From the sequence record OR621298: DNA of 64,000 nt; one strand, 5' to 3'. A program made the position numbers and the translations under genes. Numbering within the stretch: the stretch's first letter is position 1; the number at the start of each line of letters is the position of its first letter. Shown here piece after piece: positions 1 through 64,000 of this stretch. The notes beneath the pieces are model-generated. The model saw only the letters and a list, made by a program, of their open reading frames with translations, did not search any database and was not told the DNA's origin. This DNA comes from Escherichia phage vB_EcoD-Elw.

Positions 1-109
1 GTCCACTGGCTGGCTAGATGAGAATGAGTCTCATTACCGCCCGGTACTTAGCAGGCTAATAGTCACGGCATGTTATCATTACACACCGTGACTATTTCAA
101 CTTTAATTA

Positions 110-844
110 TTACGCAACTTTTAATTTCTCAATATATTGTTGCGGGCTGCAACTATATTCTGCGCGTTCTTCCTCGGTCATACTTTCCCAACATAATTGC
201 AGGCGGTCGGCTAGGAACTGATAATCATTATCATCCTCAAGAGATTCATCAATAAAGGTTTCACCTATCAATGTAACCCCAATCGATAGAATATCGTTAA
301 CGGCTTGCGCGTCCAGCGTTTTAAATCCGTATGATGCCGCCGCTGATAGCACGCCTTTATGATCATCAATCATCGTGAAATCAGCGTTCGGATATAATTG
401 TTTAAATAACTCAAAGTAATGGCTTTTATAAATAGCGTCTTTGCTGTGGTATATCTCGCTAACTTTATCAGCCTCAAAATATTTGTGTAGTGTATCGCGG
501 GAAAATACACGGATATTACTATCCCCACGCCCTCGCAATCCTTGTTTGCGCAAATAATAATAATCCGACTTGCTCATTAGTCGAGCGGTGCAAATAATGT
601 TTAACGTGTTAACGTCATTCATACATTGGCGCATATATGTAACAAGGGGCAATAGTGTATCTTGCATTATTAAATCATGTTTGCAGGCTTCATTTTTATA
701 CTTATTTAAATCTAAATTGCCCTCGCTATCAAAGCAAGGCGCTACGCGATGGAAAGAATTAATGATAGTGCCGTCCAGATCCCAAATCATGACGCGGGAA
801 ATATGCGGGAAATTACGGGTAATATTCGTTTTAACTTGATTCAT
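110..844 (-). CDS. dmp: 5'-deoxyribonucleotidase-like HAD-superfamily phosphatase (T5 Dmp-like)
   Basis: 244-aa ORF; HAD motif I DLDGT near N-terminus; RBS GGAGAA upstream; sits ahead of A1-like gene as in T5 pre-early region. Confidence 0.6.
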   Translation of the reverse strand: MNQVKTNITRNFPHISRVMIWDLDGTIINSFHRVAPCFDSEGNLDLNKYKNEACKHDLIMQDTLLPLVTYMRQCMNDVNTLNIICTARLMSKSDYYYLRKQGLRGRGDSNIRVFSRDTLHKYFEADKVSEIYHSKDAIYKSHYFELFKQLYPNADFTMIDDHKGVLSAAASYGFKTLDAQAVNDILSIGVTLIGETFIDESLEDDNDYQFLADRLQLCWESMTEEERAEYSCSPQQYIEKLKVA

Positions 845-924
845 TTTGTTACGTTCTCCATTTAAGGGATTAGATTAATTCAGCATTACCCGCTATTTAT
901 AAGCGGGTAATAATAAATTAACTA

Positions 925-1317
925 TTAAAGACCATACGCCAACGCATCAGCAATAAAACTAATATCTTCACCAGATACACCGGAACGAATGCCCGCGCAG
1001 GTATATACCTTTGCGCTGGTCAATTGATCATCGAGGCAAGCGGGGCAAGGCGCGACAACTGCAAAGGCTAGGCCGGATTTTACGGCGTCGATGATAATCG
1101 TTTCTTGTTTCACAGTGTCAACATAAACACCTTTTGCTTTAATATGGCTAGTTAGTTTACCTTGCGTATAGGCAAAGGTAGTAACCTGCAAAGCGTCGTT
1201 AAAGTCCAATAGCTCATCAATAACGTGCCCCGCCTCGACGTGGTAACGTTCACCATTAGAATAAACCAGAACAATGGAAGATTGAGCGCGATCGAATGGG
1301 ATATTTTGCTTTTTCAT
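925..1317 (-). CDS. hypothetical protein (contains PCPAC motif)
   Basis: 130-aa ORF from track, same strand as neighbours. Confidence 0.45.
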   Translation of the reverse strand: MKKQNIPFDRAQSSIVLVYSNGERYHVEAGHVIDELLDFNDALQVTTFAYTQGKLTSHIKAKGVYVDTVKQETIIIDAVKSGLAFAVVAPCPACLDDQLTSAKVYTCAGIRSGVSGEDISFIADALAYGL

Positions 1318-1357
1318 ATTTATAAAACTCCAATTAATTTAATAAAGGGTATTTAAT

Positions 1358-1615
1358 TTACTTGATAATAATCTGCATTTGATACGGCGTTAATTCACCA
1401 TTTACGGGTAAATTATTATCGCTTAGCCACTCATAAAAAGCGTCATCATCGTCAAAAGGGATAATATCATTATCACGATAATCGACCGTAATAATCCCAT
1501 CCGTATTAGTTTTGGCGGCTAGGATAGGCCCGAAGCTGTAAACTTTATCGGATTCCATTTCATCCGGTGAAATAAATGCTTTTTCGTCCAGCGTTTTGGG
1601 TAATGTAACTTTCAT
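1358..1615 (-). CDS. hypothetical protein
   Basis: 85-aa ORF from track. Confidence 0.45.
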   Translation of the reverse strand: MKVTLPKTLDEKAFISPDEMESDKVYSFGPILAAKTNTDGIITVDYRDNDIIPFDDDDAFYEWLSDNNLPVNGELTPYQMQIIIK

Positions 1616-1671
1616 TCTAATTTAGCTCCTATAATAGCGGCTATATTTCAAGCCGCTAGGGTATTAATTAT

Positions 1672-3336
1672 TTACGCAAAAAATTTACCGTTCTTAAAAT
1701 CGATCAAAGTACGCTGACCATTTGCATAGGTAATTAAATGCGTTTGTGTCCAGCTTGACGCGCCAACGTTGTAACCCATGTCCAGACTACCAGCCACGCC
1801 AGCGGTATATACCCCGCCGTAAATGCTGGCGGTATGAGTGTGCCCCGTGTTTAATTTGCCCAATTTCTTAAACTGTTTCGGATTGCCACGGCTGCCGTTT
1901 ATGCCATTGTGACCGTGTACGCCGCATTCAATGCCTGCAATTTTAAATGATTGGTCAGTCGTTAGGAAAATGGCGTTAAACTCGCAACCTGCAACCTTAC
2001 GCAGCGCATAATCTAGCACGTTGAAAGTATCGTCTTTTTCTGCAATAGCTCCGTAAATCGCGGCATTCAGGCGGTGATATAGTTCCGCGTTCGCTGGGTC
2101 GTCTTTAATGTTAGCATTACGATCATCAAGCCAACGGGATAGCGCCAAATCGTGATTCGATTCAACAATGATTGTTTGCGAGAAATCGCGCTCCATTGAT
2201 TCCAGTACGCGCCCCGTATCGATGAGATCATCCAGAACTTTATCACGTCCGGCGGCGTATTGTTTTGCTAGGAATACACCCGAAGCGCGGTTGTGATGGT
2301 TGCGTGATGTAAAATCGTGAACGTCATGGATAAACTGATATTTTGGTTTAAGAATATCAAGCAAGCTATTTTCGCCAGCCCATGACGCAATGGCACAATC
2401 ATCATCAAGTTTTTCGGCGTGTATGTCGCCATATTGCAAGCCTAAAACATGCCCCGATGTTTCATAGCATCCGGCGGGAGTAGCGCAAACATTCAGATCA
2501 TAAAACACCCCGCTTTCGTCCATTGTTTCAAGCTGGCGAACAAAAAACTCACCGTCTTCGTCGAACTCAACAATCAGCGCACCGAAGTTATGCAGTGCTT
2601 CCGCTTTCTGTCCTGCTTTCTGCTGGATGTAATTTTTAAGCGTTGCCGTGCCAGTTGAATACATGCGGCGCACTACTTCACCTTTTAAAGCTGGCACGCT
2701 TTCGGCGGTGATTTTAGCGTGACCAATTGCCAGACCTTCCAGATTAAGCGCGGTTGCAGTTTCAGCGAATCCAGAAAGCGGATAATCTGCGGTGGGCAAA
2801 ACATTAATTTCAGCCATGAAAGCAAAACGGCGATTATTCAAAAACACGTTTTTGCTGCAAATATATTTATCGAACGCGGAATCATATTTTATTCCATCCG
2901 CGCCCTCGCCATTTTGGAATCCGTTTTTATTATAAATATACTTGCTAACCAGCAAATCAGCGCCGATATATTTAGCAAATTGCTCCAGTGAGGCTAAAAA
3001 GTTTTTATGCGGGAACGTATTATTCTGAATCGATGTAATAATAAAGCGTTTGCCTTGTTTTACTTCCCAGCTTTCCACCGTGCTAGAAACAATCCCCGCC
3101 GCTTCTGGGCGCTCATCGTTTTTAATGGCTTTTGCTACTTTCGCCGCTTTCGGTTTCGCTGGTTTATTTGCTTCCAGCCAATCACAAATAGCGGTGGAAT
3201 GTTTTGGAGTATCGTAAACCGCTTTTGATATATCGTCACAAACTTCCAATTTAGTGGCGCGCAGGCGTTTACCGTAGAAATTAAAGTCAGCGGCCATTTT
3301 CAGGATAACGGTTTGTTTTTCTGCGGAAATAATCAT
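1672..3336 (-). CDS. A1: A1-like pre-early protein (calcineurin-like metallophosphoesterase fold, probable nuclease)
   Basis: 554-aa ORF; metallophosphoesterase-type motifs (GDIH, GHTH); ATG with RBS; size and position match T5 A1. Confidence 0.7.
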   Translation of the reverse strand: MIISAEKQTVILKMAADFNFYGKRLRATKLEVCDDISKAVYDTPKHSTAICDWLEANKPAKPKAAKVAKAIKNDERPEAAGIVSSTVESWEVKQGKRFIITSIQNNTFPHKNFLASLEQFAKYIGADLLVSKYIYNKNGFQNGEGADGIKYDSAFDKYICSKNVFLNNRRFAFMAEINVLPTADYPLSGFAETATALNLEGLAIGHAKITAESVPALKGEVVRRMYSTGTATLKNYIQQKAGQKAEALHNFGALIVEFDEDGEFFVRQLETMDESGVFYDLNVCATPAGCYETSGHVLGLQYGDIHAEKLDDDCAIASWAGENSLLDILKPKYQFIHDVHDFTSRNHHNRASGVFLAKQYAAGRDKVLDDLIDTGRVLESMERDFSQTIIVESNHDLALSRWLDDRNANIKDDPANAELYHRLNAAIYGAIAEKDDTFNVLDYALRKVAGCEFNAIFLTTDQSFKIAGIECGVHGHNGINGSRGNPKQFKKLGKLNTGHTHTASIYGGVYTAGVAGSLDMGYNVGASSWTQTHLITYANGQRTLIDFKNGKFFA

Positions 3337-3433
3337 AGTAATAAAACTCCATTAAAGGGATTAAAAAACGTTTGTTATTGGCAAATATTGCCAAATATAA
3401 CGCCTATTATTTGAGGCGTTATAATTTGCAACA

Positions 3434-3679
3434 TTAATTTAAAGGCATAAGGCTAGAACTAACACCACAAACAACGGCGGCAATAAAACAAATCAGACCT
3501 AAACGCTTTGCTAACTTAGATTTACGTTTAAAATAATATGAATCTAAATCATTTTGAAAATAAGCGAATAGTAATGAGGCCGCCATAATAAATAAGCCTA
3601 GAATTAAGGATTCAGTAGGGTAAAAGATCATTTTAATAACTCCAGTCAAAGGGAAATTATAGTGGGGAATATTCCCCAC
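3434..3679 (-). CDS. small membrane protein
   Basis: 81-aa ORF with two hydrophobic segments. Confidence 0.4.
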   Translation of the reverse strand: MGNIPHYNFPLTGVIKMIFYPTESLILGLFIMAASLLFAYFQNDLDSYYFKRKSKLAKRLGLICFIAAVVCGVSSSLMPLN

Positions 3680-3688
3680 TAATTAAAT

Positions 3689-4105
3689 TTATTCGCCTGC
3701 GGCTTGTTTCACTTCATCGGCAACGCCTAACAGTTGCGCCACGGCGTCCAGCGTTTCCAGTTTTGCGCTTTCCAGTGATGCCAGATCGTCGGCGTCTTTG
3801 ATAATGCCGGAATCGATAGCGTGTTTTGCAATAACGCGCACATAATGCGCTTTGCGGATTGAGCTACCGCCGCCAACTTTGCGCGGCTTATCGCTTTTCT
3901 GATACGCTTTTGCGCTGGTCAATTTTGAGCGAACGGACACGGGGGAGGCCGCGCCAACTGCTTTTGCAATCTCTTTCAGGCCGTCGCTATTTGCGAAATC
4001 TAAACCGTTTTCATTAATTAACTGCTGGTACATGGTAACAGCTTTTTGGGTGTTTTCTTCATTCCATGCAAATTTTGCGGATTTTTCGGTTTTAACGTTA
4101 GCCAT
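3689..4105 (-). CDS. A2: A2-like pre-early protein
   Basis: 138-aa ORF directly downstream of A1-like gene; RBS AGGAG; assignment by size and synteny only. Confidence 0.5.
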   Translation of the reverse strand: MANVKTEKSAKFAWNEENTQKAVTMYQQLINENGLDFANSDGLKEIAKAVGAASPVSVRSKLTSAKAYQKSDKPRKVGGGSSIRKAHYVRVIAKHAIDSGIIKDADDLASLESAKLETLDAVAQLLGVADEVKQAAGE

Positions 4106-4204
4106 GATTGTAGCTCCTATTAGTTTAATTTAAGGGATAAGATTAACATAATGTTAATCGTTATATCCCCCGAACTACTAGGGGGATATAAAGTTAACAC
4201 TAAA

Positions 4205-4456
4205 TTATAAAACAGCTTCCCATTTTTCGTTACGCTGGACAACCTTTACAACGTCGCCGGATTTAACGCGAACGCTAAAAACGGTTTTGCCGTTGTTACT
4301 CCGTTCCGTTTCAGCGTATACCGCGTCGATTGTATCGAACGGCATAAGCGCCGCGCCTTTAATGCGTTCGGCCTTTCCGGTTAATTCATCCGTTTTAGTA
4401 ACGAAAGGAATAAAAACGGATTGACCAACTTTCGGCGCGGTAATAACGTTTTGCAT
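4205..4456 (-). CDS. hypothetical protein
   Basis: 83-aa ORF from track. Confidence 0.45.
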   Translation of the reverse strand: MQNVITAPKVGQSVFIPFVTKTDELTGKAERIKGAALMPFDTIDAVYAETERSNNGKTVFSVRVKSGDVVKVVQRNEKWEAVL

Positions 4457-4654
4457 AATATAAACTCCTAGTTATTTGGGGATTGTTCCGCATTACCTGC
4501 TAGAAAGTAACAGCAGGTAATAAGTAACAATCCGCTCGCCAATATAATCAATTTAAAGAACTCCACGCAGGCCGCTATATCCCAGTTAGGGGGCGGGGCA
4601 CATTATGGTAAGTGCCGACCGTCAAATTTTATCAAGTTATCGCTCTTATCGAAC

Positions 4655-4947
4655 TGGGTACATCTTAAAGCCTATCGGCTAGGGTGTCAAACAATTTTTT
4701 GCAGTTTTTTATGATTTTCTTTTAAGTCAATCATAATATTACGCCAGATCATTTCCAGACCTTGCTGGCGGCCTTTCTTGTACTGCTTAAATCGATATTT
4801 TACCGATCTTTGCGCTACTGTCAACAAATTTTTTGTTTTGCTGTCCAGTGCCTTGCTAGGTTTACCAGTGATCAATAAAGTTTGTTTCATATCGTCGATT
4901 CCTTATAATGTATAAGTTTACCGCCGATAGGCTTTAAGATGTACCCA
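4655..4947. repeat. 25-bp perfect inverted repeat pair (4655-4679 and 4923-4947) flanking a 67-aa ORF
   Basis: tgggtacatcttaaagcctatcggc at 4655-4679 and its exact reverse complement at 4923-4947. Confidence 0.85.
4687..4890 (-). CDS. small basic protein, inverted-repeat-flanked
   Basis: 67-aa K/R-rich ORF lying entirely between the 25-bp inverted repeats. Confidence 0.4.
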   Translation of the reverse strand: MKQTLLITGKPSKALDSKTKNLLTVAQRSVKYRFKQYKKGRQQGLEMIWRNIMIDLKENHKKLQKIV

Positions 4948-5177
4948 ATTTTTAAAGAGCGCGGCGGTAAACTTCCCGCCGTGTAGTTCGTCATTGCCGC
5001 CCTACGAGATAAATAATAGGGGATTCCCGAAAATGGCGCAACCTTATTTTTGTAAAGAAATGTAAAGACAAACGCCACCGGACACCATGCGGCGACCGGG
5101 GCGCGGCGCATTAAAATTAAAAGAAACGGGCGCGCGAATACCATAAAACCCAGCAGGTTGGCAAGTAATTTTTTCAT
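4887..5177 (-). CDS. hypothetical protein with hydrophobic N-terminus
   Basis: 96-aa ORF; N-terminal signal/TM-like segment. Confidence 0.35.
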   Translation of the reverse strand: MKKLLANLLGFMVFARPFLLILMRRAPVAAWCPVAFVFTFLYKNKVAPFSGIPYYLSRRAAMTNYTAGSLPPRSLKIGYILKPIGGKLIHYKESTI

Positions 5178-5348
5178 TTATATTTGCCTTGCCCTACTTG
5201 ACAAAACTTAAAAAGCTCGTGGTAGCGATAAACGAGGGTAGGCAATGCAATGGCATGGCTAAAACTTTCATCGCGTTCTAGGGCGTTTTAGGCGCATTCT
5301 AGCCTTGTTGATAACTTATCCCCAAAAGCAAAAATGAAATTTTCCTAG

Positions 5349-5746
5349 TTATCCACTTGACTTTTATTTTCCAGTGGATAACTACTTATTTTATGAAATA
5401 AATTAATTGACTTTTATTTGTTAGTATGCATCGGAAGAATAGCAGACTAATAATTACTAGAATAATAATCATGCTGGTGGATTGTAACGGCCTAAACTAT
5501 CAGCAGACTATTAATCACGAAAAATCTCGTTAGCTAACTAACTATTTCATGATGTATAATATACATATAAATTAATGAGAAATAATAATTATAATAAATA
5601 ATAACTACAGTAAATAATAACTATAAGAAACTATCGGCCTAAGTGAGAACCACTATCATTTAAGTTATACACAAAGTTATCCACAGCACTTTTTGACTTT
5701 ACACGATAGGCGGCGATATAAGGACTTTTACACAGACTTATCCACA
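5349..5746. promoter_or_regulatory. DnaA-box cluster (5349-5357, 5373-5381 inverted, 5677-5685, 5738-5746)
   Basis: TTATCCAC(A/T) matches; the first two form a 9-bp inverted pair with a 15-bp spacer. Confidence 0.55.
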
Positions 5747-5756
5747 GGTTATTCCA

Positions 5757-5772
5757 CTGTATAAATATACAG
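5757..5772. promoter_or_regulatory. LexA-box-like palindrome CTGTATAAATATACAG
   Basis: CTGT-N8-ACAG with AT-rich spacer, next to a perfect DnaA box. Confidence 0.4.
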
Positions 5773-6039
5773 GGTAAAAAGGTAGTGTTAACAACTGCAA
5801 TCAATTTTAAGCGGCTTAAATCGCATTCTAACGAGCTAAACGCTGCGGGGTAATATTAAAGTAAAGCCTTAATGCGTCACCCTGGTGGCTTCGCCGTGGT
5901 TTGCTCTTTATTGCACCGCTGCGCGGTTAGCATAAAAATAGGCGCTAGGCAAGGAAAATAAAAAGGTAAAATAATATTTGCCTATGCTAGAAATTTACCT
6001 TTATCATTCACTCACCGATTAACGAGGGAGGCCGAACAA

Positions 6040-7050
6040 ATGAGGCTTTATAAACCTGATAATGCCACCGTTTTAAAAGGTGCATTGCGCAACCTGCTGG
6101 ATGGTAGCAAGTCAACCAGCATTAAACATTTTATTAACAAGATTGAAACTATTCATCAAAACTTTTTTGATGATTATGACGCTTATGATATGGATAGTTT
6201 TCTACCCTTATATAGACAAGGGGCAACGCTAGTTTTATATAATCGGGATTGCCATATCTTTACAGGCAGGGGAGCGGGGCCGGATACCGATTTTATTGTT
6301 GCGCAGGGTAATAATATTGTTGCGTATCATAGCAATTCAGGCCGTCAATCATTTAATATAAATAGTTTTGAGCTTATTGGACTTGATCTGATAAATGGAC
6401 TTTCTAGCATTGAGGGATTTTTAGATGTTATCTGGAAGTATTTACCCGCTGGATGGCATAAGCCGGATAACGACGGATCTCAATATACCGGTATAATGGC
6501 TTTTGATGGCGACGGTAATTTTTTGTTACCACGGGAGCTATACCCATATATTTATGATGGGGATATAGAAAGCGCTGGTTTTTCTTTCTGGAAAGATGAA
6601 GATCAGATTATTGACAGCGTAGAAAACCATGCTGTAAATTCTAACACTCAAAGCGTTAACACTCAAACTACTGAAAACAAAGGAAAAAACACTATGACCA
6701 AGATTGCTAACATCGTTGCCGCTAATAAATCCGCCGTTGTAAATGCTGCAAAACTGGAAGCGGGTAAAATTGCACTGACTCAAATTACGAAAGTAGCGGC
6801 TAAAAAAGCACCGTTTATGATTAAAGGTTATATTGATACACCTATCGGTCGAGTAGTGATTGCCAACCTGCTGGGCGTAGCGGTTGACCAGTACGCCACA
6901 AGTAACCAAAAGGCGAAAGCGGTGGCAGGTGCAGCTATGGAAGCGGCTATGTTAGAAATGGTGCAAAGTTTTAACATCGCTGAGATGATTGATGAAATGG
7001 TAAAAGGTATTGATATTTCTACTTTTACCACTAGCACCGAAAGCGAGTAA
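6040..7050 (+). CDS. hypothetical protein
   Basis: 336-aa ORF; RBS GAGGGAGG upstream of ATG. Confidence 0.6.
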   Translation: MRLYKPDNATVLKGALRNLLDGSKSTSIKHFINKIETIHQNFFDDYDAYDMDSFLPLYRQGATLVLYNRDCHIFTGRGAGPDTDFIVAQGNNIVAYHSNSGRQSFNINSFELIGLDLINGLSSIEGFLDVIWKYLPAGWHKPDNDGSQYTGIMAFDGDGNFLLPRELYPYIYDGDIESAGFSFWKDEDQIIDSVENHAVNSNTQSVNTQTTENKGKNTMTKIANIVAANKSAVVNAAKLEAGKIALTQITKVAAKKAPFMIKGYIDTPIGRVVIANLLGVAVDQYATSNQKAKAVAGAAMEAAMLEMVQSFNIAEMIDEMVKGIDISTFTTSTESE

Positions 7051-7115
7051 TAATATTAAGCGGGGATTGTTACCCCGCTTTACTATTCCCTTGTTAACTA
7101 ATAGGAGGCTAATAA

Positions 7116-7610
7116 ATGGCTGATGAAAAATATGGCTTCTCACTGGGAGAAGTGAGCACGGCAAAACATGATATGATCATTTTGGTCGATTGTCATACTG
7201 GCTATTGCGGGGAAGGGAACACCGAGGAATATTTTGTTCCTGCTGGTACGGATCTGGACGCTTTCGCTCAGGAAATGGCTATTGATAATGCTTCTCGTTT
7301 TGGTAGCGATGGTTACGAAGACGAAGAAACTGGCGAATGGTATGAAAATGAAAACGTATATGCAAGCCTTTATCATTATCAATTAAGTAAATCCGGCACA
7401 TATGTAAACGGCGGCGATCCTATTAATTCCGTCATGAGATTAATTATTAAATATGGCGGCGTCGAGATAGTTGGTAACAAAGCGGTAATATACGCAAATC
7501 GATTAAAACAGCTTGTTTATATTCCTGATAGTACCCGATGGGATGAATATGCTGTTTTGCATGACGAATTGAAACGATGTTTCAATATTGAATCCTTACA
7601 AGTAGTCTAA
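7116..7610 (+). CDS. hypothetical protein
   Basis: 164-aa ORF; RBS AGGAGG upstream. Confidence 0.6.
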   Translation: MADEKYGFSLGEVSTAKHDMIILVDCHTGYCGEGNTEEYFVPAGTDLDAFAQEMAIDNASRFGSDGYEDEETGEWYENENVYASLYHYQLSKSGTYVNGGDPINSVMRLIIKYGGVEIVGNKAVIYANRLKQLVYIPDSTRWDEYAVLHDELKRCFNIESLQVV

Positions 7611-7623
7611 TGTAAAGTTTTGT

Positions 7624-7656
7624 AAAGGTCGCCTTTTATGGTGGCCTTTTTTGTTA
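7624..7656 (+). terminator. rho-independent terminator
   Basis: stem AAAGGTCGCC/GGTGGCCTTT (with G-U pairs) followed by TTTTTGTT. Confidence 0.5.
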
Positions 7657-7715
7657 TAATGCCTTTACACCGTTTGAGGACGGTTGAAAATTTTCCCAAA
7701 AATTGGAGGCTTAAA

Positions 7716-7946
7716 ATGGTTGCTTATTCTTCTGCTAGTCATCTGTTCACCGCTCAAGGCTGGGTATCTAACCGCGTTATTATTCACGAAATGGTGCAAG
7801 AATATGGCATTGCTAAAACATACAATACCATTCAGGCGCTTTATGATAATGATCAAATCGATCAGCAAACGGCGGGCTTTTTGCTGGATACCCTGAAAGC
7901 AGAACATTGCACCAAAAAACAAGCGGCTAAAATTGTTTTAATGTAA
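7716..7946 (+). CDS. hypothetical protein
   Basis: ORF 7638..7946 trimmed to the ATG preceded by RBS GGAGG. Confidence 0.5.
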   Translation: MVAYSSASHLFTAQGWVSNRVIIHEMVQEYGIAKTYNTIQALYDNDQIDQQTAGFLLDTLKAEHCTKKQAAKIVLM

Positions 7947-7993
7947 TTAATAACGGGGCGTTATTTTCGCCCCACTAACTAGGGGGAATGAAA

Positions 7994-8143
7994 ATGGTTA
8001 TTTTTCGAGCTATTTTAGCGGGTATCTTGGGCGCTATTTTATCGTTGTTTGCAATAGCTTTCGGCGTTCACGCGGTTATTATTGGCGCGGGTATCGCTGC
8101 ATTTTCTTATCTGCTGGGCTGCATGACTAGTAAAGGAGAATAA
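7994..8143 (+). CDS. small hydrophobic membrane peptide (49 aa)
   Basis: Not in ORF track (below 60 aa); RBS GGGGGAA; hydrophobic MVIFRAILAGILGAILSLFAIAFG...; ends 3 nt before next gene. Confidence 0.35.
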   Translation: MVIFRAILAGILGAILSLFAIAFGVHAVIIGAGIAAFSYLLGCMTSKGE

Positions 8144-8145
8144 AA

Positions 8146-8358
8146 ATGATCCGCAATGTTTCCCTTGCCCGTTCGAAAGGCTTTAAGCTGGTGGATGTTA
8201 ACACGTTCGAGCGTGAAGATTGTAAAATCGAATATGTAGCACGTAATAAGAATGCCTTTCGTGTTACAGAAAAGAAATTTGACAAGCGCGGCAACGTGAT
8301 CGCTGAAACGGTTAAACACTTTGCCACCTTTTACGCTGCGTTTCGTGGGGTGTTATAA
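8146..8358 (+). CDS. hypothetical protein
   Basis: 70-aa ORF; RBS AAAGGAG upstream. Confidence 0.55.
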   Translation: MIRNVSLARSKGFKLVDVNTFEREDCKIEYVARNKNAFRVTEKKFDKRGNVIAETVKHFATFYAAFRGVL

Positions 8359-8359
8359 A

Positions 8360-8704
8360 ATGGTTATTTATGAGGGCAACCGCTTTGTTGCTAATTGCCG
8401 CCCTGCATTGCTAGCAAATTACTTAAATCAGCTTTCACCAGCTTATAAGGGCGTTATTAATATTTATGAAGGCAAGGCGCATTATAAAATCAATGCGGTC
8501 GTTGCCCGTGAACTAGCGTTTCAATTTTTGACCTTTGCATCTTGTGACGTTCAGGTCATGGGTGAAGCGTTAATTGCAGAAAATGAAGATGATTTTATTA
8601 ATATTTTTCGCAAGATATGCACCGAGCGCCTGATAATGAAAGGCGCTTATATTCAATCCACTGCGGATAGTATTGAAACAGCGTTTCGAAAGGTGGCGCA
8701 ATGA
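8360..8704 (+). CDS. hypothetical protein
   Basis: ORF 8321..8704 trimmed to first ATG just after upstream stop. Confidence 0.5.
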   Translation: MVIYEGNRFVANCRPALLANYLNQLSPAYKGVINIYEGKAHYKINAVVARELAFQFLTFASCDVQVMGEALIAENEDDFINIFRKICTERLIMKGAYIQSTADSIETAFRKVAQ

Positions 8705-8904
8705 GCAATAAAATTGTTGTAACCAAAATCAGTACAATGGTTGATGTTTTTTACGTGCCCGATACGCCGGAAAACCGGCAAGCGGTCGAGCGTGGCGAGT
8801 ATGATAAAGTGATTTATGATCACGATGGTTATTATCAGCATTTGGTCGATTCCTATGGGGAAGAGGAAAAGATCACGCATCAATTACCGGAGGATGGTTT
8901 ATGA
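8701..8904 (+). CDS. hypothetical protein
   Basis: 67-aa ORF overlapping the upstream stop by 4 nt. Confidence 0.5.
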   Translation: MSNKIVVTKISTMVDVFYVPDTPENRQAVERGEYDKVIYDHDGYYQHLVDSYGEEEKITHQLPEDGL

Positions 8905-9014
8905 AACGATGGTTTAATCACTGGTATAAGCGGTTTTTAGTACGCCGTCGCAAATCTAGACATCAAGATGAGTGGCGGGAGTGGGCAAAGCGTAACGGTT
9001 GCCCGCTACTCTGA
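8901..9014 (+). CDS. small basic protein (37 aa)
   Basis: ATGA start/stop overlap with upstream gene; not in ORF track. Confidence 0.3.
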   Translation: MKRWFNHWYKRFLVRRRKSRHQDEWREWAKRNGCPLL

Positions 9015-9155
9015 GAACGACGGGGATTAGCTCCCCGTTTTTCCATGCCTCCAGTTAAATACCCCCTTGTTTTAGTATCCCCACCAAAATTAAACGCGTT
9101 AGAATGCGATCTAGGACGTTTTAGCGGTATATTAGAATTATTCACTACATAGGAA

Positions 9156-9175
9156 TACTGTATATTTATACAGTA
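9156..9175. promoter_or_regulatory. near-consensus LexA box TACTGTATATTTATACAGTA
   Basis: 19 of 20 match to TACTGTATATATATACAGTA; immediately followed by a DnaA box. Confidence 0.5.
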
Positions 9176-9183
9176 GGATAAGC

Positions 9184-9265
9184 TGTGGATAAGTCTGTTA
9201 ATAACGCCTCAAAATGGCTAGGATTCTGTCAAGTCAAATCGTGCTGTTAATAAGTCTGTGGATAA
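9184..9265. promoter_or_regulatory. DnaA boxes (9184-9192 and 9257-9265, both TGTGGATAA)
   Basis: Two perfect reverse-complement matches to TTATCCACA within direct repeats of aagtctgttaataa. Confidence 0.55.
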
Positions 9266-9289
9266 CTTAAATAATAGTGTTTCTCACTT

Positions 9290-9440
9290 CCATTCTTAAA
9301 TGCAAATCATTATCATTCGCATTTCACTTTCTAAATGAGAATCATTTCACTTCTTGAATAGTTCTCATTTCACTTTTTAAATGCGAATTATTATCATTCT
9401 CATTTCGCTTTTTAAATGATTCTTATTATCATTCGCATTC
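9290..9440. repeat. degenerate tandem repeats (~25-30 bp unit, catttcacttt...aaatgagaat) with internal inverted symmetry
   Basis: 4-5 reiterations of TCATTTCACTTTYTRAATG-like units. Confidence 0.6.
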
Positions 9441-9444
9441 AGGC

Positions 9445-9466
9445 GCGCAGGGCAATTGCCCTGCGC
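9445..9466. repeat. 22-bp perfect palindrome followed by a T-run
   Basis: GCGCAGGGCAATTGCCCTGCGC then TTTT; terminator-like or protein-binding site. Confidence 0.7.
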
Positions 9467-9470
9467 TTTT

Positions 9471-10070
9471 GTGCAAATCCGACATTGCTCCACGGGTGTT
9501 ACGTGCGGGCGTGTATGTGCGAATCCGACAATTTTTGGTAGTGTGCAAATCCGACCCGAAAAATTTTTATAGTGTGCAAATCCGACAATGAATTTTCCCA
9601 AAAACTCCAGCAATCCGATGCTGCGCATCAATCCTGTGGAATTAGCTAGAATATGTGCAAATCCGACATGGGTTTATTTGTGCGAATCCGACAAGATTTT
9701 TGTGACTTTGATTGGAGGGTGTGTGATTGTATGGGTTTGAGGAGAAGATGAGAGAGCGAGAAAAATTTGAGGGAACTGTGAGAGGGGCGCAGGATTGGTG
9801 CGGAGCACCTGATTTGCGGGGATTTTGGGGAAGAGTTGAGATAATTTGGGAAGATTTGGGATAGGTGCAGATAAAGTAAAATTTTATTAGCAAAACGAGG
9901 CAAAATAGCTTGACAAGTGAAAATTTCTGTGGCTCTAAAAACTCAGGCAATCATGGGCCTTCGGCCCGAAATAATGCTGCTATTTTCAGGAGATTATATG
10001 TTCCTAAAAACTTAGGCGTTTGTGCAAATCCGATCATAAATTTCTAGAAATGCAGTGTGCAAATCCGACA
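9471..10070 (+). repeat. array of 8 direct 14-bp iteron-like repeats GTGC(A/G)AATCCGACA
   Basis: Copies at 9471, 9517, 9543, 9574, 9655, 9680, 10022, 10057, all same orientation, irregular spacing; non-coding. Confidence 0.8.
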
Positions 10071-10578
10071 GTAATTTCTGGAAATGTGTTTTCAAAAAAT
10101 GTCTTCTAGAAATAACCGCCCTCCCTATAACCGCCTATTGCTGGAGTTTCTAGGAACAATGAAAACCGCCTGAGTTGGCTAGAGAAACAGATTTAAAGTT
10201 TAATGTAAACTCTAGAGTTAGTGCTCAACTATTCCTAGAAACTCAGGAGTCTAGAAGAAAGTGTTGTGCCATCCTAGCAGATGAGCAGCAACAGGTGTAT
10301 CATCTTGAACACAGATATTGCCTTTAAATATTCTCTTGTAAATAAAATTAATAGTTTCCCCAATCTCGTGAGTCTGCTGCTCTAGGCGTTCAAGATCTGT
10401 ATGCTAATCCCGTGAGAACTGCTGCAGAATACATCCTATCGCCGGAGGCGTCGGTGTACTCTTCGAGTTGGGATAGCAATAATCTTGTTGCCTAGAGCTA
10501 AAAACAGAAGTTGTTTTTAATCTATGAGATTATTATAACATGTTTGGGTATGAGAATGCAAGAAATTTTTGCTACTAT

Positions 10579-11310
10579 TTATTCCTTTCGTCTGTATTTG
10601 AGAACGATGCCCTTCGAAACCATGAAGAGGAAAGTTGCTAGATAGGAATGTGGGCTTTTAAGCGCATCATAATCTACTGTCCCGAAAGAACCTTCGCCGA
10701 AAACTTCAGAGTTCTCAAATGTAGGAAGTAAACGTGCCAATCCTACAGCTCCTATAATCTTAAAGAATTGATCCCAGTCATTTAACATTGCTTTATGTGC
10801 AGACTGTAAGATTAATGGCATCTCTAGGTTCTTTTCGAGACATAGATGAACCTGCGCAATCGTAGAGGCAATCCCTAGCAACACTTCATCTTTTGTATAA
10901 GGGAATCCAGTATCTTTTCTTTGGAGTCTAGGAAGATGATCATATTCACAACGTTTAGGTGGGATGAACTTTTCCTCGGGATATAATTCTAATGCAACTC
11001 TAACGTTTCCTTCTTTAAATACTGGAAGTTCCTGATCTGCAAAGACATGATATGAATCTGCCTTGAACCCTACAATCTTATCACCAACAGAATTGATGAT
11101 CTTTCTCATTGCAATATAAGAAGGGGATAGAGTTACGAATTTTTCTTCTTTATTATATTTAACAATTCCAGCTTCTGTATAAGCTGCGGGATGAAACTCA
11201 GAACAGAATGCTACTGCATGAGCTTCATCAGGAGTTAGTTCAGAAACACATTTGCCGTCAGCATTCTTAGCCAGCTTAATAATAGTCTTTAAATTCTCAC
11301 TAATACTCAT
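10579..11310 (-). CDS. hypothetical protein
   Basis: 243-aa ORF from track. Confidence 0.55.
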   Translation of the reverse strand: MSISENLKTIIKLAKNADGKCVSELTPDEAHAVAFCSEFHPAAYTEAGIVKYNKEEKFVTLSPSYIAMRKIINSVGDKIVGFKADSYHVFADQELPVFKEGNVRVALELYPEEKFIPPKRCEYDHLPRLQRKDTGFPYTKDEVLLGIASTIAQVHLCLEKNLEMPLILQSAHKAMLNDWDQFFKIIGAVGLARLLPTFENSEVFGEGSFGTVDYDALKSPHSYLATFLFMVSKGIVLKYRRKE

Positions 11311-11311
11311 A

Positions 11312-11695
11312 TCAAGCCTCCTGAACTTTGTCTGCCGGGTAGAAATCTTCTAGTGAATTGTAGTGAGCGGTAAAGAATTCAAAACTTAAGTAATCAGCAG
11401 TATTCTGGATGTAACGCAGCTCATTAATAAAAGACTCTTTGAAGATCTTGCGATTAGGTTTGAGCTTTATAATTTCTTCTACCAAAGTCTCTAGGATCTT
11501 TTTTGCGTCTTCAACTTGGTATGCAGCTAAGGCTTGAGATTCATAGATTACTTCATCTACTCCATTAGTAATTAAAGATACTTCTATGATTATTCCATCC
11601 TCTTCTGGATGGACTCTATTTGCATCCAGCTCACGAATGATAACACGAGTTTGACTAGTTATTTGACGATTTAACGCGATTGTGTAATGTAACAT
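11312..11695 (-). CDS. hypothetical protein
   Basis: 127-aa ORF, 1-nt gap to downstream gene. Confidence 0.55.
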   Translation of the reverse strand: MLHYTIALNRQITSQTRVIIRELDANRVHPEEDGIIIEVSLITNGVDEVIYESQALAAYQVEDAKKILETLVEEIIKLKPNRKIFKESFINELRYIQNTADYLSFEFFTAHYNSLEDFYPADKVQEA

Positions 11696-11767
11696 ATTAT
11701 TCTCCTAATGTGCCTCCCCCAGTAAAAGGTCTGAGGAGGCGTAGACCTATAAATTAATTAACGATCT

Positions 11768-12500
11768 TTATTGATCCTTTTTACTCTCATTAAGAGCAGC
11801 CCCCAACGCCTCAAGGATAGTATCATTTATGCTCCCAGGCCTAAGATTATTAAAGTGAGTAACATAGATGGGACTTTTAAAACCTTCAGCATTCGCAGGT
11901 GCTACGCTTCGCATATCAGATTCAAAAGCTTCTTGAGTATGTTTCAGCTGTACAGAAGGCCCATAATCTTCACCAACTCGATATGAGGAACTATTTTCTA
12001 TAGTGCCGCCGCATGGAACATTGTGCATTTCCGACGTTATTTTAGAATTAAATGCGATACCACTTTTGGTCCAGGAACCTCCAACAGTCACAGGAGTACT
12101 AGGACGATTCACCTCAGTCTTCACGAGTTTATAACCAGCATCTATTAATGCGTTAATAAGGTTATCAGCTGGAATCCGAGCCTTGCCAAAGATCTTACGA
12201 GCTTCTTTTAATTTATGCTCAAGATCTTTACAGGCTTTAATATCAGTGTACGAGTTTATAACCAGCATCTATTAATGCGTTAATAAGGTTATCAGCTGGA
12301 ATCCGAGCCTTGCCAAAGATCTTACGAGCTTCTTTTAATTTATGCTCAAGATCTTTACAGGCTTTAATATCAGTGTGCGCAAAGGTTAATTTCATAGATT
12401 TGAACTGTACAGTGGCAGTTAAGTCTTTAAAATCATAATCCCATGTATTTAATTCATGGTCTGGTACTACTTGAACAGGTTGTTGTGCATATAAAGTCAT
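11768..12500 (-). pseudogene. gene disrupted by an internal 127-bp tandem duplication (track ORFs 12243..12500 and 11768..12268)
   Basis: The two ORFs share an identical 42-aa stretch (TDIKACKDLEHKLKEARKIF...); 127 is not a multiple of 3, so the duplication shifts the frame. Confidence 0.5.
12123..12376. repeat. perfect 127-bp tandem direct duplication (12123-12249 and 12250-12376)
   Basis: Two adjacent identical copies read directly from the sequence. Confidence 0.85.
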
Positions 12501-12685
12501 TACTTATTCTCCAATTTGTCTAACAGCTTATGAGCTGCTAGGTTATATTGTTTAAGTTCACGGTTAAGGATTTGGTTCTCACACTTTAACTCTAAATTCT
12601 TATTATTAAGAATATTACAGATTAGTAGAAGTGCTAGTATAACTAGCAGGGAACCTACTAGCATTAAAAGAAAAAGAGTTTCCAT
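12500..12685 (-). CDS. small membrane protein
   Basis: 61-aa ORF, N-terminal TM then charged tail. Confidence 0.45.
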   Translation of the reverse strand: METLFLLMLVGSLLVILALLLICNILNNKNLELKCENQILNRELKQYNLAAHKLLDKLENK

Positions 12686-12909
12686 TATTTAATTCCCATG
12701 TAACGTTTGAGATACGTGATGAAGTCTTCTGTTGTATGTTCTACGCTACCCTGAACCACAAACAACTTTAAAGCCTCACGCTGTAATTTAAGAGCAGCTA
12801 ACTCACCACGTATATCTTCCGCTAGTTCTCTAGCTCTGCGCATAATAGCAAATGATACAAATGTTACAATAAATAACATAACTGCTAAAATAATTACTAT
12901 GATCTCCAT
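12685..12909 (-). CDS. small membrane protein
   Basis: 74-aa ORF, N-terminal TM then helical charged segment. Confidence 0.45.
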   Translation of the reverse strand: MEIIVIILAVMLFIVTFVSFAIMRRARELAEDIRGELAALKLQREALKLFVVQGSVEHTTEDFITYLKRYMGIK

Positions 12910-13187
12910 ATTAACATCCAGCTCTTATCGTATATTTGGGCATGTTCTACTAATTCATTTATCGATATAGAATTATCGTAGATACCCTCTAGTAAACGTT
13001 TTCTGTCAAATTTATCAACCAAATACTCTGTGCCATTTATCGCTACCCTATACAGCTCTGGAACTAAAGGGTGTTTGTTTGGTATTGGACGACTACCTAA
13101 GTCTATCTCATTATATCCCCAAGTTGTTTTAAATAGTTTGTTACTAAGTGCTGCTAGTGGATTTGACCATACAATATAGCTACTCAC
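12897..13187 (-). CDS. hypothetical protein
   Basis: 96-aa ORF. Confidence 0.45.
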   Translation of the reverse strand: MSSYIVWSNPLAALSNKLFKTTWGYNEIDLGSRPIPNKHPLVPELYRVAINGTEYLVDKFDRKRLLEGIYDNSISINELVEHAQIYDKSWMLIWRS

Positions 13188-13728
13188 TACTTATCTCCAT
13201 TCTTAGCTTTGAAAACTTATTATACCAAACTATATGATTATCGTCAATTACAAATTTATGGTAACATGCTGGTACGGTATAAGTTCCATAATCCGTGACG
13301 CGCTGCACAACCTTGTGTGCACACAGTCGACAACCATGCCCTTCTAAATGAGATCTAGCAGTCTGCCAGTAATAACCATCATGATCTGGACAATAAATCT
13401 CGACTTGCTGCTGCATTGTTTTATAATTTACACGCTCATATCCGAAGAAAGCCCCGTGAGCTGCAACGGCTTTCTTGATAAATATAAGGTTTAGTGCTTC
13501 TTGCTGGAAGTCGGGATGTAGCTGCTTAATCTTAGTTCTATTAATAGAACCATCCGATTTAATGAACCTATTTATTGGAAAGTTGTTAGCTTCCTCGATT
13601 AATAATTCATTTACTTTCTCTCTCATATTAAATAGTCTCACAGTTAAGGTAGAAACATTCGTAAGCATCTCCAGTAAACTCTTTATCTTGTAGTAAACAC
13701 TTAGTTTGGTCTTCCGGTACTCCAGCAT
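13180..13728 (-). CDS. hypothetical Cys/His-rich protein (possible zinc-binding)
   Basis: 182-aa ORF with CPDHDGYYW...HGCRLCAH cluster; start may be later. Confidence 0.4.
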   Translation of the reverse strand: MLEYRKTKLSVYYKIKSLLEMLTNVSTLTVRLFNMREKVNELLIEEANNFPINRFIKSDGSINRTKIKQLHPDFQQEALNLIFIKKAVAAHGAFFGYERVNYKTMQQQVEIYCPDHDGYYWQTARSHLEGHGCRLCAHKVVQRVTDYGTYTVPACYHKFVIDDNHIVWYNKFSKLRMEISSE

Positions 13729-13906
13729 CTAATAATTGTTGTTTACTTGGCTTTTCAGCGAATACTTTTACAAAATACTCACCATCCTGATTATACTCAT
13801 TTATATCTCTGGTAAGGACATATACTTGCATTTGAAGTTCCTTGAAAACATAAAAGGCCAGAACAATTAAGTCCTGGCCTCTAGAATTAGTGAAGTTGTT
13901 TACCAC
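13628..13906 (-). CDS. hypothetical protein
   Basis: 92-aa ORF; overlaps neighbour at its 3' end. Confidence 0.35.
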   Translation of the reverse strand: MVNNFTNSRGQDLIVLAFYVFKELQMQVYVLTRDINEYNQDGEYFVKVFAEKPSKQQLLDAGVPEDQTKCLLQDKEFTGDAYECFYLNCETI

Positions 13907-14260
13907 TTCGTAACATAGTGGCCGTTTCCATAAGACCTAGCGTAGTATCACGCTTATTGATCTGTTTACCAAGTTCATCGGTACGTTTACCAATGTAAAC
14001 GTTAATAGCCATATTCATAGCTGTAGCGAGATCTTCTTTGGTTATCTCTTCATCGTCTAAAGCTAATTTAGCCAAAGAATCAAATGTGCTAGAGAGTCCT
14101 ATAAGATCGGAGGTTTCTTTGGCCAAAATAGGATTAATATTATCTACTGTTACTTCTAGCATGGAGTTAACAATATCTTCTCCGTCTACTAGACCAGATT
14201 CAATATTACTCTCCCACTCCTTCATCTGCTCCAATAATGGATTTTTCTTTTCTGTCATGG
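13887..14260 (-). CDS. hypothetical protein
   Basis: ORF 13887..14324 trimmed to internal ATG (MTEKKNPLL) to relieve overlap. Confidence 0.4.
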
Positions 14261-14667
14261 TAGAGGTTTCCTGTGTCAGTTGGTAAGAAGGATGATTGAG
14301 CTTTAGGCGGATGTTGTTTAGCAATCCAGTTAAGAATCAGTACACGACTAGGAACAATATCAGTGTTGTACCAGAAATCATGGACCCATTGACGAGCATC
14401 CTCAAACTTACCAAATTTATATGCTTTCTTAAATAATTCAAACCCAAAACAATCTGGTGTAAAGTCTACTTCACGATATTGAACTACTTTAGAACCAGTT
14501 AGGTCTTGGATCGCTGCATTAATTTCTGTATGCGAGAATTTTGTTTCGTGAAACTTGTTAAAGAATCGGTAGTTGAAGCGTCCGTTCGTTTCGACAAATA
14601 ACTGGATAAAGAGATCGTTAAATTGGTTATCAAACCAGTAATTCTGTAGTTGTTGTAGTGCTGTCAT
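14206..14667 (-). CDS. hypothetical protein
   Basis: 153-aa ORF. Confidence 0.45.
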   Translation of the reverse strand: MTALQQLQNYWFDNQFNDLFIQLFVETNGRFNYRFFNKFHETKFSHTEINAAIQDLTGSKVVQYREVDFTPDCFGFELFKKAYKFGKFEDARQWVHDFWYNTDIVPSRVLILNWIAKQHPPKAQSSFLPTDTGNLYHDRKEKSIIGADEGVGE

Positions 14668-14864
14668 TTACGAACTCCGTTAATTGCCACGATGATGCCT
14701 TCGTACATAAAAGGAAGTAGCCCAGAAGTGTAGAAGATATTTTCCGTTATTCCTAGATGTCGAAAAAGTATATTAAATAATGCTGTTAGAAATACAATCT
14801 GAGGCAGTAATACAAAATACTCAGTTACAATCTTTGGTGCCTGATAAACAAGACGTTTTATCAT
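14664..14864 (-). CDS. small membrane protein
   Basis: 66-aa hydrophobic ORF. Confidence 0.35.
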   Translation of the reverse strand: MIKRLVYQAPKIVTEYFVLLPQIVFLTALFNILFRHLGITENIFYTSGLLPFMYEGIIVAINGVRK

Positions 14865-14963
14865 TGTTTTTAAGTCTCCTTATTACTTTGGCCTGCTCCA
14901 CAATAATAAAAACTGCAAGCACTAATAGTGCTATTAGCCCCGCAGTAATTGGTATTAAATCAA

Positions 14964-15308
14964 TCATGGGAGACGCCATACGTAATTAGCTGTCTGTAGA
15001 ACCTTAGGTGTGTCATCATGATACATTACTACAGACTTTGGTGAATAACTATCAGCTAGCTCTTTACGAATCATCTTACATTCTTCACCAGTATCGATAT
15101 TTTTAACTATCACTTTCATATTAAGAGGTGTTAATACAGAAAGCGGTTTCCAAGAGTCCTCAATTTCAATTCCTACCTTTTTCTCGATTACCATGAGAAC
15201 TTCTAGTGTATCATCTGGAATACTAATATTATTATTCACAAACTGTAATATCTCATGTAAGGTATTTAATTCATTAAAATTAAGCTTCATCTTTAAGAAT
15301 ATCCTCAA
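14964..15308 (-). CDS. hypothetical protein
   Basis: 114-aa ORF. Confidence 0.5.
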   Translation of the reverse strand: MRIFLKMKLNFNELNTLHEILQFVNNNISIPDDTLEVLMVIEKKVGIEIEDSWKPLSVLTPLNMKVIVKNIDTGEECKMIRKELADSYSPKSVVMYHDDTPKVLQTANYVWRLP

Positions 15309-15525
15309 TCATATCACAGGACTGTTGCAATTCGTCAGCAATGCGCTTAACATCTGTTTTTGTTACTTTACCTATTAACATCACCAGTAACATAGAAAGT
15401 ATAATAAGTGGAACTGGGATAACAAACAGTGCTACCTTAACAACATTCTTTGGTGCCCATGTATGGTACTTAGTAACTAGAACCCCTACCACGATTATAT
15501 AAAATGCTAGAATAAACATCATCAT
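15280..15525 (-). CDS. small membrane protein
   Basis: 81-aa ORF with two TM-like segments. Confidence 0.45.
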   Translation of the reverse strand: MMMFILAFYIIVVGVLVTKYHTWAPKNVVKVALFVIPVPLIILSMLLVMLIGKVTKTDVKRIADELQQSCDMIEDILKDEA

Positions 15526-15803
15526 TTTTTAATCTCCGTGATTATCTGTGTACGCATTACTTTAGCAGGTAATTTATTATTCCCAACTATTGCTTCTATA
15601 TTATTTAATTTTTCTTTTAGAATATCTGAGCGTCTCTGTGCTAGTTCAATATCTTGTTCTTGTTCTATTAAGCGGCAGTGAAGTCCACTATTAGTAGTAA
15701 GCATACTCTCTATATTTTTTCGCATGCTTACAATACCAATAATCCCGCCAATCGCTACTAGTGTCATAAGCACTAGCAATCCAATGAGAATTTCAGTTAA
15801 CAT
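15522..15803 (-). CDS. small membrane protein with coiled-coil tail
   Basis: 93-aa ORF. Confidence 0.45.
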   Translation of the reverse strand: MLTEILIGLLVLMTLVAIGGIIGIVSMRKNIESMLTTNSGLHCRLIEQEQDIELAQRRSDILKEKLNNIEAIVGNNKLPAKVMRTQIITEIKK

Positions 15804-15966
15804 TAAATGCCCCTACATTTTTCGTTATTTGGCGTTACTTTGCAAATCTCTACGTTTAGCTCATGAAGAGCCTTGTCTACTTCAGTTAAGCGTATGTTAA
15901 GAGAAACCATATTATATATTAGTATTCCTATAAGGAATGACAGTATTGAAATTGATACTCTTTCCA

Positions 15967-16218
15967 TTATTTCTTACCTTTCAGTTGCTTAACTTCACGC
16001 TCAAAAGATGCTGCACGACGTTCGGCAGTCGCTTGATGCTCTTTAGCAAAACGTGCTTCCTGTTTTGCAAGGTTGAATGCCATAGCATTCTTATTCAGAG
16101 AATCATACATCTTTTTCATTGCCGGAATAGACATCTTCATGAGCTGACCCTCAAAACCCTGCATGTCGAGGAGAATTGCCAGAACGTTAGCCATTTCATT
16201 TTTAGTCATGTTTTCCAT
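15967..16218 (-). CDS. hypothetical protein
   Basis: ORF 15967..16236 trimmed to M7; the first track ATG lies inside the promoter downstream box, RBS GAGAGGAAG precedes M7. Confidence 0.5.
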   Translation of the reverse strand: MENMTKNEMANVLAILLDMQGFEGQLMKMSIPAMKKMYDSLNKNAMAFNLAKQEARFAKEHQATAERRAASFEREVKQLKGKK

Positions 16219-16250
16219 TAGAACTTCCTCTCTCATTAATTTATGAACTT

Positions 16251-16279
16251 ATTATACAGAATTTTAAGGCTTAAAGCAA
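16251..16279 (-). promoter_or_regulatory. T5-type early promoter (-35 TTGCTT, 17-bp spacer, -10 TATAAT)
   Basis: Reverse complement of attata...17 nt...aagcaa with conserved ATAAATT downstream box. Confidence 0.6.
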
Positions 16280-16296
16280 CTGAATTTTTTAATTAC

Positions 16297-16728
16297 TTAC
16301 CAATCATTAACAACGCCGGAGAACTCAGAAGCAAAAACTTTTTCAAATTTCTCTGTAATTTCAGGATGATCTTTGCAGATCAGCTCAATGCATGCTTCTG
16401 GAGTCATTCCTTCATCTTCAGGATCACCATAGTATTTATCCCAAAGATCATCGGGGATGATGTGCTCCGCCAAATCTTGGAAAGAGATTAGCTGATAACG
16501 TTCTGCTTCCTCGGGGATAAGGATTTCACAAAGATCTTTATCTATATCGCTACGATAATCCGCAATTAATAGGGCATTGCAAGCATGACACTCCCAAACC
16601 ATCAAGCGTTCAGAAATAGGATTAGACTTATCCTGAACGTAAGACTGAAACAGGGTTCGGAAAGTTGCCTTAACTTGTTCAAACTTATCTGCTGCTGCGA
16701 AAACTAGAGCTTTATCAACTTTGTTCAT
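16297..16728 (-). CDS. hypothetical protein
   Basis: 143-aa ORF; RBS GAGAAGGAA. Confidence 0.55.
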   Translation of the reverse strand: MNKVDKALVFAAADKFEQVKATFRTLFQSYVQDKSNPISERLMVWECHACNALLIADYRSDIDKDLCEILIPEEAERYQLISFQDLAEHIIPDDLWDKYYGDPEDEGMTPEACIELICKDHPEITEKFEKVFASEFSGVVNDW

Positions 16729-16758
16729 TTTGATTCCTTCTCATCAATTTATAAAGTA

Positions 16759-16787
16759 ATTATACAGAAACTTAAGCATTTTAGCAA
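16759..16787 (-). promoter_or_regulatory. T5-type early promoter (-35 TTGCTA, -10 TATAAT)
   Basis: Same architecture, 17-bp spacer. Confidence 0.6.
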
Positions 16788-16895
16788 ATAAAACTTTTAG
16801 TTAAAATGCCTAATCCTGTGCCAATAGCAATACAAATGATTATAAGTATTGCTACTGTTTGTATGATTCGTTTAATAATAGCCTCAGCTATATAC

Positions 16896-17486
16896 TTAGA
16901 CATTTATATCTCCACGCAATACGGCAGCTACATCTTCCCCTATTTGTAATACTTCGCCGGTAGTACAATTAACTACTCTATCATAGCTAGTAAACTTACC
17001 AGATACAATATCCTCCAGTGGGATTGGAGTTTTACTCATTTCAAATGAGACATTAATATAATGTGGATCACGTAGAGAAGTAGTATGTACATGTCCGTGA
17101 ATATTTAGTTTGCCACGAAGTTCATTAGGGTGCAAAGGGCAGTGAGATAGCCAAAACTTTTTGCCGCCTCCAGTCTGTTTACCTAGAGCCTGGATATCGT
17201 CATAAACTTCCGCTAAATCCCTGATGCTCAGTCCTTGACGTTCCGCATCATGATTACCCATAATAAGTTGATTAGGGACATTGTGGATAACCGACTTTAA
17301 TTTGGTTAGACCTTCACGACCTACTGCAATATCTCCTAGCAAAATAAGTTTTGTTCGTTTACCAATATGCTTAGACAAAGTATCTAGAATATACTCATCG
17401 TGCTCTTTCATGTTCTTAAACCACGGACGGAAACGTAACGCTCCAGGGTGGTCTAGATGCAAGTCTGACCAGAATTTAACTTTCAT
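16896..17486 (-). CDS. calcineurin-like metallophosphoesterase
   Basis: 196-aa ORF; motifs GDIAVGREG, GNHD, GHVH. Confidence 0.65.
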   Translation of the reverse strand: MKVKFWSDLHLDHPGALRFRPWFKNMKEHDEYILDTLSKHIGKRTKLILLGDIAVGREGLTKLKSVIHNVPNQLIMGNHDAERQGLSIRDLAEVYDDIQALGKQTGGGKKFWLSHCPLHPNELRGKLNIHGHVHTTSLRDPHYINVSFEMSKTPIPLEDIVSGKFTSYDRVVNCTTGEVLQIGEDVAAVLRGDINV

Positions 17487-17775
17487 TACTCTTTTCCTTA
17501 TTCTGTATTAAACTATCAACCCAAGAGGTTAACACTTTGGTTTTAAACTCCTCGGGAGTCTCTCCTTCCTTAAGATCTACCTCATTAAGGTAGGTAGTAA
17601 GCCTTGTTTCTATCTCTATTTCAGCAGGAGAATTAAAACAAAAATTGACTGCTATTCCAGAATATATTACTCCGGTGTCTCCTTTGACGAAAGCATTAAC
17701 TAATGCCCTCCAACGAAGGGCATCAATACGCATTGCTCGTAATTCTTCTTGTACTTCTTTCATTCTATCATTCAT
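17476..17775 (-). CDS. hypothetical protein
   Basis: 99-aa ORF. Confidence 0.45.
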   Translation of the reverse strand: MNDRMKEVQEELRAMRIDALRWRALVNAFVKGDTGVIYSGIAVNFCFNSPAEIEIETRLTTYLNEVDLKEGETPEEFKTKVLTSWVDSLIQNKEKSNES

Positions 17776-18650
17776 TAAAGGATCCTCTGTACACCGCAGC
17801 TATCATTTTTGTCTGTGGTAAATGTGGTGATTTTGCCAGTTTCATCGTTAACCTGCGCAACCGTCAACTGCCCGTTGAAAACACCGCCAGTATCTAGGTA
17901 AACACGGTTCTGGTATAAAATCGGGTAAGGTACTCCGGTATGCCCATGAAATACAAAGTCTACTCCATTAACCGGAGGTACTTCTACCATGTATTTCTCT
18001 TTAAACCCTGCATAACGCTGGAAATGTGAGTGTTCTTCACCATTTTTAGCTAAGTGAAAACCTATTTCTTGGATTACATCTCGATCCCATAAGTATGGCT
18101 CAACATGGTATCCAGGATGGTCATGTGGGTCTTCCTTAGCTGCTTCTACTTGTGCAATAAGGCTATCCCATACTGGGGTTTCTACTTCGTTACCACATTC
18201 TTTGTACGTAAAAGGTACACCACCATGAACAACACCATACTTTTTACCACGATGCAATACAGTCAGAAATACTGGCATTTTTTCAGCCATGTCTTCAGCA
18301 ATATTTTTAATGGTATCTGCATCTAGTTCATTCATGGCCCACATACCACCGTTATACATCCAGTTAGCCCAATCTCCCACAATCATAAATTGGTCATGAT
18401 TACCACGGACACTGATAAAGCGTGGATTATACAGGAATTTGGCTAAAACTTGTAGGTTCTGCGTGCCTCGATCAATTAAATCTCCCACGCATACAACGCA
18501 GTCTTTCTTGCCATTATAGCCAGCTAATTGTAGTGCATCTTCTAGTAAATCGTTGCATCCATGAATATCACCAACAAAGAATAAGTTAACATCATCAGGT
18601 ACTACTAGTGTTTTATGCACATTAAATTCTTTTTTCATAATTATTCCCAA
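17775..18650 (-). CDS. serine/threonine protein phosphatase (PPP family, lambda-phosphatase-like)
   Basis: 291-aa ORF; GDIHG, GDLIDRG and GNHD motifs in canonical order. Confidence 0.8.
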   Translation of the reverse strand: MGIIMKKEFNVHKTLVVPDDVNLFFVGDIHGCNDLLEDALQLAGYNGKKDCVVCVGDLIDRGTQNLQVLAKFLYNPRFISVRGNHDQFMIVGDWANWMYNGGMWAMNELDADTIKNIAEDMAEKMPVFLTVLHRGKKYGVVHGGVPFTYKECGNEVETPVWDSLIAQVEAAKEDPHDHPGYHVEPYLWDRDVIQEIGFHLAKNGEEHSHFQRYAGFKEKYMVEVPPVNGVDFVFHGHTGVPYPILYQNRVYLDTGGVFNGQLTVAQVNDETGKITTFTTDKNDSCGVQRIL

Positions 18651-18886
18651 ATAACAGTTAAAATAGTTGTGCCATACTCATTAGATAACTGGAGAGTATA
18701 ACCCTCTTTATTGAGGGCTTTTATAGCTTCATAACTAATTTCGTCACGATTAAGCTGTACAAAGGAACCTCCAATCTCTACAGAAGATACTATCCTCCGC
18801 TTAACCCATCTATACGTTTTCTTTCGGCTCTTAAGGAGTGCAGCTCTATTTATTCTAGCTAAACGTTTTGCTTGTTCTGCTAACAT
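18641..18886 (-). CDS. hypothetical protein
   Basis: 81-aa ORF; RBS AGGAGG. Confidence 0.5.
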   Translation of the reverse strand: MLAEQAKRLARINRAALLKSRKKTYRWVKRRIVSSVEIGGSFVQLNRDEISYEAIKALNKEGYTLQLSNEYGTTILTVIWE

Positions 18887-18913
18887 TTAATCCTCCTATC
18901 AATTTATATAAGT

Positions 18914-18942
18914 ATTATACCAAAATTTTTAGCTGAAAGCAA
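18914..18942 (-). promoter_or_regulatory. T5-type early promoter
   Basis: -10 TATAAT and -35 TTGCTT (reverse complement on plus), 17-bp spacer. Confidence 0.55.
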
Positions 18943-18943
18943 G

Positions 18944-18976
18944 TAAAATAAAAGCCTGATCCGCTAAGATCAGGCT
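18944..18976 (-). terminator. rho-independent terminator
   Basis: stem GCCTGATC/GATCAGGC then U-run in minus sense, just downstream of the thioredoxin-like gene. Confidence 0.6.
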
Positions 18977-18983
18977 TGGTTTA

Positions 18984-19274
18984 TTAATCCTCTGGATTAT
19001 CATCCAGGAAATTTTTAATAGCTTCGTGCATAGTTTCTTTACGAAGCTGACGTCCAATCAAAATATGATTAGCTTCTACTCGACCATTAGGTAAGCGATC
19101 CGCTAGAACTACTACAGGAACTTGGCGTACACCAAATTTCTGCATTAATTCTGTATTATCAGTCTCTTTATGGACTTCCAAATTATAGTCATTGACTACT
19201 TTATCAAATACTGGCTCGAAAAGTTTACACGGGTTACAAGTAGAACCTTTCAATAGATATACTAATTTACTCAT
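18984..19274 (-). CDS. thioredoxin/glutaredoxin-like protein
   Basis: 96-aa ORF with CNPC (CxxC) motif near N-terminus. Confidence 0.55.
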   Translation of the reverse strand: MSKLVYLLKGSTCNPCKLFEPVFDKVVNDYNLEVHKETDNTELMQKFGVRQVPVVVLADRLPNGRVEANHILIGRQLRKETMHEAIKNFLDDNPED

Positions 19275-19698
19275 AGTTATTAATGGCCTCTAAGAAGTTT
19301 TTCATAGTTTTTACGGTTGCGGTGCTCAGATCAAGATTTACACCCAAACACTCGGTTAATGCTTCCTGATAGGGAGCCTTTAATCTGCCTTCCGGGACTT
19401 CTACCTTCTTATATTCTTTATTTTTGACCTTTTTAATCATAGTCTCTAGTACAAGAAGTGGTAATTTAGCACCTTCAATATCAGTACCCAAAAGTTCAGT
19501 TAAAATTTTATTAAGATCAAGACGAGTTAACTTTTTGCCTTTAGACATAGGAGCACCTACCTTTGTACCAATAGATTTTTCCGCTTTCTTTTCGAGCTTT
19601 TTGTACTCAGGAGAGTCATGATCACGGAGTGCAATGTTTAGCTCGTAATGTGGTATACGAAAATGTTCCGCCATTTGAGTATAGAAACGATCAGACAT
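19267..19698 (-). CDS. hypothetical protein
   Basis: 143-aa ORF. Confidence 0.5.
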   Translation of the reverse strand: MSDRFYTQMAEHFRIPHYELNIALRDHDSPEYKKLEKKAEKSIGTKVGAPMSKGKKLTRLDLNKILTELLGTDIEGAKLPLLVLETMIKKVKNKEYKKVEVPEGRLKAPYQEALTECLGVNLDLSTATVKTMKNFLEAINNYE

Positions 19699-19773
19699 AA
19701 TATATACCTCTCTTAACTAATTTATGTATATATTATATAATAACTAGGGCTAAAAGTCAACTACTTTTTTATC

Positions 19774-20190
19774 TTAATCTACTGCATGTATAAATCTTTT
19801 CCTAACTAGATACATAGTTATTGGGTAAATTGAGTACATAAGTATCGGGGAGAAAAGGGTGAAATACGCTGTAACTCCCCCAGCTAACATCAAAGGTATT
19901 AATGCTAGAGTAAGGGCCATAAGAATCATGCCGAATGAAACAGCCAAAGCTATGGATATAGGATTCTCTAGTTCCATCCATAACCAACAATATTTCGTAT
20001 CTCTATGGCAATTGCATTTACAAACGCCGAATGAACCCATAATTATATACTCTAGTCCGTGAATAACCTTTATTAATAAGCTATTTCGGGTAGTTAATGC
20101 AATGATAGTAAAGACTATCATTAAAACGAATACTACTAGACTTATTTTCCAGATACCTAGCAGCATCATAGTGAATAGTTCTGCAAACAT
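19774..20190 (-). CDS. multi-pass membrane protein
   Basis: 138-aa ORF, 3-4 hydrophobic segments, adjacent to lysis genes. Confidence 0.45.
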   Translation of the reverse strand: MFAELFTMMLLGIWKISLVVFVLMIVFTIIALTTRNSLLIKVIHGLEYIIMGSFGVCKCNCHRDTKYCWLWMELENPISIALAVSFGMILMALTLALIPLMLAGGVTAYFTLFSPILMYSIYPITMYLVRKRFIHAVD

Positions 20191-20253
20191 GGCTTTCTCC
20201 TATCTTCAAAAATTATTAAAGCCCCCTTTGCCTAAAAAGGCGGGAGTATTCCC

Positions 20254-20278
20254 GCCTAAGTTATTAATTAAACTAGTT
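20254..20278 (-). terminator. rho-independent terminator
   Basis: stem GGCGGGA/TCCCGCC followed by UUUUU in minus sense at the endolysin 3' end. Confidence 0.55.
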
Positions 20279-20681
20279 CGACATGACCGCCATCATAGGT
20301 ACCACGTTTTATTTCATCGTGATAGTCTCCCGAAGCATTCCAATCAGCACCAAAACGAAGCTTAATGCCTAGTTCTTTACCAGCTTGTTCAAAAGCCTTT
20401 TTAACTGCCCAAAATGCTTCTAAGTCATTCCAATCAATTTTGCCATTAATGTATGGAGCAAAATCAAGAGCATCCCCAGTAATATGCTTACTTTTACTAG
20501 GATCCTTTAAAAATGAAGTACCATTAGCAATATTCTGGGCACTTTGTGCTACTGTACGAATACCTTGTACGATCGTAAAATCATATGGAGATAATTCTAA
20601 AGCTCTACGAGCTACTTTTTGTAGCTCTGGCTTAACGGTAGCTAATTGTTTTTCGCTATTTTTACCAAATTTAAAACTCAT
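20268..20681 (-). CDS. lys: endolysin, L-alanyl-D-glutamate peptidase type (M15-like)
   Basis: 137-aa ORF; size, C-terminal GDYHDEIKRGTYDGGHVEL and position next to holin-like gene match T5 endolysin. Confidence 0.65.
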   Translation of the reverse strand: MSFKFGKNSEKQLATVKPELQKVARRALELSPYDFTIVQGIRTVAQSAQNIANGTSFLKDPSKSKHITGDALDFAPYINGKIDWNDLEAFWAVKKAFEQAGKELGIKLRFGADWNASGDYHDEIKRGTYDGGHVELV

Positions 20682-21334
20682 ATTGATCTACCTAAAGATC
20701 TCTGTTGTGGGGAACAGAGCTTTGTTAAATACTCGTTAAATTTCTCAGAATCGGCTGCATCTACAGGATTATCTTTCCAAGCAATACCAATATATCCAGC
20801 ATAGATATTGTTTAGATTGAAATACGGACAAGTGTATATGTAATTAAAAGTAACGTTCTTAAACGCAGGTATATTTAACCCCATGTATTTATTTACTTTT
20901 ACACTTAAATCCGATGCGTAGTTAAAGCCTTCCAAGTGACGTCTATATAGCTCAGACGTTTTATTTACCGCTTTATCGGCCAAGTCAGCCCTATCTAATT
21001 GCGCATTGCTTTCCCATGCAATAATGTTAGAATAATCATTAATGGCATCGGGTTTATACTTGACGACAAAAACAGCATCCGCACCCGTTTGAGAAAAGAG
21101 TACCATGCTCTTTTCTCTAGCTACATTAGGAAAGTTATCTATCCTTTGAGTTTGAACATCCTGTAGAACCGCAGACGTGGAGAAAGTCTTTAAGAATGAC
21201 ATCACCTCGCTAGTATTACTAACAAATAAGAAAATAATGACAGCAACTAAGATAGTTAGCAGACGTTTAAGAAGCGATGCTGGATCTTTCGCTTCTTGGA
21301 GCAGTACCGTTAATAATTGTAAGAACTTTTCCAA
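20678..21334 (-). CDS. holin-like membrane protein
   Basis: 218-aa ORF with N-terminal TM, directly upstream of and overlapping the endolysin gene. Confidence 0.5.
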   Translation of the reverse strand: MEKFLQLLTVLLQEAKDPASLLKRLLTILVAVIIFLFVSNTSEVMSFLKTFSTSAVLQDVQTQRIDNFPNVAREKSMVLFSQTGADAVFVVKYKPDAINDYSNIIAWESNAQLDRADLADKAVNKTSELYRRHLEGFNYASDLSVKVNKYMGLNIPAFKNVTFNYIYTCPYFNLNNIYAGYIGIAWKDNPVDAADSEKFNEYLTKLCSPQQRSLGRSI

Positions 21335-21489
21335 TTGTAACCTCCTCTAACCAGTACCATTATACTAATTTTGGAGGAAAATTTCAATGGGTTTTTAAAT
21401 GTTACACTTGGAGCACAAAATTATGTCGTTGTCAAGAAGAATTTTAGATAAAAGAAAAGCCAGGGTACTTAACCCTGGCTTAAAATTAC

Positions 21490-22086
21490 TTACTCTTCGT
21501 TGTGCTCTTCTGATTGAGGTAACTGGGCTTTATTATATTGCTCAGATCGATATTTTGCCAAGATTTCAATACGCTTACGGATTTCCTTGCTATCTAGATA
21601 GATATTTTTGTTGTCTTTTACCATCTCGTCGATTTCATCTATTGAGAAGAACGGATAGTAGACATCTAGCATCATATCTTCTACAAACTTGTTGTAAGAT
21701 TCATAGGCTTTCTTGATTTCTTGACCTTTCTCACAGAACCCGCCAGAGAACGTGTGTCCCATTAGCGTAGCATGTGGATGTACTACCCATCCATGACAGG
21801 ATAGGAAAATTGTGCAGTAAGCAGAAGCACTAGGACCAATCAGGTGTCCTATAACTGTTCCACGGCAATTAGCAATTAAGTTAGATAACTGTGCAGCAGT
21901 ATCAACATAACCACCCGGACCATTAATCATCAGATTAATTTCGTCGTCCTCATTTGCCTGCATAAGTACCATTGATAAATCACGGTATTCATCCGGCGGG
22001 CCTAATTCTTCATCAAAGAAGAAGGTATACTCGTTAGATTGGCGAATGGAGTGAAACAGATTAGTCTTTTCTTTTTTATTAGCCAT
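21490..22086 (-). CDS. ClpP-like serine protease
   Basis: 198-aa ORF; GPGGYVDTAAQLSNLI segment typical of ClpP/S14 family. Confidence 0.55.
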   Translation of the reverse strand: MANKKEKTNLFHSIRQSNEYTFFFDEELGPPDEYRDLSMVLMQANEDDEINLMINGPGGYVDTAAQLSNLIANCRGTVIGHLIGPSASAYCTIFLSCHGWVVHPHATLMGHTFSGGFCEKGQEIKKAYESYNKFVEDMMLDVYYPFFSIDEIDEMVKDNKNIYLDSKEIRKRIEILAKYRSEQYNKAQLPQSEEHNEE

Positions 22087-22098
22087 AGCGATCCTTGA

Positions 22099-22851
22099 TT
22101 ATCCAACTAGTGGTTCTAGCTCTAAGTCACAGAAGTTATAAACTTCTAGTTTAAGGTTATTGATACCATCGAATTTATTAACTAATTCGTGAGTAATATA
22201 TTTTGCAGGAATACCACTTTCAGATGGATGATCTGATTTAATAGTGAACTTCTGCTCAGCGGGTACTACATTTACTATCAAAGAATCCATATCTAAATGG
22301 TTTGTTTCTCTGAGTAACTCTCCTTCATTGGGGAATCTAACATCTGTTATTACGGCGACATCTGGGTCGTCTTTAGCGATGGATTGCTCCAGAATTATGA
22401 GCCAAATGCGTTCATGCACCAGCTGCCTTCCTAGCTCTGTCCCTACGAGCTGTAACATTTTTCTCGGAGAAATAAATAAACTATAAAGTCCGTCTTCTTT
22501 ATTCTCTGAGATAAGTTGTTGAGGATTAAGATATTTTTCCTCAAAAATAGGCCAAACGTACGAGAAGTCTTCAAACTTATCGATACCGTACTTAAACCAC
22601 ACATCTCTGGCTCGCTCCAGTTGAGATTGTGTGACCGTAAACCATTGGTCAATCTCTTTTCCCCTGCGCTCTCCTAAAAACTCTGGAGTTACACCGAGGA
22701 TTACGGATGCAAGTTCATAAACGGGCTTAGCAAAACTATAACGACGGGATAAACACGTTGGATACGTGTCATTACACCAATCGATAATTAATTTTGCAAC
22801 GGTATCTTTTCCCGAACCAGCTTCACCATGTAAACCGACTAATACTGACAT
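22099..22851 (-). CDS. dnk: deoxynucleoside monophosphate kinase
   Basis: 250-aa ORF; P-loop GEAGSGKDT near N-terminus. Confidence 0.6.
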   Translation of the reverse strand: MSVLVGLHGEAGSGKDTVAKLIIDWCNDTYPTCLSRRYSFAKPVYELASVILGVTPEFLGERRGKEIDQWFTVTQSQLERARDVWFKYGIDKFEDFSYVWPIFEEKYLNPQQLISENKEDGLYSLFISPRKMLQLVGTELGRQLVHERIWLIILEQSIAKDDPDVAVITDVRFPNEGELLRETNHLDMDSLIVNVVPAEQKFTIKSDHPSESGIPAKYITHELVNKFDGINNLKLEVYNFCDLELEPLVG

Positions 22852-23204
22852 TAATCTTTCCTATTGTTAATTGGTGGATAGTAAACTAAGCAACGTTTTT
22901 CTTGTAAATCTTGGCGATAGAAGCAAACCATACCAGTCAGTCGTGAAATGTAAGAGTAAACTGCTTCCTCACATTTTGCTTTTGCATTCCAATCTTTATA
23001 CGGTACAACAACTACTACGCCATCTTCTCCATTTGTAGCTAATTTCTTTTCAAACTTAAAGTCAAAGCTACAAGGTTGAAGTCCTTTAGGCCAGTCTACA
23101 TGAGCTTGCTTTAACTCATGAGATGGCTCTGGTTTTATTTCTTCTGCACAGCCTGTGATTGTGATTGTGGCTGCGAGCAGTACTCCAAGTTTCCAGTTAA
23201 ACAC
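22851..23204 (-). CDS. lipoprotein (possible outer-membrane spanin component)
   Basis: 117-aa ORF; signal peptide with lipobox ITGC; overlaps upstream gene in another frame. Confidence 0.4.
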   Translation of the reverse strand: MFNWKLGVLLAATITITGCAEEIKPEPSHELKQAHVDWPKGLQPCSFDFKFEKKLATNGEDGVVVVVPYKDWNAKAKCEEAVYSYISRLTGMVCFYRQDLQEKRCLVYYPPINNRKD

Positions 23205-23584
23205 GCTAATCTTTCCTCGAACTCTTTATTCTGCTTTTTAGCAATTAATGTTACCAATCCAGGCTTTGCAGCGATAACATCTTGGCGACTAAGAGCTTTA
23301 TCTAGCTGCTTAATCTTTTTGTCTAGATCTGCTTGAGATACATTATTCAGTGTAAAATATTGATTCATGCGTGTCTCACGACGTTCACTCTCAACTTTTA
23401 CATTATTCAAGGAAGTTTCTAGAGAAGAGATCTTTTTAGTAGCTACCGCAAGATCACCCGCTAAAGTCTCCACTTTATCTACTAAGTGATAAGCACCGAA
23501 CCCGATGCCTATTGCTAGACCTGCTCCCAGGATACACCACTTACCGTGCCATATTCCTGAAAGAAGTTTTTGTATCAAATCCAT
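23135..23584 (-). CDS. membrane-anchored coiled-coil protein (possible inner-membrane spanin component)
   Basis: 149-aa ORF; N-terminal TM then long coiled-coil; overlaps downstream lipoprotein gene by ~70 nt. Confidence 0.4.
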   Translation of the reverse strand: MDLIQKLLSGIWHGKWCILGAGLAIGIGFGAYHLVDKVETLAGDLAVATKKISSLETSLNNVKVESERRETRMNQYFTLNNVSQADLDKKIKQLDKALSRQDVIAAKPGLVTLIAKKQNKEFEERLACLTGNLEYCSQPQSQSQAVQKK

Positions 23585-24239
23585 GCGCTGCTAACCTGTC
23601 TTTATCTGATACTTTAATCATATCAGGCTCACCAGTTCCTAGTACACCGAAGATATACTGTTCGAGAACTTGGTGTAAACGGTATAAGTTACTTTCAATT
23701 TCCTGCCACGGAATACCGGACTGATGGAAACGAATGTTAGTCTGAATTACGAAGTTACGAACATCATCGTTATCGTTCTTTTTAATACCTTTCACATATG
23801 CAATTGGTACACGCAGTTCGGATAAGATACGTTCTGCTTTAGGTTTTGCTTCAGCGAGCAGATCACGCATTGTTTCACGAACATCTCCACGACTCTTATC
23901 CATTAAGTAAGAGCGAGCATGTAATCCCATCTCTTCCATTTTATCAAACATAGTGTCGAGATTAAACGTTTTGAAGCTAAATGCTGGATGCCAGCAGTAC
24001 AGCTCGTGTAACCAGTAAACTTCACCTGCAACAAACAGTGGGTTTACAAAGTATTCGAAGTCGCCACGGAAAGATAGTGAACCATCCCGAAATACTTGGC
24101 GAGTATGCACAATGTTCTTTTCTGCATCATCAGTTACCTTAACCAGTAGCTCTTCAGTTTTACGCTCCCAAACACGATCGGGGTCGAACAAACTGTTCTG
24201 CAAATCATACACATCGGCGAACTTAGAAATAATCCTCAT
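23541..24239 (-). CDS. hypothetical protein
   Basis: 232-aa ORF; RBS AGAGGA. Confidence 0.55.
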   Translation of the reverse strand: MRIISKFADVYDLQNSLFDPDRVWERKTEELLVKVTDDAEKNIVHTRQVFRDGSLSFRGDFEYFVNPLFVAGEVYWLHELYCWHPAFSFKTFNLDTMFDKMEEMGLHARSYLMDKSRGDVRETMRDLLAEAKPKAERILSELRVPIAYVKGIKKNDNDDVRNFVIQTNIRFHQSGIPWQEIESNLYRLHQVLEQYIFGVLGTGEPDMIKVSDKDRLAAHGFDTKTSFRNMAR

Positions 24240-24270
24240 ATTTAATCCTCTTGCCTCAATCTATAAACAT

Positions 24271-24299
24271 ATTATACAAAAGTTTGGGCATCTAAGCAA
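24271..24299 (-). promoter_or_regulatory. T5-type early promoter
   Basis: -10 TATAAT, -35 TTGCTT, 17-bp spacer. Confidence 0.55.
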
Positions 24300-24309
24300 C
24301 TAAAATTTT

Positions 24310-24349
24310 ATTATAAAAATAGCCCAGTCGCAAAAGTGCGTGCTGGGCT
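24310..24349 (-). terminator. rho-independent terminator
   Basis: stem AGCCCAG/CTGGGCT with AT-rich run in minus sense. Confidence 0.5.
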
Positions 24350-24393
24350 TTGTCATTATTTGCTTTTGCTAGTAAGTTGACTTAGTGTCAATC

Positions 24394-24774
24394 TTATGTA
24401 ATATTAGTTTCTCTAGCTTTGCGTAGTACCCCTGCATTTCTCCATAACTTAATATCGTCTACTGTTTCTTTATAAGGAGCTATGGTAAAACCTAGTGGGC
24501 CAGCACTAAATAACCCTAAGAATCCTATTGCACGCATATAGAACAAGCATTCTTCGCCTGTCATTTCTTCAACTGCTTTTCTTTGTTTTTCGTTTTCAAA
24601 CTCGTGCTCCTTGTTGTCTATACGAAGGTGTTTAATGAACCATTCAGCAGAATATTCATCTAAGTGTCTAAGTATAGCTACTGCATACCCAGCGCCAATT
24701 AAAAACCAAGTGGTAACAAGAATTAGTATTATAGTCATATAATCTCCAGTTAAGGTCAGCGACCAACTCACCAC
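24394..24774 (-). CDS. membrane protein
   Basis: 126-aa ORF with TM segments. Confidence 0.45.
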   Translation of the reverse strand: MVSWSLTLTGDYMTIILILVTTWFLIGAGYAVAILRHLDEYSAEWFIKHLRIDNKEHEFENEKQRKAVEEMTGEECLFYMRAIGFLGLFSAGPLGFTIAPYKETVDDIKLWRNAGVLRKARETNIT

Positions 24775-24848
24775 TTACCGCACTAAGGGGCACGACTCCC
24801 TTATCCGTAACAGTTGCAGGTGACGCAACTCGGTCCTACGCGAGTTCT

Positions 24849-25133
24849 TTAGGTATTCTGCATTTCAGCTTTAAATTTTTTCATATTACGAGTCTTTCTA
24901 TAAAAGAAAAACACAGATGTTGGGCCTAGAAGAATATCCACAATAAATATCATAGATCTAGCACATCTGAGTAATGTTTTATCATCAAGAGGAGGCAGAT
25001 CTAACGGTCGAGTTTTATGTATAACGTATAATATTACATCTTTATTCTTAGAAATATACAGATCATCAACCAAGCTGTAAATAGCTACTATAGATCCAAT
25101 GACGAACCAAAGAGCAAATGGAGAGATAATCAT
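24849..25133 (-). CDS. membrane protein
   Basis: 94-aa ORF. Confidence 0.45.
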   Translation of the reverse strand: MIISPFALWFVIGSIVAIYSLVDDLYISKNKDVILYVIHKTRPLDLPPLDDKTLLRCARSMIFIVDILLGPTSVFFFYRKTRNMKKFKAEMQNT

Positions 25134-25426
25134 TTCAGATCCTTTTCATTAATTAGAATATTAGTAAACAGTGGAATAACCCCTAGACTCATAGCAGGTC
25201 CAAACGTATTCATAGCTACCCACAGCTGCATAGTGATCATCCCATCTTTAATCTCTGGATCTTTATATTCTTCGATACGTTTTTTGGCAAAGGCAACTAC
25301 ATCTGGATTATTTTTATTTTCCTGAATATAGTCATGCCAAAACTGGGTATTCTCACTACGTAGGAATGTTAAAACATCCTTAGTTGCTGGAATCTGCACC
25401 GTGCTGTTGATGTTTAGCTTTTTCAC
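25130..25426 (-). CDS. hypothetical protein
   Basis: 98-aa ORF. Confidence 0.45.
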   Translation of the reverse strand: MKKLNINSTVQIPATKDVLTFLRSENTQFWHDYIQENKNNPDVVAFAKKRIEEYKDPEIKDGMITMQLWVAMNTFGPAMSLGVIPLFTNILINEKDLK

Positions 25427-25823
25427 GTTCTTCTCTCCTACGTTTGCATTCTTTCATCATATGAGCTGCTACAACTTCATGGTAGTAGTCATTAATGTTA
25501 CCTTCTGGCAAGAAATGCTTAATAGTCTCTAGCTGACAAATAACTCGATGAAGATGGTTATTTGGTAGACACAATTTTATACCTGCAACAAATCCAGAGA
25601 AGCCTGGAACACTGAACATGGGTTGGGCTTCCACTCTACCTTCAGAGTTGATATTAAGATCAATTGAGATACCCATTTTCATGCTATAAAGCTGGCAATA
25701 TTCTCCATTACCAGATCTTGACCAAACAGTGAAATCCTCATCAATTTGATCTTGGATTTCTGTAATTGCAAATTTAATTCTAGGGTCTAAATTATTCATC
25801 TTCACCTTCAAAGTCGCAATCAT
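25380..25823 (-). CDS. hypothetical protein
   Basis: 147-aa ORF. Confidence 0.45.
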   Translation of the reverse strand: MIATLKVKMNNLDPRIKFAITEIQDQIDEDFTVWSRSGNGEYCQLYSMKMGISIDLNINSEGRVEAQPMFSVPGFSGFVAGIKLCLPNNHLHRVICQLETIKHFLPEGNINDYYHEVVAAHMMKECKRRREEREKAKHQQHGADSSN

Positions 25824-26157
25824 AACGACAAGTAAAAGAACTGGAGCTATTAGTACGTTGAGTGGTTATTTCACCGCGTTTGCTAATAGTAACGGCTGGA
25901 GTAGAGAAGTTTTTATTAGTATATATTTCTACTTTACCATTACGTTCCTTAACATCACGAACTTTACCATACTCGGTAATAATGCCGTTCTGTTGGACTT
26001 TAACATTACCATTTTTCATAGAAACTTTGGTAGATGCCAGAGAACCGAAACTAACTGTGGAGATCATCAGTGCAATAATAAACTTATTCATCTTCATCCT
26101 CCCCACTACAATCACGACATACATCATAATCGTTGAAAGAACGTTCGTGAGCTTCAC
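25792..26157 (-). CDS. secreted/periplasmic protein (signal peptide)
   Basis: 121-aa ORF; N-terminal hydrophobic signal-like segment. Confidence 0.45.
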   Translation of the reverse strand: MKLTNVLSTIMMYVVIVVGRMKMNKFIIALMISTVSFGSLASTKVSMKNGNVKVQQNGIITEYGKVRDVKERNGKVEIYTNKNFSTPAVTISKRGEITTQRTNSSSSFTCRYDCDFEGEDE

Positions 26158-26365
26158 ACCACCAAGAACAAGAATCGCAGAGAAACATTTCGGTTTTCTC
26201 TAGTGCTTGACCTAAAAGATCATCAGCTTCCTCAGCAGTAATCTTCAATCCGCACACATCTGCCACACGTTCTTTAATTAAACGACCTGCTTCGTGATAA
26301 GACATACAGGTTCCCACAACATCATGTTCAAGAACATGAACAGCACAGTCTAGACGAGTTTTCAT
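26084..26365 (-). CDS. Cys-rich acidic protein
   Basis: 93-aa ORF; CDSCSWWC and CRDC clusters; RBS GAGAGG. Confidence 0.45.
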   Translation of the reverse strand: MKTRLDCAVHVLEHDVVGTCMSYHEAGRLIKERVADVCGLKITAEEADDLLGQALEKTEMFLCDSCSWWCEAHERSFNDYDVCRDCSGEDEDE

Positions 26366-26395
26366 TTCAAACCTCTCTCATCAATTTATAAATAT

Positions 26396-26424
26396 ATTAT
26401 AGCAAGAAAAGAGAGGTTTAGCAA
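26396..26424 (-). promoter_or_regulatory. T5-type early promoter
   Basis: -35 TTGCTA, 17 bp, -10 TATAAT, then ATAAATTGATGAGAGAGG leader. Confidence 0.6.
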
Positions 26425-26441
26425 ATGAATTATTTCAGAAT

Positions 26442-26789
26442 TTAGTCATAGCACCACCATAATCCACGCTTACGCATGTCATGATCGCGATTATAATCAT
26501 AATTTTCTGGATCTTTCATCACGCGGTGGAGTTCTTGACGATTCCCTTGACGAACCATTTTATTAGAATGCCACTTAACATTCTTACTAATAGAATTCCA
26601 GTTATAACCATCCTTTTTCTCATTACGAATGGTTGCTTCCTTCATTTCCTGTTCTACATCATCCCAGGATTTAGCATAAATAACACGAATCCAGTAGCCA
26701 TTTTCTTTGATGAAAGAATATTCTTGAGAGAATTGTTCTTTAGACTTCCACCACTGATCACCAGATTGTTTACGATAAGTACGGCTCAT
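26442..26789 (-). CDS. hypothetical protein
   Basis: 115-aa ORF; RBS GGAGG. Confidence 0.5.
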   Translation of the reverse strand: MSRTYRKQSGDQWWKSKEQFSQEYSFIKENGYWIRVIYAKSWDDVEQEMKEATIRNEKKDGYNWNSISKNVKWHSNKMVRQGNRQELHRVMKDPENYDYNRDHDMRKRGLWWCYD

Positions 26790-26910
26790 ATTACCTCCAT
26801 TAAGTCTTTTAAATTAACCTAATGTGGATGAATTTTGTTATACATATATTATGTACCTTTATACAGAAAAACCCCAGACTACTTATTCAATAGCTGGGGT
26901 TTGTTATTAA

Positions 26911-27225
26911 TTACAGATCGGGGCGTTCATCTTCGAAACAGCCTGAGCTAATTCCTTCTCCGAATCCTACAAAGCCATCAAATTCATCATTTGAGATGCC
27001 CATAATCATTGCTTCCATTTTCCTAACCTCCGAAATTTTCATGCCTGCTTTACTATTCTTATAATATTTGCGAGGGTTCCCGCACATCCAACAAGAACAG
27101 ATGCAAGGAGTAGTAGTGATAATACCTAACCGCTTAGGGCTTTCTTCATGTGGGAAGACTGTCCAATACTTCTTGCGGTTGTTCTTCACACGTTGCCGGT
27201 GATGGCGTCTTAATGCTCGATCCAC
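26911..27225 (-). CDS. Cys-rich basic protein
   Basis: 104-aa ORF with CICSCWMCG cluster. Confidence 0.45.
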   Translation of the reverse strand: MDRALRRHHRQRVKNNRKKYWTVFPHEESPKRLGIITTTPCICSCWMCGNPRKYYKNSKAGMKISEVRKMEAMIMGISNDEFDGFVGFGEGISSGCFEDERPDL

Positions 27226-27306
27226 ACATTTCTCCTAAAACTTGGGAGATAAACGGAGTTTGCTCGACTACCTTGCGTAGCTGGGAGAAATCGTATCCAA
27301 ACCCCA

Positions 27307-27675
27307 TTACATCGCCTGAGTAAATGTACGACTAATAACGTCGTTCTGTTGTTCACGAGTCAGTGCATTAAATCGAACAGCGTAGCCAGAGACACGGATG
27401 GTCAACTGAGGATATTTTTCAGGATGTTTCTGCGCATCCAAAAGCTGATCACGGCTTAACACATTGACATTTAGGTGCTGACCACCTTCGATTTGAGGGG
27501 CGACTTCCACCTTAACTTCACGGAAGGCTTCGGGATCGAATTGTGGTGTGATACCTTCTAGATCTTCAACTAGAACTTTCTGTTTAAGTTCACCATTGTC
27601 GGAGTATAGCTGAATAATCTGGTTTTCATGAACAAGGTTAATTACGCCAGACTTAAGATTTTGATATGCTTTCAT
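27307..27675 (-). CDS. grcA: GrcA/YfiD-like autonomous glycyl-radical cofactor
   Basis: 122-aa ORF; C-terminal [11 protein letters not shown]...[36 protein letters not shown] matches the glycyl-radical domain of E. coli GrcA as I recall it. Confidence 0.75.
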
Positions 27676-27717
27676 TAGATCTCCCTGATGTTAGAATTTG
27701 GCTCAGCTCTTTATTGT

Positions 27718-27912
27718 CTATAGTTTACCACGATATACAGAAACTGTCTTACCAGTTTGGTTCATAACGTATGCTACTTCATCTTCTTTTAAGAAGATTG
27801 CTTGATCTATTCCAGAAATAGCTATGCTTTTATTTCTGGGATTAAACCCTACGCTTTTACCAACATGAATCTGCTCACCACCATCAGTGGACATTATTTT
27901 AACTGTTAACAT
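27718..27912 (-). CDS. hypothetical protein
   Basis: 64-aa ORF. Confidence 0.4.
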   Translation of the reverse strand: MLTVKIMSTDGGEQIHVGKSVGFNPRNKSIAISGIDQAIFLKEDEVAYVMNQTGKTVSVYRGKL

Positions 27913-27949
27913 AATTGCTCCTATATTTAGCTATCTCTAGCTCTTTTAA

Positions 27950-28025
27950 TGGTAGTTAGTAGTGGATTTGAACCACTGTAGTCGCTCCGTATGAAGGAGG
28001 TGCATAACCACTCTGCCAACTAACT
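27950..28025 (-). tRNA. tRNA anticodon CAT (Met or Ile-lysidine)
   Basis: Hand fold: 7-bp acceptor AGTTAGT/ACTAACT, T-loop TTCAAAT, anticodon loop TTCATAC, encoded CCA. Confidence 0.55.
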
Positions 28026-28121
28026 GTTATGTTTTACTAGACTAAGTAAGTATTCTTTATACTCTTTAGACCAATTAGCTTTTTTAAACTTTCCTGGACG
28101 CATAGTCTTAATTCCTAGATT

Positions 28122-28198
28122 TGGTACTCCGGGAGGGATTTAAACCCCCGATCTCTCGGTTATCAGCCGAGTGCTTTAGATCGCTAAGCTACCGAAGT
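28122..28198 (-). tRNA. tRNA-Ile (GAT)
   Basis: Hand fold: anticodon arm CTCGG-CTGATAA-CCGAG, acceptor with one G-U, encoded CCA. Confidence 0.6.
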
Positions 28199-28213
28199 AT
28201 TAGAATATTTACA

Positions 28214-28504
28214 TCATACACTGTCTAAGTAAGAAGTATAATGGAATTTAGCTTCTCCAGTCTTATCTACTTCTACCTCAGTTCGTGGTACTTGACGAAC
28301 CACACCATGAATCATCTTATAGCGAATGCCTTTAGCTGGTTCATGATCTTTTGGGAATACTTGTTTAACCGTTACTACTTTATATCCTTCACGCGGTGTT
28401 AACACTACTACTTGATCACCTTCTTTGATTTTCCAAGAAGATGGAAATTCATAGGTATATCTTTGACCACCAGTTTGGAATACTACAGAAAGATAACGTT
28501 TCAT
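28214..28504 (-). CDS. hypothetical protein
   Basis: 96-aa ORF; RBS GAGAGGGAAA. Confidence 0.45.
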   Translation of the reverse strand: MKRYLSVVFQTGGQRYTYEFPSSWKIKEGDQVVVLTPREGYKVVTVKQVFPKDHEPAKGIRYKMIHGVVRQVPRTEVEVDKTGEAKFHYTSYLDSV

Positions 28505-28578
28505 TTGGTTTCCCTCTCATTAATTTATATAGATAGTATAACAAGAAATAAGAGAGAAGGCAAATGAATTTTTAAATT

Positions 28579-28653
28579 TGGTGCTCCCACCAGGAATCGA
28601 ACCCGGTTCAGATGCTTACAAGGCAACTGCATCGCCAGCAATGCTTTAGGAGC
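28579..28653 (-). tRNA. tRNA-Thr (TGT)
   Basis: Hand fold: anticodon loop CTTGTAA, T-loop TTCGATT, CCA encoded. Confidence 0.55.
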
Positions 28654-28820
28654 GATGATCCCGTTATTTCAACGGGATTTCTTTTTCAATAACAGGAGAC
28701 TTATCAGTCATAACTGTCATTGCCATTTGTTGTAGAAATTCAAAGGTGAAGGCTACACGTTCTTCACCAATCTCTACTTCTACACGTTTCTTTTGTTTAT
28801 CGATCTTGACTTTTAGGTTG

Positions 28821-29042
28821 TCAGCCATCTTCGGGTTCTCGTTGCTGCGCTACTTCTAGCCAGTCTGGTAGAAGAAACTTTGTACGAAATTCTTCGTAAG
28901 TTTCTTTGGGATAAAAGCTAAAACCTCCTTTCTCATCATTCAGGATAACAGAACCGTCAGTTTGTTCGTATGCTCGGTATGTTTCCCCAATAACAATAAC
29001 TCGTTTATCAGTACTTTTATTACGAAACTCAAAAACGTGCAT
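28821..29042 (-). CDS. hypothetical protein
   Basis: 73-aa ORF. Confidence 0.4.
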   Translation of the reverse strand: MHVFEFRNKSTDKRVIVIGETYRAYEQTDGSVILNDEKGGFSFYPKETYEEFRTKFLLPDWLEVAQQREPEDG

Positions 29043-29058
29043 AATGTTCCCTTAAAGT

Positions 29059-29134
29059 TGGAGCGGCTAGAGGGAATCGAACCCTACTCAGCGAGGCTTG
29101 GAAGGCCTGCGACACAACCCGTGTGCTTAACCGC
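29059..29134 (-). tRNA. tRNA-Gly (TCC)
   Basis: Hand fold: anticodon loop CTTCCAA, T-loop TTCGATT, acceptor GCGGTTA/TAGCCGC, CCA encoded. Confidence 0.6.
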
Positions 29135-29142
29135 TTATTGTT

Positions 29143-29220
29143 TGGCAGGGGATATTGGATTTGAACCAATGATCTCGACTTCAAAGGCCGAAGCTTTAGA
29201 CCAGGCTAAGCTAATCCCCA
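29143..29220 (-). tRNA. tRNA-Gln (TTG)
   Basis: Hand fold: anticodon arm TCGGC-CTTTGAA-GTCGA; position 1:72 unpaired (U-U); CCA encoded. Confidence 0.55.
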
Positions 29221-29226
29221 ACTGTT

Positions 29227-29302
29227 TGGCAGAAGGTAGTAGGTTCGAACCACTGATCGGGGTTTCAGAGACCCCAGCCTTAACCGACTTGGCTAACCTT
29301 CT
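29227..29302 (-). tRNA. tRNA-Gln (CTG)
   Basis: Hand fold: perfect acceptor AGAAGGT/ACCTTCT, anticodon arm GGGGT-CTCTGAA-ACCCC, CCA encoded. Confidence 0.6.
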
Positions 29303-29486
29303 TCTTAATACTTTTTGGATCTTCTAAACGTTTGCCTTCATGATCTACTCGAATAACTCCGCACCCTTCGCAAACCACAACTACACCATAACCTTCTTTG
29401 ACCTCAGCTTCTGTAATCAAACCAGAAAGATCACCAGTATCTCTGCCCCACATATCAATGGAGCATTGTTTGCAGAAATCAGCCAT
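29280..29486 (-). CDS. small zinc-ribbon-like protein
   Basis: 68-aa ORF with CKQC and CEGCG pairs; 3' end overlaps tRNA-Gln by ~23 nt. Confidence 0.4.
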   Translation of the reverse strand: MADFCKQCSIDMWGRDTGDLSGLITEAEVKEGYGVVVVCEGCGVIRVDHEGKRLEDPKSIKKKVSQVG

Positions 29487-29511
29487 ATTTTATTTCCTAT
29501 TTAAGTTAATT

Positions 29512-29588
29512 TGGGGTGGCTAGTGGAATTCGAATCCACATAGGCCTGATTCACAATCAGGATCATTAACCAATTATGATATAGCCAC
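29512..29588 (-). tRNA. tRNA-His (GTG)
   Basis: Hand fold: acceptor GTGGCTA/TAGCCAC, anticodon arm CCTGA-TTGTGAA-TCAGG, T-loop TTCGAAT, CCA encoded. Confidence 0.65.
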
Positions 29589-30088
29589 AATTGAAAACTC
29601 GCAGGGTTAGCGAAACCTTCCTCAATTAGCATGTTCTAGAATACTAATCAAGTTATCTCCTATTGCACGCAGCTCAAGACGAGTACGAATTTTCAATTGT
29701 GGTGGCTCTCAGAAACTCTTCTACTCTAGCCTTAGCAGCTTACTCCCGAACGCATGTCGGGGAAGTCTTACTAAGAGCTTCGAATAGCACCGTTACACTT
29801 TGAGCCATAGATGTATCAAGAAGCAGAAGGACTTGAACCTTCACGAGATAGACCATTTATCTCAGCCGCTTTATGAGGTATGTTGCAGGGAGTGGATGTT
29901 CCCTATAAACCTTTTAGGCAGCCCCGTCTACCGATTCCAGCATACTTCAAGAATTTTTATAAACCAGCAGAAGCCTCATTTAAAGCATCAACAATAGCTT
30001 CACGTTGGGTCATTCCATACCCAGTGGAATCTAGGTGTGGCAAATAAGCCATCCATCCCTTATCTGTTTCATGAAGGCATGCTTTAAA

Positions 30089-30107
30089 TTTTTTTTTTTT
30101 TTTTTTT
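30089..30107. repeat. 19-nt poly(T) homopolymer (poly(A) on the coding minus strand)
   Basis: 19 consecutive T read directly; lies inside a short minus-strand ORF that starts at 30143 behind RBS AAGGAA. Confidence 0.9.
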
Positions 30108-30163
30108 ACCGTCCTTCATTGTTACAGTAACTGTTTTGCTCATAATGATTCCTTATAGTTAAT

Positions 30164-30253
30164 TGGAGGAAGGTAATGGAGTCGAACCATCACCGTATCA
30201 CTACAGCGGGCTAGTTTTCAAGACTAGTTGCGTACCACTACGCCCTACCTTCC
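30164..30253 (-). tRNA. tRNA-Ser (TGA), class II
   Basis: 90 nt; acceptor GGAAGGT/ACCTTCC, anticodon arm CTAGT-CTTGAAA-ACTAG, long variable arm, CCA encoded. Confidence 0.6.
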
Positions 30254-30260
30254 ATTTGTT

Positions 30261-30351
30261 TGGCGGAAGAGGAGAGATTTGAACTCTCAAGCCGTTTTAC
30301 CAGTCAGCCACTTTCCAAGCGGTTTTCGTCGCCAATTCGATTTGCTCTTCC
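30261..30351 (-). tRNA. tRNA-Ser (GGA), class II
   Basis: 91 nt; acceptor GGAAGAG/CTCTTCC, T-arm GAGAG-TTCAAAT-CTCTC, long variable arm; anticodon assignment tentative. Confidence 0.45.
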
Positions 30352-30384
30352 AATAATAAGATGATGCCTCTATCACACCAGGCA

Positions 30385-30460
30385 GTTACGCCTCGCTGGG
30401 ATTCGAACCCATTAAAACAGCTCAACCGAGATAGTAGATTTAATTTACTCTGACCATCAA
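30385..30460 (-). other. tRNA-like element with canonical T-arm but no foldable acceptor stem
   Basis: GGGTTCGAATCCC T-arm motif present; no 7-bp acceptor pairing or CCA found by hand. Confidence 0.3.
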
Positions 30461-30463
30461 ATT

Positions 30464-30540
30464 TGGTGCGTGACAAGGGATTCGAACCCTCAAAACCCGA
30501 CTTCTAAGGACGGTATGTATGCCAATTCCATCAATCACGC
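30464..30540 (-). tRNA. tRNA with anticodon TAG (Leu-type anticodon) in a short 77-nt class-I-like body
   Basis: Acceptor GCGTGAT/GTCACGC (one G-U), T-arm GAGGG-TTCGAAT-CCCTT, anticodon loop CTTAGAA, discriminator A, CCA encoded. Confidence 0.45.
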
Positions 30541-30545
30541 GTATT

Positions 30546-30620
30546 TGGTGGACAAAGAGGGACTCGAACCCTCCCTACCAGATTGCAAATCTGGTGTGCT
30601 CCCGCTGACACTATTCGCCC
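30546..30620 (-). tRNA. tRNA-Ala (TGC)
   Basis: Anticodon arm CCAGA-TTTGCAA-TCTGG, T-arm GAGGG-TTCGAGT-CCCTC, acceptor with two G-U pairs, CCA encoded. Confidence 0.6.
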
Positions 30621-30997
30621 AAATTTATTAATCCAGCATGTACTTCTCTATGGCAGTTAGAGCATAATAGTACGCACTTTTTAAGTTCTGCTATTACTAC
30701 TTCTCTGTTTCTACGAGAAGTTCTAAACCTTGCAATGGAGTATTCCTTTTCTTCTGGATTAGTATGGTGGAAATCTAAGGCTTGTTTACACCTATTATAT
30801 CCACAAATACTACATTCTAATACAGGAAATACTTCTTTAATTAATTCTTCATGTCCAGCTACTCGTTCAGCTTTTTCACATGCTTTACATGTTGGCTTCC
30901 ACTTCTTTGTGCCATTAGGAGTAAATCCATTCGAATAAAAATATTCGGTTGTTAACGGATATTCATTCCCACAGGCTCTACATGTTTTTGTACACAC
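30611..30997 (-). CDS. HNH homing endonuclease
   Basis: 128-aa ORF; N-terminal Cys pairs and C-terminal HNH signature (DFHHTNP...CSNCH); 3' end overlaps tRNA-Ala by 10 nt. Confidence 0.7.
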   Translation of the reverse strand: MCTKTCRACGNEYPLTTEYFYSNGFTPNGTKKWKPTCKACEKAERVAGHEELIKEVFPVLECSICGYNRCKQALDFHHTNPEEKEYSIARFRTSRRNREVVIAELKKCVLLCSNCHREVHAGLINLGE

Positions 30998-31357
30998 TGC
31001 GTTAACCCCTGTAAGTTTACTAAGGCTATTAGCTCGGCGTAACTACAGCACCTTCGCTTCGAGCGGAAGGAACTGCGTCATCTCGCAAACCCGATACACT
31101 ATTCAGTTGCCGCTGAATCTAGTGGACTAATCTAGAACTTCTCCCGAATTGTAGGGATCGTGCTTTTTGGCAGCCAGTCCTAGGTCGAGCTAATACCTTA
31201 GTGAACTAAATTGATGGATACCAGACTAATTTTGCTACGACGTTTATCCTGAGGATCTCTTTTTCGGTAGCTCTGCTAGTGTAGACGTCATACACCTGGT
31301 ATCTAGGCAGCTATTTTCGCATCAATTTATATAAATATTATAACAAGAAATTAAGCA

Positions 31358-31720
31358 TTAAGCAAGTACATTTTTAGCGATTTCCTGTAGTTCCTTTACA
31401 TCACGAACGTAAAGGTAATCAGAGCTTCCAGAGTGCATACTTTGCATAACCACACCTTCATCTGGTGCATTATCCTTCAAGGTAATTCCTAGCCAGAACT
31501 CGGCAAAACTAGGTGTTATCTCACCTTGACTTGCCTTGAATACATCATATTCTGTAAGTTCTTGACCAGTAGATAATCCCAAATAGACAGAACTAAGATC
31601 AATCTCTTTATGAGACTCATAAAATTCCGATAGATCTTTTTCCATATCCCAGCCATGCTGCAATGCGAACTCCATTGTCACATGACCGAAATAACCTTGA
31701 ATCTTGTTTGATAATTGCAT
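31358..31720 (-). CDS. hypothetical protein
   Basis: Track ORF 31358..31726 starts at TTG; trimmed to ATG with RBS AAGGA. Confidence 0.45.
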   Translation of the reverse strand: MQLSNKIQGYFGHVTMEFALQHGWDMEKDLSEFYESHKEIDLSSVYLGLSTGQELTEYDVFKASQGEITPSFAEFWLGITLKDNAPDEGVVMQSMHSGSSDYLYVRDVKELQEIAKNVLA

Positions 31721-31745
31721 TTGCAATTCCTTATTTTGAGTTAAT

Positions 31746-31819
31746 TGGTACTCGGTGATAGAATCGAACTATCACAACCGCCGTGTAAAGACGGGGTTCT
31801 CCCATTAAACTAACCGAGC
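31746..31819 (-). tRNA. tRNA-Val (TAC)
   Basis: 74 nt; anticodon arm CCGTC-TTTACAC-GGCGG, T-arm GATAG-TTCGATT-CTATC, CCA encoded. Confidence 0.6.
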
Positions 31820-31823
31820 AATT

Positions 31824-31901
31824 TGGTAGATCGCCTGGGATTCGAACCCAGAACTGACGGATTAAAGGTCCGCTACTCTTATCCAGTTGAGCTAGCGATC
31901 T
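31824..31901 (-). tRNA. tRNA-Lys (TTT)
   Basis: Perfect acceptor AGATCGC/GCGATCT, T-arm CTGGG-TTCGAAT-CCCAG, anticodon loop CCTTTAA (C at position 33 is unusual). Confidence 0.5.
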
Positions 31902-31902
31902 A

Positions 31903-32070
31903 TTAGTAACCATTATATACCTCTTTAATAGAGTGAACTTTCAAGTAAGGGTGATTAGTATTAAACTCTGCCATTACTTCATCCCAATTTTTACCATAAT
32001 GTGCAAGTAAGGATCTTGAGGTATTATTACCTAAACGTTTGTCACTTACTACTAATCGAAATACTTTCAT
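31903..32070 (-). CDS. small protein (55 aa)
   Basis: Not in ORF track; ATG with RBS AGAGGA; translated by hand; fills the gap between tRNA genes. Confidence 0.35.
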   Translation of the reverse strand: MKVFRLVVSDKRLGNNTSRSLLAHYGKNWDEVMAEFNTNHPYLKVHSIKEVYNGY

Positions 32071-32090
32071 TTCGAAATCCTCTATTAAAG

Positions 32091-32167
32091 TGGAAGCGGG
32101 TGCAGGAATCGAACCTACCTCTTTCTAGCTTATGAGACTAGCGATCTCTACCAGAGATCTAACCCGC
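32091..32167 (-). tRNA. tRNA anticodon CAT (Met or Ile-lysidine)
   Basis: Anticodon arm CTAGT-CTCATAA-GCTAG at canonical position; acceptor and T-stem contain mismatches. Confidence 0.45.
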
Positions 32168-32174
32168 AATTGTT

Positions 32175-32252
32175 TGGTCTCCGTGGGAGGATTTGAACCC
32201 CCGACCCTATCGCCCCAAACGAAACGCTCTGGCCAAACTGAGCTACACGGAG
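32175..32252 (-). tRNA. tRNA-Pro (TGG)
   Basis: Acceptor CTCCGTG/CACGGAG, D-stem GCTC/GAGC, anticodon loop TTTGGGG, T-loop TTCAAAT, CCA encoded. Confidence 0.55.
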
Positions 32253-32256
32253 AATA

Positions 32257-32415
32257 TTATTTCTTCAACCACAACAAAGATAAGCCCAGCATACTAAAGC
32301 CGCTAACTAATCCGATACATTTTTCTTCTATAGTAAAAGTATCTAGATTAAATGCTGTTATAGCTATTGGCATACACCATAATGTCATAAAAACTTGAGC
32401 TATCTTGTGTTTCAT
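32257..32415 (-). CDS. small hydrophobic protein (52 aa)
   Basis: Not in ORF track; ATG with RBS GAGAAGGAAAG; sits immediately upstream of tRNA-Pro. Confidence 0.35.
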   Translation of the reverse strand: MKHKIAQVFMTLWCMPIAITAFNLDTFTIEEKCIGLVSGFSMLGLSLLWLKK

Positions 32416-32725
32416 TTTGCTTTCCTTCTCTTCACTTTATAAAATATATTATACAGATAATATAGCAGAATAGCAAATGAATTTTTAATAAATTTACTTA
32501 TTGTGTAGGCCACCTGGAGGCTACCAACCCCACGGCTGACAAAGAAGTTTGCGAGACCTCTCTTAAATGCCAGAATAGACCCGCCGATCTATCGGAACCT
32601 ACATAATAAGTAAACTTTCGTTTACTTACGCCCCGTTAGAGGGACTTTAGCGACTAGAACCGGCCGGAAACTTCATCGCCTTGTTTATTCAGAAGTCCGT
32701 TCTCTAGGGAGCAGAAATCTAAATT

Positions 32726-32800
32726 TGGTGGAGTTTGGGAGACTACGTGTTACTCCCTCTGTCCGAAGTAGGATAGTGCTTAACCGTTTAGCTGAACCCC
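32726..32800 (-). other. tRNA-like element (acceptor- and D-arm-like stems, CCA end, non-canonical T and anticodon arms)
   Basis: Plus-strand AAATTTGG junction as at true tRNA 3' ends; acceptor GGGGTTC/AAACTCC pairs 6 of 7; 5-bp GGGAG/CTCCC stem with 11-nt loop replaces the T-arm. Confidence 0.3.
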
Positions 32801-32979
32801 TTTAAATATTTATACGTTTTATCTAACAACTCTTGTTTAGAGATTATACCATCACGATATTCAGTAATAAAATTATCTATGTTGGAGTCCTTTGATACAA
32901 CGTTATCAGATAGCTCTGTGAATTTATTTGCTAAAAGATCTAATTCTTTGTAATTCACAAAACCTCCAGAATATGCCAT
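32788..32979 (-). CDS. hypothetical protein
   Basis: 63-aa ORF. Confidence 0.4.
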   Translation of the reverse strand: MAYSGGFVNYKELDLLANKFTELSDNVVSKDSNIDNFITEYRDGIISKQELLDKTYKYLKGFS

Positions 32980-33219
32980 TCTAGACAGGACTCGAACCTG
33001 CTATCACTTGTGCGGACTTACGAGAACCATTCTTTCACTCGAATCGAACGAGCTTCTGCCCTAGCCAAGCTGGTTTCCCCATCAACCACGCTAGAATGTT
33101 TGATTGTTTTCAGTGCAAGAGTCCGAGTCTTGGACACGACCGCTTCGCAAGTACATAGGCAGCTTATCATGAGTCAGCACTTCCGAATTGCTAGCTCCGT
33201 GTTCTGCACTGAGATTTTG

Positions 33220-33567
33220 TTAATTTAATAGTAAAGTACGATCTACTTCACCATTAATTGTTCGGCATTCCTCTGGAATTGCTGGTGTAGTCTTATATTC
33301 CCACCATTCAGAACCATCATATTCACCACGTTCTAACCAAGTTCCATCAGTAAACCATACGTTACCATAAAGCAATTGTCCACCGAAACCAGAATCATAT
33401 TTAAAGTCTAGATTATTTAGAAAATCTTCAATATCTTTTTCTGTATAACCTACGGGTAATACCCAAACTTCTTTGTCTCCATAATAACCGAATTCTATCT
33501 TAATACACTTAACTTCAGAATTAGTATTCTTTAGGGCAAGTAACAATTCTTCTTTAGCATTAATCAT
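33220..33567 (-). CDS. hypothetical protein
   Basis: 115-aa ORF. Confidence 0.45.
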   Translation of the reverse strand: MINAKEELLLALKNTNSEVKCIKIEFGYYGDKEVWVLPVGYTEKDIEDFLNNLDFKYDSGFGGQLLYGNVWFTDGTWLERGEYDGSEWWEYKTTPAIPEECRTINGEVDRTLLLN

Positions 33568-33593
33568 AGCATATTTCTCATACTAAATTAATT

Positions 33594-33669
33594 TGGTACA
33601 CCCACTAGGACTTGAACCTAGAACCCTCCGCTTAAGAGGCGGTAGCTCTAACCATTGAGCTATGGGTGT
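33594..33669 (-). tRNA. tRNA-Lys (CTT)
   Basis: 76 nt with canonical numbering: acceptor ACACCCA/TGGGTGT, D-stem GCTC/GAGC, anticodon loop CTCTTAA, T-arm CTAGG-TTCAAGT-CCTAG, CCA. Confidence 0.6.
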
Positions 33670-33675
33670 ATTAAA

Positions 33676-33828
33676 TTACTTTTCCAGTTCATCAGCTATG
33701 GCTTTGATTTTTTCAAAGTTTACATCACTAATAATGATACCTTCCAGTGACAGAGATATTCTAGCATTTTTCATAGCAGATTCTTTTATCTGCTCTATTT
33801 CTTCTGGAGTAAACTCCCTACGTTCCAT
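33676..33828 (-). CDS. small acidic protein (50 aa)
   Basis: Not in ORF track; ATG with RBS AAGGTAGG; between two tRNA genes. Confidence 0.3.
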   Translation of the reverse strand: MERREFTPEEIEQIKESAMKNARISLSLEGIIISDVNFEKIKAIADELEK

Positions 33829-33845
33829 AGCTAACCTACCTTATT

Positions 33846-33922
33846 TGGCGCGACCGATGGGATTTGAACCCACATTCCCTCCCGTGACAGGAGAGTACCA
33901 TTACCAAGCCAGCCCCGGTCGC
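33846..33922 (-). tRNA. tRNA-Asp (GTC)
   Basis: Acceptor GCGACCG/CGGTCGC, anticodon arm CTCTC-CTGTCAC-GGGAG, T-loop TTCAAAT, CCA encoded. Confidence 0.6.
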
Positions 33923-33931
33923 ATAATTCAT

Positions 33932-34117
33932 TTACTCAGCTTTGAGCTTTTCAATAGCTGCATTAAGTTCTTTAAGAAACTCTTTTCGTACATTAAGACG
34001 ATTGAGACTTACTAGTATATCGTGTTTAAGTTCTTCGATGTATTTCTTTTCAACTTCAATATTGTTGATAGTGCTATCACGATGAACTTCTAGCTGCGCA
34101 ATTACATTCTTGGACAT
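33932..34117 (-). CDS. hypothetical coiled-coil protein
   Basis: 61-aa ORF. Confidence 0.4.
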   Translation of the reverse strand: MSKNVIAQLEVHRDSTINNIEVEKKYIEELKHDILVSLNRLNVRKEFLKELNAAIEKLKAE

Positions 34118-34144
34118 GCTTGTTTCCTCAGTTATTAATGAAAA

Positions 34145-34215
34145 TGGTATCTGTGGCTGAATTCGATGTCAGCAATGATAGCTGGTTGGCTACCGGTTTA
34201 CTTAACTCTACACAG
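34145..34215 (-). other. tRNA-like element with 8-nt T-loop and imperfect acceptor
   Basis: 3' ...GATACCA end and GCTGA/TCAGC stem around a CATCGAAT loop; no standard anticodon arm found. Confidence 0.25.
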
Positions 34216-34219
34216 AATT

Positions 34220-34297
34220 TGGCGGTTCCTGCTGGATTCGAACCAGCAAACCTCAACTTAACAAGATGCCGCTCTAACCAATTAGAGCTAAGGAACC
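34220..34297 (-). tRNA. tRNA-Asn (GTT)
   Basis: Perfect acceptor GGTTCCT/AGGAACC, D-stem GCTC/GAGC, T-arm GCTGG-TTCGAAT-CCAGC, anticodon loop TTGTTAA on a weak 3-bp stem. Confidence 0.5.
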
Positions 34298-34792
34298 ATA
34301 TAAGTCAGAACTAGAGTTAATACGTTCTAGATATTTACTAAGATCCCTAGAATTTATACTAAACCACTCATGTTCTTTTAAATCTTTGAAATACTGGTGA
34401 ATTAGTTTTTCACCTTTTCGTTTGTCAAACCAAAACGACCAATGCTCTAATTTATAATCCCTATATGGGGAATAGGTCTGATATTGAGCTAATCTCTCTT
34501 TTGGATTTTGACTCATACCTATTTTATACTGATTTTTCCATGCAGGATTACTAATACAGTATACAAAACCTTCAGAAATAGGAAGTTTATTTTCCTGCTT
34601 AAACTTTATAAAGGAAAGTGCGGCAAGTTTTCTCGAATACATAGTATTCGTATTCTTTTTGGTATTACCATTAGTTCCTGAAAGATTTATATATTCTTCC
34701 ATAAATCTTTGGATTAGTTCTGCGGTTATACAGAAAGGCCCATTAGTAACAACGCCTTTCTTTACCAAACTATCAAAAACTTTTGTATGCAC
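34274..34792 (-). CDS. T5orf172-type GIY-YIG-like domain protein (putative homing endonuclease)
   Basis: 172-aa ORF (GTG start in track); GFVYCISNPAWKNQYKIGMSQNPKERL resembles the GIY-YIG-like T5orf172 domain; 3' end overlaps tRNA-Asn. Confidence 0.6.
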   Translation of the reverse strand: MHTKVFDSLVKKGVVTNGPFCITAELIQRFMEEYINLSGTNGNTKKNTNTMYSRKLAALSFIKFKQENKLPISEGFVYCISNPAWKNQYKIGMSQNPKERLAQYQTYSPYRDYKLEHWSFWFDKRKGEKLIHQYFKDLKEHEWFSINSRDLSKYLERINSSSDLYGSLALIG

Positions 34793-34813
34793 TACTTCTT
34801 TCCTTTAGTAAAT

Positions 34814-34889
34814 TGGACGACCGCATGAGATTTGAACTCACATAAAAAGGATTTGCAATCCTTCGCCTAAGCCCTTCAGCCAACGGTCG
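34814..34889 (-). tRNA. tRNA-Cys (GCA)
   Basis: Anticodon arm AAGGA-TTGCAAA-TCCTT, T-loop TTCAAAT, acceptor CGACCGT/GCGGTCG, CCA encoded. Confidence 0.6.
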
Positions 34890-34958
34890 GTTTATCTTGT
34901 TCTGTCATGTTGCTTCTCCAGTTCAATTTATGTAATTATTATACAGAACTTTTGGAAA

Positions 34959-35231
34959 CTAAGCAACTACATTTTTTAAGAATTTGATGCCTTTCTTTTT
35001 CTTCTTATATTTCCACGTTAATGGATTCTGTCGATTATGAACGCTTGAGATCTTTGTCTCGTCAAAGTTCTTCAATATCATGTAATCACAGGATAATTGT
35101 TCTAGTAGAATGTGATCACCGTCAAAAGCGTATACATAAGGCTGTTGACTAACACGATAATGATAGACTTTGTTAATTCTACGTTTCAGCGACTTATCAG
35201 CGCAGTAAATAAAGAAGTTTTCAGGATGCAT
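34959..35231 (-). CDS. hypothetical protein
   Basis: Track ORF 34959..35246 starts at TTG; trimmed to ATG (MHPENFF) with RBS AAGGAG. Confidence 0.45.
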   Translation of the reverse strand: MHPENFFIYCADKSLKRRINKVYHYRVSQQPYVYAFDGDHILLEQLSCDYMILKNFDETKISSVHNRQNPLTWKYKKKKKGIKFLKNVVA

Positions 35232-35248
35232 CAGCAGCTCCTTCAATT

Positions 35249-35323
35249 TGGTGCACCCTGTTCGTATCGAACGAACCTCTCAAGCTCTTCAGGCAAGCGC
35301 TAATCCATCTCAGCTAAAGGTGC
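35249..35323 (-). tRNA. tRNA-Phe (GAA)
   Basis: Perfect T-arm GTTCG-TTCGATA-CGAAC, acceptor GCACCTT/AGGGTGC; anticodon loop CTGAAGA on a weak stem. Confidence 0.45.
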
Positions 35324-35329
35324 AAATTT

Positions 35330-35406
35330 TGGCAAACCTACTAGGACTCGAACCTAGACCGTACGGTTTTGGAGACCGACATGCTGTCCAGTAACACTCT
35401 AGGAAT
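35330..35406 (-). tRNA. tRNA-Trp (CCA)
   Basis: Anticodon arm TCGGT-CTCCAAA-ACCGT, T-arm CTAGG-TTCGAGT-CCTAG; acceptor stem has two U-U mismatches. Confidence 0.4.
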
Positions 35407-35414
35407 GCAGAAAT

Positions 35415-35491
35415 TGGCGTCCTGTGCGGGGATCGAACCCGCAAATCCTACCTTGAAAGGGTAGTGACTTTACCAGTTTGTCTAACAGGAC
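35415..35491 (-). tRNA. tRNA-Glu (TTC)
   Basis: Perfect acceptor GTCCTGT/ACAGGAC, anticodon arm CTACC-CTTTCAA-GGTAG, T-arm GCGGG-TTCGATC-CCCGC, CCA. Confidence 0.65.
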
Positions 35492-35498
35492 TTAAATT

Positions 35499-35589
35499 TG
35501 GTGTTGGATGATGGAGTCGAACCACCCGAGACCCTTCCGAGTCGGCAGATTTACAGTCTGCTTCGCTACCTCTACGATACTAATCCAAC
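35499..35589 (-). tRNA. tRNA-Tyr (GTA), class II
   Basis: 91 nt; perfect acceptor GTTGGAT/ATCCAAC, anticodon arm GCAGA-CTGTAAA-TCTGC, long variable arm, CCA. Confidence 0.6.
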
Positions 35590-35719
35590 ATATTTAGAAG
35601 TATTCAAAAATTCTCATTTAAACACTTTTAAATATGCTTTCAAATTAGGTAACTATTATACCAAGTTTTAAGGCACTGAGCAAGTCAAATTTTAAAGAAC
35701 TTGCTCAGTGCTATATTAG

Positions 35720-35995
35720 TTAGTCGAACTTAGGAGTGACAGTTAAGGAGAACGGAAGTTCGAAAACTTCTTCACCCTCATTACTAACGGTAACTACACG
35801 ACCTTTAAGTTCAGACATTAAAATATCAATATCAGCTTTTGCATCTGGAGCCATGCCAGCTTCAATACATTTAGCTTTAACCTCCGGTAGAAGATCTACG
35901 TTATAGAGATAGAGCCACTCAATCTCACCTTCCCAGTCTTCCCAGGATTTGCAGATTGCACTTTCAATACCAGTTGCTACAACACGATTTTGCAT
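35720..35995 (-). CDS. hypothetical protein
   Basis: 91-aa ORF; RBS GAAGGAG. Confidence 0.5.
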   Translation of the reverse strand: MQNRVVATGIESAICKSWEDWEGEIEWLYLYNVDLLPEVKAKCIEAGMAPDAKADIDILMSELKGRVVTVSNEGEEVFELPFSLTVTPKFD

Positions 35996-36085
35996 TCGTT
36001 AACTCCTTCATCAATTTATACAACTATTATATCAGAAATTTAAAGCAAAAGGCAAGTACATTTTTAAAAATTCTGTTTGGAGGAG

Positions 36086-36292
36086 CTAAACTCCAGATTC
36101 TTCAGCTAAGTCTAGGCTAATAAGAGTTATAGCCATAATTGCTGCACCGTGTTCTTTTTCTCCGGTGTTTTTAGCAGAGTCTATAATAGTCTTAATCTGT
36201 TCGTAATAGCCTTTTACTTCTTGTTCAATACCTGCCTCGGCTATCATGCCTTTAGTCATGATTCGTTGCATAGTAATTTCACGGTTAGCCAT
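36086..36292 (-). CDS. hypothetical protein
   Basis: 68-aa ORF. Confidence 0.45.
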   Translation of the reverse strand: MANREITMQRIMTKGMIAEAGIEQEVKGYYEQIKTIIDSAKNTGEKEHGAAIMAITLISLDLAEESGV

Positions 36293-36452
36293 GATGTTTC
36301 TCCAGCTTCATTTTTAATAGTTTACAAATGAAATCAACGTCTTCATCTGTACCTAGATCTCTATCTTCAAGAGTTGCCTTGAAGTTTTTAGTCAATTCCA
36401 TGAGGATAACTTCTCTAGAACGACGTGTTGGCGGAGGTGGATGTCTATACAT
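36285..36452 (-). CDS. small Pro-rich protein (55 aa)
   Basis: Not in ORF track; hand-translated; 8-nt overlap with the downstream start codon. Confidence 0.35.
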   Translation of the reverse strand: MYRHPPPPTRRSREVILMELTKNFKATLEDRDLGTDEDVDFICKLLKMKLEKHHG

Positions 36453-36467
36453 CTTATTTCCTTAGTT

Positions 36468-36544
36468 TGGTAGGGGTGGTGGGATTCGAACCCACAAAAC
36501 CTGAATTTTAAGTCCAGTACCTATGCCAATTCGATTACACCCCC
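36468..36544 (-). tRNA. tRNA with anticodon TAA (Leu-type anticodon) in a short 77-nt class-I-like body
   Basis: Perfect anticodon arm CTGGA-CTTAAAA-TTCAG, T-arm GTGGG-TTCGAAT-CCCAC, discriminator A, CCA; variable region only 5 nt. Confidence 0.5.
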
Positions 36545-36551
36545 GTGTAGT

Positions 36552-36740
36552 TTAGTCAATTACTTTTGAGGCTTCAAGGTAGTCGATATAGTGTATGTTT
36601 TCTACCGTAATCATATAATCTGCCACTTTATCCATAGCTTGGGCTTCAGAGGTAGCTCTGGCTAACCTATATCCTTTTTTATATTCATCCGGGTATTCTC
36701 TATCTTGGATAAACACAACATAAACTATATATAGATCCAT
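36552..36740 (-). CDS. hypothetical protein
   Basis: 62-aa ORF. Confidence 0.4.
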   Translation of the reverse strand: MDLYIVYVVFIQDREYPDEYKKGYRLARATSEAQAMDKVADYMITVENIHYIDYLEASKVID

Positions 36741-36759
36741 TTGTGACCTCTATTTAATT

Positions 36760-36837
36760 TGGTGGCTCCCCGAGGATTCGAACCTACGTACCTTCCGGTT
36801 ATGAGCCGGGTGCTCATACCATATGAGCTTGAGAACC
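36760..36837 (-). tRNA. tRNA anticodon CAT (Met or Ile-lysidine)
   Basis: Anticodon arm CCCGG-CTCATAA-CCGGA; acceptor pairs with two G-U; T-stem only 3 bp. Confidence 0.45.
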
Positions 36838-36843
36838 AGAATT

Positions 36844-36932
36844 TGGCGGAAGAAGCGGGAATCGAACCCACAAGGCTATATTTCAAACCGACAGATTAGC
36901 AATCTGCTGCAATACCGTTATGCTATTCTTCC
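36844..36932 (-). tRNA. tRNA-Ser (GCT), class II
   Basis: 89 nt; perfect acceptor GGAAGAA/TTCTTCC, anticodon arm GCAGA-TTGCTAA-TCTGT, long variable arm, T-loop TTCGATT, CCA. Confidence 0.6.
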
Positions 36933-36953
36933 GAATTTATAAGATATATTATA

Positions 36954-37472
36954 TTAGAAATTTAGCTTCATAGCAAGAAAATTTTTCAAGTTTTCGGTAG
37001 ACATCTCATCCACATCTACGGGAGAAACAAAGCCGTTTAATTTTCTAGCAAATTTTTCACCCGCAGGATCATTATCTCCGACAGCTACCAATTTAAAAGG
37101 TAGTAATTTCAGTTGCTTTAATAACGCTTTTCCTGGAGAAGAACCCAACATTGCTAGGGCTGGATAACCAGCATTATGTAACGCAACTGCCTTAAATACA
37201 GATTCAGCAATCAATACTACTTTTTCATCTCCATTGAGAGTTTCTAGTCCCCATACACACTGGGTAGTAGAATAAGTAAAGTATTTAGCTTCAAAGGGGC
37301 ACTTACCATGACCTTTTGGAGCAGAAGGATTATAAGTTTGATAGCCCCTCAACATCCCAGAGAAGTCATACAACGGGACTGTTAGCCATCCTTCCGGACT
37401 TAACCAGCAATGATATTTATCTGTATCAAATCCTCTAGATAAGAGGTGCTGTGTTAGCTCATCAACATTCAT
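36954..37472 (-). CDS. Toprim-domain protein (DnaG/primase-like catalytic core)
   Basis: Track ORF trimmed to M18 (the first 17 codons are the promoter read backwards); VAVGDNDPAGEKFA is a Toprim DxD signature; RBS AAGAGGAA. Confidence 0.5.
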   Translation of the reverse strand: MNVDELTQHLLSRGFDTDKYHCWLSPEGWLTVPLYDFSGMLRGYQTYNPSAPKGHGKCPFEAKYFTYSTTQCVWGLETLNGDEKVVLIAESVFKAVALHNAGYPALAMLGSSPGKALLKQLKLLPFKLVAVGDNDPAGEKFARKLNGFVSPVDVDEMSTENLKNFLAMKLNF

Positions 37473-37502
37473 ATTTGGTTCCTCTTTCAAATTTATAGAT
37501 AT

Positions 37503-37531
37503 ATTATACAGAGAATTTAGCATTCAAGCAA
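37503..37531 (-). promoter_or_regulatory. T5-type early promoter
   Basis: -10 TATAAT, -35 TTGCTT, 17-bp spacer, conserved downstream box. Confidence 0.6.
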
Positions 37532-37646
37532 TCAAATTTTTTAACTTTTTAGAGGAAAATCATAGGGCACTTAAGGATAGCAGATAAGTGGTGAGGACCA
37601 AAATTTGTGACCCCACTAAAAATTCAGGGGCAATTTTTAAAGACCC

Positions 37647-37675
37647 CTTGACATTTTCGCTGGGGTAGTGTAAAG
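37647..37675 (+). promoter_or_regulatory. sigma70-like promoter (-35 TTGACA, -10 TAAAGT) for the plus-strand cassette
   Basis: Consensus -35 with 17-bp spacer; -10 matches 4 of 6; preceded by a GGGG...CCCC hairpin. Confidence 0.4.
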
Positions 37676-37737
37676 TATATGTTATGGATGAGTGATCAAA
37701 GAGACACACATTTTCTATATACTAGGAGGTGTCAAAA

Positions 37738-38721
37738 ATGACAGAAGAAGTAGCTAAGAGTCCTGAGACCGTCGCTAGCGTTGCAGCAGAACTGCACCGT
37801 CACGAGGAATCAGATAAGAAAAAGTGGGAGAAGGTCAGAGCCTACGAAGAAAAACATCGTGAACACGATGATGAAGAAGATGATGATGAACATTGTCATA
37901 AATATGGAAAACATAAAATGCAAGAACCAGTAAACGTATTTACTAGTGGCTTCCCTGGCCTACTGGGTGGTTACCCAGCAAACGCAGGTGCTTTCGGTGG
38001 TGAAGGTATGGGACTATTCGGAGCTATCCTAATCGGTGCTCTATTAACAGGCGGATTCGGTGGTTTCGGTGGATTCGGTGGACGTGGTGTAGTTGGTGAT
38101 GGTACCGCAGTTGATGCAGTACTTCAGAACCAAGATACCGCTAGTATTCTAGCAGCTATTAACACTACTCGTACAGAAGCTAACCAGGGTACTGGAGCTG
38201 TTTTAAGCGCAGTTAACAATGGGTTTAGCCAGACATCCCAAAACCAGAGCCGTGATACTCAGTCTGTACTAACTACGATCTATGGTACAGGTGCTAATCT
38301 GTCTAATCAGATCTGTCAGGAAACTCGCAACGTTATTCAGGGTCAGTTCGATCTTTCTCGCCAGATTGATCAATCTTTCGCAGCTAATCAGATAGCTCGT
38401 GCACAAGATAAGTTTGATTCTGCACAGATCGCTTTCCAGCAGACTTTACAAACTAATAACCAGTTTGCCGCTGTTCAGGCTCAGATGTGTGCTAACCAGA
38501 ACTCTCTGGAACGTCAGATCGCTGAATGTTGCTGTGAACTTCAGACTGCGATCGCTGGTGTAACTACTGCGCGTATTCAGGATGAGTTAGATGCATGTCG
38601 CCTACGTGAAGCAATCGCTGCGGGTAACGGTGCTAACGGTCAGGTAATTAATCAAATCGCTGTAAGTCTTGGTGCTATCACTCAGACTCTGGCTGGTCTG
38701 CAGGCTAAACTGCCGGCTTAA
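37738..38721 (+). CDS. low-complexity protein: acidic/His N-terminus, Gly-rich hydrophobic segment, Q/N-rich C-terminus
   Basis: Track ORF 37729..38721 (GTG) trimmed to ATG 9 nt after RBS AGGAGG; GGFGGFGGFGG and hydrophobic GLFGAILIGALLTGG segment. Confidence 0.55.
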   Translation: MTEEVAKSPETVASVAAELHRHEESDKKKWEKVRAYEEKHREHDDEEDDDEHCHKYGKHKMQEPVNVFTSGFPGLLGGYPANAGAFGGEGMGLFGAILIGALLTGGFGGFGGFGGRGVVGDGTAVDAVLQNQDTASILAAINTTRTEANQGTGAVLSAVNNGFSQTSQNQSRDTQSVLTTIYGTGANLSNQICQETRNVIQGQFDLSRQIDQSFAANQIARAQDKFDSAQIAFQQTLQTNNQFAAVQAQMCANQNSLERQIAECCCELQTAIAGVTTARIQDELDACRLREAIAAGNGANGQVINQIAVSLGAITQTLAGLQAKLPA

Positions 38722-38742
38722 TATTAAGGGGAGGAGCCCATT

Positions 38743-39159
38743 ATGAGTAAATATGGTTTTGTAAATAACGGACTTAATCAAAGTATGGGCTCCCAGCAGC
38801 CCATTCCGGGTCTGGATAACCCCTACTTACAACAATTGCAACAGCGTTTAGCAGAAGCGCAACAGATGCAGCAACAACTCCAGCAAAACCCTGGAAGTGT
38901 GAGTCCTATGCAAATGATGCAGCAAATGAGCGGGCAGTCGCAAATGCCTCAACAAATGCAGCAACAGGTGCCGCAGCAGCAAGCTCAGCAGCAAACCCAA
39001 CAACCGCAGGTTTCTGCGGAAGGACAGGCAGTACTAGCCCTTTTCGAAGACTTCGCAAAGACAGAGGATGGTAAGCAGCTTGTATCACTTATGGGTAAGT
39101 TTAATAGCTTCTGCCAAAGCCAGGTTGCAAAAGCTCAAAATAGTGGTAATAACTCCTAA
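38743..39159 (+). CDS. Gln-rich low-complexity protein
   Basis: 138-aa ORF; RBS GGGGAGGAG; central QQ/MQ repeats. Confidence 0.5.
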   Translation: MSKYGFVNNGLNQSMGSQQPIPGLDNPYLQQLQQRLAEAQQMQQQLQQNPGSVSPMQMMQQMSGQSQMPQQMQQQVPQQQAQQQTQQPQVSAEGQAVLALFEDFAKTEDGKQLVSLMGKFNSFCQSQVAKAQNSGNNS

Positions 39160-39168
39160 GGAGGAATT

Positions 39169-39363
39169 ATGTGTTGCAGAAAATCTGTTTCGTGCTGCCC
39201 AATGCCTGTAGCACGTTGTTGCTCTCCAGCAATGTTTACGCAAATACCGGCGTTCAATCCGTTTGCCTTTAAGCCTACTCTTATCCTGCCCCCTAGAGTA
39301 GATTTTCAGTCAAGATTGGCCTCCCGTATGGGTGGTTGCTGTAATAAGAGTATATGGTTCTGA
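39169..39363 (+). CDS. Cys/Pro-rich small peptide (64 aa)
   Basis: RBS AGGAGG; paired CC motifs (MCCRK, SCC, RCC, GGCC). Confidence 0.45.
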   Translation: MCCRKSVSCCPMPVARCCSPAMFTQIPAFNPFAFKPTLILPPRVDFQSRLASRMGGCCNKSIWF

Positions 39364-39377
39364 AGAACCAAACAATA

Positions 39378-39413
39378 AAGCCCCTAGTCGAAAGACTTAG
39401 GGGCTTTTCTTTT
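39378..39413 (+). terminator. rho-independent terminator
   Basis: stem AAGCCCCTAG/CTAGGGGCTT followed by TTTTCTTTT. Confidence 0.65.
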
Positions 39414-39420
39414 ATCTTAA

Positions 39421-39460
39421 ATACAGAAAAGCCCTGCGCTCTCCAGGAAACGCAGGGCTT
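39421..39460 (-). terminator. rho-independent terminator (convergent)
   Basis: stem AGCCCTGCG/CGCAGGGCT with U-run in minus sense, downstream of the SPFH gene. Confidence 0.55.
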
Positions 39461-39483
39461 ATTTCAGATGTTACATGCGGGTA

Positions 39484-40431
39484 TTACTTATTACGCATAT
39501 CCATAATCATTTGGCCATCATAGCCAGTGCCAACCACAGTCTGCGGTACACCACCTTGGTATTTCTGAGCACGAATCATTTCAACTTCCAGTTGCTTCCA
39601 GCGAATCATCTCAGGAGTAATGGTACGTTGCAACGCGGCGTTAGCTTCAGCTTCTTTCTTAGCTGCGTACAGTTTGGCATCTGCGTCACGCTCATTGGCA
39701 ATAGCTTGGTTATTACGAGCTTCGCGATCTGCTTCTGCTTGTTTAACCTTCTGCTGTGCTTCTTGTTCAACACGAGCCAGTTCAGCTTTCGCAGCATTAA
39801 CTTGCTCTTCACGAACTTTGGTATTCTGTACCTGTTCCATGATTACCGGTGGCAAAGTAATATCCTGAAGGAATACCTGCTTAACTGTATAACCATATGG
39901 GCGTGCATACTCTTCAACTTCCTGTTGAATTGCAGTTTGCAATTGAGCCTGAATTTTAGCATCAAACAAATCTTGTGCTTTAGGTACAGACTTACCAAAC
40001 TCACGAATAGTAGACAGTAATTTTTCAGTTACATATTTGTCTAGCGCTTGATCCTGAGTACCTGCGTTAATACGGTTAATCGGTGCCTTAGAACCATCAA
40101 ACTGCAACATAACAGTCAGGTCAACAGTGGATTTAAACTTATCCTGACTAGGAACCTGAAGTTTATCTAATTTTAGAGCAATATCTTTAGTACTAAAAGT
40201 ATCGAAAGAAGCAAAAGGATTTACAATATGAAAGCCGGGTAGTACTGGGCTAGGGTCAACTTTACCCAGGAAAGTCTGGGTTTTAACAGTACCGTCTTGA
40301 ACAACGGTATAAGAGTTAAAGGCTAGAATCAAGCCTGCTAAACCAACTATAGCACCAATACCCCAACGTTTAATAGTACGAATTACTTTCTGCTCAGAAG
40401 TCAGTTCTTTCATATTTTTAGTATTAAACAT
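39484..40431 (-). CDS. SPFH/band-7 (prohibitin/HflC-like) membrane protein
   Basis: 315-aa ORF; N-terminal TM, SPFH-like core, C-terminal coiled-coil rich in E/A/Q/K. Confidence 0.6.
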   Translation of the reverse strand: MFNTKNMKELTSEQKVIRTIKRWGIGAIVGLAGLILAFNSYTVVQDGTVKTQTFLGKVDPSPVLPGFHIVNPFASFDTFSTKDIALKLDKLQVPSQDKFKSTVDLTVMLQFDGSKAPINRINAGTQDQALDKYVTEKLLSTIREFGKSVPKAQDLFDAKIQAQLQTAIQQEVEEYARPYGYTVKQVFLQDITLPPVIMEQVQNTKVREEQVNAAKAELARVEQEAQQKVKQAEADREARNNQAIANERDADAKLYAAKKEAEANAALQRTITPEMIRWKQLEVEMIRAQKYQGGVPQTVVGTGYDGQMIMDMRNK

Positions 40432-40465
40432 ATATTTCCTTTGTTTTAGTTACAGTTAATAAAAT

Positions 40466-40540
40466 TGGCCGAGGTGACAGGATTCGAACCTGCATAAAGG
40501 AATTTAGAAGACTCCTGCCTCTCCATTAGACTACACCCCG
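40466..40540 (-). tRNA. tRNA-Arg (TCT)
   Basis: Anticodon arm GGAGT-CTTCTAA-ATTCC, T-arm GCAGG-TTCGAAT-CCTGT, acceptor CGGGGTG/CACCTCG, CCA. Confidence 0.6.
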
Positions 40541-41337
40541 TTTAAGTATTTTTAAGAACTCTCGTAAAAACTCTTAAAAATACAGACGATACCGGGAGAG
40601 TCATAAGTCTCACTCATTAAGTATTTCAAGACAAAATACAGTAACGTCTATTATTTTCCAGTTTAAGTCAAGGTGACTTAGTGGTTATGTCCTGCGGTAT
40701 ACTGAGGACTCGGTTAGGATTGGGGTCATGACTTCCCGCCTTTTGCTGCTACTCAACAGGAGTTATCGCGAATTACCTGTGCTATTGTGCACCATTAGTG
40801 ACATCTCTCATGTCAGCATTTCCCACTTTGTGGATAGCTTGAAAAACTACTCCGATATGGAGAAAGAACTTCACTATCCTAGAATACCTTCTAAAGTTCT
40901 TCTTTAGCCTGGACATAGTTAAATCGTAATAAAACTATTCAGCAGACTAGTTGGTTAGTCTGGAACCAACTACCGCGTGGTTTAGGCAGTGCGCAACTAA
41001 CCTCGGAAGCTTTTACGTTAAAAGCATCAGTTATCCAGTTCTTACCGACCGTAGGATTCGAACCTACATCTTCCACCAGTTACGGCTTGATAATACCAAT
41101 TATACTAGGACGGCAGTGTTACTACATAAGTGATTTCCACACCCCACTATTTATAAATTAGGGAAGAGTTTAGGGGAGAGGTTTCAGACGCCTCATTTTA
41201 TACGTTCTAGCCACTAACCGGGATTGCCGCCCCCTGTGTACTAGTTTTACAACTAACCCACCGACTCTATTCAATGCGCTCCGGTTGGGATTCTGCACTC
41301 AGCGTAATCGGCTCGCTGTTCCCTAATTTATGAATAT

Positions 41338-41366
41338 ATTATACAGAATTTATAAGCATTTAGCAA
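41338..41366 (-). promoter_or_regulatory. T5-type early promoter reading into the 40.5-41.3 kb non-coding region and tRNA-Arg
   Basis: -10 TATAAT, -35 TTGCTA, 17-bp spacer. Confidence 0.55.
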
Positions 41367-41374
41367 ATGAATTT

Positions 41375-41809
41375 TTAGAAAAATTCACTAGCGATCAAAG
41401 CAGTTGTTTTACCGTCATAACGTCCAGGAAATTCTGCCTTAATAGTTTTCATTAATAGAGCTTTGGTAATACCTGGATTTAATTTAACCAGTTCTGCAAA
41501 ATACTCACGAATCTGAACTTCAGTTAACTGCTCCAGAGCATATTCATGCTCTAGACCTGCTAACAAGTCGAGATATTCAGCATCTGGAGTATATTCGATA
41601 TTTGCTTTTGCAGCAGAAGTCATTGTATTCTCAATTGCTTTGAACTGTGATTTAACCCAGTTAGTAAACTCTAGTCTAGATACGCAATCTTTATCAATTC
41701 GTTGTAAGTCGCCTAAAATCGTACTAAGGTGCTTGACTGACACAGTATCACCGTGTTTGCGAGCTTTTTCAATTAATTCTCGCAGCACACGAATCATATT
41801 CGTACCCAT
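41375..41809 (-). CDS. hypothetical protein
   Basis: 144-aa ORF; start overlaps upstream stop (TAATG). Confidence 0.5.
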   Translation of the reverse strand: MGTNMIRVLRELIEKARKHGDTVSVKHLSTILGDLQRIDKDCVSRLEFTNWVKSQFKAIENTMTSAAKANIEYTPDAEYLDLLAGLEHEYALEQLTEVQIREYFAELVKLNPGITKALLMKTIKAEFPGRYDGKTTALIASEFF

Positions 41810-41979
41810 TATTTCATCCCCAATGCTTGGTTAAAAGATTGTTCTGTCATAACTGCTGAGACTTTGGCGAAATCAAACTTTTTAGGGTTCGTAGTGATTT
41901 CAGCAACGTTAGAAGTTTTAACAGTTTTCGTAGTACGAATACCACGAGTGTTAACACCAATAATTACAACTGATTTCAT
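41809..41979 (-). CDS. small protein (56 aa)
   Basis: Not in ORF track; ATG with RBS GAGAGGAAG; stop overlaps the next start. Confidence 0.4.
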   Translation of the reverse strand: MKSVVIIGVNTRGIRTTKTVKTSNVAEITTNPKKFDFAKVSAVMTEQSFNQALGMK

Positions 41980-42047
41980 ATTTCGCTTCCTCTCATTAAT
42001 TTATGAAAGTATTATACAGAAATTTAAGTAGTTAAGCAAGTAAATTT

Positions 42048-42497
42048 TTAAGTTTTAGTGACAACAGGTTTATAAAACGTATGTCCCTTAATCTTAGTTG
42101 TTTTCTTAAACTTCTTTGTCCAGTAAGGTTTATCTTTACCACTATGGAAGTATAGTGCTCCATGTGTAGGATCTTGTGGTAAATCAACGTAGTATATCAC
42201 TCTAGCTAAATTCTTAGCGGTTTGCCAAGCCTCATCAGTTTTATCAACTTTTGGTCTCTTAGATACCCAAGAGAACTGGTTAGACTGATATACTACTTTA
42301 CAGTAGGAATCTGGGAATTTACCGGAGTTTACACGGTTTTTAGTAACATATGCAATCGCCGTCATTCCCTTTATGCCCTCACCACGACTTTCGAAATAGA
42401 TATTTTTAGCAATGCAATCTATTTCTTTTGCATCGTGCGATGCCTGACTACTAAAGCTGAAGGTAAGGGCAGCTACTAAAAGCAAAGCTGCCTTCAT
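42048..42497 (-). CDS. secreted cell-wall hydrolase (SleB/CwlJ-like)
   Basis: Track ORF trimmed to MKAALLL (signal peptide); NIYFESRGEG and YCKVVYQSNQFSW motifs; RBS AGGAG. Confidence 0.55.
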   Translation of the reverse strand: MKAALLLVAALTFSFSSQASHDAKEIDCIAKNIYFESRGEGIKGMTAIAYVTKNRVNSGKFPDSYCKVVYQSNQFSWVSKRPKVDKTDEAWQTAKNLARVIYYVDLPQDPTHGALYFHSGKDKPYWTKKFKKTTKIKGHTFYKPVVTKT

Positions 42498-42502
42498 TCT
42501 TT

Positions 42503-42820
42503 TTACTCCTGCCAATCATATTCAACACGATTGGGATTTTCTTTATACCCTAAGTCAAGCAAATCATTACGCATATTTTGCTTAGCTACTGGGTTCGAGG
42601 TTACTAGTACCACTTTCTTTGGTCTCTGTCCAAATTCTAAGAGTAAACGAAGAATTTGATAACCTTCCATACCATCTACAGCCAAGTCATTATCCATATA
42701 AACGAAATGGCCTGTGGTATCAGTTTTATTCAGAAACTCTACAGCGGCTTCTGGGGTTCGAATGATAATGTCCATTCCGTGAAGATTGCGCACATCATCA
42801 ATCAAAATATGAAAAGTCAT
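42503..42820 (-). CDS. stand-alone receiver (CheY-like REC) domain protein
   Basis: 105-aa ORF; acidic pocket residues (DD near N-terminus, central D, later T/S and K) spaced as in receiver domains. Confidence 0.4.
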   Translation of the reverse strand: MTFHILIDDVRNLHGMDIIIRTPEAAVEFLNKTDTTGHFVYMDNDLAVDGMEGYQILRLLLEFGQRPKKVVLVTSNPVAKQNMRNDLLDLGYKENPNRVEYDWQE

Positions 42821-43262
42821 AATAGCCTCGTTTCATCAATTTAAAAATATATTATACACATAATTTAGTAAATTAGCAAATACATTTTTAAATTGTGAAA
42901 CTAGTAAACCGATAAACAGCCTAGAGGCGCCACAGGCCATATCTTATGAGCCATGTACCTTTGATCTAGGGTTTGAATCATCAACGAATACTTTGCATCT
43001 TTTAGCTTTAGAAGTTTAGAAGTTTGAGTTCTTTAAACTTTTCAGCTTTCATACTTAAATGTTGATCTTTGAAGTTGTGTCGGTAATATCAACGACGCTT
43101 TGTTTTTACGTGTCAGATTAAATGTCTGATGTAATAAACATAATCTCCAATAGATTATACTTTATAGTATGGTCAGCGGTCTTATTTAACCTCGTATTTC
43201 AACCGCTGCTGCGAGGTAAGATGCTTGGGCTTTCGTCTACCGATTTACTAGCTTTTAAATTA

Positions 43263-43901
43263 TTACTCTACTTCAATGAAGGTAGAGGCGTTAGACTCGG
43301 ACAGAACAAAGTCAACATTTGTTGCAAAGTCCTGATATTCCTCGTCATGCTGCTTAATCAGCTTCTCCAGTTCCAGCGGATCAATCAAGAATGGAGTATT
43401 CTTGAGTTCCAGCAGGTTGAGCTGCATTTTAACCTCATCTTCGGAAGTTTTCTTATCGCGGGTAGCCATGCTATCCTGCAAACGCTCATATTTAGTATCA
43501 AACTGTGCTTTCTGCGTATTAAACTTAACCGTAGCGGCGTGGAACTGCTTACGCATGTTAGCCAGCAGTTGAGCTTTAAGTTCCATAGAACGCTTAGCTT
43601 CAATTGCTTCCGCAACAGTCATCTTACGAGAACCAATCTCAACTACTGTTTCCGCATTGCTCTTAATCAGAGCAGCTTTGATACGATCACGCTGGGACAT
43701 CATATCCAGGAGAGATTGGAAATCTGCCTTAATACGAGCAGATAGATCGTCTACTTCGATTGCAGCGCCAACTACAACCTTATTTTTATCCTTACCTTCA
43801 CCAACAGCGATCAGAAGCTGTTGTTCAGTAGCTTTACGGATTTTAGCTTCCAGAGATTTGATAGTTGCCAGAGCGCGAGTTTTAGAGATACGAGTAGTCA
43901 T
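43263..43901 (-). CDS. coiled-coil protein
   Basis: 212-aa ORF; RBS AAGGAAG. Confidence 0.5.
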   Translation of the reverse strand: MTTRISKTRALATIKSLEAKIRKATEQQLLIAVGEGKDKNKVVVGAAIEVDDLSARIKADFQSLLDMMSQRDRIKAALIKSNAETVVEIGSRKMTVAEAIEAKRSMELKAQLLANMRKQFHAATVKFNTQKAQFDTKYERLQDSMATRDKKTSEDEVKMQLNLLELKNTPFLIDPLELEKLIKQHDEEYQDFATNVDFVLSESNASTFIEVE

Positions 43902-43954
43902 TATTTGCTTCCTTATATGAAGTTTGAGATTTGAATTTGTTTAAATTTGGTCTA

Positions 43955-44137
43955 TTACAGACCAATTGCCAGCAGAGTGCGCAGAACAGTATCGTTACTG
44001 TTATCAATTTTAGGATTAGCACGATTTAGCAGATCAAAGATTTTCTGGATACCTGATTGACGTTCAGCCATACGACGGATACCCAGATTACGAGTAGCTT
44101 TCTTACCATTTTTACGAACATTTTTAGATACTGGCAT
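43955..44137 (-). CDS. small basic protein
   Basis: 60-aa ORF; RBS AAGGAAAA. Confidence 0.45.
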   Translation of the reverse strand: MPVSKNVRKNGKKATRNLGIRRMAERQSGIQKIFDLLNRANPKIDNSNDTVLRTLLAIGL

Positions 44138-44207
44138 ATTTGTTTTCCTTTTATTGTTTTCTCAAATTTATGAATATATTATACAGAATTTTGGAGCCGG
44201 AAGCAAA

Positions 44208-44909
44208 TCAAATTTTCATTTTTTCGATCATAGCTGCAACACAATAGCTCTCAACTAAGGCATCAAATGCTGGGTCGTGCTTAACCGGATAGATCCCATA
44301 ACGAATGGTGTCCATCTTCTCCATTTTAGCTTTTGCCCAGCTAATACCTTCAGCTTCTAGATCTTTGTAACTATAACCAGCTTGCATCCAGAGATTACGA
44401 AGAGATCGAACATTGCCCAAATTCCAGAATTTCCACGGAACTACCTCTTCATTGGTTCCAGCATGGAACGTGTTTGCCGAGTAGATAGTCATATCAAACT
44501 CTGGGCCATTGCCGTAATACAAAGCATTTTCGCCTAGAGCCAACTCCATAATATTTTGAGCCATAGAGAAGGCAGCATAGTTAGAGCCAAGTTTATTAGT
44601 GCAATGATGTTTACCATTTTGGAAGGCAATCAGCTTTGGATTACGCCCGTTCATAGCTTCCATAATGTGGATAGCAGACGGGCTATTTTTAGCTTGATCC
44701 ATCCAGAATGCTAGAGTAGATGCTGTAACTTTGGCACCAGAATTAAGTTGATCTTGTACATCCAAAGTAACAAATACTAGATCAGGGTCTTTATCAATTC
44801 CATGCATAGCCACAAAAGCGAATGAAGGCATCGCGATATGAGTAGTACCACAATCTCCTGGAGTTCCTAGAGATTCAATATCTAGCATACCAAATGGTTT
44901 TACTTTCAT
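44208..44909 (-). CDS. DEDDh-type 3'-5' exonuclease-like protein
   Basis: 233-aa ORF; N-terminal LDIESLG (Exo I-like DxE) and C-terminal HDPAFDA (Exo III-like). Confidence 0.45.
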   Translation of the reverse strand: MKVKPFGMLDIESLGTPGDCGTTHIAMPSFAFVAMHGIDKDPDLVFVTLDVQDQLNSGAKVTASTLAFWMDQAKNSPSAIHIMEAMNGRNPKLIAFQNGKHHCTNKLGSNYAAFSMAQNIMELALGENALYYGNGPEFDMTIYSANTFHAGTNEEVVPWKFWNLGNVRSLRNLWMQAGYSYKDLEAEGISWAKAKMEKMDTIRYGIYPVKHDPAFDALVESYCVAAMIEKMKI

Positions 44910-44937
44910 AACTTATCCTTTATTGTGTAGAAAACTA

Positions 44938-45174
44938 TTAAAGAGCTGTCTCTTTAATAGACTCCCACTTCTTGGGGTCTTTAAAACCAGGAAGCATATC
45001 CTCACTGACATCCCAGTTCTCTTCCATAGAAAAGTCAGGCCATTCATTCCAGCTACCTTCCAGCTCTTCATAACAGGTATCCATTATCTCATGACTAGAA
45101 AGTCGTGTATAATCCCTAGCAGACTTATGAGTGCTAGCACGGTTAAAATCATTCTTTGCTACAAAATTACGCAT
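44938..45174 (-). CDS. hypothetical acidic protein
   Basis: 78-aa ORF; RBS GGAGAAA. Confidence 0.45.
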   Translation of the reverse strand: MRNFVAKNDFNRASTHKSARDYTRLSSHEIMDTCYEELEGSWNEWPDFSMEENWDVSEDMLPGFKDPKKWESIKETAL

Positions 45175-45215
45175 AGTTTCTCCAAATAAGAGGGGCTTTC
45201 GCCCCCTGATTTAAA

Positions 45216-45431
45216 TCACTTGCCCAGCAGTTTAAGGATATTTTCCATAATAGTTTGGGCAGACTTTTCACTCTTGTTGGTTTCAGCCAACTTTAAAGCG
45301 AGTTCTTCCTGCTGTTTCTGAATATCCGCAGCAATTTTTTGATCAGCCTCAATACGAGCTTGAAGCTCATCAGTGATAGTGGTAAAGGAAGCAACGATTT
45401 CAGTAACGGAGCGTGGTTTCTTAGAGAACAT
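45216..45431 (-). CDS. hypothetical coiled-coil protein
   Basis: 71-aa ORF; RBS AAGGATA; hairpin terminator downstream. Confidence 0.45.
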   Translation of the reverse strand: MFSKKPRSVTEIVASFTTITDELQARIEADQKIAADIQKQQEELALKLAETNKSEKSAQTIMENILKLLGK

Positions 45432-45495
45432 AAAAAATATCCTTGATTAGTTAGAGAATTAGTAGATTGTAGGGGCTTCTGCCCCTATTTATCTA

Positions 45496-46011
45496 TTACT
45501 TCGCTTTACGCTTGCGAGCTGGTTTAGCAGATTTACGAGCAGAATCACCCGTGAACTTAATGCCTACACCGTAACACAGAGCACGAACGTTATCTTTGCT
45601 ATACTCTACACCGAAGATATTTGGCTTAACAGAACCAAACTGTCCACGAGCATCACGCAGTACATCTGCCGTTGGTTTGCGTTTCTGGTTAACTGATTTC
45701 TCGTAATCTTTCATGGCCATGCCATTACGAGGGAACAATTCTGCTCCAGCATTGAAACTCAGTGTTACTGGAACAGATTTGTGACCATAACCTTGTACAT
45801 AGGTCACAAGGCGGGCTACAGAACGAGTAGCGTTCTTAGCCTTCGGCTTTTGACGAATCGGGGCCGGACGATTCAGTGCCTGTGCAGCTTGAGCATCAGT
45901 AGGGTGTTTGCGCAGGTGGCGTTCCAGACGAGCTTTGCGGTTAGCCTCAGTCTGAGGGAAAGTTTTAACTGCCGGAGCTGCTTGAGTTTTTGCGTTTTTC
46001 TGCTTAGCCAT
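45496..46011 (-). CDS. basic protein, probable nucleic-acid binding
   Basis: 171-aa ORF; K/R-rich N- and C-termini; RBS AAAGGAAAA. Confidence 0.5.
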   Translation of the reverse strand: MAKQKNAKTQAAPAVKTFPQTEANRKARLERHLRKHPTDAQAAQALNRPAPIRQKPKAKNATRSVARLVTYVQGYGHKSVPVTLSFNAGAELFPRNGMAMKDYEKSVNQKRKPTADVLRDARGQFGSVKPNIFGVEYSKDNVRALCYGVGIKFTGDSARKSAKPARKRKAK

Positions 46012-46049
46012 TATTTGTTTTCCTTTTTGTTTATCAATTTATGAAGTAT

Positions 46050-46078
46050 ATTATACGGTAATTTGAAGCGTTTAGCAA
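46050..46078 (-). promoter_or_regulatory. T5-type early promoter
   Basis: -10 TATAAT, -35 TTGCTA, 17-bp spacer. Confidence 0.55.
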
Positions 46079-46086
46079 ATGAATTT

Positions 46087-46536
46087 TTAATTTATTAACT
46101 GTAAGCTTCTTTTAATTTCAGACCTTACCTGCATCAAAAGAACTCCTAAAGTATTGTCCCCGATGCCTCGGCAAACACCCCAATATGTATCTCCCCAGGT
46201 ATTTCCTTCGATCAAAGTTGCATTTTTTGTTGCTAACAGTTTGTCTCTCAAATCAGGGATTGCAAACTTTAACCGTAAAAGCTCTAGCATTACATCATCT
46301 TTTACCTTATCCCAGTCAGAGCGTAGAGTTAATTTACGTCCTCTACGTTTGGCAACTCCTGCATTTAGGGAGCGCAGTACATGAGCTACATCATCTTTTT
46401 GGTCAGATTTCATAGCCTGAAAAGCATGTTCTACAGTATCAGCATGCCATATTTCATTTAGATATTCGAAAGTAATTGGTGATAAATAAAAGTTAGATAA
46501 GAAACTATAAGTACCTTTAAATTCAGTAATCTTCAT
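46087..46536 (-). CDS. NADAR-family (YbiA-like, DUF1768) protein
   Basis: 149-aa ORF; FKGTYSFLSNFY...EHAFQAMK matches the NADAR core as I recall it. Confidence 0.6.
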   Translation of the reverse strand: MKITEFKGTYSFLSNFYLSPITFEYLNEIWHADTVEHAFQAMKSDQKDDVAHVLRSLNAGVAKRRGRKLTLRSDWDKVKDDVMLELLRLKFAIPDLRDKLLATKNATLIEGNTWGDTYWGVCRGIGDNTLGVLLMQVRSEIKRSLQLIN

Positions 46537-46817
46537 TTTTTACGCCCCGCATCTTTAGCCTCCTCGGCTGTATAGATATACTGATAAGCCCCTTTGGAGT
46601 AGGCTGGAGCAGTACACATTTTCTTACGCTCAATCTCTTCTTGAGCTTTTCTTTCGCGTTCAGCTAATTCTTCGTCCAGATAAACTAAACGTTGTTCTGG
46701 AGGAGGTGGAAGACGTGTTTCTGGCTCACCAATATTAGCCTTTCTTATTTGACGAGGTGATTGTGCACGTTTTCTCAATGGTTTAAATCCTAGTGAATTT
46801 GAGTTATAAATCCGCAT
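46533..46817 (-). CDS. hypothetical protein
   Basis: 94-aa ORF; RBS GGAGG; stop overlaps NADAR start (ATGA). Confidence 0.5.
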   Translation of the reverse strand: MRIYNSNSLGFKPLRKRAQSPRQIRKANIGEPETRLPPPPEQRLVYLDEELAERERKAQEEIERKKMCTAPAYSKGAYQYIYTAEEAKDAGRKK

Positions 46818-46893
46818 AAAGCCCTCCTCACTTTCAATACGAATATTATACTAAATTAGAGAGCTTTAAGCAAGAGAATTTTTAATTTATTTA

Positions 46894-47370
46894 TTACATC
46901 TCAGCCATTTCAGCTTCAGTAATAACTGTGTTACACAGTGCATCTACAGCTTCATTACCACTAATACCAGAATGTCCTTTAACCTTAATAAAGGTAGGAT
47001 TAGTATTATGAAAGTTGATATACTGCTGTGTTAATTTAAATGCTTCCTGCCAAAGTTCTAGATTAAGAGGAACTTCACCATCTGCTTTCTTCCAGCCTTT
47101 CCTTTGCCAAGAAAACATCCAACTTTCCATACCATTTTTGCAATAAGCAGAATCAGTATAGATAACAATTGGTCTATTATCTTTTTTAACTGACCAACGT
47201 AGAGCCTCTACAATAGCCGTGAGTTCCATCTCATTATTTGTAGTTTTAGGACTATATCCAGATTTAGAACCTAAACGATCATCGTTATCATCATAGACAA
47301 TAAATCCCCAAGCACCTGGACCTGGGTTAGACTTACAAGCACCATCTGTGTAAATGTGGAAAACCGACAT
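46894..47370 (-). CDS. rnh: ribonuclease H (RNase HI-like)
   Basis: 158-aa ORF; YTDGAC, TNNEMELTA, YTDS and C-terminal D motifs in RNase HI order. Confidence 0.8.
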   Translation of the reverse strand: MSVFHIYTDGACKSNPGPGAWGFIVYDDNDDRLGSKSGYSPKTTNNEMELTAIVEALRWSVKKDNRPIVIYTDSAYCKNGMESWMFSWQRKGWKKADGEVPLNLELWQEAFKLTQQYINFHNTNPTFIKVKGHSGISGNEAVDALCNTVITEAEMAEM

Positions 47371-47639
47371 TATTTGCTCCAGTCAATTTCAAGCCAAAAA
47401 CCTTCACGCTGCTCATACTTAGCTTCTACGACATAGCCTAGTTTAGTGAGTCGTTGCATAACGCTGTTTCTGGCGTTTTCTGAATATTCAGTTAATCCCT
47501 GAATATGGCAGTTAAATTCTTTTTCTTTGATTGCTTTATCAATCTCTACGGCAATAAGTGACTCTAGATTAAGTACTTCCTGTTTAATAACAGCAATAGT
47601 ATTTTGTTTTGCTTCTAAAGCAGATAAAAGAATAGACAT
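47370..47639 (-). CDS. hypothetical protein
   Basis: 89-aa ORF; translationally coupled to neighbours. Confidence 0.45.
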   Translation of the reverse strand: MSILLSALEAKQNTIAVIKQEVLNLESLIAVEIDKAIKEKEFNCHIQGLTEYSENARNSVMQRLTKLGYVVEAKYEQREGFWLEIDWSK

Positions 47640-47893
47640 TAGTTTTCGCCTTCTATAATTACCCTAGTCGCTGGAGGAATTGGCGGCATAGGAGGAATAC
47701 ATGGTTGACCTCTCTGTGCATCATTTAGTACTCTTGGCGGTTCAGGTCTAATTGCCTTTAATTCCTTTTCTAGGAATTGTTCTAACGCCCGTTCTACAAA
47801 ATGATCGAAAGGTAAGTGATAATACTGAGACAGAGCTAAGAACCTACGTTCTTGACTTTGTGTTAAATAAACTTTCTTTTTAAATAGTCCCAT
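47639..47893 (-). CDS. hypothetical protein
   Basis: Track ORF trimmed to M15 (the N-terminal 14 codons are the promoter read backwards); RBS GGAGA. Confidence 0.45.
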   Translation of the reverse strand: MGLFKKKVYLTQSQERRFLALSQYYHLPFDHFVERALEQFLEKELKAIRPEPPRVLNDAQRGQPCIPPMPPIPPATRVIIEGEN

Positions 47894-47917
47894 AGTTGTC
47901 TCCGATTTATAAAATAT

Positions 47918-47946
47918 ATTATATCTAAATTTCACTCAGTAAGCAA
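47918..47946 (-). promoter_or_regulatory. T5-type early promoter
   Basis: -10 TATAAT, -35 TTGCTT, 17-bp spacer. Confidence 0.55.
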
Positions 47947-47985
47947 ATGAAATTTAAATATAATAGCCCCGAAGGGCTATTTGAG

Positions 47986-48825
47986 TTAAGAAGACATCTT
48001 AGCTTTAAGAGCTGGGTGAGGATCGTACCCCTCTAAATGGAATGACCAAGCTGCAGTATTATTCTCCAGTAAATCGTAGAGATCTACAAATTCTGGCATT
48101 ACTAGAGTTGGTAAAGAACGAGGTTTACGTTTTACCTGTTCTTCTACCTGTTCCATATGGTCATTATAGATATGAGTATCACCGCCACTAAAGATAAGGT
48201 AGCGAGGTTTTAATCCAGTCAGTTTTGCCAGGATATGTGTTAATAAAGCATAACTAGCAATATTGAAAGGTAAACCGAGGAAACAATCCACAGAGCGTTG
48301 TGTCCATTTAAGATCTAGGTATCCATCGTTACTTACATAGCACTGGAAGCCGTAGTGACAAGGTGGTAATGCCATTTTATCAAGTTCAGCTACGTTCCAC
48401 GCAGAAACTAGATGTCTGCGGCCATGAGGATTATTCTTGAGTCCTTCAATAAGTTCTAGAATCTGATCTCGCCCACCAAAGTTACGCCACTGTTTACCAT
48501 ATACCGGTCCTAGATTACCCTTATCATACCCCATACTTATAGCTTGGTCTTCATAATTTGGAGTCCAGATGGTCCACTGTCCTTCGTCACGACCAAATGT
48601 GAATACACGTAGATCATGGAGATTTGTGGAACCAGACAAGAACCATAAGAGTTCTCCTACTACGGATTTCCAAGCTAGACGTTTAGTGGTTACAGCTGGG
48701 AATCCCTCACGTAGATCGAATTTAGCGTAAGAATCAAAAATTGAAACTGTGCCTGTTCCTGTACGGTCATTACGGGGTTCACCTAGTAAAATTACATCTG
48801 TCAAAATTTTTAAGTATTGTTGCAT
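47986..48825 (-). CDS. thyA: thymidylate synthase
   Basis: 279-aa ORF; ThyA active-site region LPPCHYGFQCYV and overall ThyA-like sequence. Confidence 0.9.
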   Translation of the reverse strand: MQQYLKILTDVILLGEPRNDRTGTGTVSIFDSYAKFDLREGFPAVTTKRLAWKSVVGELLWFLSGSTNLHDLRVFTFGRDEGQWTIWTPNYEDQAISMGYDKGNLGPVYGKQWRNFGGRDQILELIEGLKNNPHGRRHLVSAWNVAELDKMALPPCHYGFQCYVSNDGYLDLKWTQRSVDCFLGLPFNIASYALLTHILAKLTGLKPRYLIFSGGDTHIYNDHMEQVEEQVKRKPRSLPTLVMPEFVDLYDLLENNTAAWSFHLEGYDPHPALKAKMSS

Positions 48826-49358
48826 TAATAAGTAACCAATTCCTGTACAAATCGCAGGCTGTTATCACTGTTTGCGCCAACTGCATAGACTAATCGAGTG
48901 GATTCATAGTTATAATCCAGTATCATACTATCTAGGTGTGTATCTGCCTCTAGCTTCTGTTCGCTAAAGATTGTAGATACAAAAGCGCTTTCAATATGCC
49001 CATGTTGGTACATTTCTAGAAGAAGATTAGCCCCACCTAGAACTACTGTTTGTTGATCTTTTAGAAAAGTAGGTAATGTATCACCTATCATTGATATGGG
49101 AGTGTAAATATCATGTGTAATATCGTCTGGCAGTGGACGATCAGCACGAATAAATAGGTCAGAAGCTCCAATCATACGTTCTCTAACGGCGTATGGAAGA
49201 GCTAAATAAGTACCCGCACCAATGATAATATTATCTGGATTCAACACGTCCAGTTGAGAATAGAAAGCATCTAGTTCTTCTTTGAAGGAACCCCATGGAA
49301 GTTTACCGCGGAGGCCGAACTCCCCATTCGGCCCAACTGCATACATTGCTGTAATCAT
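48825..49358 (-). CDS. dihydrofolate reductase
   Basis: 177-aa ORF; N-terminal MITAMYAVGPNGEFG...LPW pattern; coupled to thyA and nrdB. Confidence 0.75.
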   Translation of the reverse strand: MITAMYAVGPNGEFGLRGKLPWGSFKEELDAFYSQLDVLNPDNIIIGAGTYLALPYAVRERMIGASDLFIRADRPLPDDITHDIYTPISMIGDTLPTFLKDQQTVVLGGANLLLEMYQHGHIESAFVSTIFSEQKLEADTHLDSMILDYNYESTRLVYAVGANSDNSLRFVQELVTY

Positions 49359-50500
49359 AAGAAATCTCCAAATTCATTACCCAGATCTTTCAGAGTATCA
49401 GTAGAGGTCTCAGTTACCTGACCTACACGGTAGGCTGCACCAATCTGGATTTCTTGCGGAGCAGGCTGTAGAGAAGTAGTATCCAACCAGTTCATGATCC
49501 ACGGAATAGGGTTTTTGGTGATTACTGGTAAGTGACTAGGCCATTCTACACCAATGTGCATAAATGCATTACGCCCCACAAAGTACAGATATTCTTCTAG
49601 AAGTTCTGCGTTCAAGCCAATCAGACTACGACCTTTGAAAATGAAATGACCCCATTCAATTTCAGTTTTCAGAGTTTTCAGGAGCTGTGCTGGTGCTTTA
49701 GCCACTGCTTCATCTACCAGATCTTTATCAAACTGCTGGAACATAATCTGGATGATTGCTTTAGACATCTGGGTGTGCAGAGCCTCATCTTTAGCGATTA
49801 ATTGCAGATTTTTAGCAATACCTTGCAGAATATCGTTCTCTGCTAATGCAAAGGTACATGCAAAGGATGCGTAAAACTGCATTGCTTCCAGACCATAGAT
49901 AGCAAAGTAAGCGTCTAATAGTTTAGCCTGAGTTTCACGTTTAACTTCAGGGAACTCCGTTTCTGGATATGTATTGTCGCCACGATGATCGCGTACTGCG
50001 ATGAAATACTGACCTAACTGGTACAGTTCATCGAATAGTTCAACAGAATCAGCGATGCGTGCGAATGCTTCTTGGTTTTTGGTTACAGAATCAATAAATT
50101 CTGCTGGGTCAGTCAGCACATTACGAATAATATTGCTATAAGCACGACTATGCAGGTCTTCAAAATAGCTCCACTGTTTGAGCATACCTTCCAATTCTGG
50201 ACGACTTACAAGTGGCATAATAGCTGCTTCAGGGGCACGACTGATAAAGGAATCAGTTTGAGTCTGCCATGCTAGGTTCAGGAGTGTAATTTCCTGAATT
50301 TCCCGTGGGAGGTTAGGCCATTGTTTCTTATCTGCTTCCAGACTGATTTCAGTTTCAGTCCAAAATTGAGAGCGTTGCAGAAGTGCCAGACGTTCTAGTT
50401 CTGGATGTGCTACACGTACATAATCTGCGATACCGAGAGAATCTCCCAGGAAAAGGTCAGCATTAGTATGCTCCCAATTCAGGTTTAGTAAAGTAGTCAT
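49355..50500 (-). CDS. nrdB: ribonucleotide reductase class Ia beta subunit
   Basis: 381-aa ORF; size, ferritin-like iron-ligand spacing, position next to nrdA. Confidence 0.8.
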   Translation of the reverse strand: MTTLLNLNWEHTNADLFLGDSLGIADYVRVAHPELERLALLQRSQFWTETEISLEADKKQWPNLPREIQEITLLNLAWQTQTDSFISRAPEAAIMPLVSRPELEGMLKQWSYFEDLHSRAYSNIIRNVLTDPAEFIDSVTKNQEAFARIADSVELFDELYQLGQYFIAVRDHRGDNTYPETEFPEVKRETQAKLLDAYFAIYGLEAMQFYASFACTFALAENDILQGIAKNLQLIAKDEALHTQMSKAIIQIMFQQFDKDLVDEAVAKAPAQLLKTLKTEIEWGHFIFKGRSLIGLNAELLEEYLYFVGRNAFMHIGVEWPSHLPVITKNPIPWIMNWLDTTSLQPAPQEIQIGAAYRVGQVTETSTDTLKDLGNEFGDFL

Positions 50501-50531
50501 TGATTTTCCTCTTTCTCACTATTTCAGGAAT

Positions 50532-50560
50532 ATTATAGCAAATCTGGTAGCGATTAGCAA
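50532..50560 (-). promoter_or_regulatory. T5-type early promoter
   Basis: -10 TATAAT, -35 TTGCTA, 17-bp spacer upstream of nrdB. Confidence 0.5.
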
Positions 50561-50606
50561 GTAAAATTTCAAAGAAAAAGGAGACCCGAAGATCTCCTTA
50601 TTTTTA

Positions 50607-52937
50607 TTAAATAGTACAACCACCGGATGCACAACCGGCTGCTTCTTCTCCAGCACCTCCACCATTTGCGGTATTGAAGTTAGCATAATACCAAGTTTTC
50701 CACCCATACTTAACAGCAGTCATGAAATCACGAACTACTACTGGACCAGGAATGATTTCATTCTCAAACTTGGTGTAGTCATAGTACATATTCGTACTGA
50801 TAGACTGACTGAAGAATTTCTGCATAGTTGCTACCCATTTGATCCACTCGATACGATCTACATCATAAGCCAGTTTATAGCTCATTAACGTTTCCCAATC
50901 GGTTGCACCCGGAGCAATTGCAATTACTTTATTCACTGCACTACCCTTGATAGATACAATCTTACGAGGCGGTTCAATAGAGTTAGTAACACCTAACAGA
51001 ACAGAAGAACTTTCTCCCGGCATCTGAGCAGTCAGAACAGAGTTACGCATACCGTATTTCAGAATATCTGCACGCAGAGACTCCCAATCCATTTCTAGAC
51101 CTACGGATACCAGTTCATCAACAGTTTTCTTGTACGTGTCTATTACCAGAATTCCTTTAGATGGTTTAGTACGATCAAACCACTCACATGCACCCTGTTC
51201 TTTAGCTAGGCGTACAGAGGCTTTATGCAGGAAGTAAGACAGTTTTTCAGCCTCACGGTGAATCCAGTTACGGGCTTCAATACCTTCATAAGCCAGACCT
51301 TCTGCTGCCATTGCACCTGCTGCGTTCATCAGGCCAATACCAACATTACGACGTTTCTTAGCCGTATATTCCATAGTTGGGAACGGATAATCCTGAATTT
51401 CAATAATTGTATCAACGAATTTCAGAAGGATGTAGCAAGTTTTTTCCCACTCAGCCAGAGATTCCATGCGCCCCAGTACAACACCACCTAAGTTACACAG
51501 AGATACTTCACCAATGTCCTCCGGCTTCATTTGATCAAGCTGCTCTTTTGTCTTATACAGCTCTGTAATGTGATGGAATGGGCGTGTAGGCTGAGTAATC
51601 TCAACACAAAGGTTTGTCATACGGATCGGATCAAGGAAATTACCGTGACGATTAGATTCCCCGATATGATGAGCATACATACGTCCTGTTTCCATTCGGA
51701 TACGTAGCCAAGTATCTAGGATTTCTTTTGCAGAGACTTTAGGAGCTGCAGGAACTGTTTTTCCTTCGTGGTCGATCTTTGTAAGAGATGCCACACGTTT
51801 CTCCGCTGCCACGTAGATTTCTTCAAATTTAGCCTCGTCATCACTATAAAACGCTTCATGAACTTCTGGAGCATAGAAGTATGACATTAGCGTAATATCT
51901 TCATTTTTCAGATAACGTTTTAACAAAAGATTGTTGAAACTCAGAGAATAATCCATCTTATCGATTTTATTCTCATCTGTAGCACGTTGTTGCTTAACCT
52001 GCATCAATTGAATGATTTCAGGGTCGAAGTACGGATAAGACACTGTAGCAGAACCACCACGAGTTTGCTGAGTATTGGCCTTTACTGAGCGGTCAATGTG
52101 TCGATAATATGGCAGTTTTCCGGAATGCGGGAATGCCCCATTTCGCACCGGATCAGCAATTGATCGGCTTTCAAGATGATACCCGATTCCCGCTCTGGCT
52201 GCGACCATTTTGAAGACGATGTGCTCGGCGGTGTCGATTGAATCCAACGTGTCAGTGGAATCCACGAGGCAGCAACTAGCAAATCCACGGTCACTAGAGC
52301 GCAGACCAACCAGTGGCGGCGTAGGAACGTTGATTTTGTGGAGTGACATTGCGTTGTAGAGGTCGATTGCATCTAGAATTGTCCAGTTAGGTTGAGATAG
52401 CATCGCCATTGCCATACCCATGTAGGCAAACTGCGGGGTTTCATAAATTTCACCAGTGGCTATATTACGACGGGAATATTTATCAAAGAACTGTTTCAGC
52501 CCACCACTAGTAAAAAGACGGTCACGATCATGGTCGATAACCTGATTCAGAGCTTCAAATTGCTCATCGGTAATCCATGCACTCATGTCTTCCCATGCAC
52601 CTACGCTAACCATGTGGTCATGGAAGAAACGTAGAGAAGGTGGTTCGAAAGAGTCATAAAGGCGCTTACGCATTTGCGCAAGACGTAATTCCTTTGCTGG
52701 CACATCGTATGCTGGGTTATCTTTGATAAGACTTTCAGCAGCTTTAATTAATGCGTCCATCAGAGTGTCGGAATCTACAACCCCTTTAGGTAGAGTTTTT
52801 TGAGCAGCCATAGTAATGGCTGACCAACTTACATCAACTGTTTTGCAACCATACTCCGCCCAACCATTGAGTTTTTCAGGAGCAAAGTCTTCTACAGTAC
52901 CGTCACGTTTAATTACTTTTTCAATGCGATGGCTCAT
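50607..52937 (-). CDS. nrdA: ribonucleotide reductase class Ia alpha subunit
   Basis: Track ORF 50607..53042 trimmed to MSHRIEKVIKRDG (ATP-cone start) with RBS AAAGGAAAG. Confidence 0.85.
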   Translation of the reverse strand: MSHRIEKVIKRDGTVEDFAPEKLNGWAEYGCKTVDVSWSAITMAAQKTLPKGVVDSDTLMDALIKAAESLIKDNPAYDVPAKELRLAQMRKRLYDSFEPPSLRFFHDHMVSVGAWEDMSAWITDEQFEALNQVIDHDRDRLFTSGGLKQFFDKYSRRNIATGEIYETPQFAYMGMAMAMLSQPNWTILDAIDLYNAMSLHKINVPTPPLVGLRSSDRGFASCCLVDSTDTLDSIDTAEHIVFKMVAARAGIGYHLESRSIADPVRNGAFPHSGKLPYYRHIDRSVKANTQQTRGGSATVSYPYFDPEIIQLMQVKQQRATDENKIDKMDYSLSFNNLLLKRYLKNEDITLMSYFYAPEVHEAFYSDDEAKFEEIYVAAEKRVASLTKIDHEGKTVPAAPKVSAKEILDTWLRIRMETGRMYAHHIGESNRHGNFLDPIRMTNLCVEITQPTRPFHHITELYKTKEQLDQMKPEDIGEVSLCNLGGVVLGRMESLAEWEKTCYILLKFVDTIIEIQDYPFPTMEYTAKKRRNVGIGLMNAAGAMAAEGLAYEGIEARNWIHREAEKLSYFLHKASVRLAKEQGACEWFDRTKPSKGILVIDTYKKTVDELVSVGLEMDWESLRADILKYGMRNSVLTAQMPGESSSVLLGVTNSIEPPRKIVSIKGSAVNKVIAIAPGATDWETLMSYKLAYDVDRIEWIKWVATMQKFFSQSISTNMYYDYTKFENEIIPGPVVVRDFMTAVKYGWKTWYYANFNTANGGGAGEEAAGCASGGCTI

Positions 52938-53007
52938 TTGGCTTTCCTTTTTATATTTATCAGGATTTAAGGAATATTCTACTTTATTATTGGTCATTAG
53001 GCAAATA

Positions 53008-53040
53008 AAATTTTCTGATAGAAAAGGCCCGGGTATTTTC
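53008..53040 (-). terminator. rho-independent terminator
   Basis: stem GGGCCTGGGTA/TACCCGGGCC followed by UUUU in minus sense. Confidence 0.55.
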
Positions 53041-53079
53041 ATACCCAGGCCCTGTATATTACCAGTCTAGCTTTTTAGC

Positions 53080-53301
53080 TTATTCAATTACTTTAGCTCT
53101 AGCCACTTCTTTTAATAGAATATCTATGGAGGTGCTCAGCTCGTTATAATTGAATGGTTTATTTGGATTTGAGGTTACAATTTTCCACGCTAGGGTTGTC
53201 TTAGGACTTTCTTCCCCTTCCTTACGTGTAATCATATTGGCAGCACTCAGTGAAGTACGATGTATTTTAGTTTTACGGCTCAGATGAACGACGTTTCCCA
53301 T
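53080..53301 (-). CDS. hypothetical protein
   Basis: Track ORF 53080..53370 trimmed to ATG just after the phoH stop; RBS GGGGAAGG. Confidence 0.4.
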   Translation of the reverse strand: MGNVVHLSRKTKIHRTSLSAANMITRKEGEESPKTTLAWKIVTSNPNKPFNYNELSTSIDILLKEVARAKVIE

Positions 53302-53302
53302 A

Positions 53303-54055
53303 TTACACCTTCCCCATGTCTTTAAAGATGTCATAGAATGCTTTAGACTCAACAGAACGAACGTTATCAATCAATTCAATCATTGAGAATGGGGCATTTT
53401 CGTATTTCTCATAGACTTCCATAAGGAGTGCTAGACCTGAGTCACCTTTAATGTCTTTCTGAGCTATATCTCCGCAGATAATTAAACGGCAGTCTTGCCC
53501 TACACGAGTTAGAAGACAAATCATTGCCTCAACGGAAATATTCTGAGCTTCATCGACAATTACATAGGAGTTGTTGAAAGTTCTGCCACGAGCATGTTCG
53601 ACAGCCAAAAATTTAATTTTCTGACGTTCGACATATCCCTTATAGGCGTGATCGCCGATGGCCCATTTCATACCATCAGCTATTGGCTCTAACCAAGGCT
53701 CTAGCTTTTCCGCTAGATCACCAGGAAGCATACCAAGAGACTTACCTAGAGGTTCATTAGGACGTACGAGAATCACTTGCTCAATATCTGAGTGAATGTC
53801 TACGAGTTCCTGAGCTGCAAGAACGGACGGAATAAAGGTTTTACCAGTACCTGGCTCACCGATACCCACAGTTACTGTGTTGTTCTTGATCATATTGATA
53901 TATGATTTTTGCTCGCGGTTTTTACCTACTAGGGATTTAGCAACTGGGTTAGCGTAATCATTAGAAAAATCAGCCTGAATTACGTTATTCTCATATTTGT
54001 TGCCACGCTTTCTTGAACCATTGCGGTTCTCTCTTTTTTGACGTGCTTTTCCCAT
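53303..54055 (-). CDS. phoH: PhoH-like P-loop ATPase
   Basis: Track ORF (GTG) trimmed to ATG with RBS AGGAG; Walker A GEPGTGKT. Confidence 0.75.
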   Translation of the reverse strand: MGKARQKRENRNGSRKRGNKYENNVIQADFSNDYANPVAKSLVGKNREQKSYINMIKNNTVTVGIGEPGTGKTFIPSVLAAQELVDIHSDIEQVILVRPNEPLGKSLGMLPGDLAEKLEPWLEPIADGMKWAIGDHAYKGYVERQKIKFLAVEHARGRTFNNSYVIVDEAQNISVEAMICLLTRVGQDCRLIICGDIAQKDIKGDSGLALLMEVYEKYENAPFSMIELIDNVRSVESKAFYDIFKDMGKV

Positions 54056-54128
54056 AAATAACACTCCTATAGTGTACTTCGCTAACAGAGGATCAACAAA
54101 AAGATCTTGTTTATCAACTTACAAATAT

Positions 54129-54157
54129 ATTATACCAATATATACAGTAAAAAGCAA
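54129..54157 (-). promoter_or_regulatory. T5-type early promoter
   Basis: -10 TATAAT, -35 TTGCTT, 17-bp spacer upstream of phoH. Confidence 0.55.
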
Positions 54158-54349
54158 CTACAATTTTAAATAAGCCTATGATATTGCATTTAAATAAAAA
54201 ATTTGCTTGCTTTTAACGTGAGATGTGTGATACTAGATAATCATTTTATATCGCGTGCACGAGTGCGTGATTATACAATTTTTAATAGAAATTGGCAAAT
54301 AAAATTTTTTGACTCAGATCATGTTGCAGAACTTTATAGTAAAATATTG

Positions 54350-54378
54350 TTGACATCCGCCCTCGAATGAGTTATAAT
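54350..54378 (+). promoter_or_regulatory. consensus sigma70 promoter (-35 TTGACA, -10 TATAAT) for nrdD
   Basis: Perfect hexamers with 17-bp spacer, ~30 nt upstream of the nrdD start. Confidence 0.65.
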
Positions 54379-54407
54379 AGTAGTCTTAGTTAGAGAAGGA
54401 GAGTGTA

Positions 54408-56282
54408 ATGAATCGTAATGAAGAACTAAAATATAAAGAAATGCAGGCGTTAATTAGAAACTGCAAAGAGATTATCGAAGGGTCAGCGGATGAAGAGCTG
54501 CTGTTTAATAATGCCAATAAACCCTCAGAACGTTTCCCTACACAGAGGGATATGCTTGCAGGTGAATTGAGTAAGTATCTGATTCTAGAAGAAATGCCAA
54601 TTCAGATTCGAAATGCTCATATGATTGGGGATATTCATTTCCATGATGCTGATTATGCTGCATTAGGCATGACTAATTGTTGTCTGGTAGCTCTGGAAGA
54701 TATGTTGAAGAATGGTATGAAGGTTGGTAATGCTGAAATTAGCACTCCAAACTCTATCACTACTGCAGCGGCTATTACTGCTCAGATTATCACTCAAGTT
54801 AGCTCCCATCAGTATGGGGGCACTTCCGTGGATCGCCTTGATGAAGTATTAGCTCCTTATGTTCGTAAATCCTATGACAAAAATCATGCGTTTGCAAAAC
54901 GTTGGACTAAGGATGAAGCCAAAGCATCAGTAATGGCTACGGAGATGACTGAAAAAGAAGTCTATGACGCTTGTCAGGGTTTAGAATATGAAATCAATAC
55001 CATGTTCAACTCTAATGGTCAGAGTCCATTTATTACCTTTGGTTTTGGTCTAGGAACTTCTTGGGAAGCACGTCTAGTACAGAAAGCAATATTGAAAGTA
55101 CGCATGGATGGTTTAGGTATCAATAAACGTACAGCTATCTTCCCGAAACTGGTATTTGTACTTCGTGATGGCGTAAATATGAAACCAGGGGATGTTAGTT
55201 ATGACATCAAGAAGTTAGCTATGAAATGTACTGCTGAACGTATGTATCCAGATTATATCAGCTATGACAAGGTTGTAGAAGTTACTGGAGACTATAAAGT
55301 TTCTATGGGCTGCCGTTCATTCCTAGCTGCTACAGAAGATGGTGAAACTGCTGGTCGTAATAACTTAGGTGTTGTTTCTGTAAACTTGCCTAGAATTGCT
55401 ATCGAAGCTGAAGGAAATATTGATCTATTCTTTGATTTGCTTGAGCTACGTGTGGATACAGCGTTAAAAGCATTGGAGTGGAGAGTTGATCGCTTAAAAT
55501 ACATCCAAGCTAAAGCTGCACCCATCCTCTATATGTCAGGAGCCTTTGGGTTACGCTTGGAGCCTGATGAATATGTATTCGATCATTTCTATAACCGTGC
55601 TTCTGTATCTCTAGGATATATTGGTTGCCATGAAATGCTACAGTTCATGTTTGGCAAAGATGTAGATACAATGTCCGAGACCTGCATCAAGTTTGTTCAG
55701 CGTGTGCTGCAGTACATGCGAGATAGAGTCGATCAGAAGAAGGAGGAGACTAAGTTAGGTTATAGCCTGTATGCTACACCGTCGGAATCCCTATGCGATC
55801 GTTTTTGTCGTCTAGACCGTGAATATTTCCCGGAGCATGAAGATATTCTGTCCAAAGGATACTACACTAACTCTCACCACCTTGATGTGGAACGTAAAGT
55901 TGCTCCCAACGTGAAATTTGATTATGAATCTAACTTTACTCCGATTGCTTCTGGTGGGTGTATTTCCTATGTAGAACTACCGGATATGAAACGATTCCCA
56001 GATGCACTAGAATGGGTTATTAATTATGCTGCTAGTAAAGTTCATTACTTCGGTATTAATACTCCGGTGGATTCTTGTGGTAAATGTGGATTCTTAGGTG
56101 AAACAGTAGCATCCGAAGATGGGTTTAAGTGCCCTATCTGTGGTAATCATGACCCCGAAACTCTTGAAGTAACTCGTCGAGTTTGTGGGTATCTTGGAAA
56201 TCCAGGTGCTCGTCCATTTAACCCAGGCAAACAGCATGAGGTTATGGGCAGAGTGAAACATCAGGATATTCGAGCTAAATAA
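54408..56282 (+). CDS. nrdD: anaerobic ribonucleoside-triphosphate reductase (class III)
   Basis: 624-aa ORF; C-terminal Cys cluster (CGKCG...CPICG) and glycyl-radical motif RVCGYLG; RBS GAAGGAGAG. Confidence 0.85.
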   Translation: MNRNEELKYKEMQALIRNCKEIIEGSADEELLFNNANKPSERFPTQRDMLAGELSKYLILEEMPIQIRNAHMIGDIHFHDADYAALGMTNCCLVALEDMLKNGMKVGNAEISTPNSITTAAAITAQIITQVSSHQYGGTSVDRLDEVLAPYVRKSYDKNHAFAKRWTKDEAKASVMATEMTEKEVYDACQGLEYEINTMFNSNGQSPFITFGFGLGTSWEARLVQKAILKVRMDGLGINKRTAIFPKLVFVLRDGVNMKPGDVSYDIKKLAMKCTAERMYPDYISYDKVVEVTGDYKVSMGCRSFLAATEDGETAGRNNLGVVSVNLPRIAIEAEGNIDLFFDLLELRVDTALKALEWRVDRLKYIQAKAAPILYMSGAFGLRLEPDEYVFDHFYNRASVSLGYIGCHEMLQFMFGKDVDTMSETCIKFVQRVLQYMRDRVDQKKEETKLGYSLYATPSESLCDRFCRLDREYFPEHEDILSKGYYTNSHHLDVERKVAPNVKFDYESNFTPIASGGCISYVELPDMKRFPDALEWVINYAASKVHYFGINTPVDSCGKCGFLGETVASEDGFKCPICGNHDPETLEVTRRVCGYLGNPGARPFNPGKQHEVMGRVKHQDIRAK

Positions 56283-56289
56283 GCTAATC

Positions 56290-56320
56290 AGCCGGGTTGC
56301 TAGTCGACCTGGCTTTTATT
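56290..56320 (+). terminator. rho-independent terminator
   Basis: GC-rich imperfect stem followed by TTTTATTTTATT. Confidence 0.5.
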
Positions 56321-56324
56321 TTAT

Positions 56325-56353
56325 TTGCTTTCAGCCAAAAATTTATATATAAT
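56325..56353 (+). promoter_or_regulatory. T5-type promoter (-35 TTGCTT, -10 TATAAT), PN25-like architecture
   Basis: 17-bp spacer; downstream ATAAATTTGAGAGGAG leader. Confidence 0.65.
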
Positions 56354-56381
56354 AGATTTATAAATTTGAGAGGAGAAAGAT

Positions 56382-56762
56382 ATGGAATTAAAGCACTATA
56401 TAGTTGAATCTACATGTGGTAGTTTCCATCTGGGTGTAGATGATGTTGCTGAGGCTGTCTTTGCTGCCACAGGTGATTACTCGCATATAGAGGGTGTTGG
56501 ATACCCTACCATTATTGGCGATTGGGTGGGAACAAATCTAGATGTATCACCTTATAACCCATATTGCTTGTTTGATGAAGACAGAGATGAAGTAAAATGT
56601 AATCTTGAATTTGTGTATAATAGAGTGTTAAAAGTATACCAACGTAGCCCCAATGGGTACGAAGATATTACTTGGAGTATTAAACAGTATCTTAAAGATG
56701 TGTACTCTAGTTTTTCTGACGAAGACCTAGAAACAGTTGCAGTGGAGTTTAATAATGACTAA
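56382..56762 (+). CDS. hypothetical protein
   Basis: 126-aa ORF; RBS GAGGAGAAAG. Confidence 0.55.
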   Translation: MELKHYIVESTCGSFHLGVDDVAEAVFAATGDYSHIEGVGYPTIIGDWVGTNLDVSPYNPYCLFDEDRDEVKCNLEFVYNRVLKVYQRSPNGYEDITWSIKQYLKDVYSSFSDEDLETVAVEFNND

Positions 56763-56961
56763 GAATGTGAAACACCTTAAATATCGCTTAATTTACAACG
56801 GACGTATGGAAACAGAAGATCTGGCCCAGTTAGCTATTAATTCTAATGAGGTTACGGTGCGTGCGCTGGCAATTGAAAAGTTGCGTGCTTCTTATGAAAA
56901 TCGTGTTATGGAACTAGAGGAGAAACTTTATGGCATTCTCGAAGCCGATGCTACCAGATAA
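56737..56961 (+). CDS. hypothetical protein
   Basis: 74-aa ORF overlapping neighbours. Confidence 0.4.
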   Translation: MQWSLIMTKNVKHLKYRLIYNGRMETEDLAQLAINSNEVTVRALAIEKLRASYENRVMELEEKLYGILEADATR

Positions 56962-57151
56962 GGGTTTAAACTCCGCTTTGGAAAACGCATTAATGCAGCA
57001 CTGGGAAACTGGCTATAAGGATGGTGTTGAATCCTGCGCTACTATGCTAGAAGTTATTGCTAATACCTTAATGGAGAAAGGCAATAAAGAATTAGCTGAG
57101 CTATTAGACAGTATTGGGCAAAACTTCAGAGAACAGGTGAAAAATGCGTAG
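56930..57151 (+). CDS. hypothetical protein
   Basis: 73-aa ORF. Confidence 0.4.
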   Translation: MAFSKPMLPDKGLNSALENALMQHWETGYKDGVESCATMLEVIANTLMEKGNKELAELLDSIGQNFREQVKNA

Positions 57152-57968
57152 ATTAATTATTATTAGCGGTGCAGGTTTGAGTGTTGAAAGTGGTGTACGA
57201 GCTTTTCGTACTGATACTGCTAGTGGTAAAGCACTGTGGGATGATTATGATCTAGAAGAAGTATGTAATATTCATGCCTTTCGTGGTAATTTTTATCATA
57301 AAACCCATATGTTTTACAACAAGCGTCGTGAAGAGCTAAAAACTGTTGAACCTAACCTTGCGCATCTTCGTATTGGTGAGTGGTATAAACAATACCCAGG
57401 TCAAGTAGTAAACTTGACTACCAATGTTGATGACCTTATTGAACGTGCTGGCGTTCCACATAGTGACATTCTGCACATTCACGGATATTTAAAAGAGGTT
57501 GTTGTAGCTGACAGCTACAATAGTAGTAATAAACGAATTATTGATGTTGGGTATAACTCTATTGACCCAGATGATTATAAATGGGTTAAACCTAATGTAA
57601 TCTTCTTTGGTGAGCATGCTCCAGCATATACAGAAATGTACAATGTTTTTGATGGTATTACCAGTCAAGATATGATCATTGTGGTTGGTTGCTCTAACCA
57701 AGTAATTAACTTCTACTGGGAATTATTTCCTGTTCTTAATTTGACTGCTGCCAAATTAATGGTAGTTAACTACTATGATAGTGCCCTAGCGACAGAGCCG
57801 GGCTACCAAGGTATGACTCGTAGTGAGATGTACCAGCTGGAAGAACGCGGTATCCCTTACTGGAGTAAAGGGGCTGTAGATGCCTTCAGTGACCCTGATT
57901 TTATTGCTCGTGTAGAAGCTCATCTAGAGGGTAGACCTTATATGCCGGGGAAACAAATATGTCCATAA
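57144..57968 (+). CDS. Sir2-family NAD-dependent deacylase/ADP-ribosyltransferase-like protein
   Basis: 274-aa ORF; N-terminal GAGLSVESGVRAFR matches the Sir2 NAD-binding motif. Confidence 0.6.
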   Translation: MRRLIIISGAGLSVESGVRAFRTDTASGKALWDDYDLEEVCNIHAFRGNFYHKTHMFYNKRREELKTVEPNLAHLRIGEWYKQYPGQVVNLTTNVDDLIERAGVPHSDILHIHGYLKEVVVADSYNSSNKRIIDVGYNSIDPDDYKWVKPNVIFFGEHAPAYTEMYNVFDGITSQDMIIVVGCSNQVINFYWELFPVLNLTAAKLMVVNYYDSALATEPGYQGMTRSEMYQLEERGIPYWSKGAVDAFSDPDFIARVEAHLEGRPYMPGKQICP

Positions 57969-58141
57969 TTAAATCTGTGTATACACACCCTGATGATATA
58001 TTTGTATGGGCGGACGGTAGTTGGTGTTATCGCTGTGAGTTGTGGGAAATGGACTATAAATCCGATGACTATGGTGTTATATATGTGGATACGGTTGAGT
58101 ATGATACGTTCTTAGAAAGGAACAAAAATGGAAATAAGTAA
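57959..58141 (+). CDS. hypothetical protein
   Basis: 60-aa ORF. Confidence 0.35.
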   Translation: MSIIKSVYTHPDDIFVWADGSWCYRCELWEMDYKSDDYGVIYVDTVEYDTFLERNKNGNK

Positions 58142-58634
58142 TACTCCAATTATTTTTCTAGACATTGATGGGGTGCTCAATTCGAGCATCTCCCACCATC
58201 ATGCACCTGATGATGAAAAGATTTTCTTTGGAAGTGACTGGGTTTTCAAACCACTTCTCAAGGCTTTTCAGGACTTTATTCGTCCTTCTCCGATAATGAT
58301 TGTTGGAGTATCCTCATGGTTCTCTGTCAGGAATGAGATGGAGAACGTTCAGATTATGACCGGATTAGGTCTTATCGATCGTTTTCTTGGTACAACGGAT
58401 TTTACCGGGGGTGGATTATCTAGGGGTAATTCTGTTCTTCGCTTCGTTGAAAAGCATAAGCTCAAACATTGGTGTGTGCTGGATGATGCCGGTGCTATGA
58501 TGTATCAGTATCCAACGGTTATAGTCAATGGTAGAACAGGAATAAATCTTCAGGATTTAAAAGCTGTTAGCTATATGCTAGAATTTAGCCCAGATCTTGA
58601 AATGTGTAAATCCTTACAACAATTTAAGGTGTAA
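58128..58634 (+). CDS. HAD-superfamily hydrolase-like protein
   Basis: 168-aa ORF; motif I FLDIDGVLN at N-terminus. Confidence 0.5.
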   Translation: MEISNTPIIFLDIDGVLNSSISHHHAPDDEKIFFGSDWVFKPLLKAFQDFIRPSPIMIVGVSSWFSVRNEMENVQIMTGLGLIDRFLGTTDFTGGGLSRGNSVLRFVEKHKLKHWCVLDDAGAMMYQYPTVIVNGRTGINLQDLKAVSYMLEFSPDLEMCKSLQQFKV

Positions 58635-58636
58635 AT

Positions 58637-59065
58637 ATGTTCAATAATGTATTCTCTAAAGAAGCTAACCCAATTTTGGTTAACTTTTGGCGTACTCTCC
58701 CGGCTAGCCTGTATAATGAGGCTATTAACTCCTTGAAAATATGGTGTGAGAATAACGAAATCTCCTTTGCTTTTAAAGATGATATTGATGAGGCCCCCTG
58801 TATTGGTCTAGTTGTGCAGGTAGAGGAGGGTCTTGAAGAGATTGTGGGCTGGAAAGAGTTAGACGAAATGGGCTTAGTTTTTGCGTTAAATTATAAGCTG
58901 TTTATGCCTGCTAAGCATCGCCTAGTTGTTAACTATAAAACTAGTGAATCTCCTGGTTTTCAGGTTAATGAACGTTATGGTTGGTCTTACTCACCGGAAG
59001 AAGTAAATGATGGTATCCAAAAACTTCGTCGTTTTGGTTATCAAATTCCGGGTTTAACCGCCTAA
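58637..59065 (+). CDS. hypothetical protein (paralog of next gene)
   Basis: 142-aa ORF; shares PCIG, MGL..ALN and GYQIPGL-type motifs with 59075..59467. Confidence 0.5.
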   Translation: MFNNVFSKEANPILVNFWRTLPASLYNEAINSLKIWCENNEISFAFKDDIDEAPCIGLVVQVEEGLEEIVGWKELDEMGLVFALNYKLFMPAKHRLVVNYKTSESPGFQVNERYGWSYSPEEVNDGIQKLRRFGYQIPGLTA

Positions 59066-59074
59066 GGGGGCATA

Positions 59075-59467
59075 ATGGAACAAGTATATTGGCGTCAGAT
59101 TGATCCTAGTTTGGTGAAGCGTGCGGAGAAGCTGCTACAACGTTGGTTGGTGGTAAGACAAGTCTCCTTCACTTTTCCGGAGCAGCAAACGGATGATCCA
59201 TGCATTGGCGTTTTCCTGTCTGGATATGCCGGGGAATGGGAATTGGATTGGAATGAATTGTCTGCTATGGGCTTGATTGTTGCCCTAAACTTCTCTATAT
59301 TCCATCCACGTGGTTTGGCCATATGTCGTGTGCCTGATGACGGTTGTTCGCCCCATCTTTTACAGGTGGAAGATGATATTTGGGAGTACACTCCAGATAT
59401 TCTCGCAGAAGCTAAAGAACAATTAAATCGTGTTGGGATTTATGTTCCGGGCTTAAATGATGGATGA
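59075..59467 (+). CDS. hypothetical protein (paralog of previous gene)
   Basis: 130-aa ORF; RBS AAGGGGG. Confidence 0.5.
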   Translation: MEQVYWRQIDPSLVKRAEKLLQRWLVVRQVSFTFPEQQTDDPCIGVFLSGYAGEWELDWNELSAMGLIVALNFSIFHPRGLAICRVPDDGCSPHLLQVEDDIWEYTPDILAEAKEQLNRVGIYVPGLNDG

Positions 59468-59489
59468 TTTTTATTAGCTAAACTCTGAT

Positions 59490-59516
59490 TACCGAGTCAT
59501 TTTGGCTCGGTTTTAT
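59490..59516 (+). terminator. rho-independent terminator
   Basis: stem ACCGAG/CTCGGT followed by TTTTA. Confidence 0.5.
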
Positions 59517-59558
59517 CCGTACTTAAGACCAATGATAGCACCATCCGGAAAATTTTAC

Positions 59559-59587
59559 TTGCATGATGCCCAAAATCTTGATATAAT
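59559..59587 (+). promoter_or_regulatory. sigma70-type promoter (-35 TTGCAT, -10 TATAAT)
   Basis: 17-bp spacer; ~500 nt non-coding leader before the 929-aa gene. Confidence 0.5.
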
Positions 59588-60084
59588 ATTTATATTGAAT
59601 TGAGAGACATTAGTAAAAATTGATTTTGCTAATTTTTCTTGTTTACAATCCGCGATACGGAACAGTTAGGCTGCCCCATTAAGGGTTGTTTTAACTATTA
59701 CTAGTGTTTATATTGCATTAGTTAATCTTCAATTAAGTGATCTGTGTACCCTGAATTCGGAAAGGTAAATCCAAACCGTGCATATTTAGCTCGTTATATA
59801 GGCAGAGTTTTATATGGGGGTGCGAACGAAAAGAGCAGCGAATGGCGGCACGTACAGTAGTCACCTACCAATAGGATAGTGAGGACAAATAGAATCGGCT
59901 TAGCGGCCAATGACCTAGGTTCTATTCTGTATATGAGCGAAGAGAGCACAGCACTGAGATATGATAACTTATTCATATTGCTTGATGATAATTAATGTTT
60001 ACGTAAATAGTAGTAATAGTTGTTCTATTCTTTCTGAATAGTCCTAAAGAAAAGATTTCGATTAACCAACACAGGAGTATTGTT

Positions 60085-62874
60085 GTGTTTTCTATTCTCC
60101 AAGGTCACGCCGGATTTTCTCGTGATTTAGCAACAGGTATTTGGCGAGAAATCAAAGCGGAAGATTATACCTTTGCCAAGCGATTCTCGAAAAAGCATCC
60201 AGAAGGTAAACCAGCTTCTATGCCCTTCAAATTTGATGTAATAGAAGAGCATGACCCGCAAAGCCTTGCCGAAATGTTACCACTTATGAGACGTTTAACG
60301 TCTGACCCTCATATCGTTGCGGTACGAGGTCGATGTCTTGCACCTAAAAATAACGTGCGACGTAAGAAAGGTAACTTTAATGTATCTAATCCTAGTAATA
60401 TTATTGCTATGGACGTGGATGGTATCCTAGATACCGGTGGGTATGACAAGTTTAACCTTGTTGGTATGGCCCGCCACATTATTAAGATGTTGAATAGTAT
60501 TAGTGAGGACATGTTCCCTCTTGATGCAGGCTTTATAGCTCATGCATCGTCTTCGGCTGGGCTTAAACCAGGTATCCGAATGCACTTAATGCTAGAATCT
60601 AACGTCAAGGTAACTCAGGGTCAGTTAAAGTTCTTATTTACATCTATCAACGATAGTAGTAAGCAAAAATTTGGTTTTGATATTGCCGACTTAGCTTATT
60701 ATTCATCTGTCCAGCTCCACTATTTTGCCGACCCCTTATTTAGTGATGGTATTGTTGATCCGTTTAAAGCGGAGAGTAAGCCACGTCTGGTGTATGTTAA
60801 AGGTTCGAAAGTAAATTTGCCCAATAATCTGGTTGACTATGAAACAACTAGAGGGGAGTTTAAGGAAGAGTTTTATTCTTTACTTGATCAAATTAAAGGC
60901 AAAAAGATCGCGTCTGATAAAGTAGAAGAAACCATCAGCGAATTGGAAGAAGCTGAGGATGGGGTGTACCTGCGTATTATCCCCAAACTATACCATAGAG
61001 CATTAGAGGATGGTGTTGATTTTGCATGGCTAGAACGTGAGATTAAACCCGCTTTATCTGAATATATTGCAACTAAAGATAACAGTCGTAATATTCAAGA
61101 TTACTTTAATAACGGTCGTAAGCAGGCTCTCAAAGCGTTTGTTAATAATTCTAAACGTGAGATTCCATTAAATCTGAAAGGTGTTCCGCTCAAGAAGTTA
61201 GAAGTGGATTCTCCACCAGAAGTTCCGTACCTGAAGATTAACATTGTGCCTCCAAAAGGCCATATAACATTTGTTAAGGCAAGTCTTGGTACTGGTAAAA
61301 CTACGGCAGTAACTAAATGGCTGGACGCAGGTGTTCTTCCTGGCAACTTTTTAGCAGTTACAAATACTAGAGCACTGGTATCTTCAAACGCTAAGAAATT
61401 TAGCGCAGGACAATATGATAAGTCTGTAGATATGCTCAACTTTAAACGTGGAGCTATTGATCGTATGTCCACAACTATTCACTCTTTGCATAAGTTCAAA
61501 AGTTTTATTGGTCAAATAGATACCATTTTTATTGATGAATGTGATGCTGTAATGAATGATCTATTATTCGCACCTGTTGTTAAGCAACGTCGCGAATGTA
61601 TTCAAGTTCTACGTGACATCCTCATGACAGCTAAAACTGTAATTCTATCAGATGGTGATATTAGTGCCGAAACTATTGAAGCATATGGTTCTCTAATTGA
61701 TTTTGATAAACCAGTAGCATTTTATAATCATCACCGTAAGATGCTGTCAAAAGCTCATGCTTATGAGTTCCCGGATGAGTCCAGTATTTGGGTTGCACTT
61801 CAGACTTCTCTAGAGATGGGTGAGAAATCTATCCTAGTATCTGATTGTGGGCCGGATGAACTGAATGAGAAGGGCATGGCGTTGCGTCGTAATACGGGTG
61901 CATTAGTTAAGGAAATCCACTCAAACTCTACGTCTGATGTAGATATTAGACGTATTCTGGATTACACAACTAATGAGCTAATTGACCAACAAATTGATTG
62001 CTTATTATGTAGTCCATCTGTAACGAGTGGTGTTGACTTTAACTATTTTGATAACGTATTCGTTATCACTAGAACTAGCAACCAAGCGCCAAACATGCGT
62101 TTCCAAGCAATCAGGCGCGACCGTGGTGCTCAGAATATCTATTATTTTATTGATAAATCCACTAGTGGGTTCTCCGCAGGTTCTGAACAATATAATATTG
62201 ATGAAGGTTGGCTGGAGTTAGCACAGCAATTATACGCACGTCGCAGAGAACTAGAATCTAGGAACTATACTAGTACTTTACGTTATTACTTGCTTGATCA
62301 GGGTGCAACTATTGATATTTTCAGCGAAAGCTGGGGAACTATTGAAGGTGCTGGTAAAGAATACACAGAAGAGCGAATCAAAGCTATCCTACATTCAACT
62401 CCGGATTACTGTGCACCACGTCATGCGGATGCGTATGAGGCTAAACTACTTCTTGTTCGCTATTATCATCTTGAGTCTATTAAAGATGTAACAGTTGAGC
62501 ATGTTGAACAATATATCAAAGATAAACCGAATGATCGAGCTGCATTCTTCCATAAGATGCACGAGATGTTCTGGGAAGATATTAAGAAGTGTTCAAATGT
62601 GACCATTAAACCATTCATAGAGGCTCTGAAAGGTAAGAAGAAAGACTTCTTCCTTAAAACAGGTCAGAGTGCTAACCCAAAATATGCTAGAATGTATCTT
62701 GGTATGATGGGTATTGGTAAGGATATGAACACTGAAAATATTGTAGACTGGTACAGAACCTATTGTAAAATCGAGTGTATGCCAATCCCATATAAGTTTA
62801 TGACTGATGAGGAGAAACATATGCATGATGAAGCAATGGCAGAGCTAGGTGCTAGAAATGACAGTGAAGAATAA
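60085..62874 (+). CDS. large P-loop NTPase, helicase-like (possible replication-associated protein)
   Basis: 929-aa ORF, GTG start after RBS CAGGAG; Walker A ASLGTGKTTAV and DExD-like FIDECDAV. Confidence 0.55.
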   Translation: MFSILQGHAGFSRDLATGIWREIKAEDYTFAKRFSKKHPEGKPASMPFKFDVIEEHDPQSLAEMLPLMRRLTSDPHIVAVRGRCLAPKNNVRRKKGNFNVSNPSNIIAMDVDGILDTGGYDKFNLVGMARHIIKMLNSISEDMFPLDAGFIAHASSSAGLKPGIRMHLMLESNVKVTQGQLKFLFTSINDSSKQKFGFDIADLAYYSSVQLHYFADPLFSDGIVDPFKAESKPRLVYVKGSKVNLPNNLVDYETTRGEFKEEFYSLLDQIKGKKIASDKVEETISELEEAEDGVYLRIIPKLYHRALEDGVDFAWLEREIKPALSEYIATKDNSRNIQDYFNNGRKQALKAFVNNSKREIPLNLKGVPLKKLEVDSPPEVPYLKINIVPPKGHITFVKASLGTGKTTAVTKWLDAGVLPGNFLAVTNTRALVSSNAKKFSAGQYDKSVDMLNFKRGAIDRMSTTIHSLHKFKSFIGQIDTIFIDECDAVMNDLLFAPVVKQRRECIQVLRDILMTAKTVILSDGDISAETIEAYGSLIDFDKPVAFYNHHRKMLSKAHAYEFPDESSIWVALQTSLEMGEKSILVSDCGPDELNEKGMALRRNTGALVKEIHSNSTSDVDIRRILDYTTNELIDQQIDCLLCSPSVTSGVDFNYFDNVFVITRTSNQAPNMRFQAIRRDRGAQNIYYFIDKSTSGFSAGSEQYNIDEGWLELAQQLYARRRELESRNYTSTLRYYLLDQGATIDIFSESWGTIEGAGKEYTEERIKAILHSTPDYCAPRHADAYEAKLLLVRYYHLESIKDVTVEHVEQYIKDKPNDRAAFFHKMHEMFWEDIKKCSNVTIKPFIEALKGKKKDFFLKTGQSANPKYARMYLGMMGIGKDMNTENIVDWYRTYCKIECMPIPYKFMTDEEKHMHDEAMAELGARNDSEE

Positions 62875-63091
62875 AAAATGGGAAACAAGGAAGTTCCCAG
62901 TAAAAGAACGTAAAGTTCCTGTTTATGATACTTCGGAAAAGCTATGTAGGGTGGTACCACGTAGATTAGCTGGTATCCCTAACATATCCGAGTGGTTACT
63001 TAAACAACGGAAAACAAACGTGTCTCTTCGCATCGGCTTTGAATTAGATAAAGTCTATGCTGAACTTGCTTCTTTGCTCAAGGAATCGTAA
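62858..63091 (+). CDS. hypothetical protein
   Basis: Track ORF 62849..63091 trimmed to ATG with RBS AGGTG; overlaps the end of the upstream gene. Confidence 0.35.
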   Translation: MTVKNKKWETRKFPVKERKVPVYDTSEKLCRVVPRRLAGIPNISEWLLKQRKTNVSLRIGFELDKVYAELASLLKES

Positions 63092-63099
63092 AAATTTAT

Positions 63100-63128
63100 T
63101 TGCTTTCAGGAAAAATTTTCTGTATAAT
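63100..63128 (+). promoter_or_regulatory. PN25-type strong T5 promoter
   Basis: aaaatttatttgctttcaggaaaaattttctgtataatagattcataaatttgagagaggag is near-identical to the published T5 PN25 sequence as I recall it. Confidence 0.8.
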
Positions 63129-63159
63129 AGATTCATAAATTTGAGAGAGGAGTTTAAAT

Positions 63160-63864
63160 ATGGCCGGTTCTCGCAGAAAGAAACATATCCATGAAATCCC
63201 GGATGAAGTCTTTAAAAAAGTTATAGAGCATCTGGAGAACGGTGGTACTAAGAAAGCAGCTTGTGAGATGCTCGGCGTATCATCCAATCCAACTATGGAA
63301 AGGATGATTGAAGAGTGGCAAGACCGCCAGATTCAAGTTGCCGAAATGAAGAAAAAGAAACGTGGCACACTCATTGAAGGTATTGAGTTGGCCAACGTTA
63401 TTGAACAGTATTTATCTGGTGATTCTTTTGAAGAGATTGCCGATCGTAATTATCGCTCTGTAGCAATGGTTAAATCTGTTCTGGAACGCTATGGTGCTCT
63501 GCTTCGTTTGAACGATATTGTAGACCCGTTGAATCCTCCTATTATTCCTGATGATGCTGTAGCAGAAGAATTTGAAGTTGGTGAGCTTGTTTGGGTTCCT
63601 GGATACCAGTGTATCGGTGAAATCAAAAAAGCAATGGATAATCCTGTTGGTTGCTACCGTGTATGGCTTCTATCGGAAGGCAAACAACAGAACGTTCATT
63701 ATATGAATTATGAGCTGGCTTCTGTTAAACACCTGGAAAAGTTAGGAGTTGATGTAAAATCTCTGGGGTATAAATGGACTCGGGAAGAAGTCATTACGTT
63801 GATTAACGAAGCTGTTAAGGCCGCCTTGAAACTTGATAAAGAAAAAGGAAAACGCCGTGAGTAG
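63160..63864 (+). CDS. hypothetical protein transcribed from the PN25-type promoter
   Basis: 234-aa ORF; RBS GAGAGGAG 8 nt upstream of ATG. Confidence 0.6.
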   Translation: MAGSRRKKHIHEIPDEVFKKVIEHLENGGTKKAACEMLGVSSNPTMERMIEEWQDRQIQVAEMKKKKRGTLIEGIELANVIEQYLSGDSFEEIADRNYRSVAMVKSVLERYGALLRLNDIVDPLNPPIIPDDAVAEEFEVGELVWVPGYQCIGEIKKAMDNPVGCYRVWLLSEGKQQNVHYMNYELASVKHLEKLGVDVKSLGYKWTREEVITLINEAVKAALKLDKEKGKRRE

Positions 63865-64000
63865 ACTAACTGATTTACTTAAAGATGGGGAAGTAAAAAC
63901 ACTATATCGTAGAAGCTGGGGTAACGATAATAACGGCTTAGTATTACTAACTTTAGATGCTGACTCGGATGTAGCTACTCAGCATACCTGGGTAGCCGGT

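What the first reader, a model, noticed from the sequence alone, without database searches (positions are those of the whole stretch)
37647..39413. Self-contained plus-strand cassette of three low-complexity proteins inside the minus-strand early region
Three co-oriented genes (37738-38721, 38743-39159, 39169-39363) run against the surrounding minus-strand transcription. They have their own TTGACA promoter, strong RBSs, and a strong terminator that converges on the terminator of the SPFH gene. The products are unlike anything nearby: (i) an acidic/His-rich N-terminus, then a Gly-rich hydrophobic segment (GGFGGFGGFGG), then a Q/N-rich tail; (ii) a Gln-rich protein; (iii) a 64-aa peptide with paired cysteines. 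The pattern suggests a membrane- or envelope-acting module or a modified-peptide precursor. I could not assign a family by eye, which makes it the best candidate here for something undescribed.
Basis: partly seen in the sequence, partly recalled or inferred. Interest (0 to 1): 0.7.

Follow-up and report, generated by a model that had tools for sequence, protein, structure and literature searches.

The report
Accessory three-gene cassette in T5-like phages
This is a real, self-contained and dispensable three-gene unit of T5-like phages (T5.077, T5.078 and an unnamed 64-codon ORF), already annotated in phage T5 but of unknown function, whose main product is a membrane-anchored helical protein with an invariant triple cysteine that belongs to a large unnamed family found in many unrelated phages.

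Summary
The window is a T5-like phage. Positions 37628-39414 form one plus-strand unit: a sigma-70 promoter, three genes with strong ribosome-binding sites, and a hairpin terminator facing the terminator of the SPFH gene.

It is not undescribed as a feature. GenBank records of T5, BF23 and phage 5 annotate it as promoter P12, three ORFs and bidirectional terminator ter1. All three products are listed as hypothetical.

New points from this work:
- The same three-gene module occurs in unrelated high-GC Pseudomonas phages (KPP23, RSP).
- The unit is accessory. It is in 221 phage records, against 448 for the flanking SPFH gene, and it was lost by at least two independent deletions that left remnants.
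- ORF1 belongs to a broad viral superfamily with an invariant Cys-Cys-Cys motif. It has no match in Pfam, NCBIfam, PADLOC or PDB.
- ORF3 is coding, yet its synonymous sites are abnormally conserved and fold into plus-strand hairpins that cover its own ribosome-binding site.

Function remains unknown. My best guess is a moron-type early module that builds a membrane-tethered cysteine-cluster complex on the cytoplasmic face of the inner membrane. Spanin and modified-peptide readings are not supported. Interest is moderate.

The parts
37648..37676 (+). Sigma-70-type promoter (T5 'P12'): -35 TTGACA at 37648-37653, 17-bp spacer, -10 TAAAGT at 37671-37676
   Evidence: Consensus scan gives 10 of 12 matches. 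It sits at the same position relative to ORF1 as the annotated promoter P12 in T5, BF23 and phage 5.
37738..38721 (+). ORF1, 327 aa (T5.077 homologue). Layout: N-terminal helix (residues 12-46), acidic/His-rich linker, Gly-zipper-like hydrophobic segment (residues 90-116), long alpha-helical Q/N/A/T-rich domain (133-324), invariant CCC at residues 264-266. SD AGGAGG at 37724-37729.
   Evidence: Matches PHROG 8119 at E=4e-203. 80.8% amino-acid identity to T5. Codon-position pattern of variable sites is 67/41/200.
38743..39159 (+). ORF2, 138 aa (T5.078 homologue). Layout: N-terminal helix (NPYLQQLQQRLAEAQ), a Q/P/M-rich linker of variable length, and a conserved C-terminal ~45-aa helical hairpin (EGQAVLALFEDFAKTEDGKQLVSLMGKFNSFCQS). 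No signal peptide.
   Evidence: Matches PHROG 7894 at E=1e-79. 117 homologues, all of them from phage records or unnamed assembly and metagenome contigs of up to about 149 kb. Orthologue present in KPP23/RSP.
39169..39363 (+). ORF3, 64 aa. Begins MCC, has four CC pairs, is Pro/Phe-rich and carries a net charge of +7. SD GGAGG at 39160-39164 lies just after the ORF2 stop codon.
   Evidence: Annotated 'ORF 64aa' in T5, BF23 and phage 5. Distant relatives keep a 60-69-codon ORF starting MCC directly after the ORF2 homologue: L014, L015 and KPP23/RSP.
39160..39341 (+). Predicted plus-strand RNA structure inside ORF3. Hairpin A pairs the SD/AUG (39160-39179) with 39206-39225. Hairpin B spans 39227-39341. 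This coincides with the stretch where synonymous change is suppressed.
   Evidence: Synonymous variation is seen in 17% of invariant codons against 56-58% in ORF1 and ORF2 (p=4e-7). This is the least variable stretch. Alifold analysis shows all 5 variable pairs of hairpin B stay paired, one through a double change. z-score is -4.2 for 39160-39415.
39380..39413 (+). Intrinsic terminator ter1: 10-bp stem with one bulge, GAAA loop, then TTTTCTTTT. T5 annotates it as bidirectional.
   Evidence: RNAfold; T5, BF23 and phage 5 annotation; VAH1 terminator annotation. The stem sequence varies between phages while the hairpin is kept (alignment).
39429..39460 (-). Convergent terminator of the SPFH gene. 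It is not part of the cassette but bounds it, and it contains GCGC (39436-39439) at the site of the annotated T5 major nick.
   Evidence: 13-bp stem; nick annotation in T5 and BF23.

Best explanation
**Shown**
- The region is a discrete, horizontally shared accessory transcription unit. It has the anatomy of a phage 'moron': own promoter, three genes, own terminator, opposite orientation, higher G+C.
- It is the counterpart of T5.077, T5.078 and 'ORF 64aa'.
- It is dispensable and has been lost repeatedly.
- Its core protein ORF1 is one member of a large, unnamed viral protein superfamily. The family is defined by a roughly 80-residue helical domain with an invariant Cys-Cys-Cys, usually preceded by a Gly-rich hydrophobic anchor.
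- ORF2 and ORF3 are lineage-specific partners. They travel with ORF1 in T5-like phages and in Pseudomonas phages KPP23 and RSP.

**Inferred**
- Host RNA polymerase transcribes the unit early.
- ORF1 inserts into the inner membrane through its Gly-zipper segment and oligomerises through its long helical hairpins.
- Its CCC domain is on the cytoplasmic side. There it meets the signal-less ORF2 and the Cys-pair-rich ORF3 and forms a thiol- or metal-based cluster.
- ORF3 translation is coupled to ORF2 by a hairpin that hides its ribosome-binding site.

**Guessed (the weakest step)**
- The complex changes a membrane-associated process to the phage's benefit in natural hosts. The most likely targets are exclusion of secondary infection or neutralisation of a membrane-associated host response. 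It is not needed for replication itself.
For: **Autonomy.** Promoter, ribosome-binding sites and terminator are all present. The T5, BF23 and phage 5 records annotate P12 and ter1. G+C is 45.7% against 38-39% in the flanks.

**Accessory status.**
- The cassette is in 221 records, while the adjacent SPFH gene is in 448.
- Phage gmork has NadR next to SPFH with only a roughly 40-nt scar of ORF3 sequence between them.
- Phage MSP1 has a different deletion, 37549-39261, plus a homing-endonuclease gene inserted in ter1.

**Shared module.** KPP23 and RSP carry ORF1, ORF2 and ORF3 homologues in the same order as the first genes of an operon that diverges from the structural genes.

**Superfamily.**
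- 99 cluster representatives score at E<=1e-3 among 1.84 billion proteins.
- 83 of 113 fetched proteins carry CCC in the same helical context.
- PHROGs 8119, 9288, 16490 and 9415 are all labelled 'unknown'.
- Members occur in crAss-like, Aeromonas and Firmicutes-type phage contigs.

**Membrane anchor and orientation.**
- The hydrophobic segment scores KD 1.72.
- In 73 anchored members, the N-flank has 0.27 K+R against 0.71 in the C-flank (N<C in 37, N>C in 5), and the N-tails are acidic.
- 87 members have no anchor at all.
- ORF2 and ORF3 lack signal peptides.

**Helical hairpin fold.** AlphaFold2 with a 54-sequence alignment gives pLDDT of about 77-87 (10-residue block means) over residues 181-250, with helices at 133-168, 174-272 and 278-324.

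**Early position.** The gene is first or second in the early operon of KPP23 and phiWae15.

**ORF3 hairpin.**
Against: - No experiment or homology links any of the three proteins to a function.
- T5 ORF1 has a 90-residue charged N-terminal region. Exporting it without a signal peptide would be unusual, so its topology could be the reverse (N-in, C-out). That would put six Cys in the oxidising periplasm.
- In several distant phages the family gene sits beside tail-fibre, holin or endolysin genes. This points to lysis or virion roles rather than early takeover.
- No timing or expression data were obtained for this cassette.
- The structure model is only moderately confident (mean pLDDT 64, pTM 0.28) and is monomeric.
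- The 221 versus 448 count rests on megablast detection. Redundant RefSeq and GenBank pairs inflate both numbers.
Confidence: 0.4

Rival explanations
1. Lysis-timing module. ORF1 would be a holin- or antiholin-like protein with one membrane segment, an N-terminal cytoplasmic domain and a large C-terminal domain, as in the T4 T holin. ORF2 and ORF3 would modulate it, and the cysteines would act as a redox timer.
For: Single hydrophobic segment with large flanking domains. Distant family members lie directly after a holin-like 2-TM gene (L021) or within about 1 kb of an endolysin, with a holin beside it in L043 (L020, L043).
Against: In the T5 map the holin and endolysin (T5.041, T5.040) lie about 18 kb away with their own promoter. 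In KPP23 and phiWae15 the gene opens the early operon. Many family members have no membrane segment. The cassette is absent from half of the T5-like records, which still lyse their hosts.
Confidence: 0.15
2. Periplasm-spanning envelope module (spanin-like or injection-blocking). ORF1 would be N-in and C-out, with a roughly 150-residue coiled coil reaching across the periplasm and locked by intermolecular disulfides. ORF3 would be its outer partner.
For: Long continuous helices. Conserved cysteines sit in the helical domain. ORF3 is Pro-rich, which from my own recollection resembles o-spanins. The long charged N-terminus of T5 ORF1 favours N-in.
Against: ORF2 and ORF3 have no signal peptide or lipobox. 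Flank charges across the family favour C-in, and 87 members lack an anchor. T5 is not among the phages listed as spanin-less by Kongari et al. 2018 (PMC6139136). The cassette is dispensable and is not linked to the lysis genes.
Confidence: 0.1
3. Metal handling. The His-rich acidic N-terminus, the CCC motif and the CC pairs would bind Cu, Zn or Ni, sequestering or delivering metal at the membrane during infection.
For: His tracts in some orthologues, for example HHYHHHHHEHYEE. Invariant CCC and CC-rich ORF3. Cys-rich C-terminal tails (PFCGCGCG) in single-gene relatives.
Against: The His-rich stretch is the most variable part of ORF1 and is absent from distant orthologues. No known metal-binding family matches. 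There is no obvious benefit to a lytic phage.
Confidence: 0.1
4. Condensate or scaffold. The prion-like Q/N-rich and Gly/aromatic-rich segments of ORF1 and ORF2 would drive a membrane-attached condensate that organises phage processes.
For: ORF2 is 27% Q. The ORF1 tail is 22% Q+N. GFGGFGGFGG and GYGYG-type segments recur in relatives.
Against: The Q-rich linker of ORF2 varies in length and is nearly absent in distant orthologues, whereas the flanking helices are conserved. The Q/N-rich part of ORF1 is predicted as ordered helix.
Confidence: 0.07
5. ORF3 is a precursor of a ribosomally made, modified peptide.
For: It is small and Cys-rich with paired cysteines.
Against: No modifying enzyme, protease or exporter is present in the cassette or conserved beside it in T5-likes, L014/L015 or KPP23. 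There is no leader/core organisation. The sequence diverges strongly apart from MCC and the CC pairs.
Confidence: 0.03

Closest known systems
T5 genes T5.077 and T5.078 and the unnamed 'ORF 64aa', with promoter P12 and terminator ter1 (AY543070); the same unit in BF23 (AJ604530) and phage 5 (AJ604531)
   Same: Same unit at the same locus, between the primase-related ORF trn2.1 and the SPFH gene ORF trn1.1. Gene order, promoter, ribosome-binding sites, bidirectional terminator and adjacent major nick all match. ORF1 is 80.8% identical to T5 and about 98% at the DNA level to phage 5.
   Different: Nothing essential differs. This window is a Salmonella/E. coli Tequintavirus variant, 99% identical to VAH1 over the cassette. 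All these records call the products 'hypothetical'.
Phage 'morons': autonomous promoter-gene-terminator insertions described in lambdoid phages (own knowledge: Hendrix and co-workers)
   Same: Own promoter and terminator, opposite orientation to neighbours, higher G+C, presence/absence polymorphism between identical flanks, and the same module in unrelated phages.
   Different: It sits in the early region of a virulent phage rather than in a prophage late operon, and it has three genes rather than one. The scars indicate loss from an ancestral state rather than recent gain.
Superinfection-exclusion membrane proteins (T4 Imm and Sp, P22 SieA, lactococcal Sie2009; own knowledge)
   Same: Small accessory, membrane-associated genes. 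They are early in lytic phages, or located in the cargo slot between lysis genes and the integrase in temperate ones, as in L044. They are dispensable in the laboratory.
   Different: No sequence or profile similarity to anything annotated. The predicted bulk of the protein is cytoplasmic, whereas, from my own recollection, several exclusion proteins act on the outer face. The function is untested.
Two-component spanins (lambda Rz/Rz1)
   Same: A membrane-anchored protein with a long helical domain carrying conserved Cys, followed by a small Pro- and Cys-containing protein.
   Different: No lipobox or signal peptide in ORF3. Not linked to the holin or endolysin. Dispensable. T5 is not in the spanin-less list. 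The charge rule favours a cytoplasmic domain.
Glycine-zipper membrane proteins (for example SlyB/PCP-type Gly-zipper lipoproteins)
   Same: A GxxxG-rich hydrophobic segment. The only PDB profile hit in that region is SlyB, at E=4.9, which is not significant.
   Different: No Pfam Gly-zipper family is matched. ORF1 is not a lipoprotein. The defining conserved part of the family is the CCC helical domain, not the zipper.
Long alpha-helical hairpin proteins (winter-flounder 'Maxi' antifreeze 4ke2, Vipp1/ESCRT-III, HIV gp41, phasin)

Membership tests
Phage moron-type autonomous accessory cassette | Own promoter upstream of the genes | tested here: met
   TTGACA-17-TAAAGT at 37648-37676. Annotated as promoter P12 in T5, BF23 and phage 5. 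Promoter activity itself was not measured here.
Phage moron-type autonomous accessory cassette | Own intrinsic terminator downstream | tested here: met
   Hairpin 39380-39404 plus T-run. T5 annotates it as an 'efficient bidirectional rho-independent terminator'.
Phage moron-type autonomous accessory cassette | Presence/absence polymorphism between the same flanking genes in related phages | tested here: met
   Bas26 and Sepoy have NadR-cassette-SPFH, whereas gmork has NadR-SPFH. MSP1 carries a different deletion. 221 versus 448 records.
Phage moron-type autonomous accessory cassette | Composition differing from the host genome | tested here: inconclusive
   G+C is 45.7% against 38-39% in the flanks. 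However, GC3 of ORF1 (0.33) is close to its neighbours (0.29-0.30), so part of the difference comes from Gly/Ala-rich coding.
PHROG 8119 / PHROG 7894 (unknown function) | Full-length profile match | tested here: met
   ORF1 E=4e-203 over 1-327. ORF2 E=1e-79 over 1-138. ORF3 matches no PHROG.
CCC-motif helical domain superfamily (defined here; unnamed) | Invariant Cys-Cys-Cys within [AS]-[ED]-C-C-C-E-[LIV]-[KQ], followed by a helix carrying T-R-x-[LI] and L-[RQ]-D-x-L | tested here: met
   ORF1 residues 262-289 read AECCCELQTAIAGVTTARIQDELDACRL. CCC is the only invariant block across 30 diverse members.
CCC-motif helical domain superfamily (defined here; unnamed) | Statistically significant profile relationship to members outside T5-like phages | tested here: met
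   hmmsearch against 1.84 billion representatives gives E-values from 1e-13 to 1e-3 for non-T5-like members. Reciprocal hits of those members to PHROG 8119 have E from 5e-13 to 5e-7.
Two-component spanin (i-spanin plus o-spanin) | o-spanin with an N-terminal lipoprotein signal (lipobox Cys) | tested here: not met
   ORF3 starts MCCRKSVSCC with no hydrophobic h-region. ORF2 has no signal sequence (maximum KD 0.45).
Two-component spanin (i-spanin plus o-spanin) | i-spanin of type II topology with a periplasmic coiled coil | tested here: inconclusive
   One hydrophobic segment and long helices are present. Flank charges across the family favour C-in. The topology of T5-type ORF1 itself is unresolved.
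Two-component spanin (i-spanin plus o-spanin) | Required for lysis, usually linked to holin and endolysin | tested here: not met
   Absent from about half of the T5-like records. The T5 holin and lys genes are about 18 kb away. T5 is not listed as spanin-less.
RiPP (modified peptide) gene cluster | Precursor peptide gene next to a modifying enzyme, protease or exporter | tested here: not met
   No such gene is in the cassette or conserved next to it in T5-likes, L014/L015 or KPP23. There are no Pfam hits.
Known anti-phage defence or counter-defence proteins (PADLOC models) | Profile match to a catalogued defence component | tested here: not met
   No hit for ORF1-3 or for the SPFH neighbour at E<=0.01.
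Superinfection-exclusion proteins | Blocks entry of a second phage when expressed | not testable with these tools
   Only circumstantial evidence is available: early or cargo position, membrane anchor, dispensability. No homology to annotated exclusion proteins.
Rfam RNA families (for the conserved ORF3 stretch) | Covariance-model match | tested here: not met
   Only a sub-threshold Phe-leader hit on the terminator (25.6 bits against a gathering score of 55). Nothing in 39160-39341.

The most novel reading that the evidence does not exclude
The CCC-motif proteins would be a previously unrecognised, widespread class of phage effectors: membrane-tethered or soluble helical hairpins that assemble around a cysteine-based metal or redox cluster. 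In T5-like and KPP23-like phages this would operate as a three-protein complex made immediately on infection. ORF3 would in addition be a dual-use locus, coding for a Cys-pair peptide while its mRNA folds into a conserved regulatory structure.
Probability: 0.25. Interest if true: 0.75.

Novelty: new member of a known kind. Interest (0 to 1): 0.45.

Why it matters
T5 is a classic model phage, and T5-like phages are widely isolated for biocontrol and therapy. About half of them carry this unit, and nobody knows what it does.

Showing that its core protein belongs to a family spread over crAss-like, Firmicutes-type, Aeromonas, Pseudomonas and enterobacterial phages turns a T5 'hypothetical' into an entry point for a broad piece of viral dark matter. 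T5 and the BASEL phages offer a genetically tractable system, with natural cassette-plus and cassette-minus pairs to compare.

If the triple cysteine builds a metal or redox cluster at the membrane, that would be a new kind of phage-host interface.

The ORF3 stretch also offers a compact case for separating protein-level from RNA-level selection in a phage gene.

Tried and rejected
- **Family assignment by sequence.** Pfam gave only sub-threshold noise (RIFIN, Granulin and similar). NCBIfam gave only sub-threshold noise, and PADLOC gave nothing for ORF1-3. PDB profile searches gave nothing significant.
- **Structure.**
  - The first AlphaFold2 run, with 17 sequences, was poor (pLDDT 47).
  - A 54-sequence alignment gave pLDDT 64 and a helical-hairpin model.
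  - Foldseek against PDB returned zero hits.
  - The fold is therefore not diagnostic.
- **Spanin hypothesis.** Rejected for the reasons given in the membership test.
- **ORF2 as a kinase.** The 'cAMP-dependent protein kinase catalytic subunit' label in several GenBank records has no support.
- **ORF2 homologues beside distant family members.** hhalign against the downstream genes in L020 and L044, and against the DUF7841 protein, gave probabilities <=0.2%.
- **ORF3 as a detached copy of the Cys-rich C-terminal tail** ('VVRYP-x9-[SN]PFCGCGCG') found in single-gene relatives. The spacing looked similar, but hhalign probability was 0.1%. Not supported.
- **ORF3 as a purely non-coding RNA.** Rejected, because MCC-initiated ORFs of similar length persist in very divergent genomes, including GC-rich ones.
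- **Rfam match for the conserved stretch.** None.
- **Literature.** No paper in the held library mentions T5.077-T5.080, the RefSeq tags or the PHROG numbers. The Bas33 RNA-seq and proteomics dataset (PMC13250531) could not be used, because the stored supplement is truncated and the relevant locus tags were not found.
Full report
**What the window is.** It is a T5-like phage (Demerecviridae, Tequintavirus). It carries 24 minus-strand tRNA genes. The region 37600-39450 is 99% identical to Escherichia phage vB_EcoS_VAH1 and matches 221 phage records, 217 of them over at least 80% of its length.

**Check of the observation.**
- The three plus-strand ORFs are at the stated coordinates, and all neighbouring genes are on the minus strand.
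- A sigma-70-type promoter is present: TTGACA, 17 bp, TAAAGT at 37648-37676, matching 10 of 12 positions.
- Three strong Shine-Dalgarno sequences are present.
- A hairpin terminator with a stem at 39380-39404 and a T-run follows ORF3. The simple scan missed it because the stem has a one-base bulge.
- The SPFH gene's own terminator converges on it at 39460-39429.
- The compositional description is accurate.
- Coding is supported for ORF1 and ORF2 by the excess of third-position variation: 67/41/200 and 32/35/82 variable sites by codon position in 13 genomes.

**The feature is already annotated.** The T5 genome (AY543070) and the BF23 and phage 5 tRNA-region records annotate the following at this locus: 'promoter P12'; ORFs of 326-327, 138 and 64 aa in BF23 and phage 5 (T5.077, T5.078 and an unnamed 64-aa ORF in T5), with ribosome-binding sites annotated in the BF23 and phage 5 records; an 'efficient bidirectional rho-independent transcription terminator' (ter1); and a major single-chain interruption just beyond it. 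All products are called hypothetical. The feature is therefore known, while its function is not. No paper in the held library mentions these genes.

**The cassette is a discrete, dispensable unit.**
- The flanking SPFH gene is found in 448 phage records, the cassette in 221.
- In Epseptimavirus genomes the order is NadR, cassette, SPFH in Sepoy and Bas26. In phage gmork it is NadR directly followed by SPFH.
- The gmork junction retains a roughly 40-nt scar made of two pieces of ORF3 (TAGCACGTTGTTGCTG | CAATAATAGTATATGATTCTAA) followed by ter1.
- Phage MSP1 has a different deletion, equivalent to 37549-39261. It keeps the 3' half of ORF3 and carries a homing-endonuclease gene inserted into ter1.
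- These are at least two independent losses from a cassette-bearing ancestor.
- The cassette has 45.7% G+C against 38-39% around it, partly because of Gly/Ala-rich coding.
- From my own knowledge, it also lies in the part of the T5 map where viable deletion mutants have long been known. I did not verify this here.

**The same three-gene module exists in unrelated phages.**
- More distant relatives on roughly 110-kb contigs, with ORF1 36-47% identical, keep ORF1, ORF2 and a 63-69-codon ORF starting MCC.
- The high-GC Pseudomonas siphoviruses KPP23 and RSP (63 kb) carry homologues of all three genes in the same order. They are the first genes of the operon that diverges from the structural genes.
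- The C-terminal 90 residues of ORF1 are much better conserved between enterobacterial and Pseudomonas phages than the rest of the protein (about 43% identical overall).

**ORF1 belongs to a large unnamed superfamily.**
- A profile of ORF1 orthologues, searched against 1.84 billion cluster representatives, found 99 proteins at E<=1e-3.
- 83 of 113 retrieved proteins share the signature [AS]-[ED]-C-C-C-E-[LIV]-[KQ] followed by a helix with T-R-x-[LI] and L-[RQ]-D-x-L. The three cysteines are the only invariant columns across 30 diverse members.
- These proteins hit PHROGs 8119, 9288, 16490 and 9415, all labelled 'unknown function'. Those tested gave only sub-threshold hits in Pfam and NCBIfam, the ORF1 profile gave nothing significant in PDB, and the two distant members tested gave nothing meaningful in PADLOC.
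- Contexts examined:
  - the tail region of a crAss-like contig;
  - Firmicutes-type phage contigs, where the gene follows tail-fibre, holin or endolysin genes and lies in a recurring cluster with a BclA_C-like gene and DUF7841;
  - Aeromonas phage phiWae15, where it is the second gene of the operon that diverges from a minus-strand gene block, which I read as the early operon.
- ORF2 and ORF3 were not detectable outside the T5-like and KPP23 clades.

**Anatomy and likely topology of ORF1.**
- AlphaFold2 with a 54-sequence alignment predicts a confident N-terminal helix at residues 12-46, an unstructured acidic/His-rich linker and Gly-rich segment, and three long helices at 133-168, 174-272 and 278-324. 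The break falls just after the CCC.
- Fold searches return only generic helical hairpins.
- The Gly-rich segment (LFGAILIGALLTGGF) is hydrophobic enough for one membrane span, with KD 1.72.
- Across the family, 73 CCC proteins have such a segment before the CCC domain and 87 have none.
- In the anchored ones, the N-flank has fewer K/R (0.27 against 0.71; N<C in 37, N>C in 5) and more D/E. Short N-tails are acidic.
- By the positive-inside rule this favours a cytoplasmic CCC domain. That fits the anchor-less members and the absence of signal peptides in ORF2 and ORF3.
- The T5-type protein has a 90-residue N-terminal region, so its own orientation stays open.

**ORF3 is unusual.**
- It is coding, because MCC-initiated ORFs of similar length persist in very different nucleotide backgrounds.
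- In 13 T5-like genomes, only 17% of its amino-acid-invariant degenerate codons show synonymous change, against 56-58% in ORF1 and ORF2 of the same genomes (Fisher p=4e-7).
- The least variable stretch of the whole cassette is 39191-39340.
- RNAalifold predicts two plus-strand hairpins. One pairs the ORF3 Shine-Dalgarno sequence and AUG (39160-39179) with 39206-39225. The other is a long hairpin at 39227-39341.
- Across 21 distinct sequences, all five variable pairs of the long hairpin stay paired, including one double change. The many G-U pairs make the structure strand-specific.
- The covariation evidence is thin because variation is so low. No Rfam family matches.
- The simplest reading is translational coupling of ORF3 to ORF2 plus an mRNA-stability or processing element. 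This is inference.

**Mechanism.** I commit to the following, with the steps marked.
- *Shown:* an autonomous, accessory, horizontally shared early-type unit that encodes a CCC-family protein with two co-inherited partners.
- *Inferred:* transcription by host RNA polymerase from P12; membrane anchoring and oligomerisation of ORF1; a cytoplasmic cysteine-based cluster involving ORF3 and perhaps ORF2; coupled translation of ORF3.
- *Guessed:* the complex alters a membrane-associated process that matters in natural hosts but not for replication. Exclusion of secondary infection or neutralisation of a membrane-linked host response is the most likely process.
- *Rivals:* lysis-timing control, which is favoured by the contexts in Firmicutes-type phages; a periplasm-spanning module; metal handling; a condensate scaffold; and a modified-peptide precursor, which is the least likely.

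**Verdict.**
- The 'undescribed' claim is only half right. The feature is annotated, but the function and the family are not described.
- The envelope and modified-peptide interpretations are weak.
- The value of the finding lies in the family-level picture, the natural plus/minus variants, and the dual constraint on ORF3.
- Interest is moderate, at 0.45.

Noticed in passing
window 39436-39439 (within 39429-39460, minus-strand terminator): GCGC in the stem of the SPFH terminator lies at the position that the T5 and BF23 records annotate as the major single-chain interruption. By my own conversion of the T5 coordinate (39746 of 121750), this is the 32.6% nick. The nick site, a bidirectional terminator and a mosaic junction therefore all fall within about 80 bp.
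   Followed up: partly
window 41043-41114 (-): Rfam tRNA model hit (35.5 bits, above the gathering score) that ARAGORN did not call. It lies in the region the T5 and BF23 records call rnaX, 'stable RNA with unknown functions'.
   Followed up: no
window 38743-39159 and GenBank records JLBYU40, ESCO40, STWB21, Sepoy, HMD-P2: ORF2 is labelled 'cAMP-dependent protein kinase catalytic subunit' in several records. There is no kinase domain. The label is probably an artefact of the Q-rich low-complexity region that has propagated between records.
   Followed up: yes
window 39484-40431 versus 37600-39450: The cassette is 99% identical to VAH1, yet the adjacent SPFH gene is at most 96.5% identical to any record. 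This points to a recombination junction near ter1 and the nick.
   Followed up: no
L023 (phage MSP1) 3649-4179; T5 and BF23 tRNA region: In MSP1 a homing-endonuclease gene is inserted inside ter1, next to the cassette deletion. The T5 and BF23 tRNA regions carry several HNH homing endonucleases (hegA, hegE, hegF). These may drive the mosaicism and possibly the deletions.
   Followed up: partly
L043 9123-11232; L044 9081-11604; L020 9601-12318; L021 9727-12724: In Firmicutes-type phage contigs the CCC-family gene sits in a recurring cluster: a small sigma/HTH-like gene, a ~130-aa gene, a ~60-aa Q-rich gene, the CCC/TM gene, a ~120-aa gene (BclA_C-like, sub-threshold, in L043), and DUF7841. This is an uncharacterised conserved gene neighbourhood.
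   Followed up: partly
L018 (1.8-kb contig) and protein P0066: Some anchor-less CCC-family members have neighbours or fusions that hint at non-phage viruses. One neighbour gives a weak Pox_A32 packaging-ATPase hit. One N-terminal extension looked to me, by eye only, like a capping-enzyme or ligase domain; I ran no search on it. The soluble subfamily member P0092 has no tblastn match in 50,697 phage records.
   Followed up: no
L017 5001-5786: The CCC-family gene on this contig contains in-frame TGA codons where relatives have Trp (GFG*GG, GGF*GP). This suggests a recoded genetic code (TGA read as Trp) in that phage or its host.
   Followed up: no

What the first reader, a model, noticed from the sequence alone, without database searches (positions are those of the whole stretch)
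39484..40431. SPFH/band-7 (prohibitin-like) membrane protein next to the tRNA cluster
SPFH proteins organise membrane microdomains and regulate membrane proteases such as FtsH. A phage-encoded copy transcribed early and convergent with the low-complexity cassette could modulate host membrane proteostasis or shield phage membrane proteins.
Basis: partly seen in the sequence, partly recalled or inferred. Interest (0 to 1): 0.4.

Follow-up and report, generated by a model that had tools for sequence, protein, structure and literature searches.

The report
Phage T5-type SPFH membrane protein gene
This is a real, well-conserved gene for a membrane-anchored SPFH (band-7/prohibitin-like) protein, already annotated as such in related T5-like phages; the phage can do without it in the laboratory and nobody yet knows what it does.

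Summary
Confirmed. Window 39484-40431 (minus strand) encodes a 315-aa protein that hits Pfam Band_7 (E 2.5e-17). It is the ortholog of phage T5 gene T5.080 and of PhiSP15 ORF78 (97-98% identical). The AlphaFold model (pLDDT 80) shows the full plan of cage-forming SPFH proteins: TM helix, SPFH core, 76-residue CC1 helix, CC2 helix and a conserved C-terminal tail. It matches erlin, prohibitin, HflK/C, stomatin and QmcA over about 300 columns. The gene lies 35 nt downstream of tRNA-Arg and converges on a plus-strand cassette at a bidirectional terminator.

It is already annotated as SPFH in public records, and T4-like homologs were listed in 2006. It is dispensable: absent from the T5 st0 deletion strain, almost wholly deleted in NG_S8, probably absent from BF23, and 'Not Fit' in a T5 knockdown screen. 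Yet it is under strong purifying selection (dN/dS 0.03-0.07). It occurs in at least three phage families and in Morganella/Providencia chromosomes, always without a partner gene.

It is not an HflK/HflC ortholog and not a lipoprotein (no cysteine). The basic N-terminal tail suggests the SPFH domain faces the periplasm, but this is uncertain. The proposed FtsH/proteostasis role is plausible and untested. Already known as a feature; modest interest.

The parts
39484..40431 (-). CDS, 315 aa: SPFH/band-7 membrane protein, ortholog of T5 gene T5.080 and PhiSP15 ORF78 (stop codon 39484-39486)
   Evidence: ORF. Pfam Band_7 E 2.5e-17. T5 annotation. 97% identical to T5.080 and 98.1% to PhiSP15 ORF78. 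dN/dS 0.03-0.06.
40366..40431 (-). Basic N-terminal tail, aa 1-22 (6 K/R, 2 E), predicted cytoplasmic
   Evidence: Sequence. 115 of 117 family members have at least one K/R in the tail, and 102 of 117 have at least two K/R in the 6 residues before the hydrophobic core. HflK and HflC share this pattern; QmcA lacks it.
40309..40365 (-). Single transmembrane helix, about aa 23-41
   Evidence: Only hydrophobic segment in the protein, Kyte-Doolittle 1.79. Lies within the AF2 helix 12-38.
39856..40308 (-). SPFH alpha/beta core, aa 42-192, with the invariant PSQDK.K motif at aa 94-100
   Evidence: AF2 strands and helices 41-192. Foldseek matches to stomatin, HflK/C, prohibitin and erlin cores. Invariant columns.
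39622..39849 (-). CC1: one continuous 76-residue helix, aa 195-270, the predicted wall helix of an SPFH cage
   Evidence: AF2, pLDDT about 85-92. Family insertions here are 11 or 22 residues long. CC1 plan taken from PMC12624060.
39562..39615 (-). CC2 helix, aa 273-290
   Evidence: AF2. Conserved W278, L281, A288.
39487..39561 (-). Conserved C-terminal tail, aa 291-315, with short beta-strands; the predicted cap-forming region
   Evidence: Invariant G293, P296, T298, G301 despite low monomer pLDDT of 42-48.
40435..40441 (-). Ribosome-binding site AAGGAAA; the AGGA ends 5 nt before the ATG
   Evidence: Sequence. An RBS is annotated at the same place in phiR2-01.
40466..40540 (-). tRNA-Arg(UCU), 35 nt upstream on the same strand; probably co-transcribed
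   Evidence: ARAGORN. Rfam tRNA 52.3 bits. Same order in T5, SP15, STG2 and phiR2-01.
40541..41337 (-). Non-coding leader, equivalent to T5 'RNA X' (stable RNA of unknown function); contains a tRNA-like element at 41043-41114
   Evidence: T5 annotation. Only ORFs of 60 aa or fewer here. Rfam tRNA 35.5 bits against a gathering score of 29.
41338..41366 (-). Sigma-70 promoter-like site TTGCTA-17-TATAAT; position equivalent to T5 promoter P16-17
   Evidence: Scan, 10 of 12 matches. T5 regulatory feature overlapping the start of T5.081. Position mapped by synteny of T5.081 to window 41375-41809.
39429..39460 (-). 13-bp hairpin just after the stop codon carrying the T5 major nick-site consensus GGAGA|GCGC; nick predicted between 39440 and 39439 on the minus strand
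   Evidence: Scan. Alignment with T5 and T5's annotated 'major DNA single-chain interruption'.
39377..39407 (.). Bidirectional rho-independent terminator shared with the convergent plus-strand cassette
   Evidence: A-run, stem, T-run in the sequence. Aligns with the T5 feature 'efficient bidirectional rho-independent transcription terminator'.

Best explanation
The ORF encodes the T5.080-family phage SPFH protein, a 35-kDa single-pass inner-membrane protein.

Shown:
- It has the complete domain plan of the SPFH proteins that form membrane cages: TM helix, SPFH core, a long CC1 helix of 76 residues, CC2, and a conserved C-terminal tail.
- It has no paralog and no NfeD-type partner gene in any lineage examined.
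- It is an accessory gene, dispensable for lytic growth in the laboratory.
- It is nevertheless under strong purifying selection and is shared among unrelated virulent phages of gamma-proteobacteria and the chromosomes of Morganellaceae.

Inferred from homology with T5: it is expressed early from the sigma-70 promoter about 0.9 kb upstream. It would be the last element of a transcript that also carries a long non-coding RNA and tRNA-Arg, ending at a bidirectional terminator.

Inferred mechanism:
- The basic N-terminal tail stays in the cytoplasm, so the whole SPFH-CC1-CC2 ectodomain faces the periplasm (about 0.65).
- That is the orientation of HflK/C, and of prohibitin and erlin in their own compartments.
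- The protein self-assembles into a homo-oligomeric dome of roughly 24 subunits (about 0.84 MDa) that fences off a patch of inner membrane (about 0.7).

The function I commit to as most likely: by corralling that patch it changes the access of inner-membrane proteins to quality control, most plausibly FtsH-type proteolysis. This would stabilise phage or host envelope proteins under conditions not met in standard laboratory infections (about 0.25-0.3 for the FtsH step specifically).
For: Identity and fold:
- Pfam Band_7 at 63.9 bits.
- AF2 model with pLDDT 80 showing TM 12-38, SPFH 41-192, helix 195-270, helix 273-290 and C-terminal strands.
- Foldseek probability 1.00 over 265-311 columns to erlin1/2 (6.5e-15), PHB1/2 (4.7e-13), HflC (5.3e-12), stomatin and QmcA.
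- The TM-SPFH1/2-CC1-CC2-CT plan is the published plan of cage formers. The published regression, subunits = 0.1782 x CC1 length + 10.22, gives about 24 for 76 residues (PMC12624060).
- CC1 length variants in the family differ by 11 or 22 residues, which would keep the helix in register.
- The C-terminal tail is invariant at G293, P296, T298 and G301 although the monomer model is unsure of it, as expected for an inter-subunit cap.

Solo gene: only SPFH is shared among T5-like, T4-like, Moazamivirus, Vibrio-phage and 124-152 kb phage loci.

Orientation:
- 115 of 117 members have K/R in the N-tail, and 102 of 117 have at least two K/R in the 6 residues before the TM.
- This is the pattern of HflK and HflC (periplasmic) and not of QmcA (cytoplasmic, no tail) (PMC10434171).
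- 113 of 119 members have no cysteine, as do HflK and HflC.

Transcription unit.

Dispensable:
- The st0 deletion covers wild-type T5 33,681-41,878, which contains T5.080.
- NG_S8 keeps only the last 42 codons.
- BF23 lacks T5 ORF071-075 and tRNA-Arg, so probably this gene too (PMC10644984).
- CRISPRi-ART classed T5.080 'Not Fit' with 7 guides (PMC11879866 supplement).

Constrained: dN/dS 0.03-0.07. T5-like and T4-like copies are 75% identical overall and 83% over residues 39-313, with saturated synonymous sites.

Envelope-related neighbours in other lineages:
- rI and rI.-1 in a T4-like phage.
- A superinfection-exclusion gene in PhiSH19, although I did not confirm that the 263-aa PhiSH19 SPFH protein belongs to this clade.
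- A secreted Hydrolase_2 in T5-likes and in the 124-152 kb lineage, and TelA/TerD in the latter.
Against: - Oligomerisation, topology and any client are inferred; nothing here tests them.
- A plain positive-inside flank comparison miscalled HflK and HflC. The orientation call therefore rests on a post-hoc N-tail criterion checked on only three controls.
- The closest host paralog by sequence is cytoplasm-facing QmcA: 96% probability over 201 columns, and the best PDB sequence hit at 3.5e-7.
- HflC aligns over only 32 columns and HflK essentially not at all.
- No HflK/HflC NCBIfam model is hit.
- No phenotype on deletion or knockdown.
- No paper links any phage SPFH protein to FtsH.
- The AF2 alignment is shallow: 30 sequences, all at least 56% identical to the query.
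Confidence: 0.55

Rival explanations
1. Counter-defence factor. The SPFH assembly protects the infected cell's inner membrane from membrane-attacking abortive-infection effectors, or it accounts for the unmapped anti-AVAST type 2 activity of the T5 'Anti-Defense Island'.
For: - The gene lies inside the roughly 8 kb deletable region of T5, and the st0 deletion contains it.
- Azam et al. showed that an approximately 8 kb deletable region of this kind carries several anti-defence determinants: tRNA-Tyr, Rad/ORF75 and ORF71-73.
- Loss of that region in T5n lowers infectivity on AVAST 2, and the responsible gene was not identified (bioRxiv 10.1101/2023.03.15.532788).
- The window's Rad ortholog (36954-37523) is 100% identical to PhiSP15 Rad and lies about 2 kb away.
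- BF23 lost the block that starts with Rad; its authors read this as loss of an antidefense locus.
- The profile of accessory, dispensable, constrained and horizontally mobile is typical of counter-defence genes.
Against: - ORF78 and fragment 9 are never mentioned in either paper.
- The fragments that rescued phage from the tested retrons were F6, F7 and F8, not one reported to carry this gene.
- The text does not show that the SP15 or T5n island boundary equals the st0 boundary.
- To my knowledge AVAST 2 is a cytoplasmic STAND NTPase, with no obvious link to a membrane scaffold.
- No PADLOC hit and no precedent for an SPFH anti-defence protein in the literature searched.
- In T4-like phages the gene sits in a generic hyperplastic region.
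Confidence: 0.18
2. Superinfection exclusion or envelope protection. A periplasm-facing SPFH lattice blocks DNA entry by secondary phages, or protects the infected cell from lysis from without.
For: - Predicted periplasmic ectodomain.
- Early expression inferred.
- The gene lies next to rI and rI.-1 in PF-CE2 and within 3 kb of rI in 44RR2.8t.
- An SPFH gene lies next to a 'superinfection exclusion protein' in PhiSH19 (PMC3220722); clade membership of that 263-aa protein was not checked.
- A function of this kind would be invisible in single-phage laboratory assays, which fits the 'Not Fit' result.
Against: - Adjacency is seen in only some lineages and in hyperplastic regions.
- From my own knowledge, T5 already has Llp for receptor blocking.
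- No SPFH protein is known to act in this way.
- The chromosomal Morganella/Providencia copies sit among metabolic genes, which is not an obvious exclusion context.
Confidence: 0.12
3. Cytoplasm-facing, QmcA/flotillin-like scaffold. The SPFH domain faces the cytoplasm and organises a membrane microdomain for phage processes such as replication or assembly.
For: - QmcA is the closest host paralog and the best PDB sequence hit.
- The simple flank-charge rule is unreliable for this superfamily, so the orientation is not settled.
Against: - The basic N-tail is conserved in 115 of 117 members. From established knowledge of membrane-protein insertion, positive charges block N-tail translocation.
- QmcA has no tail.
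- There is no NfeD partner, which accompanies qmcA and yqiK (PMC10434171).
- The family has almost no cysteines.
Confidence: 0.1
4. Lipoprotein, as labelled by PHROG phrog_200 and propagated into many GenBank records.
For: Only the label itself.
Against: The protein has no cysteine at all. None of 119 family members has a lipobox, and 113 have no cysteine. A lipoprotein needs the lipobox cysteine (established knowledge).
Confidence: 0.01

Closest known systems
T5 gene T5.080 / PhiSP15 ORF78, and the T4-like homologs 44RRORF098c, Aeh1ORF064c and RB43ORF139c (PHROG phrog_200)
   Same: Orthologs: 97-98% identity to T5 and SP15, same position after tRNA-Arg, same length. The T4-like copies are 59-75% identical overall and 83% over residues 39-313. 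Their SPFH domain was tabulated in 2006 (PMC1524935).
   Different: Nothing material. The N-terminal tail and TM differ between T5-like and T4-like copies. None has an assigned function, and the widespread 'lipoprotein' label is wrong.
E. coli HflK/HflC, the periplasm-facing SPFH cage around FtsH
   Same: Same overall plan and fold: Foldseek 5e-12 to HflC, about 300 columns. Basic N-terminal tail before a single TM. No NfeD partner. No cysteines. Predicted similar subunit number.
   Different: No hit to the HflK or HflC equivalog models. Sequence similarity is limited to 32 columns of HflC. It is one gene rather than a heterodimeric pair. It lacks HflK's 79-residue N-terminal extension. FtsH binding is untested.
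E. coli QmcA-YbbJ, the cytoplasm-facing stomatin-like SPFH/NfeD complex (PDB 8z5g)
   Same: Closest characterised relative by sequence: profile E 3.5e-7 and hhalign 96% over 201 columns. Similar length (305 aa), and it is homo-oligomeric.
   Different: QmcA has no N-terminal tail and faces the cytoplasm. qmcA is paired with the NfeD gene ybbJ, whereas the phage gene has no such neighbour in any lineage.
Prohibitin PHB1/2 and erlin1/2 cages of mitochondria and the ER
   Same: Best structural matches: erlin 6.5e-15 and PHB 4.7e-13. Both are type II anchored, with the SPFH-CC1-CC2-CT part in the non-cytosolic compartment, and both are linked to membrane-protein quality control.
   Different: They are eukaryotic and hetero-oligomeric. 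Sequence identity is 15-19%.
Other virus-encoded SPFH proteins (Vibrio, Rhizobium and Streptomyces phages; giant viruses)
   Same: Same fold and length class in BFVD, E down to 2e-18. This shows that SPFH genes are recurrent viral cargo.
   Different: They share only 14-21% identity. The T5.080 clade is discrete: 89 cluster representatives at E of 1e-30 or better, among 1.84 billion.

Membership tests
SPFH / band-7 superfamily (Pfam PF01145) | Significant match to the Band_7 HMM above the gathering score | tested here: met
   63.9 bits against a cutoff of 23.6, E 2.5e-17, aa 52-225. All full-length relatives listed carry PF01145.
SPFH / band-7 superfamily (Pfam PF01145) | Alpha/beta SPFH fold | tested here: met
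   AF2 pLDDT 80. Foldseek probability 1.00 to stomatin core crystal structures and to full-length erlin, PHB, HflK/C and QmcA.
Cage-forming SPFH proteins | N-terminal membrane anchor, then SPFH1/2, a long CC1 helix, a CC2 helix and a C-terminal cap region | tested here: met
   TM about aa 23-41, SPFH 41-192, CC1 195-270, CC2 273-290, conserved tail 291-315. Plan as described in PMC12624060.
Cage-forming SPFH proteins | Assembly into a closed ring or dome of some 20-plus subunits on a membrane | not testable with these tools
   No multimer prediction or experiment is available here. About 24 subunits is an extrapolation from a published regression.
HflK/HflC (FtsH modulators) | Match to the HflK or HflC equivalog models (TIGR01933/NF008181, TIGR01932/NF008259) | tested here: not met
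   No NCBIfam hit at E up to 1. As controls, E. coli HflK and HflC hit at 4e-277 and 3e-210, and QmcA cross-hits at 4e-22.
HflK/HflC (FtsH modulators) | Two paralogous subunits encoded together, forming a hetero-oligomer | tested here: not met
   A single SPFH gene in the window, and in every phage and chromosomal locus examined.
HflK/HflC (FtsH modulators) | SPFH domain exposed to the periplasm | tested here: inconclusive
   The N-tail K/R pattern matches HflK and HflC and not QmcA. However, a plain flank-charge rule failed on the controls.
HflK/HflC (FtsH modulators) | Physical association with FtsH and an effect on its substrates | not testable with these tools
   Needs a pull-down or degradation assay.
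Stomatin/QmcA/flotillin-type SPFH with NfeD partner | Adjacent NfeD-family gene | tested here: not met
   qmcA-ybbJ are adjacent in E. coli (PMC10434171). No shared neighbour of any kind occurs across the lineages.
Bacterial lipoprotein (PHROG phrog_200 label) | Signal peptide ending in a lipobox with an invariant cysteine | tested here: not met
   No cysteine in the protein. 0 of 119 family members have a lipobox-like motif.
Phage anti-defence genes (T5 Anti-Defense Island / tRNA-rich region) | Located within the deletable island | tested here: met
   The st0 deletion covers wild-type T5 33,681-41,878, and T5.080 is at 39,791-40,738. That this equals the Azam et al. island boundary is assumed, not shown.
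Phage anti-defence genes (T5 Anti-Defense Island / tRNA-rich region) | Demonstrated inhibition of a defence system | not tested
   ORF78 is not mentioned in either paper. The active fragments were F6, F7 and F8. PADLOC has no model for it.

The most novel reading that the evidence does not exclude
The T5.080-family protein is a self-sufficient, single-gene SPFH cage that virulent phages install on the periplasmic face of the host inner membrane as a counter-defence or exclusion device. Examples would be the still-unmapped anti-AVAST-2 activity of the T5 anti-defence island, or a shield against membrane-disrupting abortive-infection effectors or superinfecting phages. The Morganellaceae chromosomal copies would then be domesticated versions.
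Probability: 0.12. Interest if true: 0.65.

Novelty: already known. Interest (0 to 1): 0.3.

Why it matters
SPFH proteins have recently been shown to be membrane cages (HflK/C, prohibitin, erlin, flotillin, stomatin, QmcA), but what most bacterial ones do is still unclear.

This phage family has several features that make it a compact model for asking what an SPFH cage does:
- It is a one-gene version with no partner.
- It is strongly conserved across unrelated virulent phages, and it also occurs in Morganella/Providencia chromosomes.
- It sits in a genetically tractable phage, for which deletion strains and a knockdown dataset already exist.

The practical outputs here are three. The widely propagated 'lipoprotein' label should be corrected. 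The gene lies inside an experimentally defined anti-defence island whose activities are not all assigned. The obvious 'HflK/C mimic' idea does not pass the HflK/C membership tests. None of this changes the fact that the feature itself is an already annotated, non-essential accessory gene.

Tried and rejected
1. Conserved partner gene (NfeD or any other). All window ORFs were compared by tblastn with seven loci from other lineages. Only SPFH recurs everywhere. A T5.085-like gene recurs once and a Hydrolase_2 once.
2. NAD-salvage linkage. An NMN adenylyltransferase follows the gene in both phiR2-01 and PF-CE2, but the two enzymes are not homologous and the window has neither. Rejected as coincidence.
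3. Defence-system component. No PADLOC hit.
4. Subfamily naming by NCBIfam. No hit.
5. Recent horizontal transfer as the reason for 75-83% identity between T5-like and T4-like copies. Rejected because synonymous sites are saturated.
6. Morganella/Providencia copies as prophage genes. Rejected because the neighbours are metabolic and regulatory genes. However, a distant T5-like phage contig carries a copy 81% identical to them, so there has been phage-host exchange.
7. The hairpin right after the stop codon as the terminator. Re-read as T5's major nick site. The real bidirectional terminator is the next hairpin.
8. The plain 'more K/R before than after the TM' topology rule. Abandoned because it miscalls HflK and HflC. 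Replaced by the N-tail criterion, with that caveat stated.
9. Literature on function. Searches for SPFH with bacteriophage, phage T5 or phage-encoded found only annotations. The Azam et al. papers do not mention ORF76-78 or fragment 9.
10. Virion component. Only 3 peptides for an SPFH protein in one Vi01-like phage proteome; not pursued.
Full report
**What the window is.** The window is a T5-like phage of the family Demerecviridae.
- A 6-kb slice around the finding is 97-98% identical at the DNA level to Salmonella phage SCF and to Escherichia phages EC100 and JLBYU40, among others.
- Gene order matches phage T5 itself.
- The window carries 24 tRNA genes on the minus strand.

**Observation.** The ORF at 39484-40431 (minus strand, 315 aa, ATG) is real.
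- It has a good Shine-Dalgarno sequence.
- It hits Pfam Band_7 at 63.9 bits against a cutoff of 23.6 and PHROG phrog_200 at E 1e-85.
- It is the ortholog of T5.080 (97% identity) and PhiSP15 ORF78 (98.1%).
- tRNA-Arg lies 35 nt upstream on the same strand.
- Three plus-strand ORFs converge on it.
- Several public records already call the same gene 'SPFH domain-containing protein'.
- The SPFH domain of the T4-like homologs was tabulated in 2006 (PMC1524935).

**Structure.** An AlphaFold2 model built on a 30-sequence family alignment has mean pLDDT 80. It shows a helix at 12-38 that contains the only hydrophobic segment, an alpha/beta core at 41-192, one uninterrupted helix at 195-270, a second helix at 273-290 and short C-terminal strands.
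- Foldseek matches every solved cage-forming SPFH protein over 265-311 columns at probability 1.00. Erlin1/2 scores 6.5e-15, PHB1/2 4.7e-13, HflC 5.3e-12, stomatin 7e-12 and QmcA 9e-11, followed by flotillin and major vault protein. Many viral SPFH proteins also match.
- This is the TM-SPFH1/2-CC1-CC2-CT plan described for these cages (PMC12624060).
- That paper's regression of subunit number on CC1 length gives about 24 subunits for a 76-residue CC1. This is an extrapolation.
- Family members with a longer CC1 differ by exactly 11 or 22 residues.
- The C-terminal tail is nearly invariant although the monomer model is unsure of it. Both points are what I would expect if CC1 forms a helical wall and the tail forms an inter-subunit cap. 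That is inference.

**Which SPFH protein it is.** It is not an HflK or HflC ortholog.
- No NCBIfam model is hit even at E up to 1. In the same search E. coli HflK and HflC hit their equivalog models at E 4e-277 and 3e-210, and QmcA cross-hits them at 4e-22.
- Profile comparison of the family with the host proteins gives QmcA 96% probability over 201 columns, HflC 77% over only 32 columns, and HflK 8%.
- The PDB sequence ranking is QmcA, then PHB2, PHB1 and HflC.
- The family is a discrete clade. A profile search of 1.84 billion cluster representatives finds only 2,151 proteins at E of 0.001 or better, and 89 at 1e-30 or better.

**Not a lipoprotein.** The PHROG label, copied into many records and into the CRISPRi-ART re-annotation of T5, cannot be right. 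The protein has no cysteine, 113 of 119 relatives have none, and none has a lipobox.

**Topology.** My first test compared K/R counts in the 15 residues on either side of the TM and favoured N-in.
- When I ran the same script on controls it miscalled HflK and HflC, which are periplasmic (PMC10434171). The first SPFH strands are basic in all these proteins. I therefore discard that test.
- What does separate the three controls is the N-terminal tail. QmcA (C-terminus in the cytoplasm) has none. HflC begins MRKS, and HflK has an arginine directly before the TM.
- The phage protein has a 22-residue tail with six K/R. In addition, 115 of 117 relatives have K/R in the tail, and 102 of 117 have at least two within the six residues before the hydrophobic core.
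- Positive charges block N-tail translocation (established knowledge). I therefore predict N-in, with a periplasmic SPFH domain, at about 0.65.
- This criterion was chosen after the fact and checked on only three proteins.

**Transcription unit.** Mapping the T5 annotation onto the window gives the following order on the minus strand:
- A sigma-70 promoter-like site at 41366-41338, TTGCTA-17-TATAAT, equivalent to T5 promoter P16-17.
- About 0.8 kb of non-coding sequence equivalent to T5 'RNA X', containing a tRNA-like element at 41043-41114 that Rfam scores above threshold and ARAGORN misses.
- tRNA-Arg, then the SPFH gene.
- A hairpin at 39460-39429. It is the T5 major nick site, GGAGA|GCGC, and not a terminator.
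- The bidirectional terminator at about 39407-39377.

Early expression is inferred from position. I found no direct data.

**Dispensable but constrained.**
- The T5 st0 strain joins remnants of T5p066 and T5p079. Mapping the junction onto wild-type T5 puts the deletion at 33,681-41,878, which contains T5.080 at 39,791-40,738.
- Phage NG_S8 retains only the last 42 codons.
- BF23 lacks T5 ORF071-075 and tRNA-Arg (PMC10644984), so probably this gene too. I inferred that from gene order and did not verify it.
- In the transcriptome-wide CRISPRi-ART screen of T5, T5.080 (7 guides) is 'Not Fit' (PMC11879866 supplement).
- Even so, dN/dS is 0.033 (window against T5), 0.064 (against STG2) and 0.046 (against phiR2-01).
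- In a distant T5-like contig, SPFH is 61% identical to the window's copy while the neighbouring genes are 23-54% identical.

**Distribution.**
- tblastn finds the gene in 722 phage records.
- These include T5-likes (Demerecviridae), T4-likes of Klebsiella, Enterobacter, Cronobacter and Aeromonas (Straboviridae), Moazamivirus (Grimontviridae), Vibrio phages and a 124-152 kb lineage.
- T5-like and T4-like copies are 75% identical overall and 83% over residues 39-313. Their synonymous sites are saturated, so the similarity reflects constraint and not recent transfer.
- Chromosomal copies (57-60% identity) occur in many Morganella and Providencia species among ordinary metabolic genes. More distant ones occur in Bacterioplanoides and Vibrio.
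- In a rough NJ tree without support values, the Morganellaceae clade nests among phage clades. It groups with a copy 81% identical to it that sits on a distant T5-like phage contig.

**No partner gene.** Across all loci only SPFH itself is shared.
- The NMN adenylyltransferases that follow it in two lineages are unrelated to each other.
- Neighbours do often act on the envelope: rI and rI.-1, a signal-peptide Hydrolase_2 and TelA/TerD.
- An SPFH gene also lies next to a superinfection-exclusion gene in PhiSH19. I did not check whether that 263-aa protein belongs to this clade.
- This is weak, circumstantial support for an envelope-level role.

**Anti-defence context.**
- The ORF at 36954-37523 is 100% identical to Rad, the anti-retron protein of PhiSP15 (bioRxiv 10.1101/2023.03.15.532788).
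- Azam et al. define an approximately 8 kb deletable 'Anti-Defense Island' (tRNA-rich region) and assign activities to fragments 6-8.
- They note that losing the island also lowers T5 infectivity on AVAST 2, without identifying the gene.
- ORF78, the SPFH gene, is never mentioned.
- The st0 deletion shows that the gene lies in the equivalent T5 region. I could not confirm that their island has the same right-hand boundary.

**Mechanism.** What is shown is the identity, the fold plan, the solo-gene status, the dispensability, the selection and the distribution.
- What is inferred is that it forms a homo-oligomeric, probably periplasm-facing dome that fences off inner membrane.
- For its purpose I commit to the closest analogy. 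Type II anchored SPFH cages (HflK/C, prohibitin, erlin) all gate membrane-protein quality control, so it would alter FtsH-type turnover of envelope proteins in the infected cell.
- I hold that only at about 0.25-0.3. The protein fails the HflK/C membership tests and nothing links it to FtsH.
- Counter-defence (0.18), exclusion or envelope protection (0.12) and a cytoplasm-facing scaffold (0.10) remain open.

**Verdict.** The functional speculation is reasonable but untested, and weaker than it looks. The feature is already annotated in public records. Interest is modest. Its main value is as a tractable, one-gene model for SPFH cages and as an untested candidate within an anti-defence island.

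Noticed in passing
window 36954-37523 (-): This 189-aa Toprim-domain ORF is labelled 'DNA primase' by PHROGs. It is 100% identical to PhiSP15 ORF75, which is Rad, the published anti-retron protein. T5.076 is classed 'anti-defense, Semi-Fit' in the CRISPRi-ART data.
   Followed up: yes
window 39429-39460: The strongest 'terminator-like' hairpin of the region carries the T5 major single-strand nick consensus GGAGA|GCGC. The nick is predicted between 39440 and 39439 on the minus strand. The sequence is conserved with T5, where a major DNA interruption is annotated at the same spot.
   Followed up: yes
window 41043-41114 (-), within 40541-41337: Rfam finds a tRNA-like element (35.5 bits, gathering score 29) that ARAGORN does not report. 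It lies inside the roughly 0.8 kb non-coding stretch equivalent to T5 'RNA X', a stable RNA of unknown function. EC100-type records annotate a 'tRNA-OTHER' in this region.
   Followed up: partly
window 42048-42515 (-): This early-region Hydrolase_2 (SleB-like cell-wall hydrolase) has a clear Sec signal peptide and is distinct from the lysis endolysin. A homolog (36% identity) sits about 400 nt from the SPFH gene in an unrelated 124-152 kb phage lineage (L026), next to TelA, TerD and vWA-TerF genes.
   Followed up: partly
window 42503-42820 (-): A 105-aa protein with a cREC_REC (cyclic-phosphate processing receiver) domain, E 3.8e-15. It is the T5.084 ortholog. The domain recurs in the distant T5-like contig L028.
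   Followed up: no
window 43263-43901 (-); L004 5860-6501: This T5.085 ortholog is labelled 'tail fiber protein' by PHROG 1491. It lies in the early region. A 30%-identical homolog lies about 1 kb from the SPFH gene in Moazamivirus SeKF_80. The 'tail fiber' label looks doubtful.
   Followed up: partly
window 37729-38721, 38743-39159, 39169-39363 (+): The convergent cassette corresponds to T5.077, T5.078 and T5.079. It comprises a 330-aa protein with an acidic/His-rich N-terminus, a Gly-rich hydrophobic stretch and a Q/N/T-rich tail; a 138-aa Gln-rich protein; and a 64-aa Cys-rich peptide. No Pfam hits, and all three are 'Not Fit' in T5. The cassette is absent next to the SPFH gene in phiR2-01 and in all non-T5 lineages examined.
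   Followed up: partly
window 41375-41809 (-): The T5.081 ortholog (144 aa) is labelled 'tRNA amidotransferase' by PHROG 1460. Its counterpart in L028 carries a weak YqeY-domain hit. The right end of the T5 st0 deletion falls inside this gene.
   Followed up: no
L018 5968-6939, L010 5971-6936 and 11 other loci (L007-L019): Morganella and Providencia species carry a chromosomal SPFH gene of this phage clade. The copies are 57-60% identical to the window's and 89% identical between the two genera. They sit among metabolic genes, in different contexts in the two genera. A copy 81% identical to them is on a distant T5-like phage contig (L028).
   Followed up: partly
L006 (NZ_JBHSCL010000010.1, 'Flagellimonas marina', 178,077 bp contig); P0026 ('plasmid', Klebsiella pneumoniae, 174 kb): These records carry the gene together with T4-like neighbours (rI.-1, NMNAT/Nudix at 90-92% identity to phage PF-CE2). 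They look like T4-like phage genomes deposited as bacterial contigs or plasmids.
   Followed up: partly
L021 2713-3948 (Yersinia phage phiR2-01): In this T5-like phage the convergent cassette downstream of the SPFH gene is replaced by same-strand NAD-salvage genes: an NMN adenylyltransferase and a PnuC-like transporter.
   Followed up: partly
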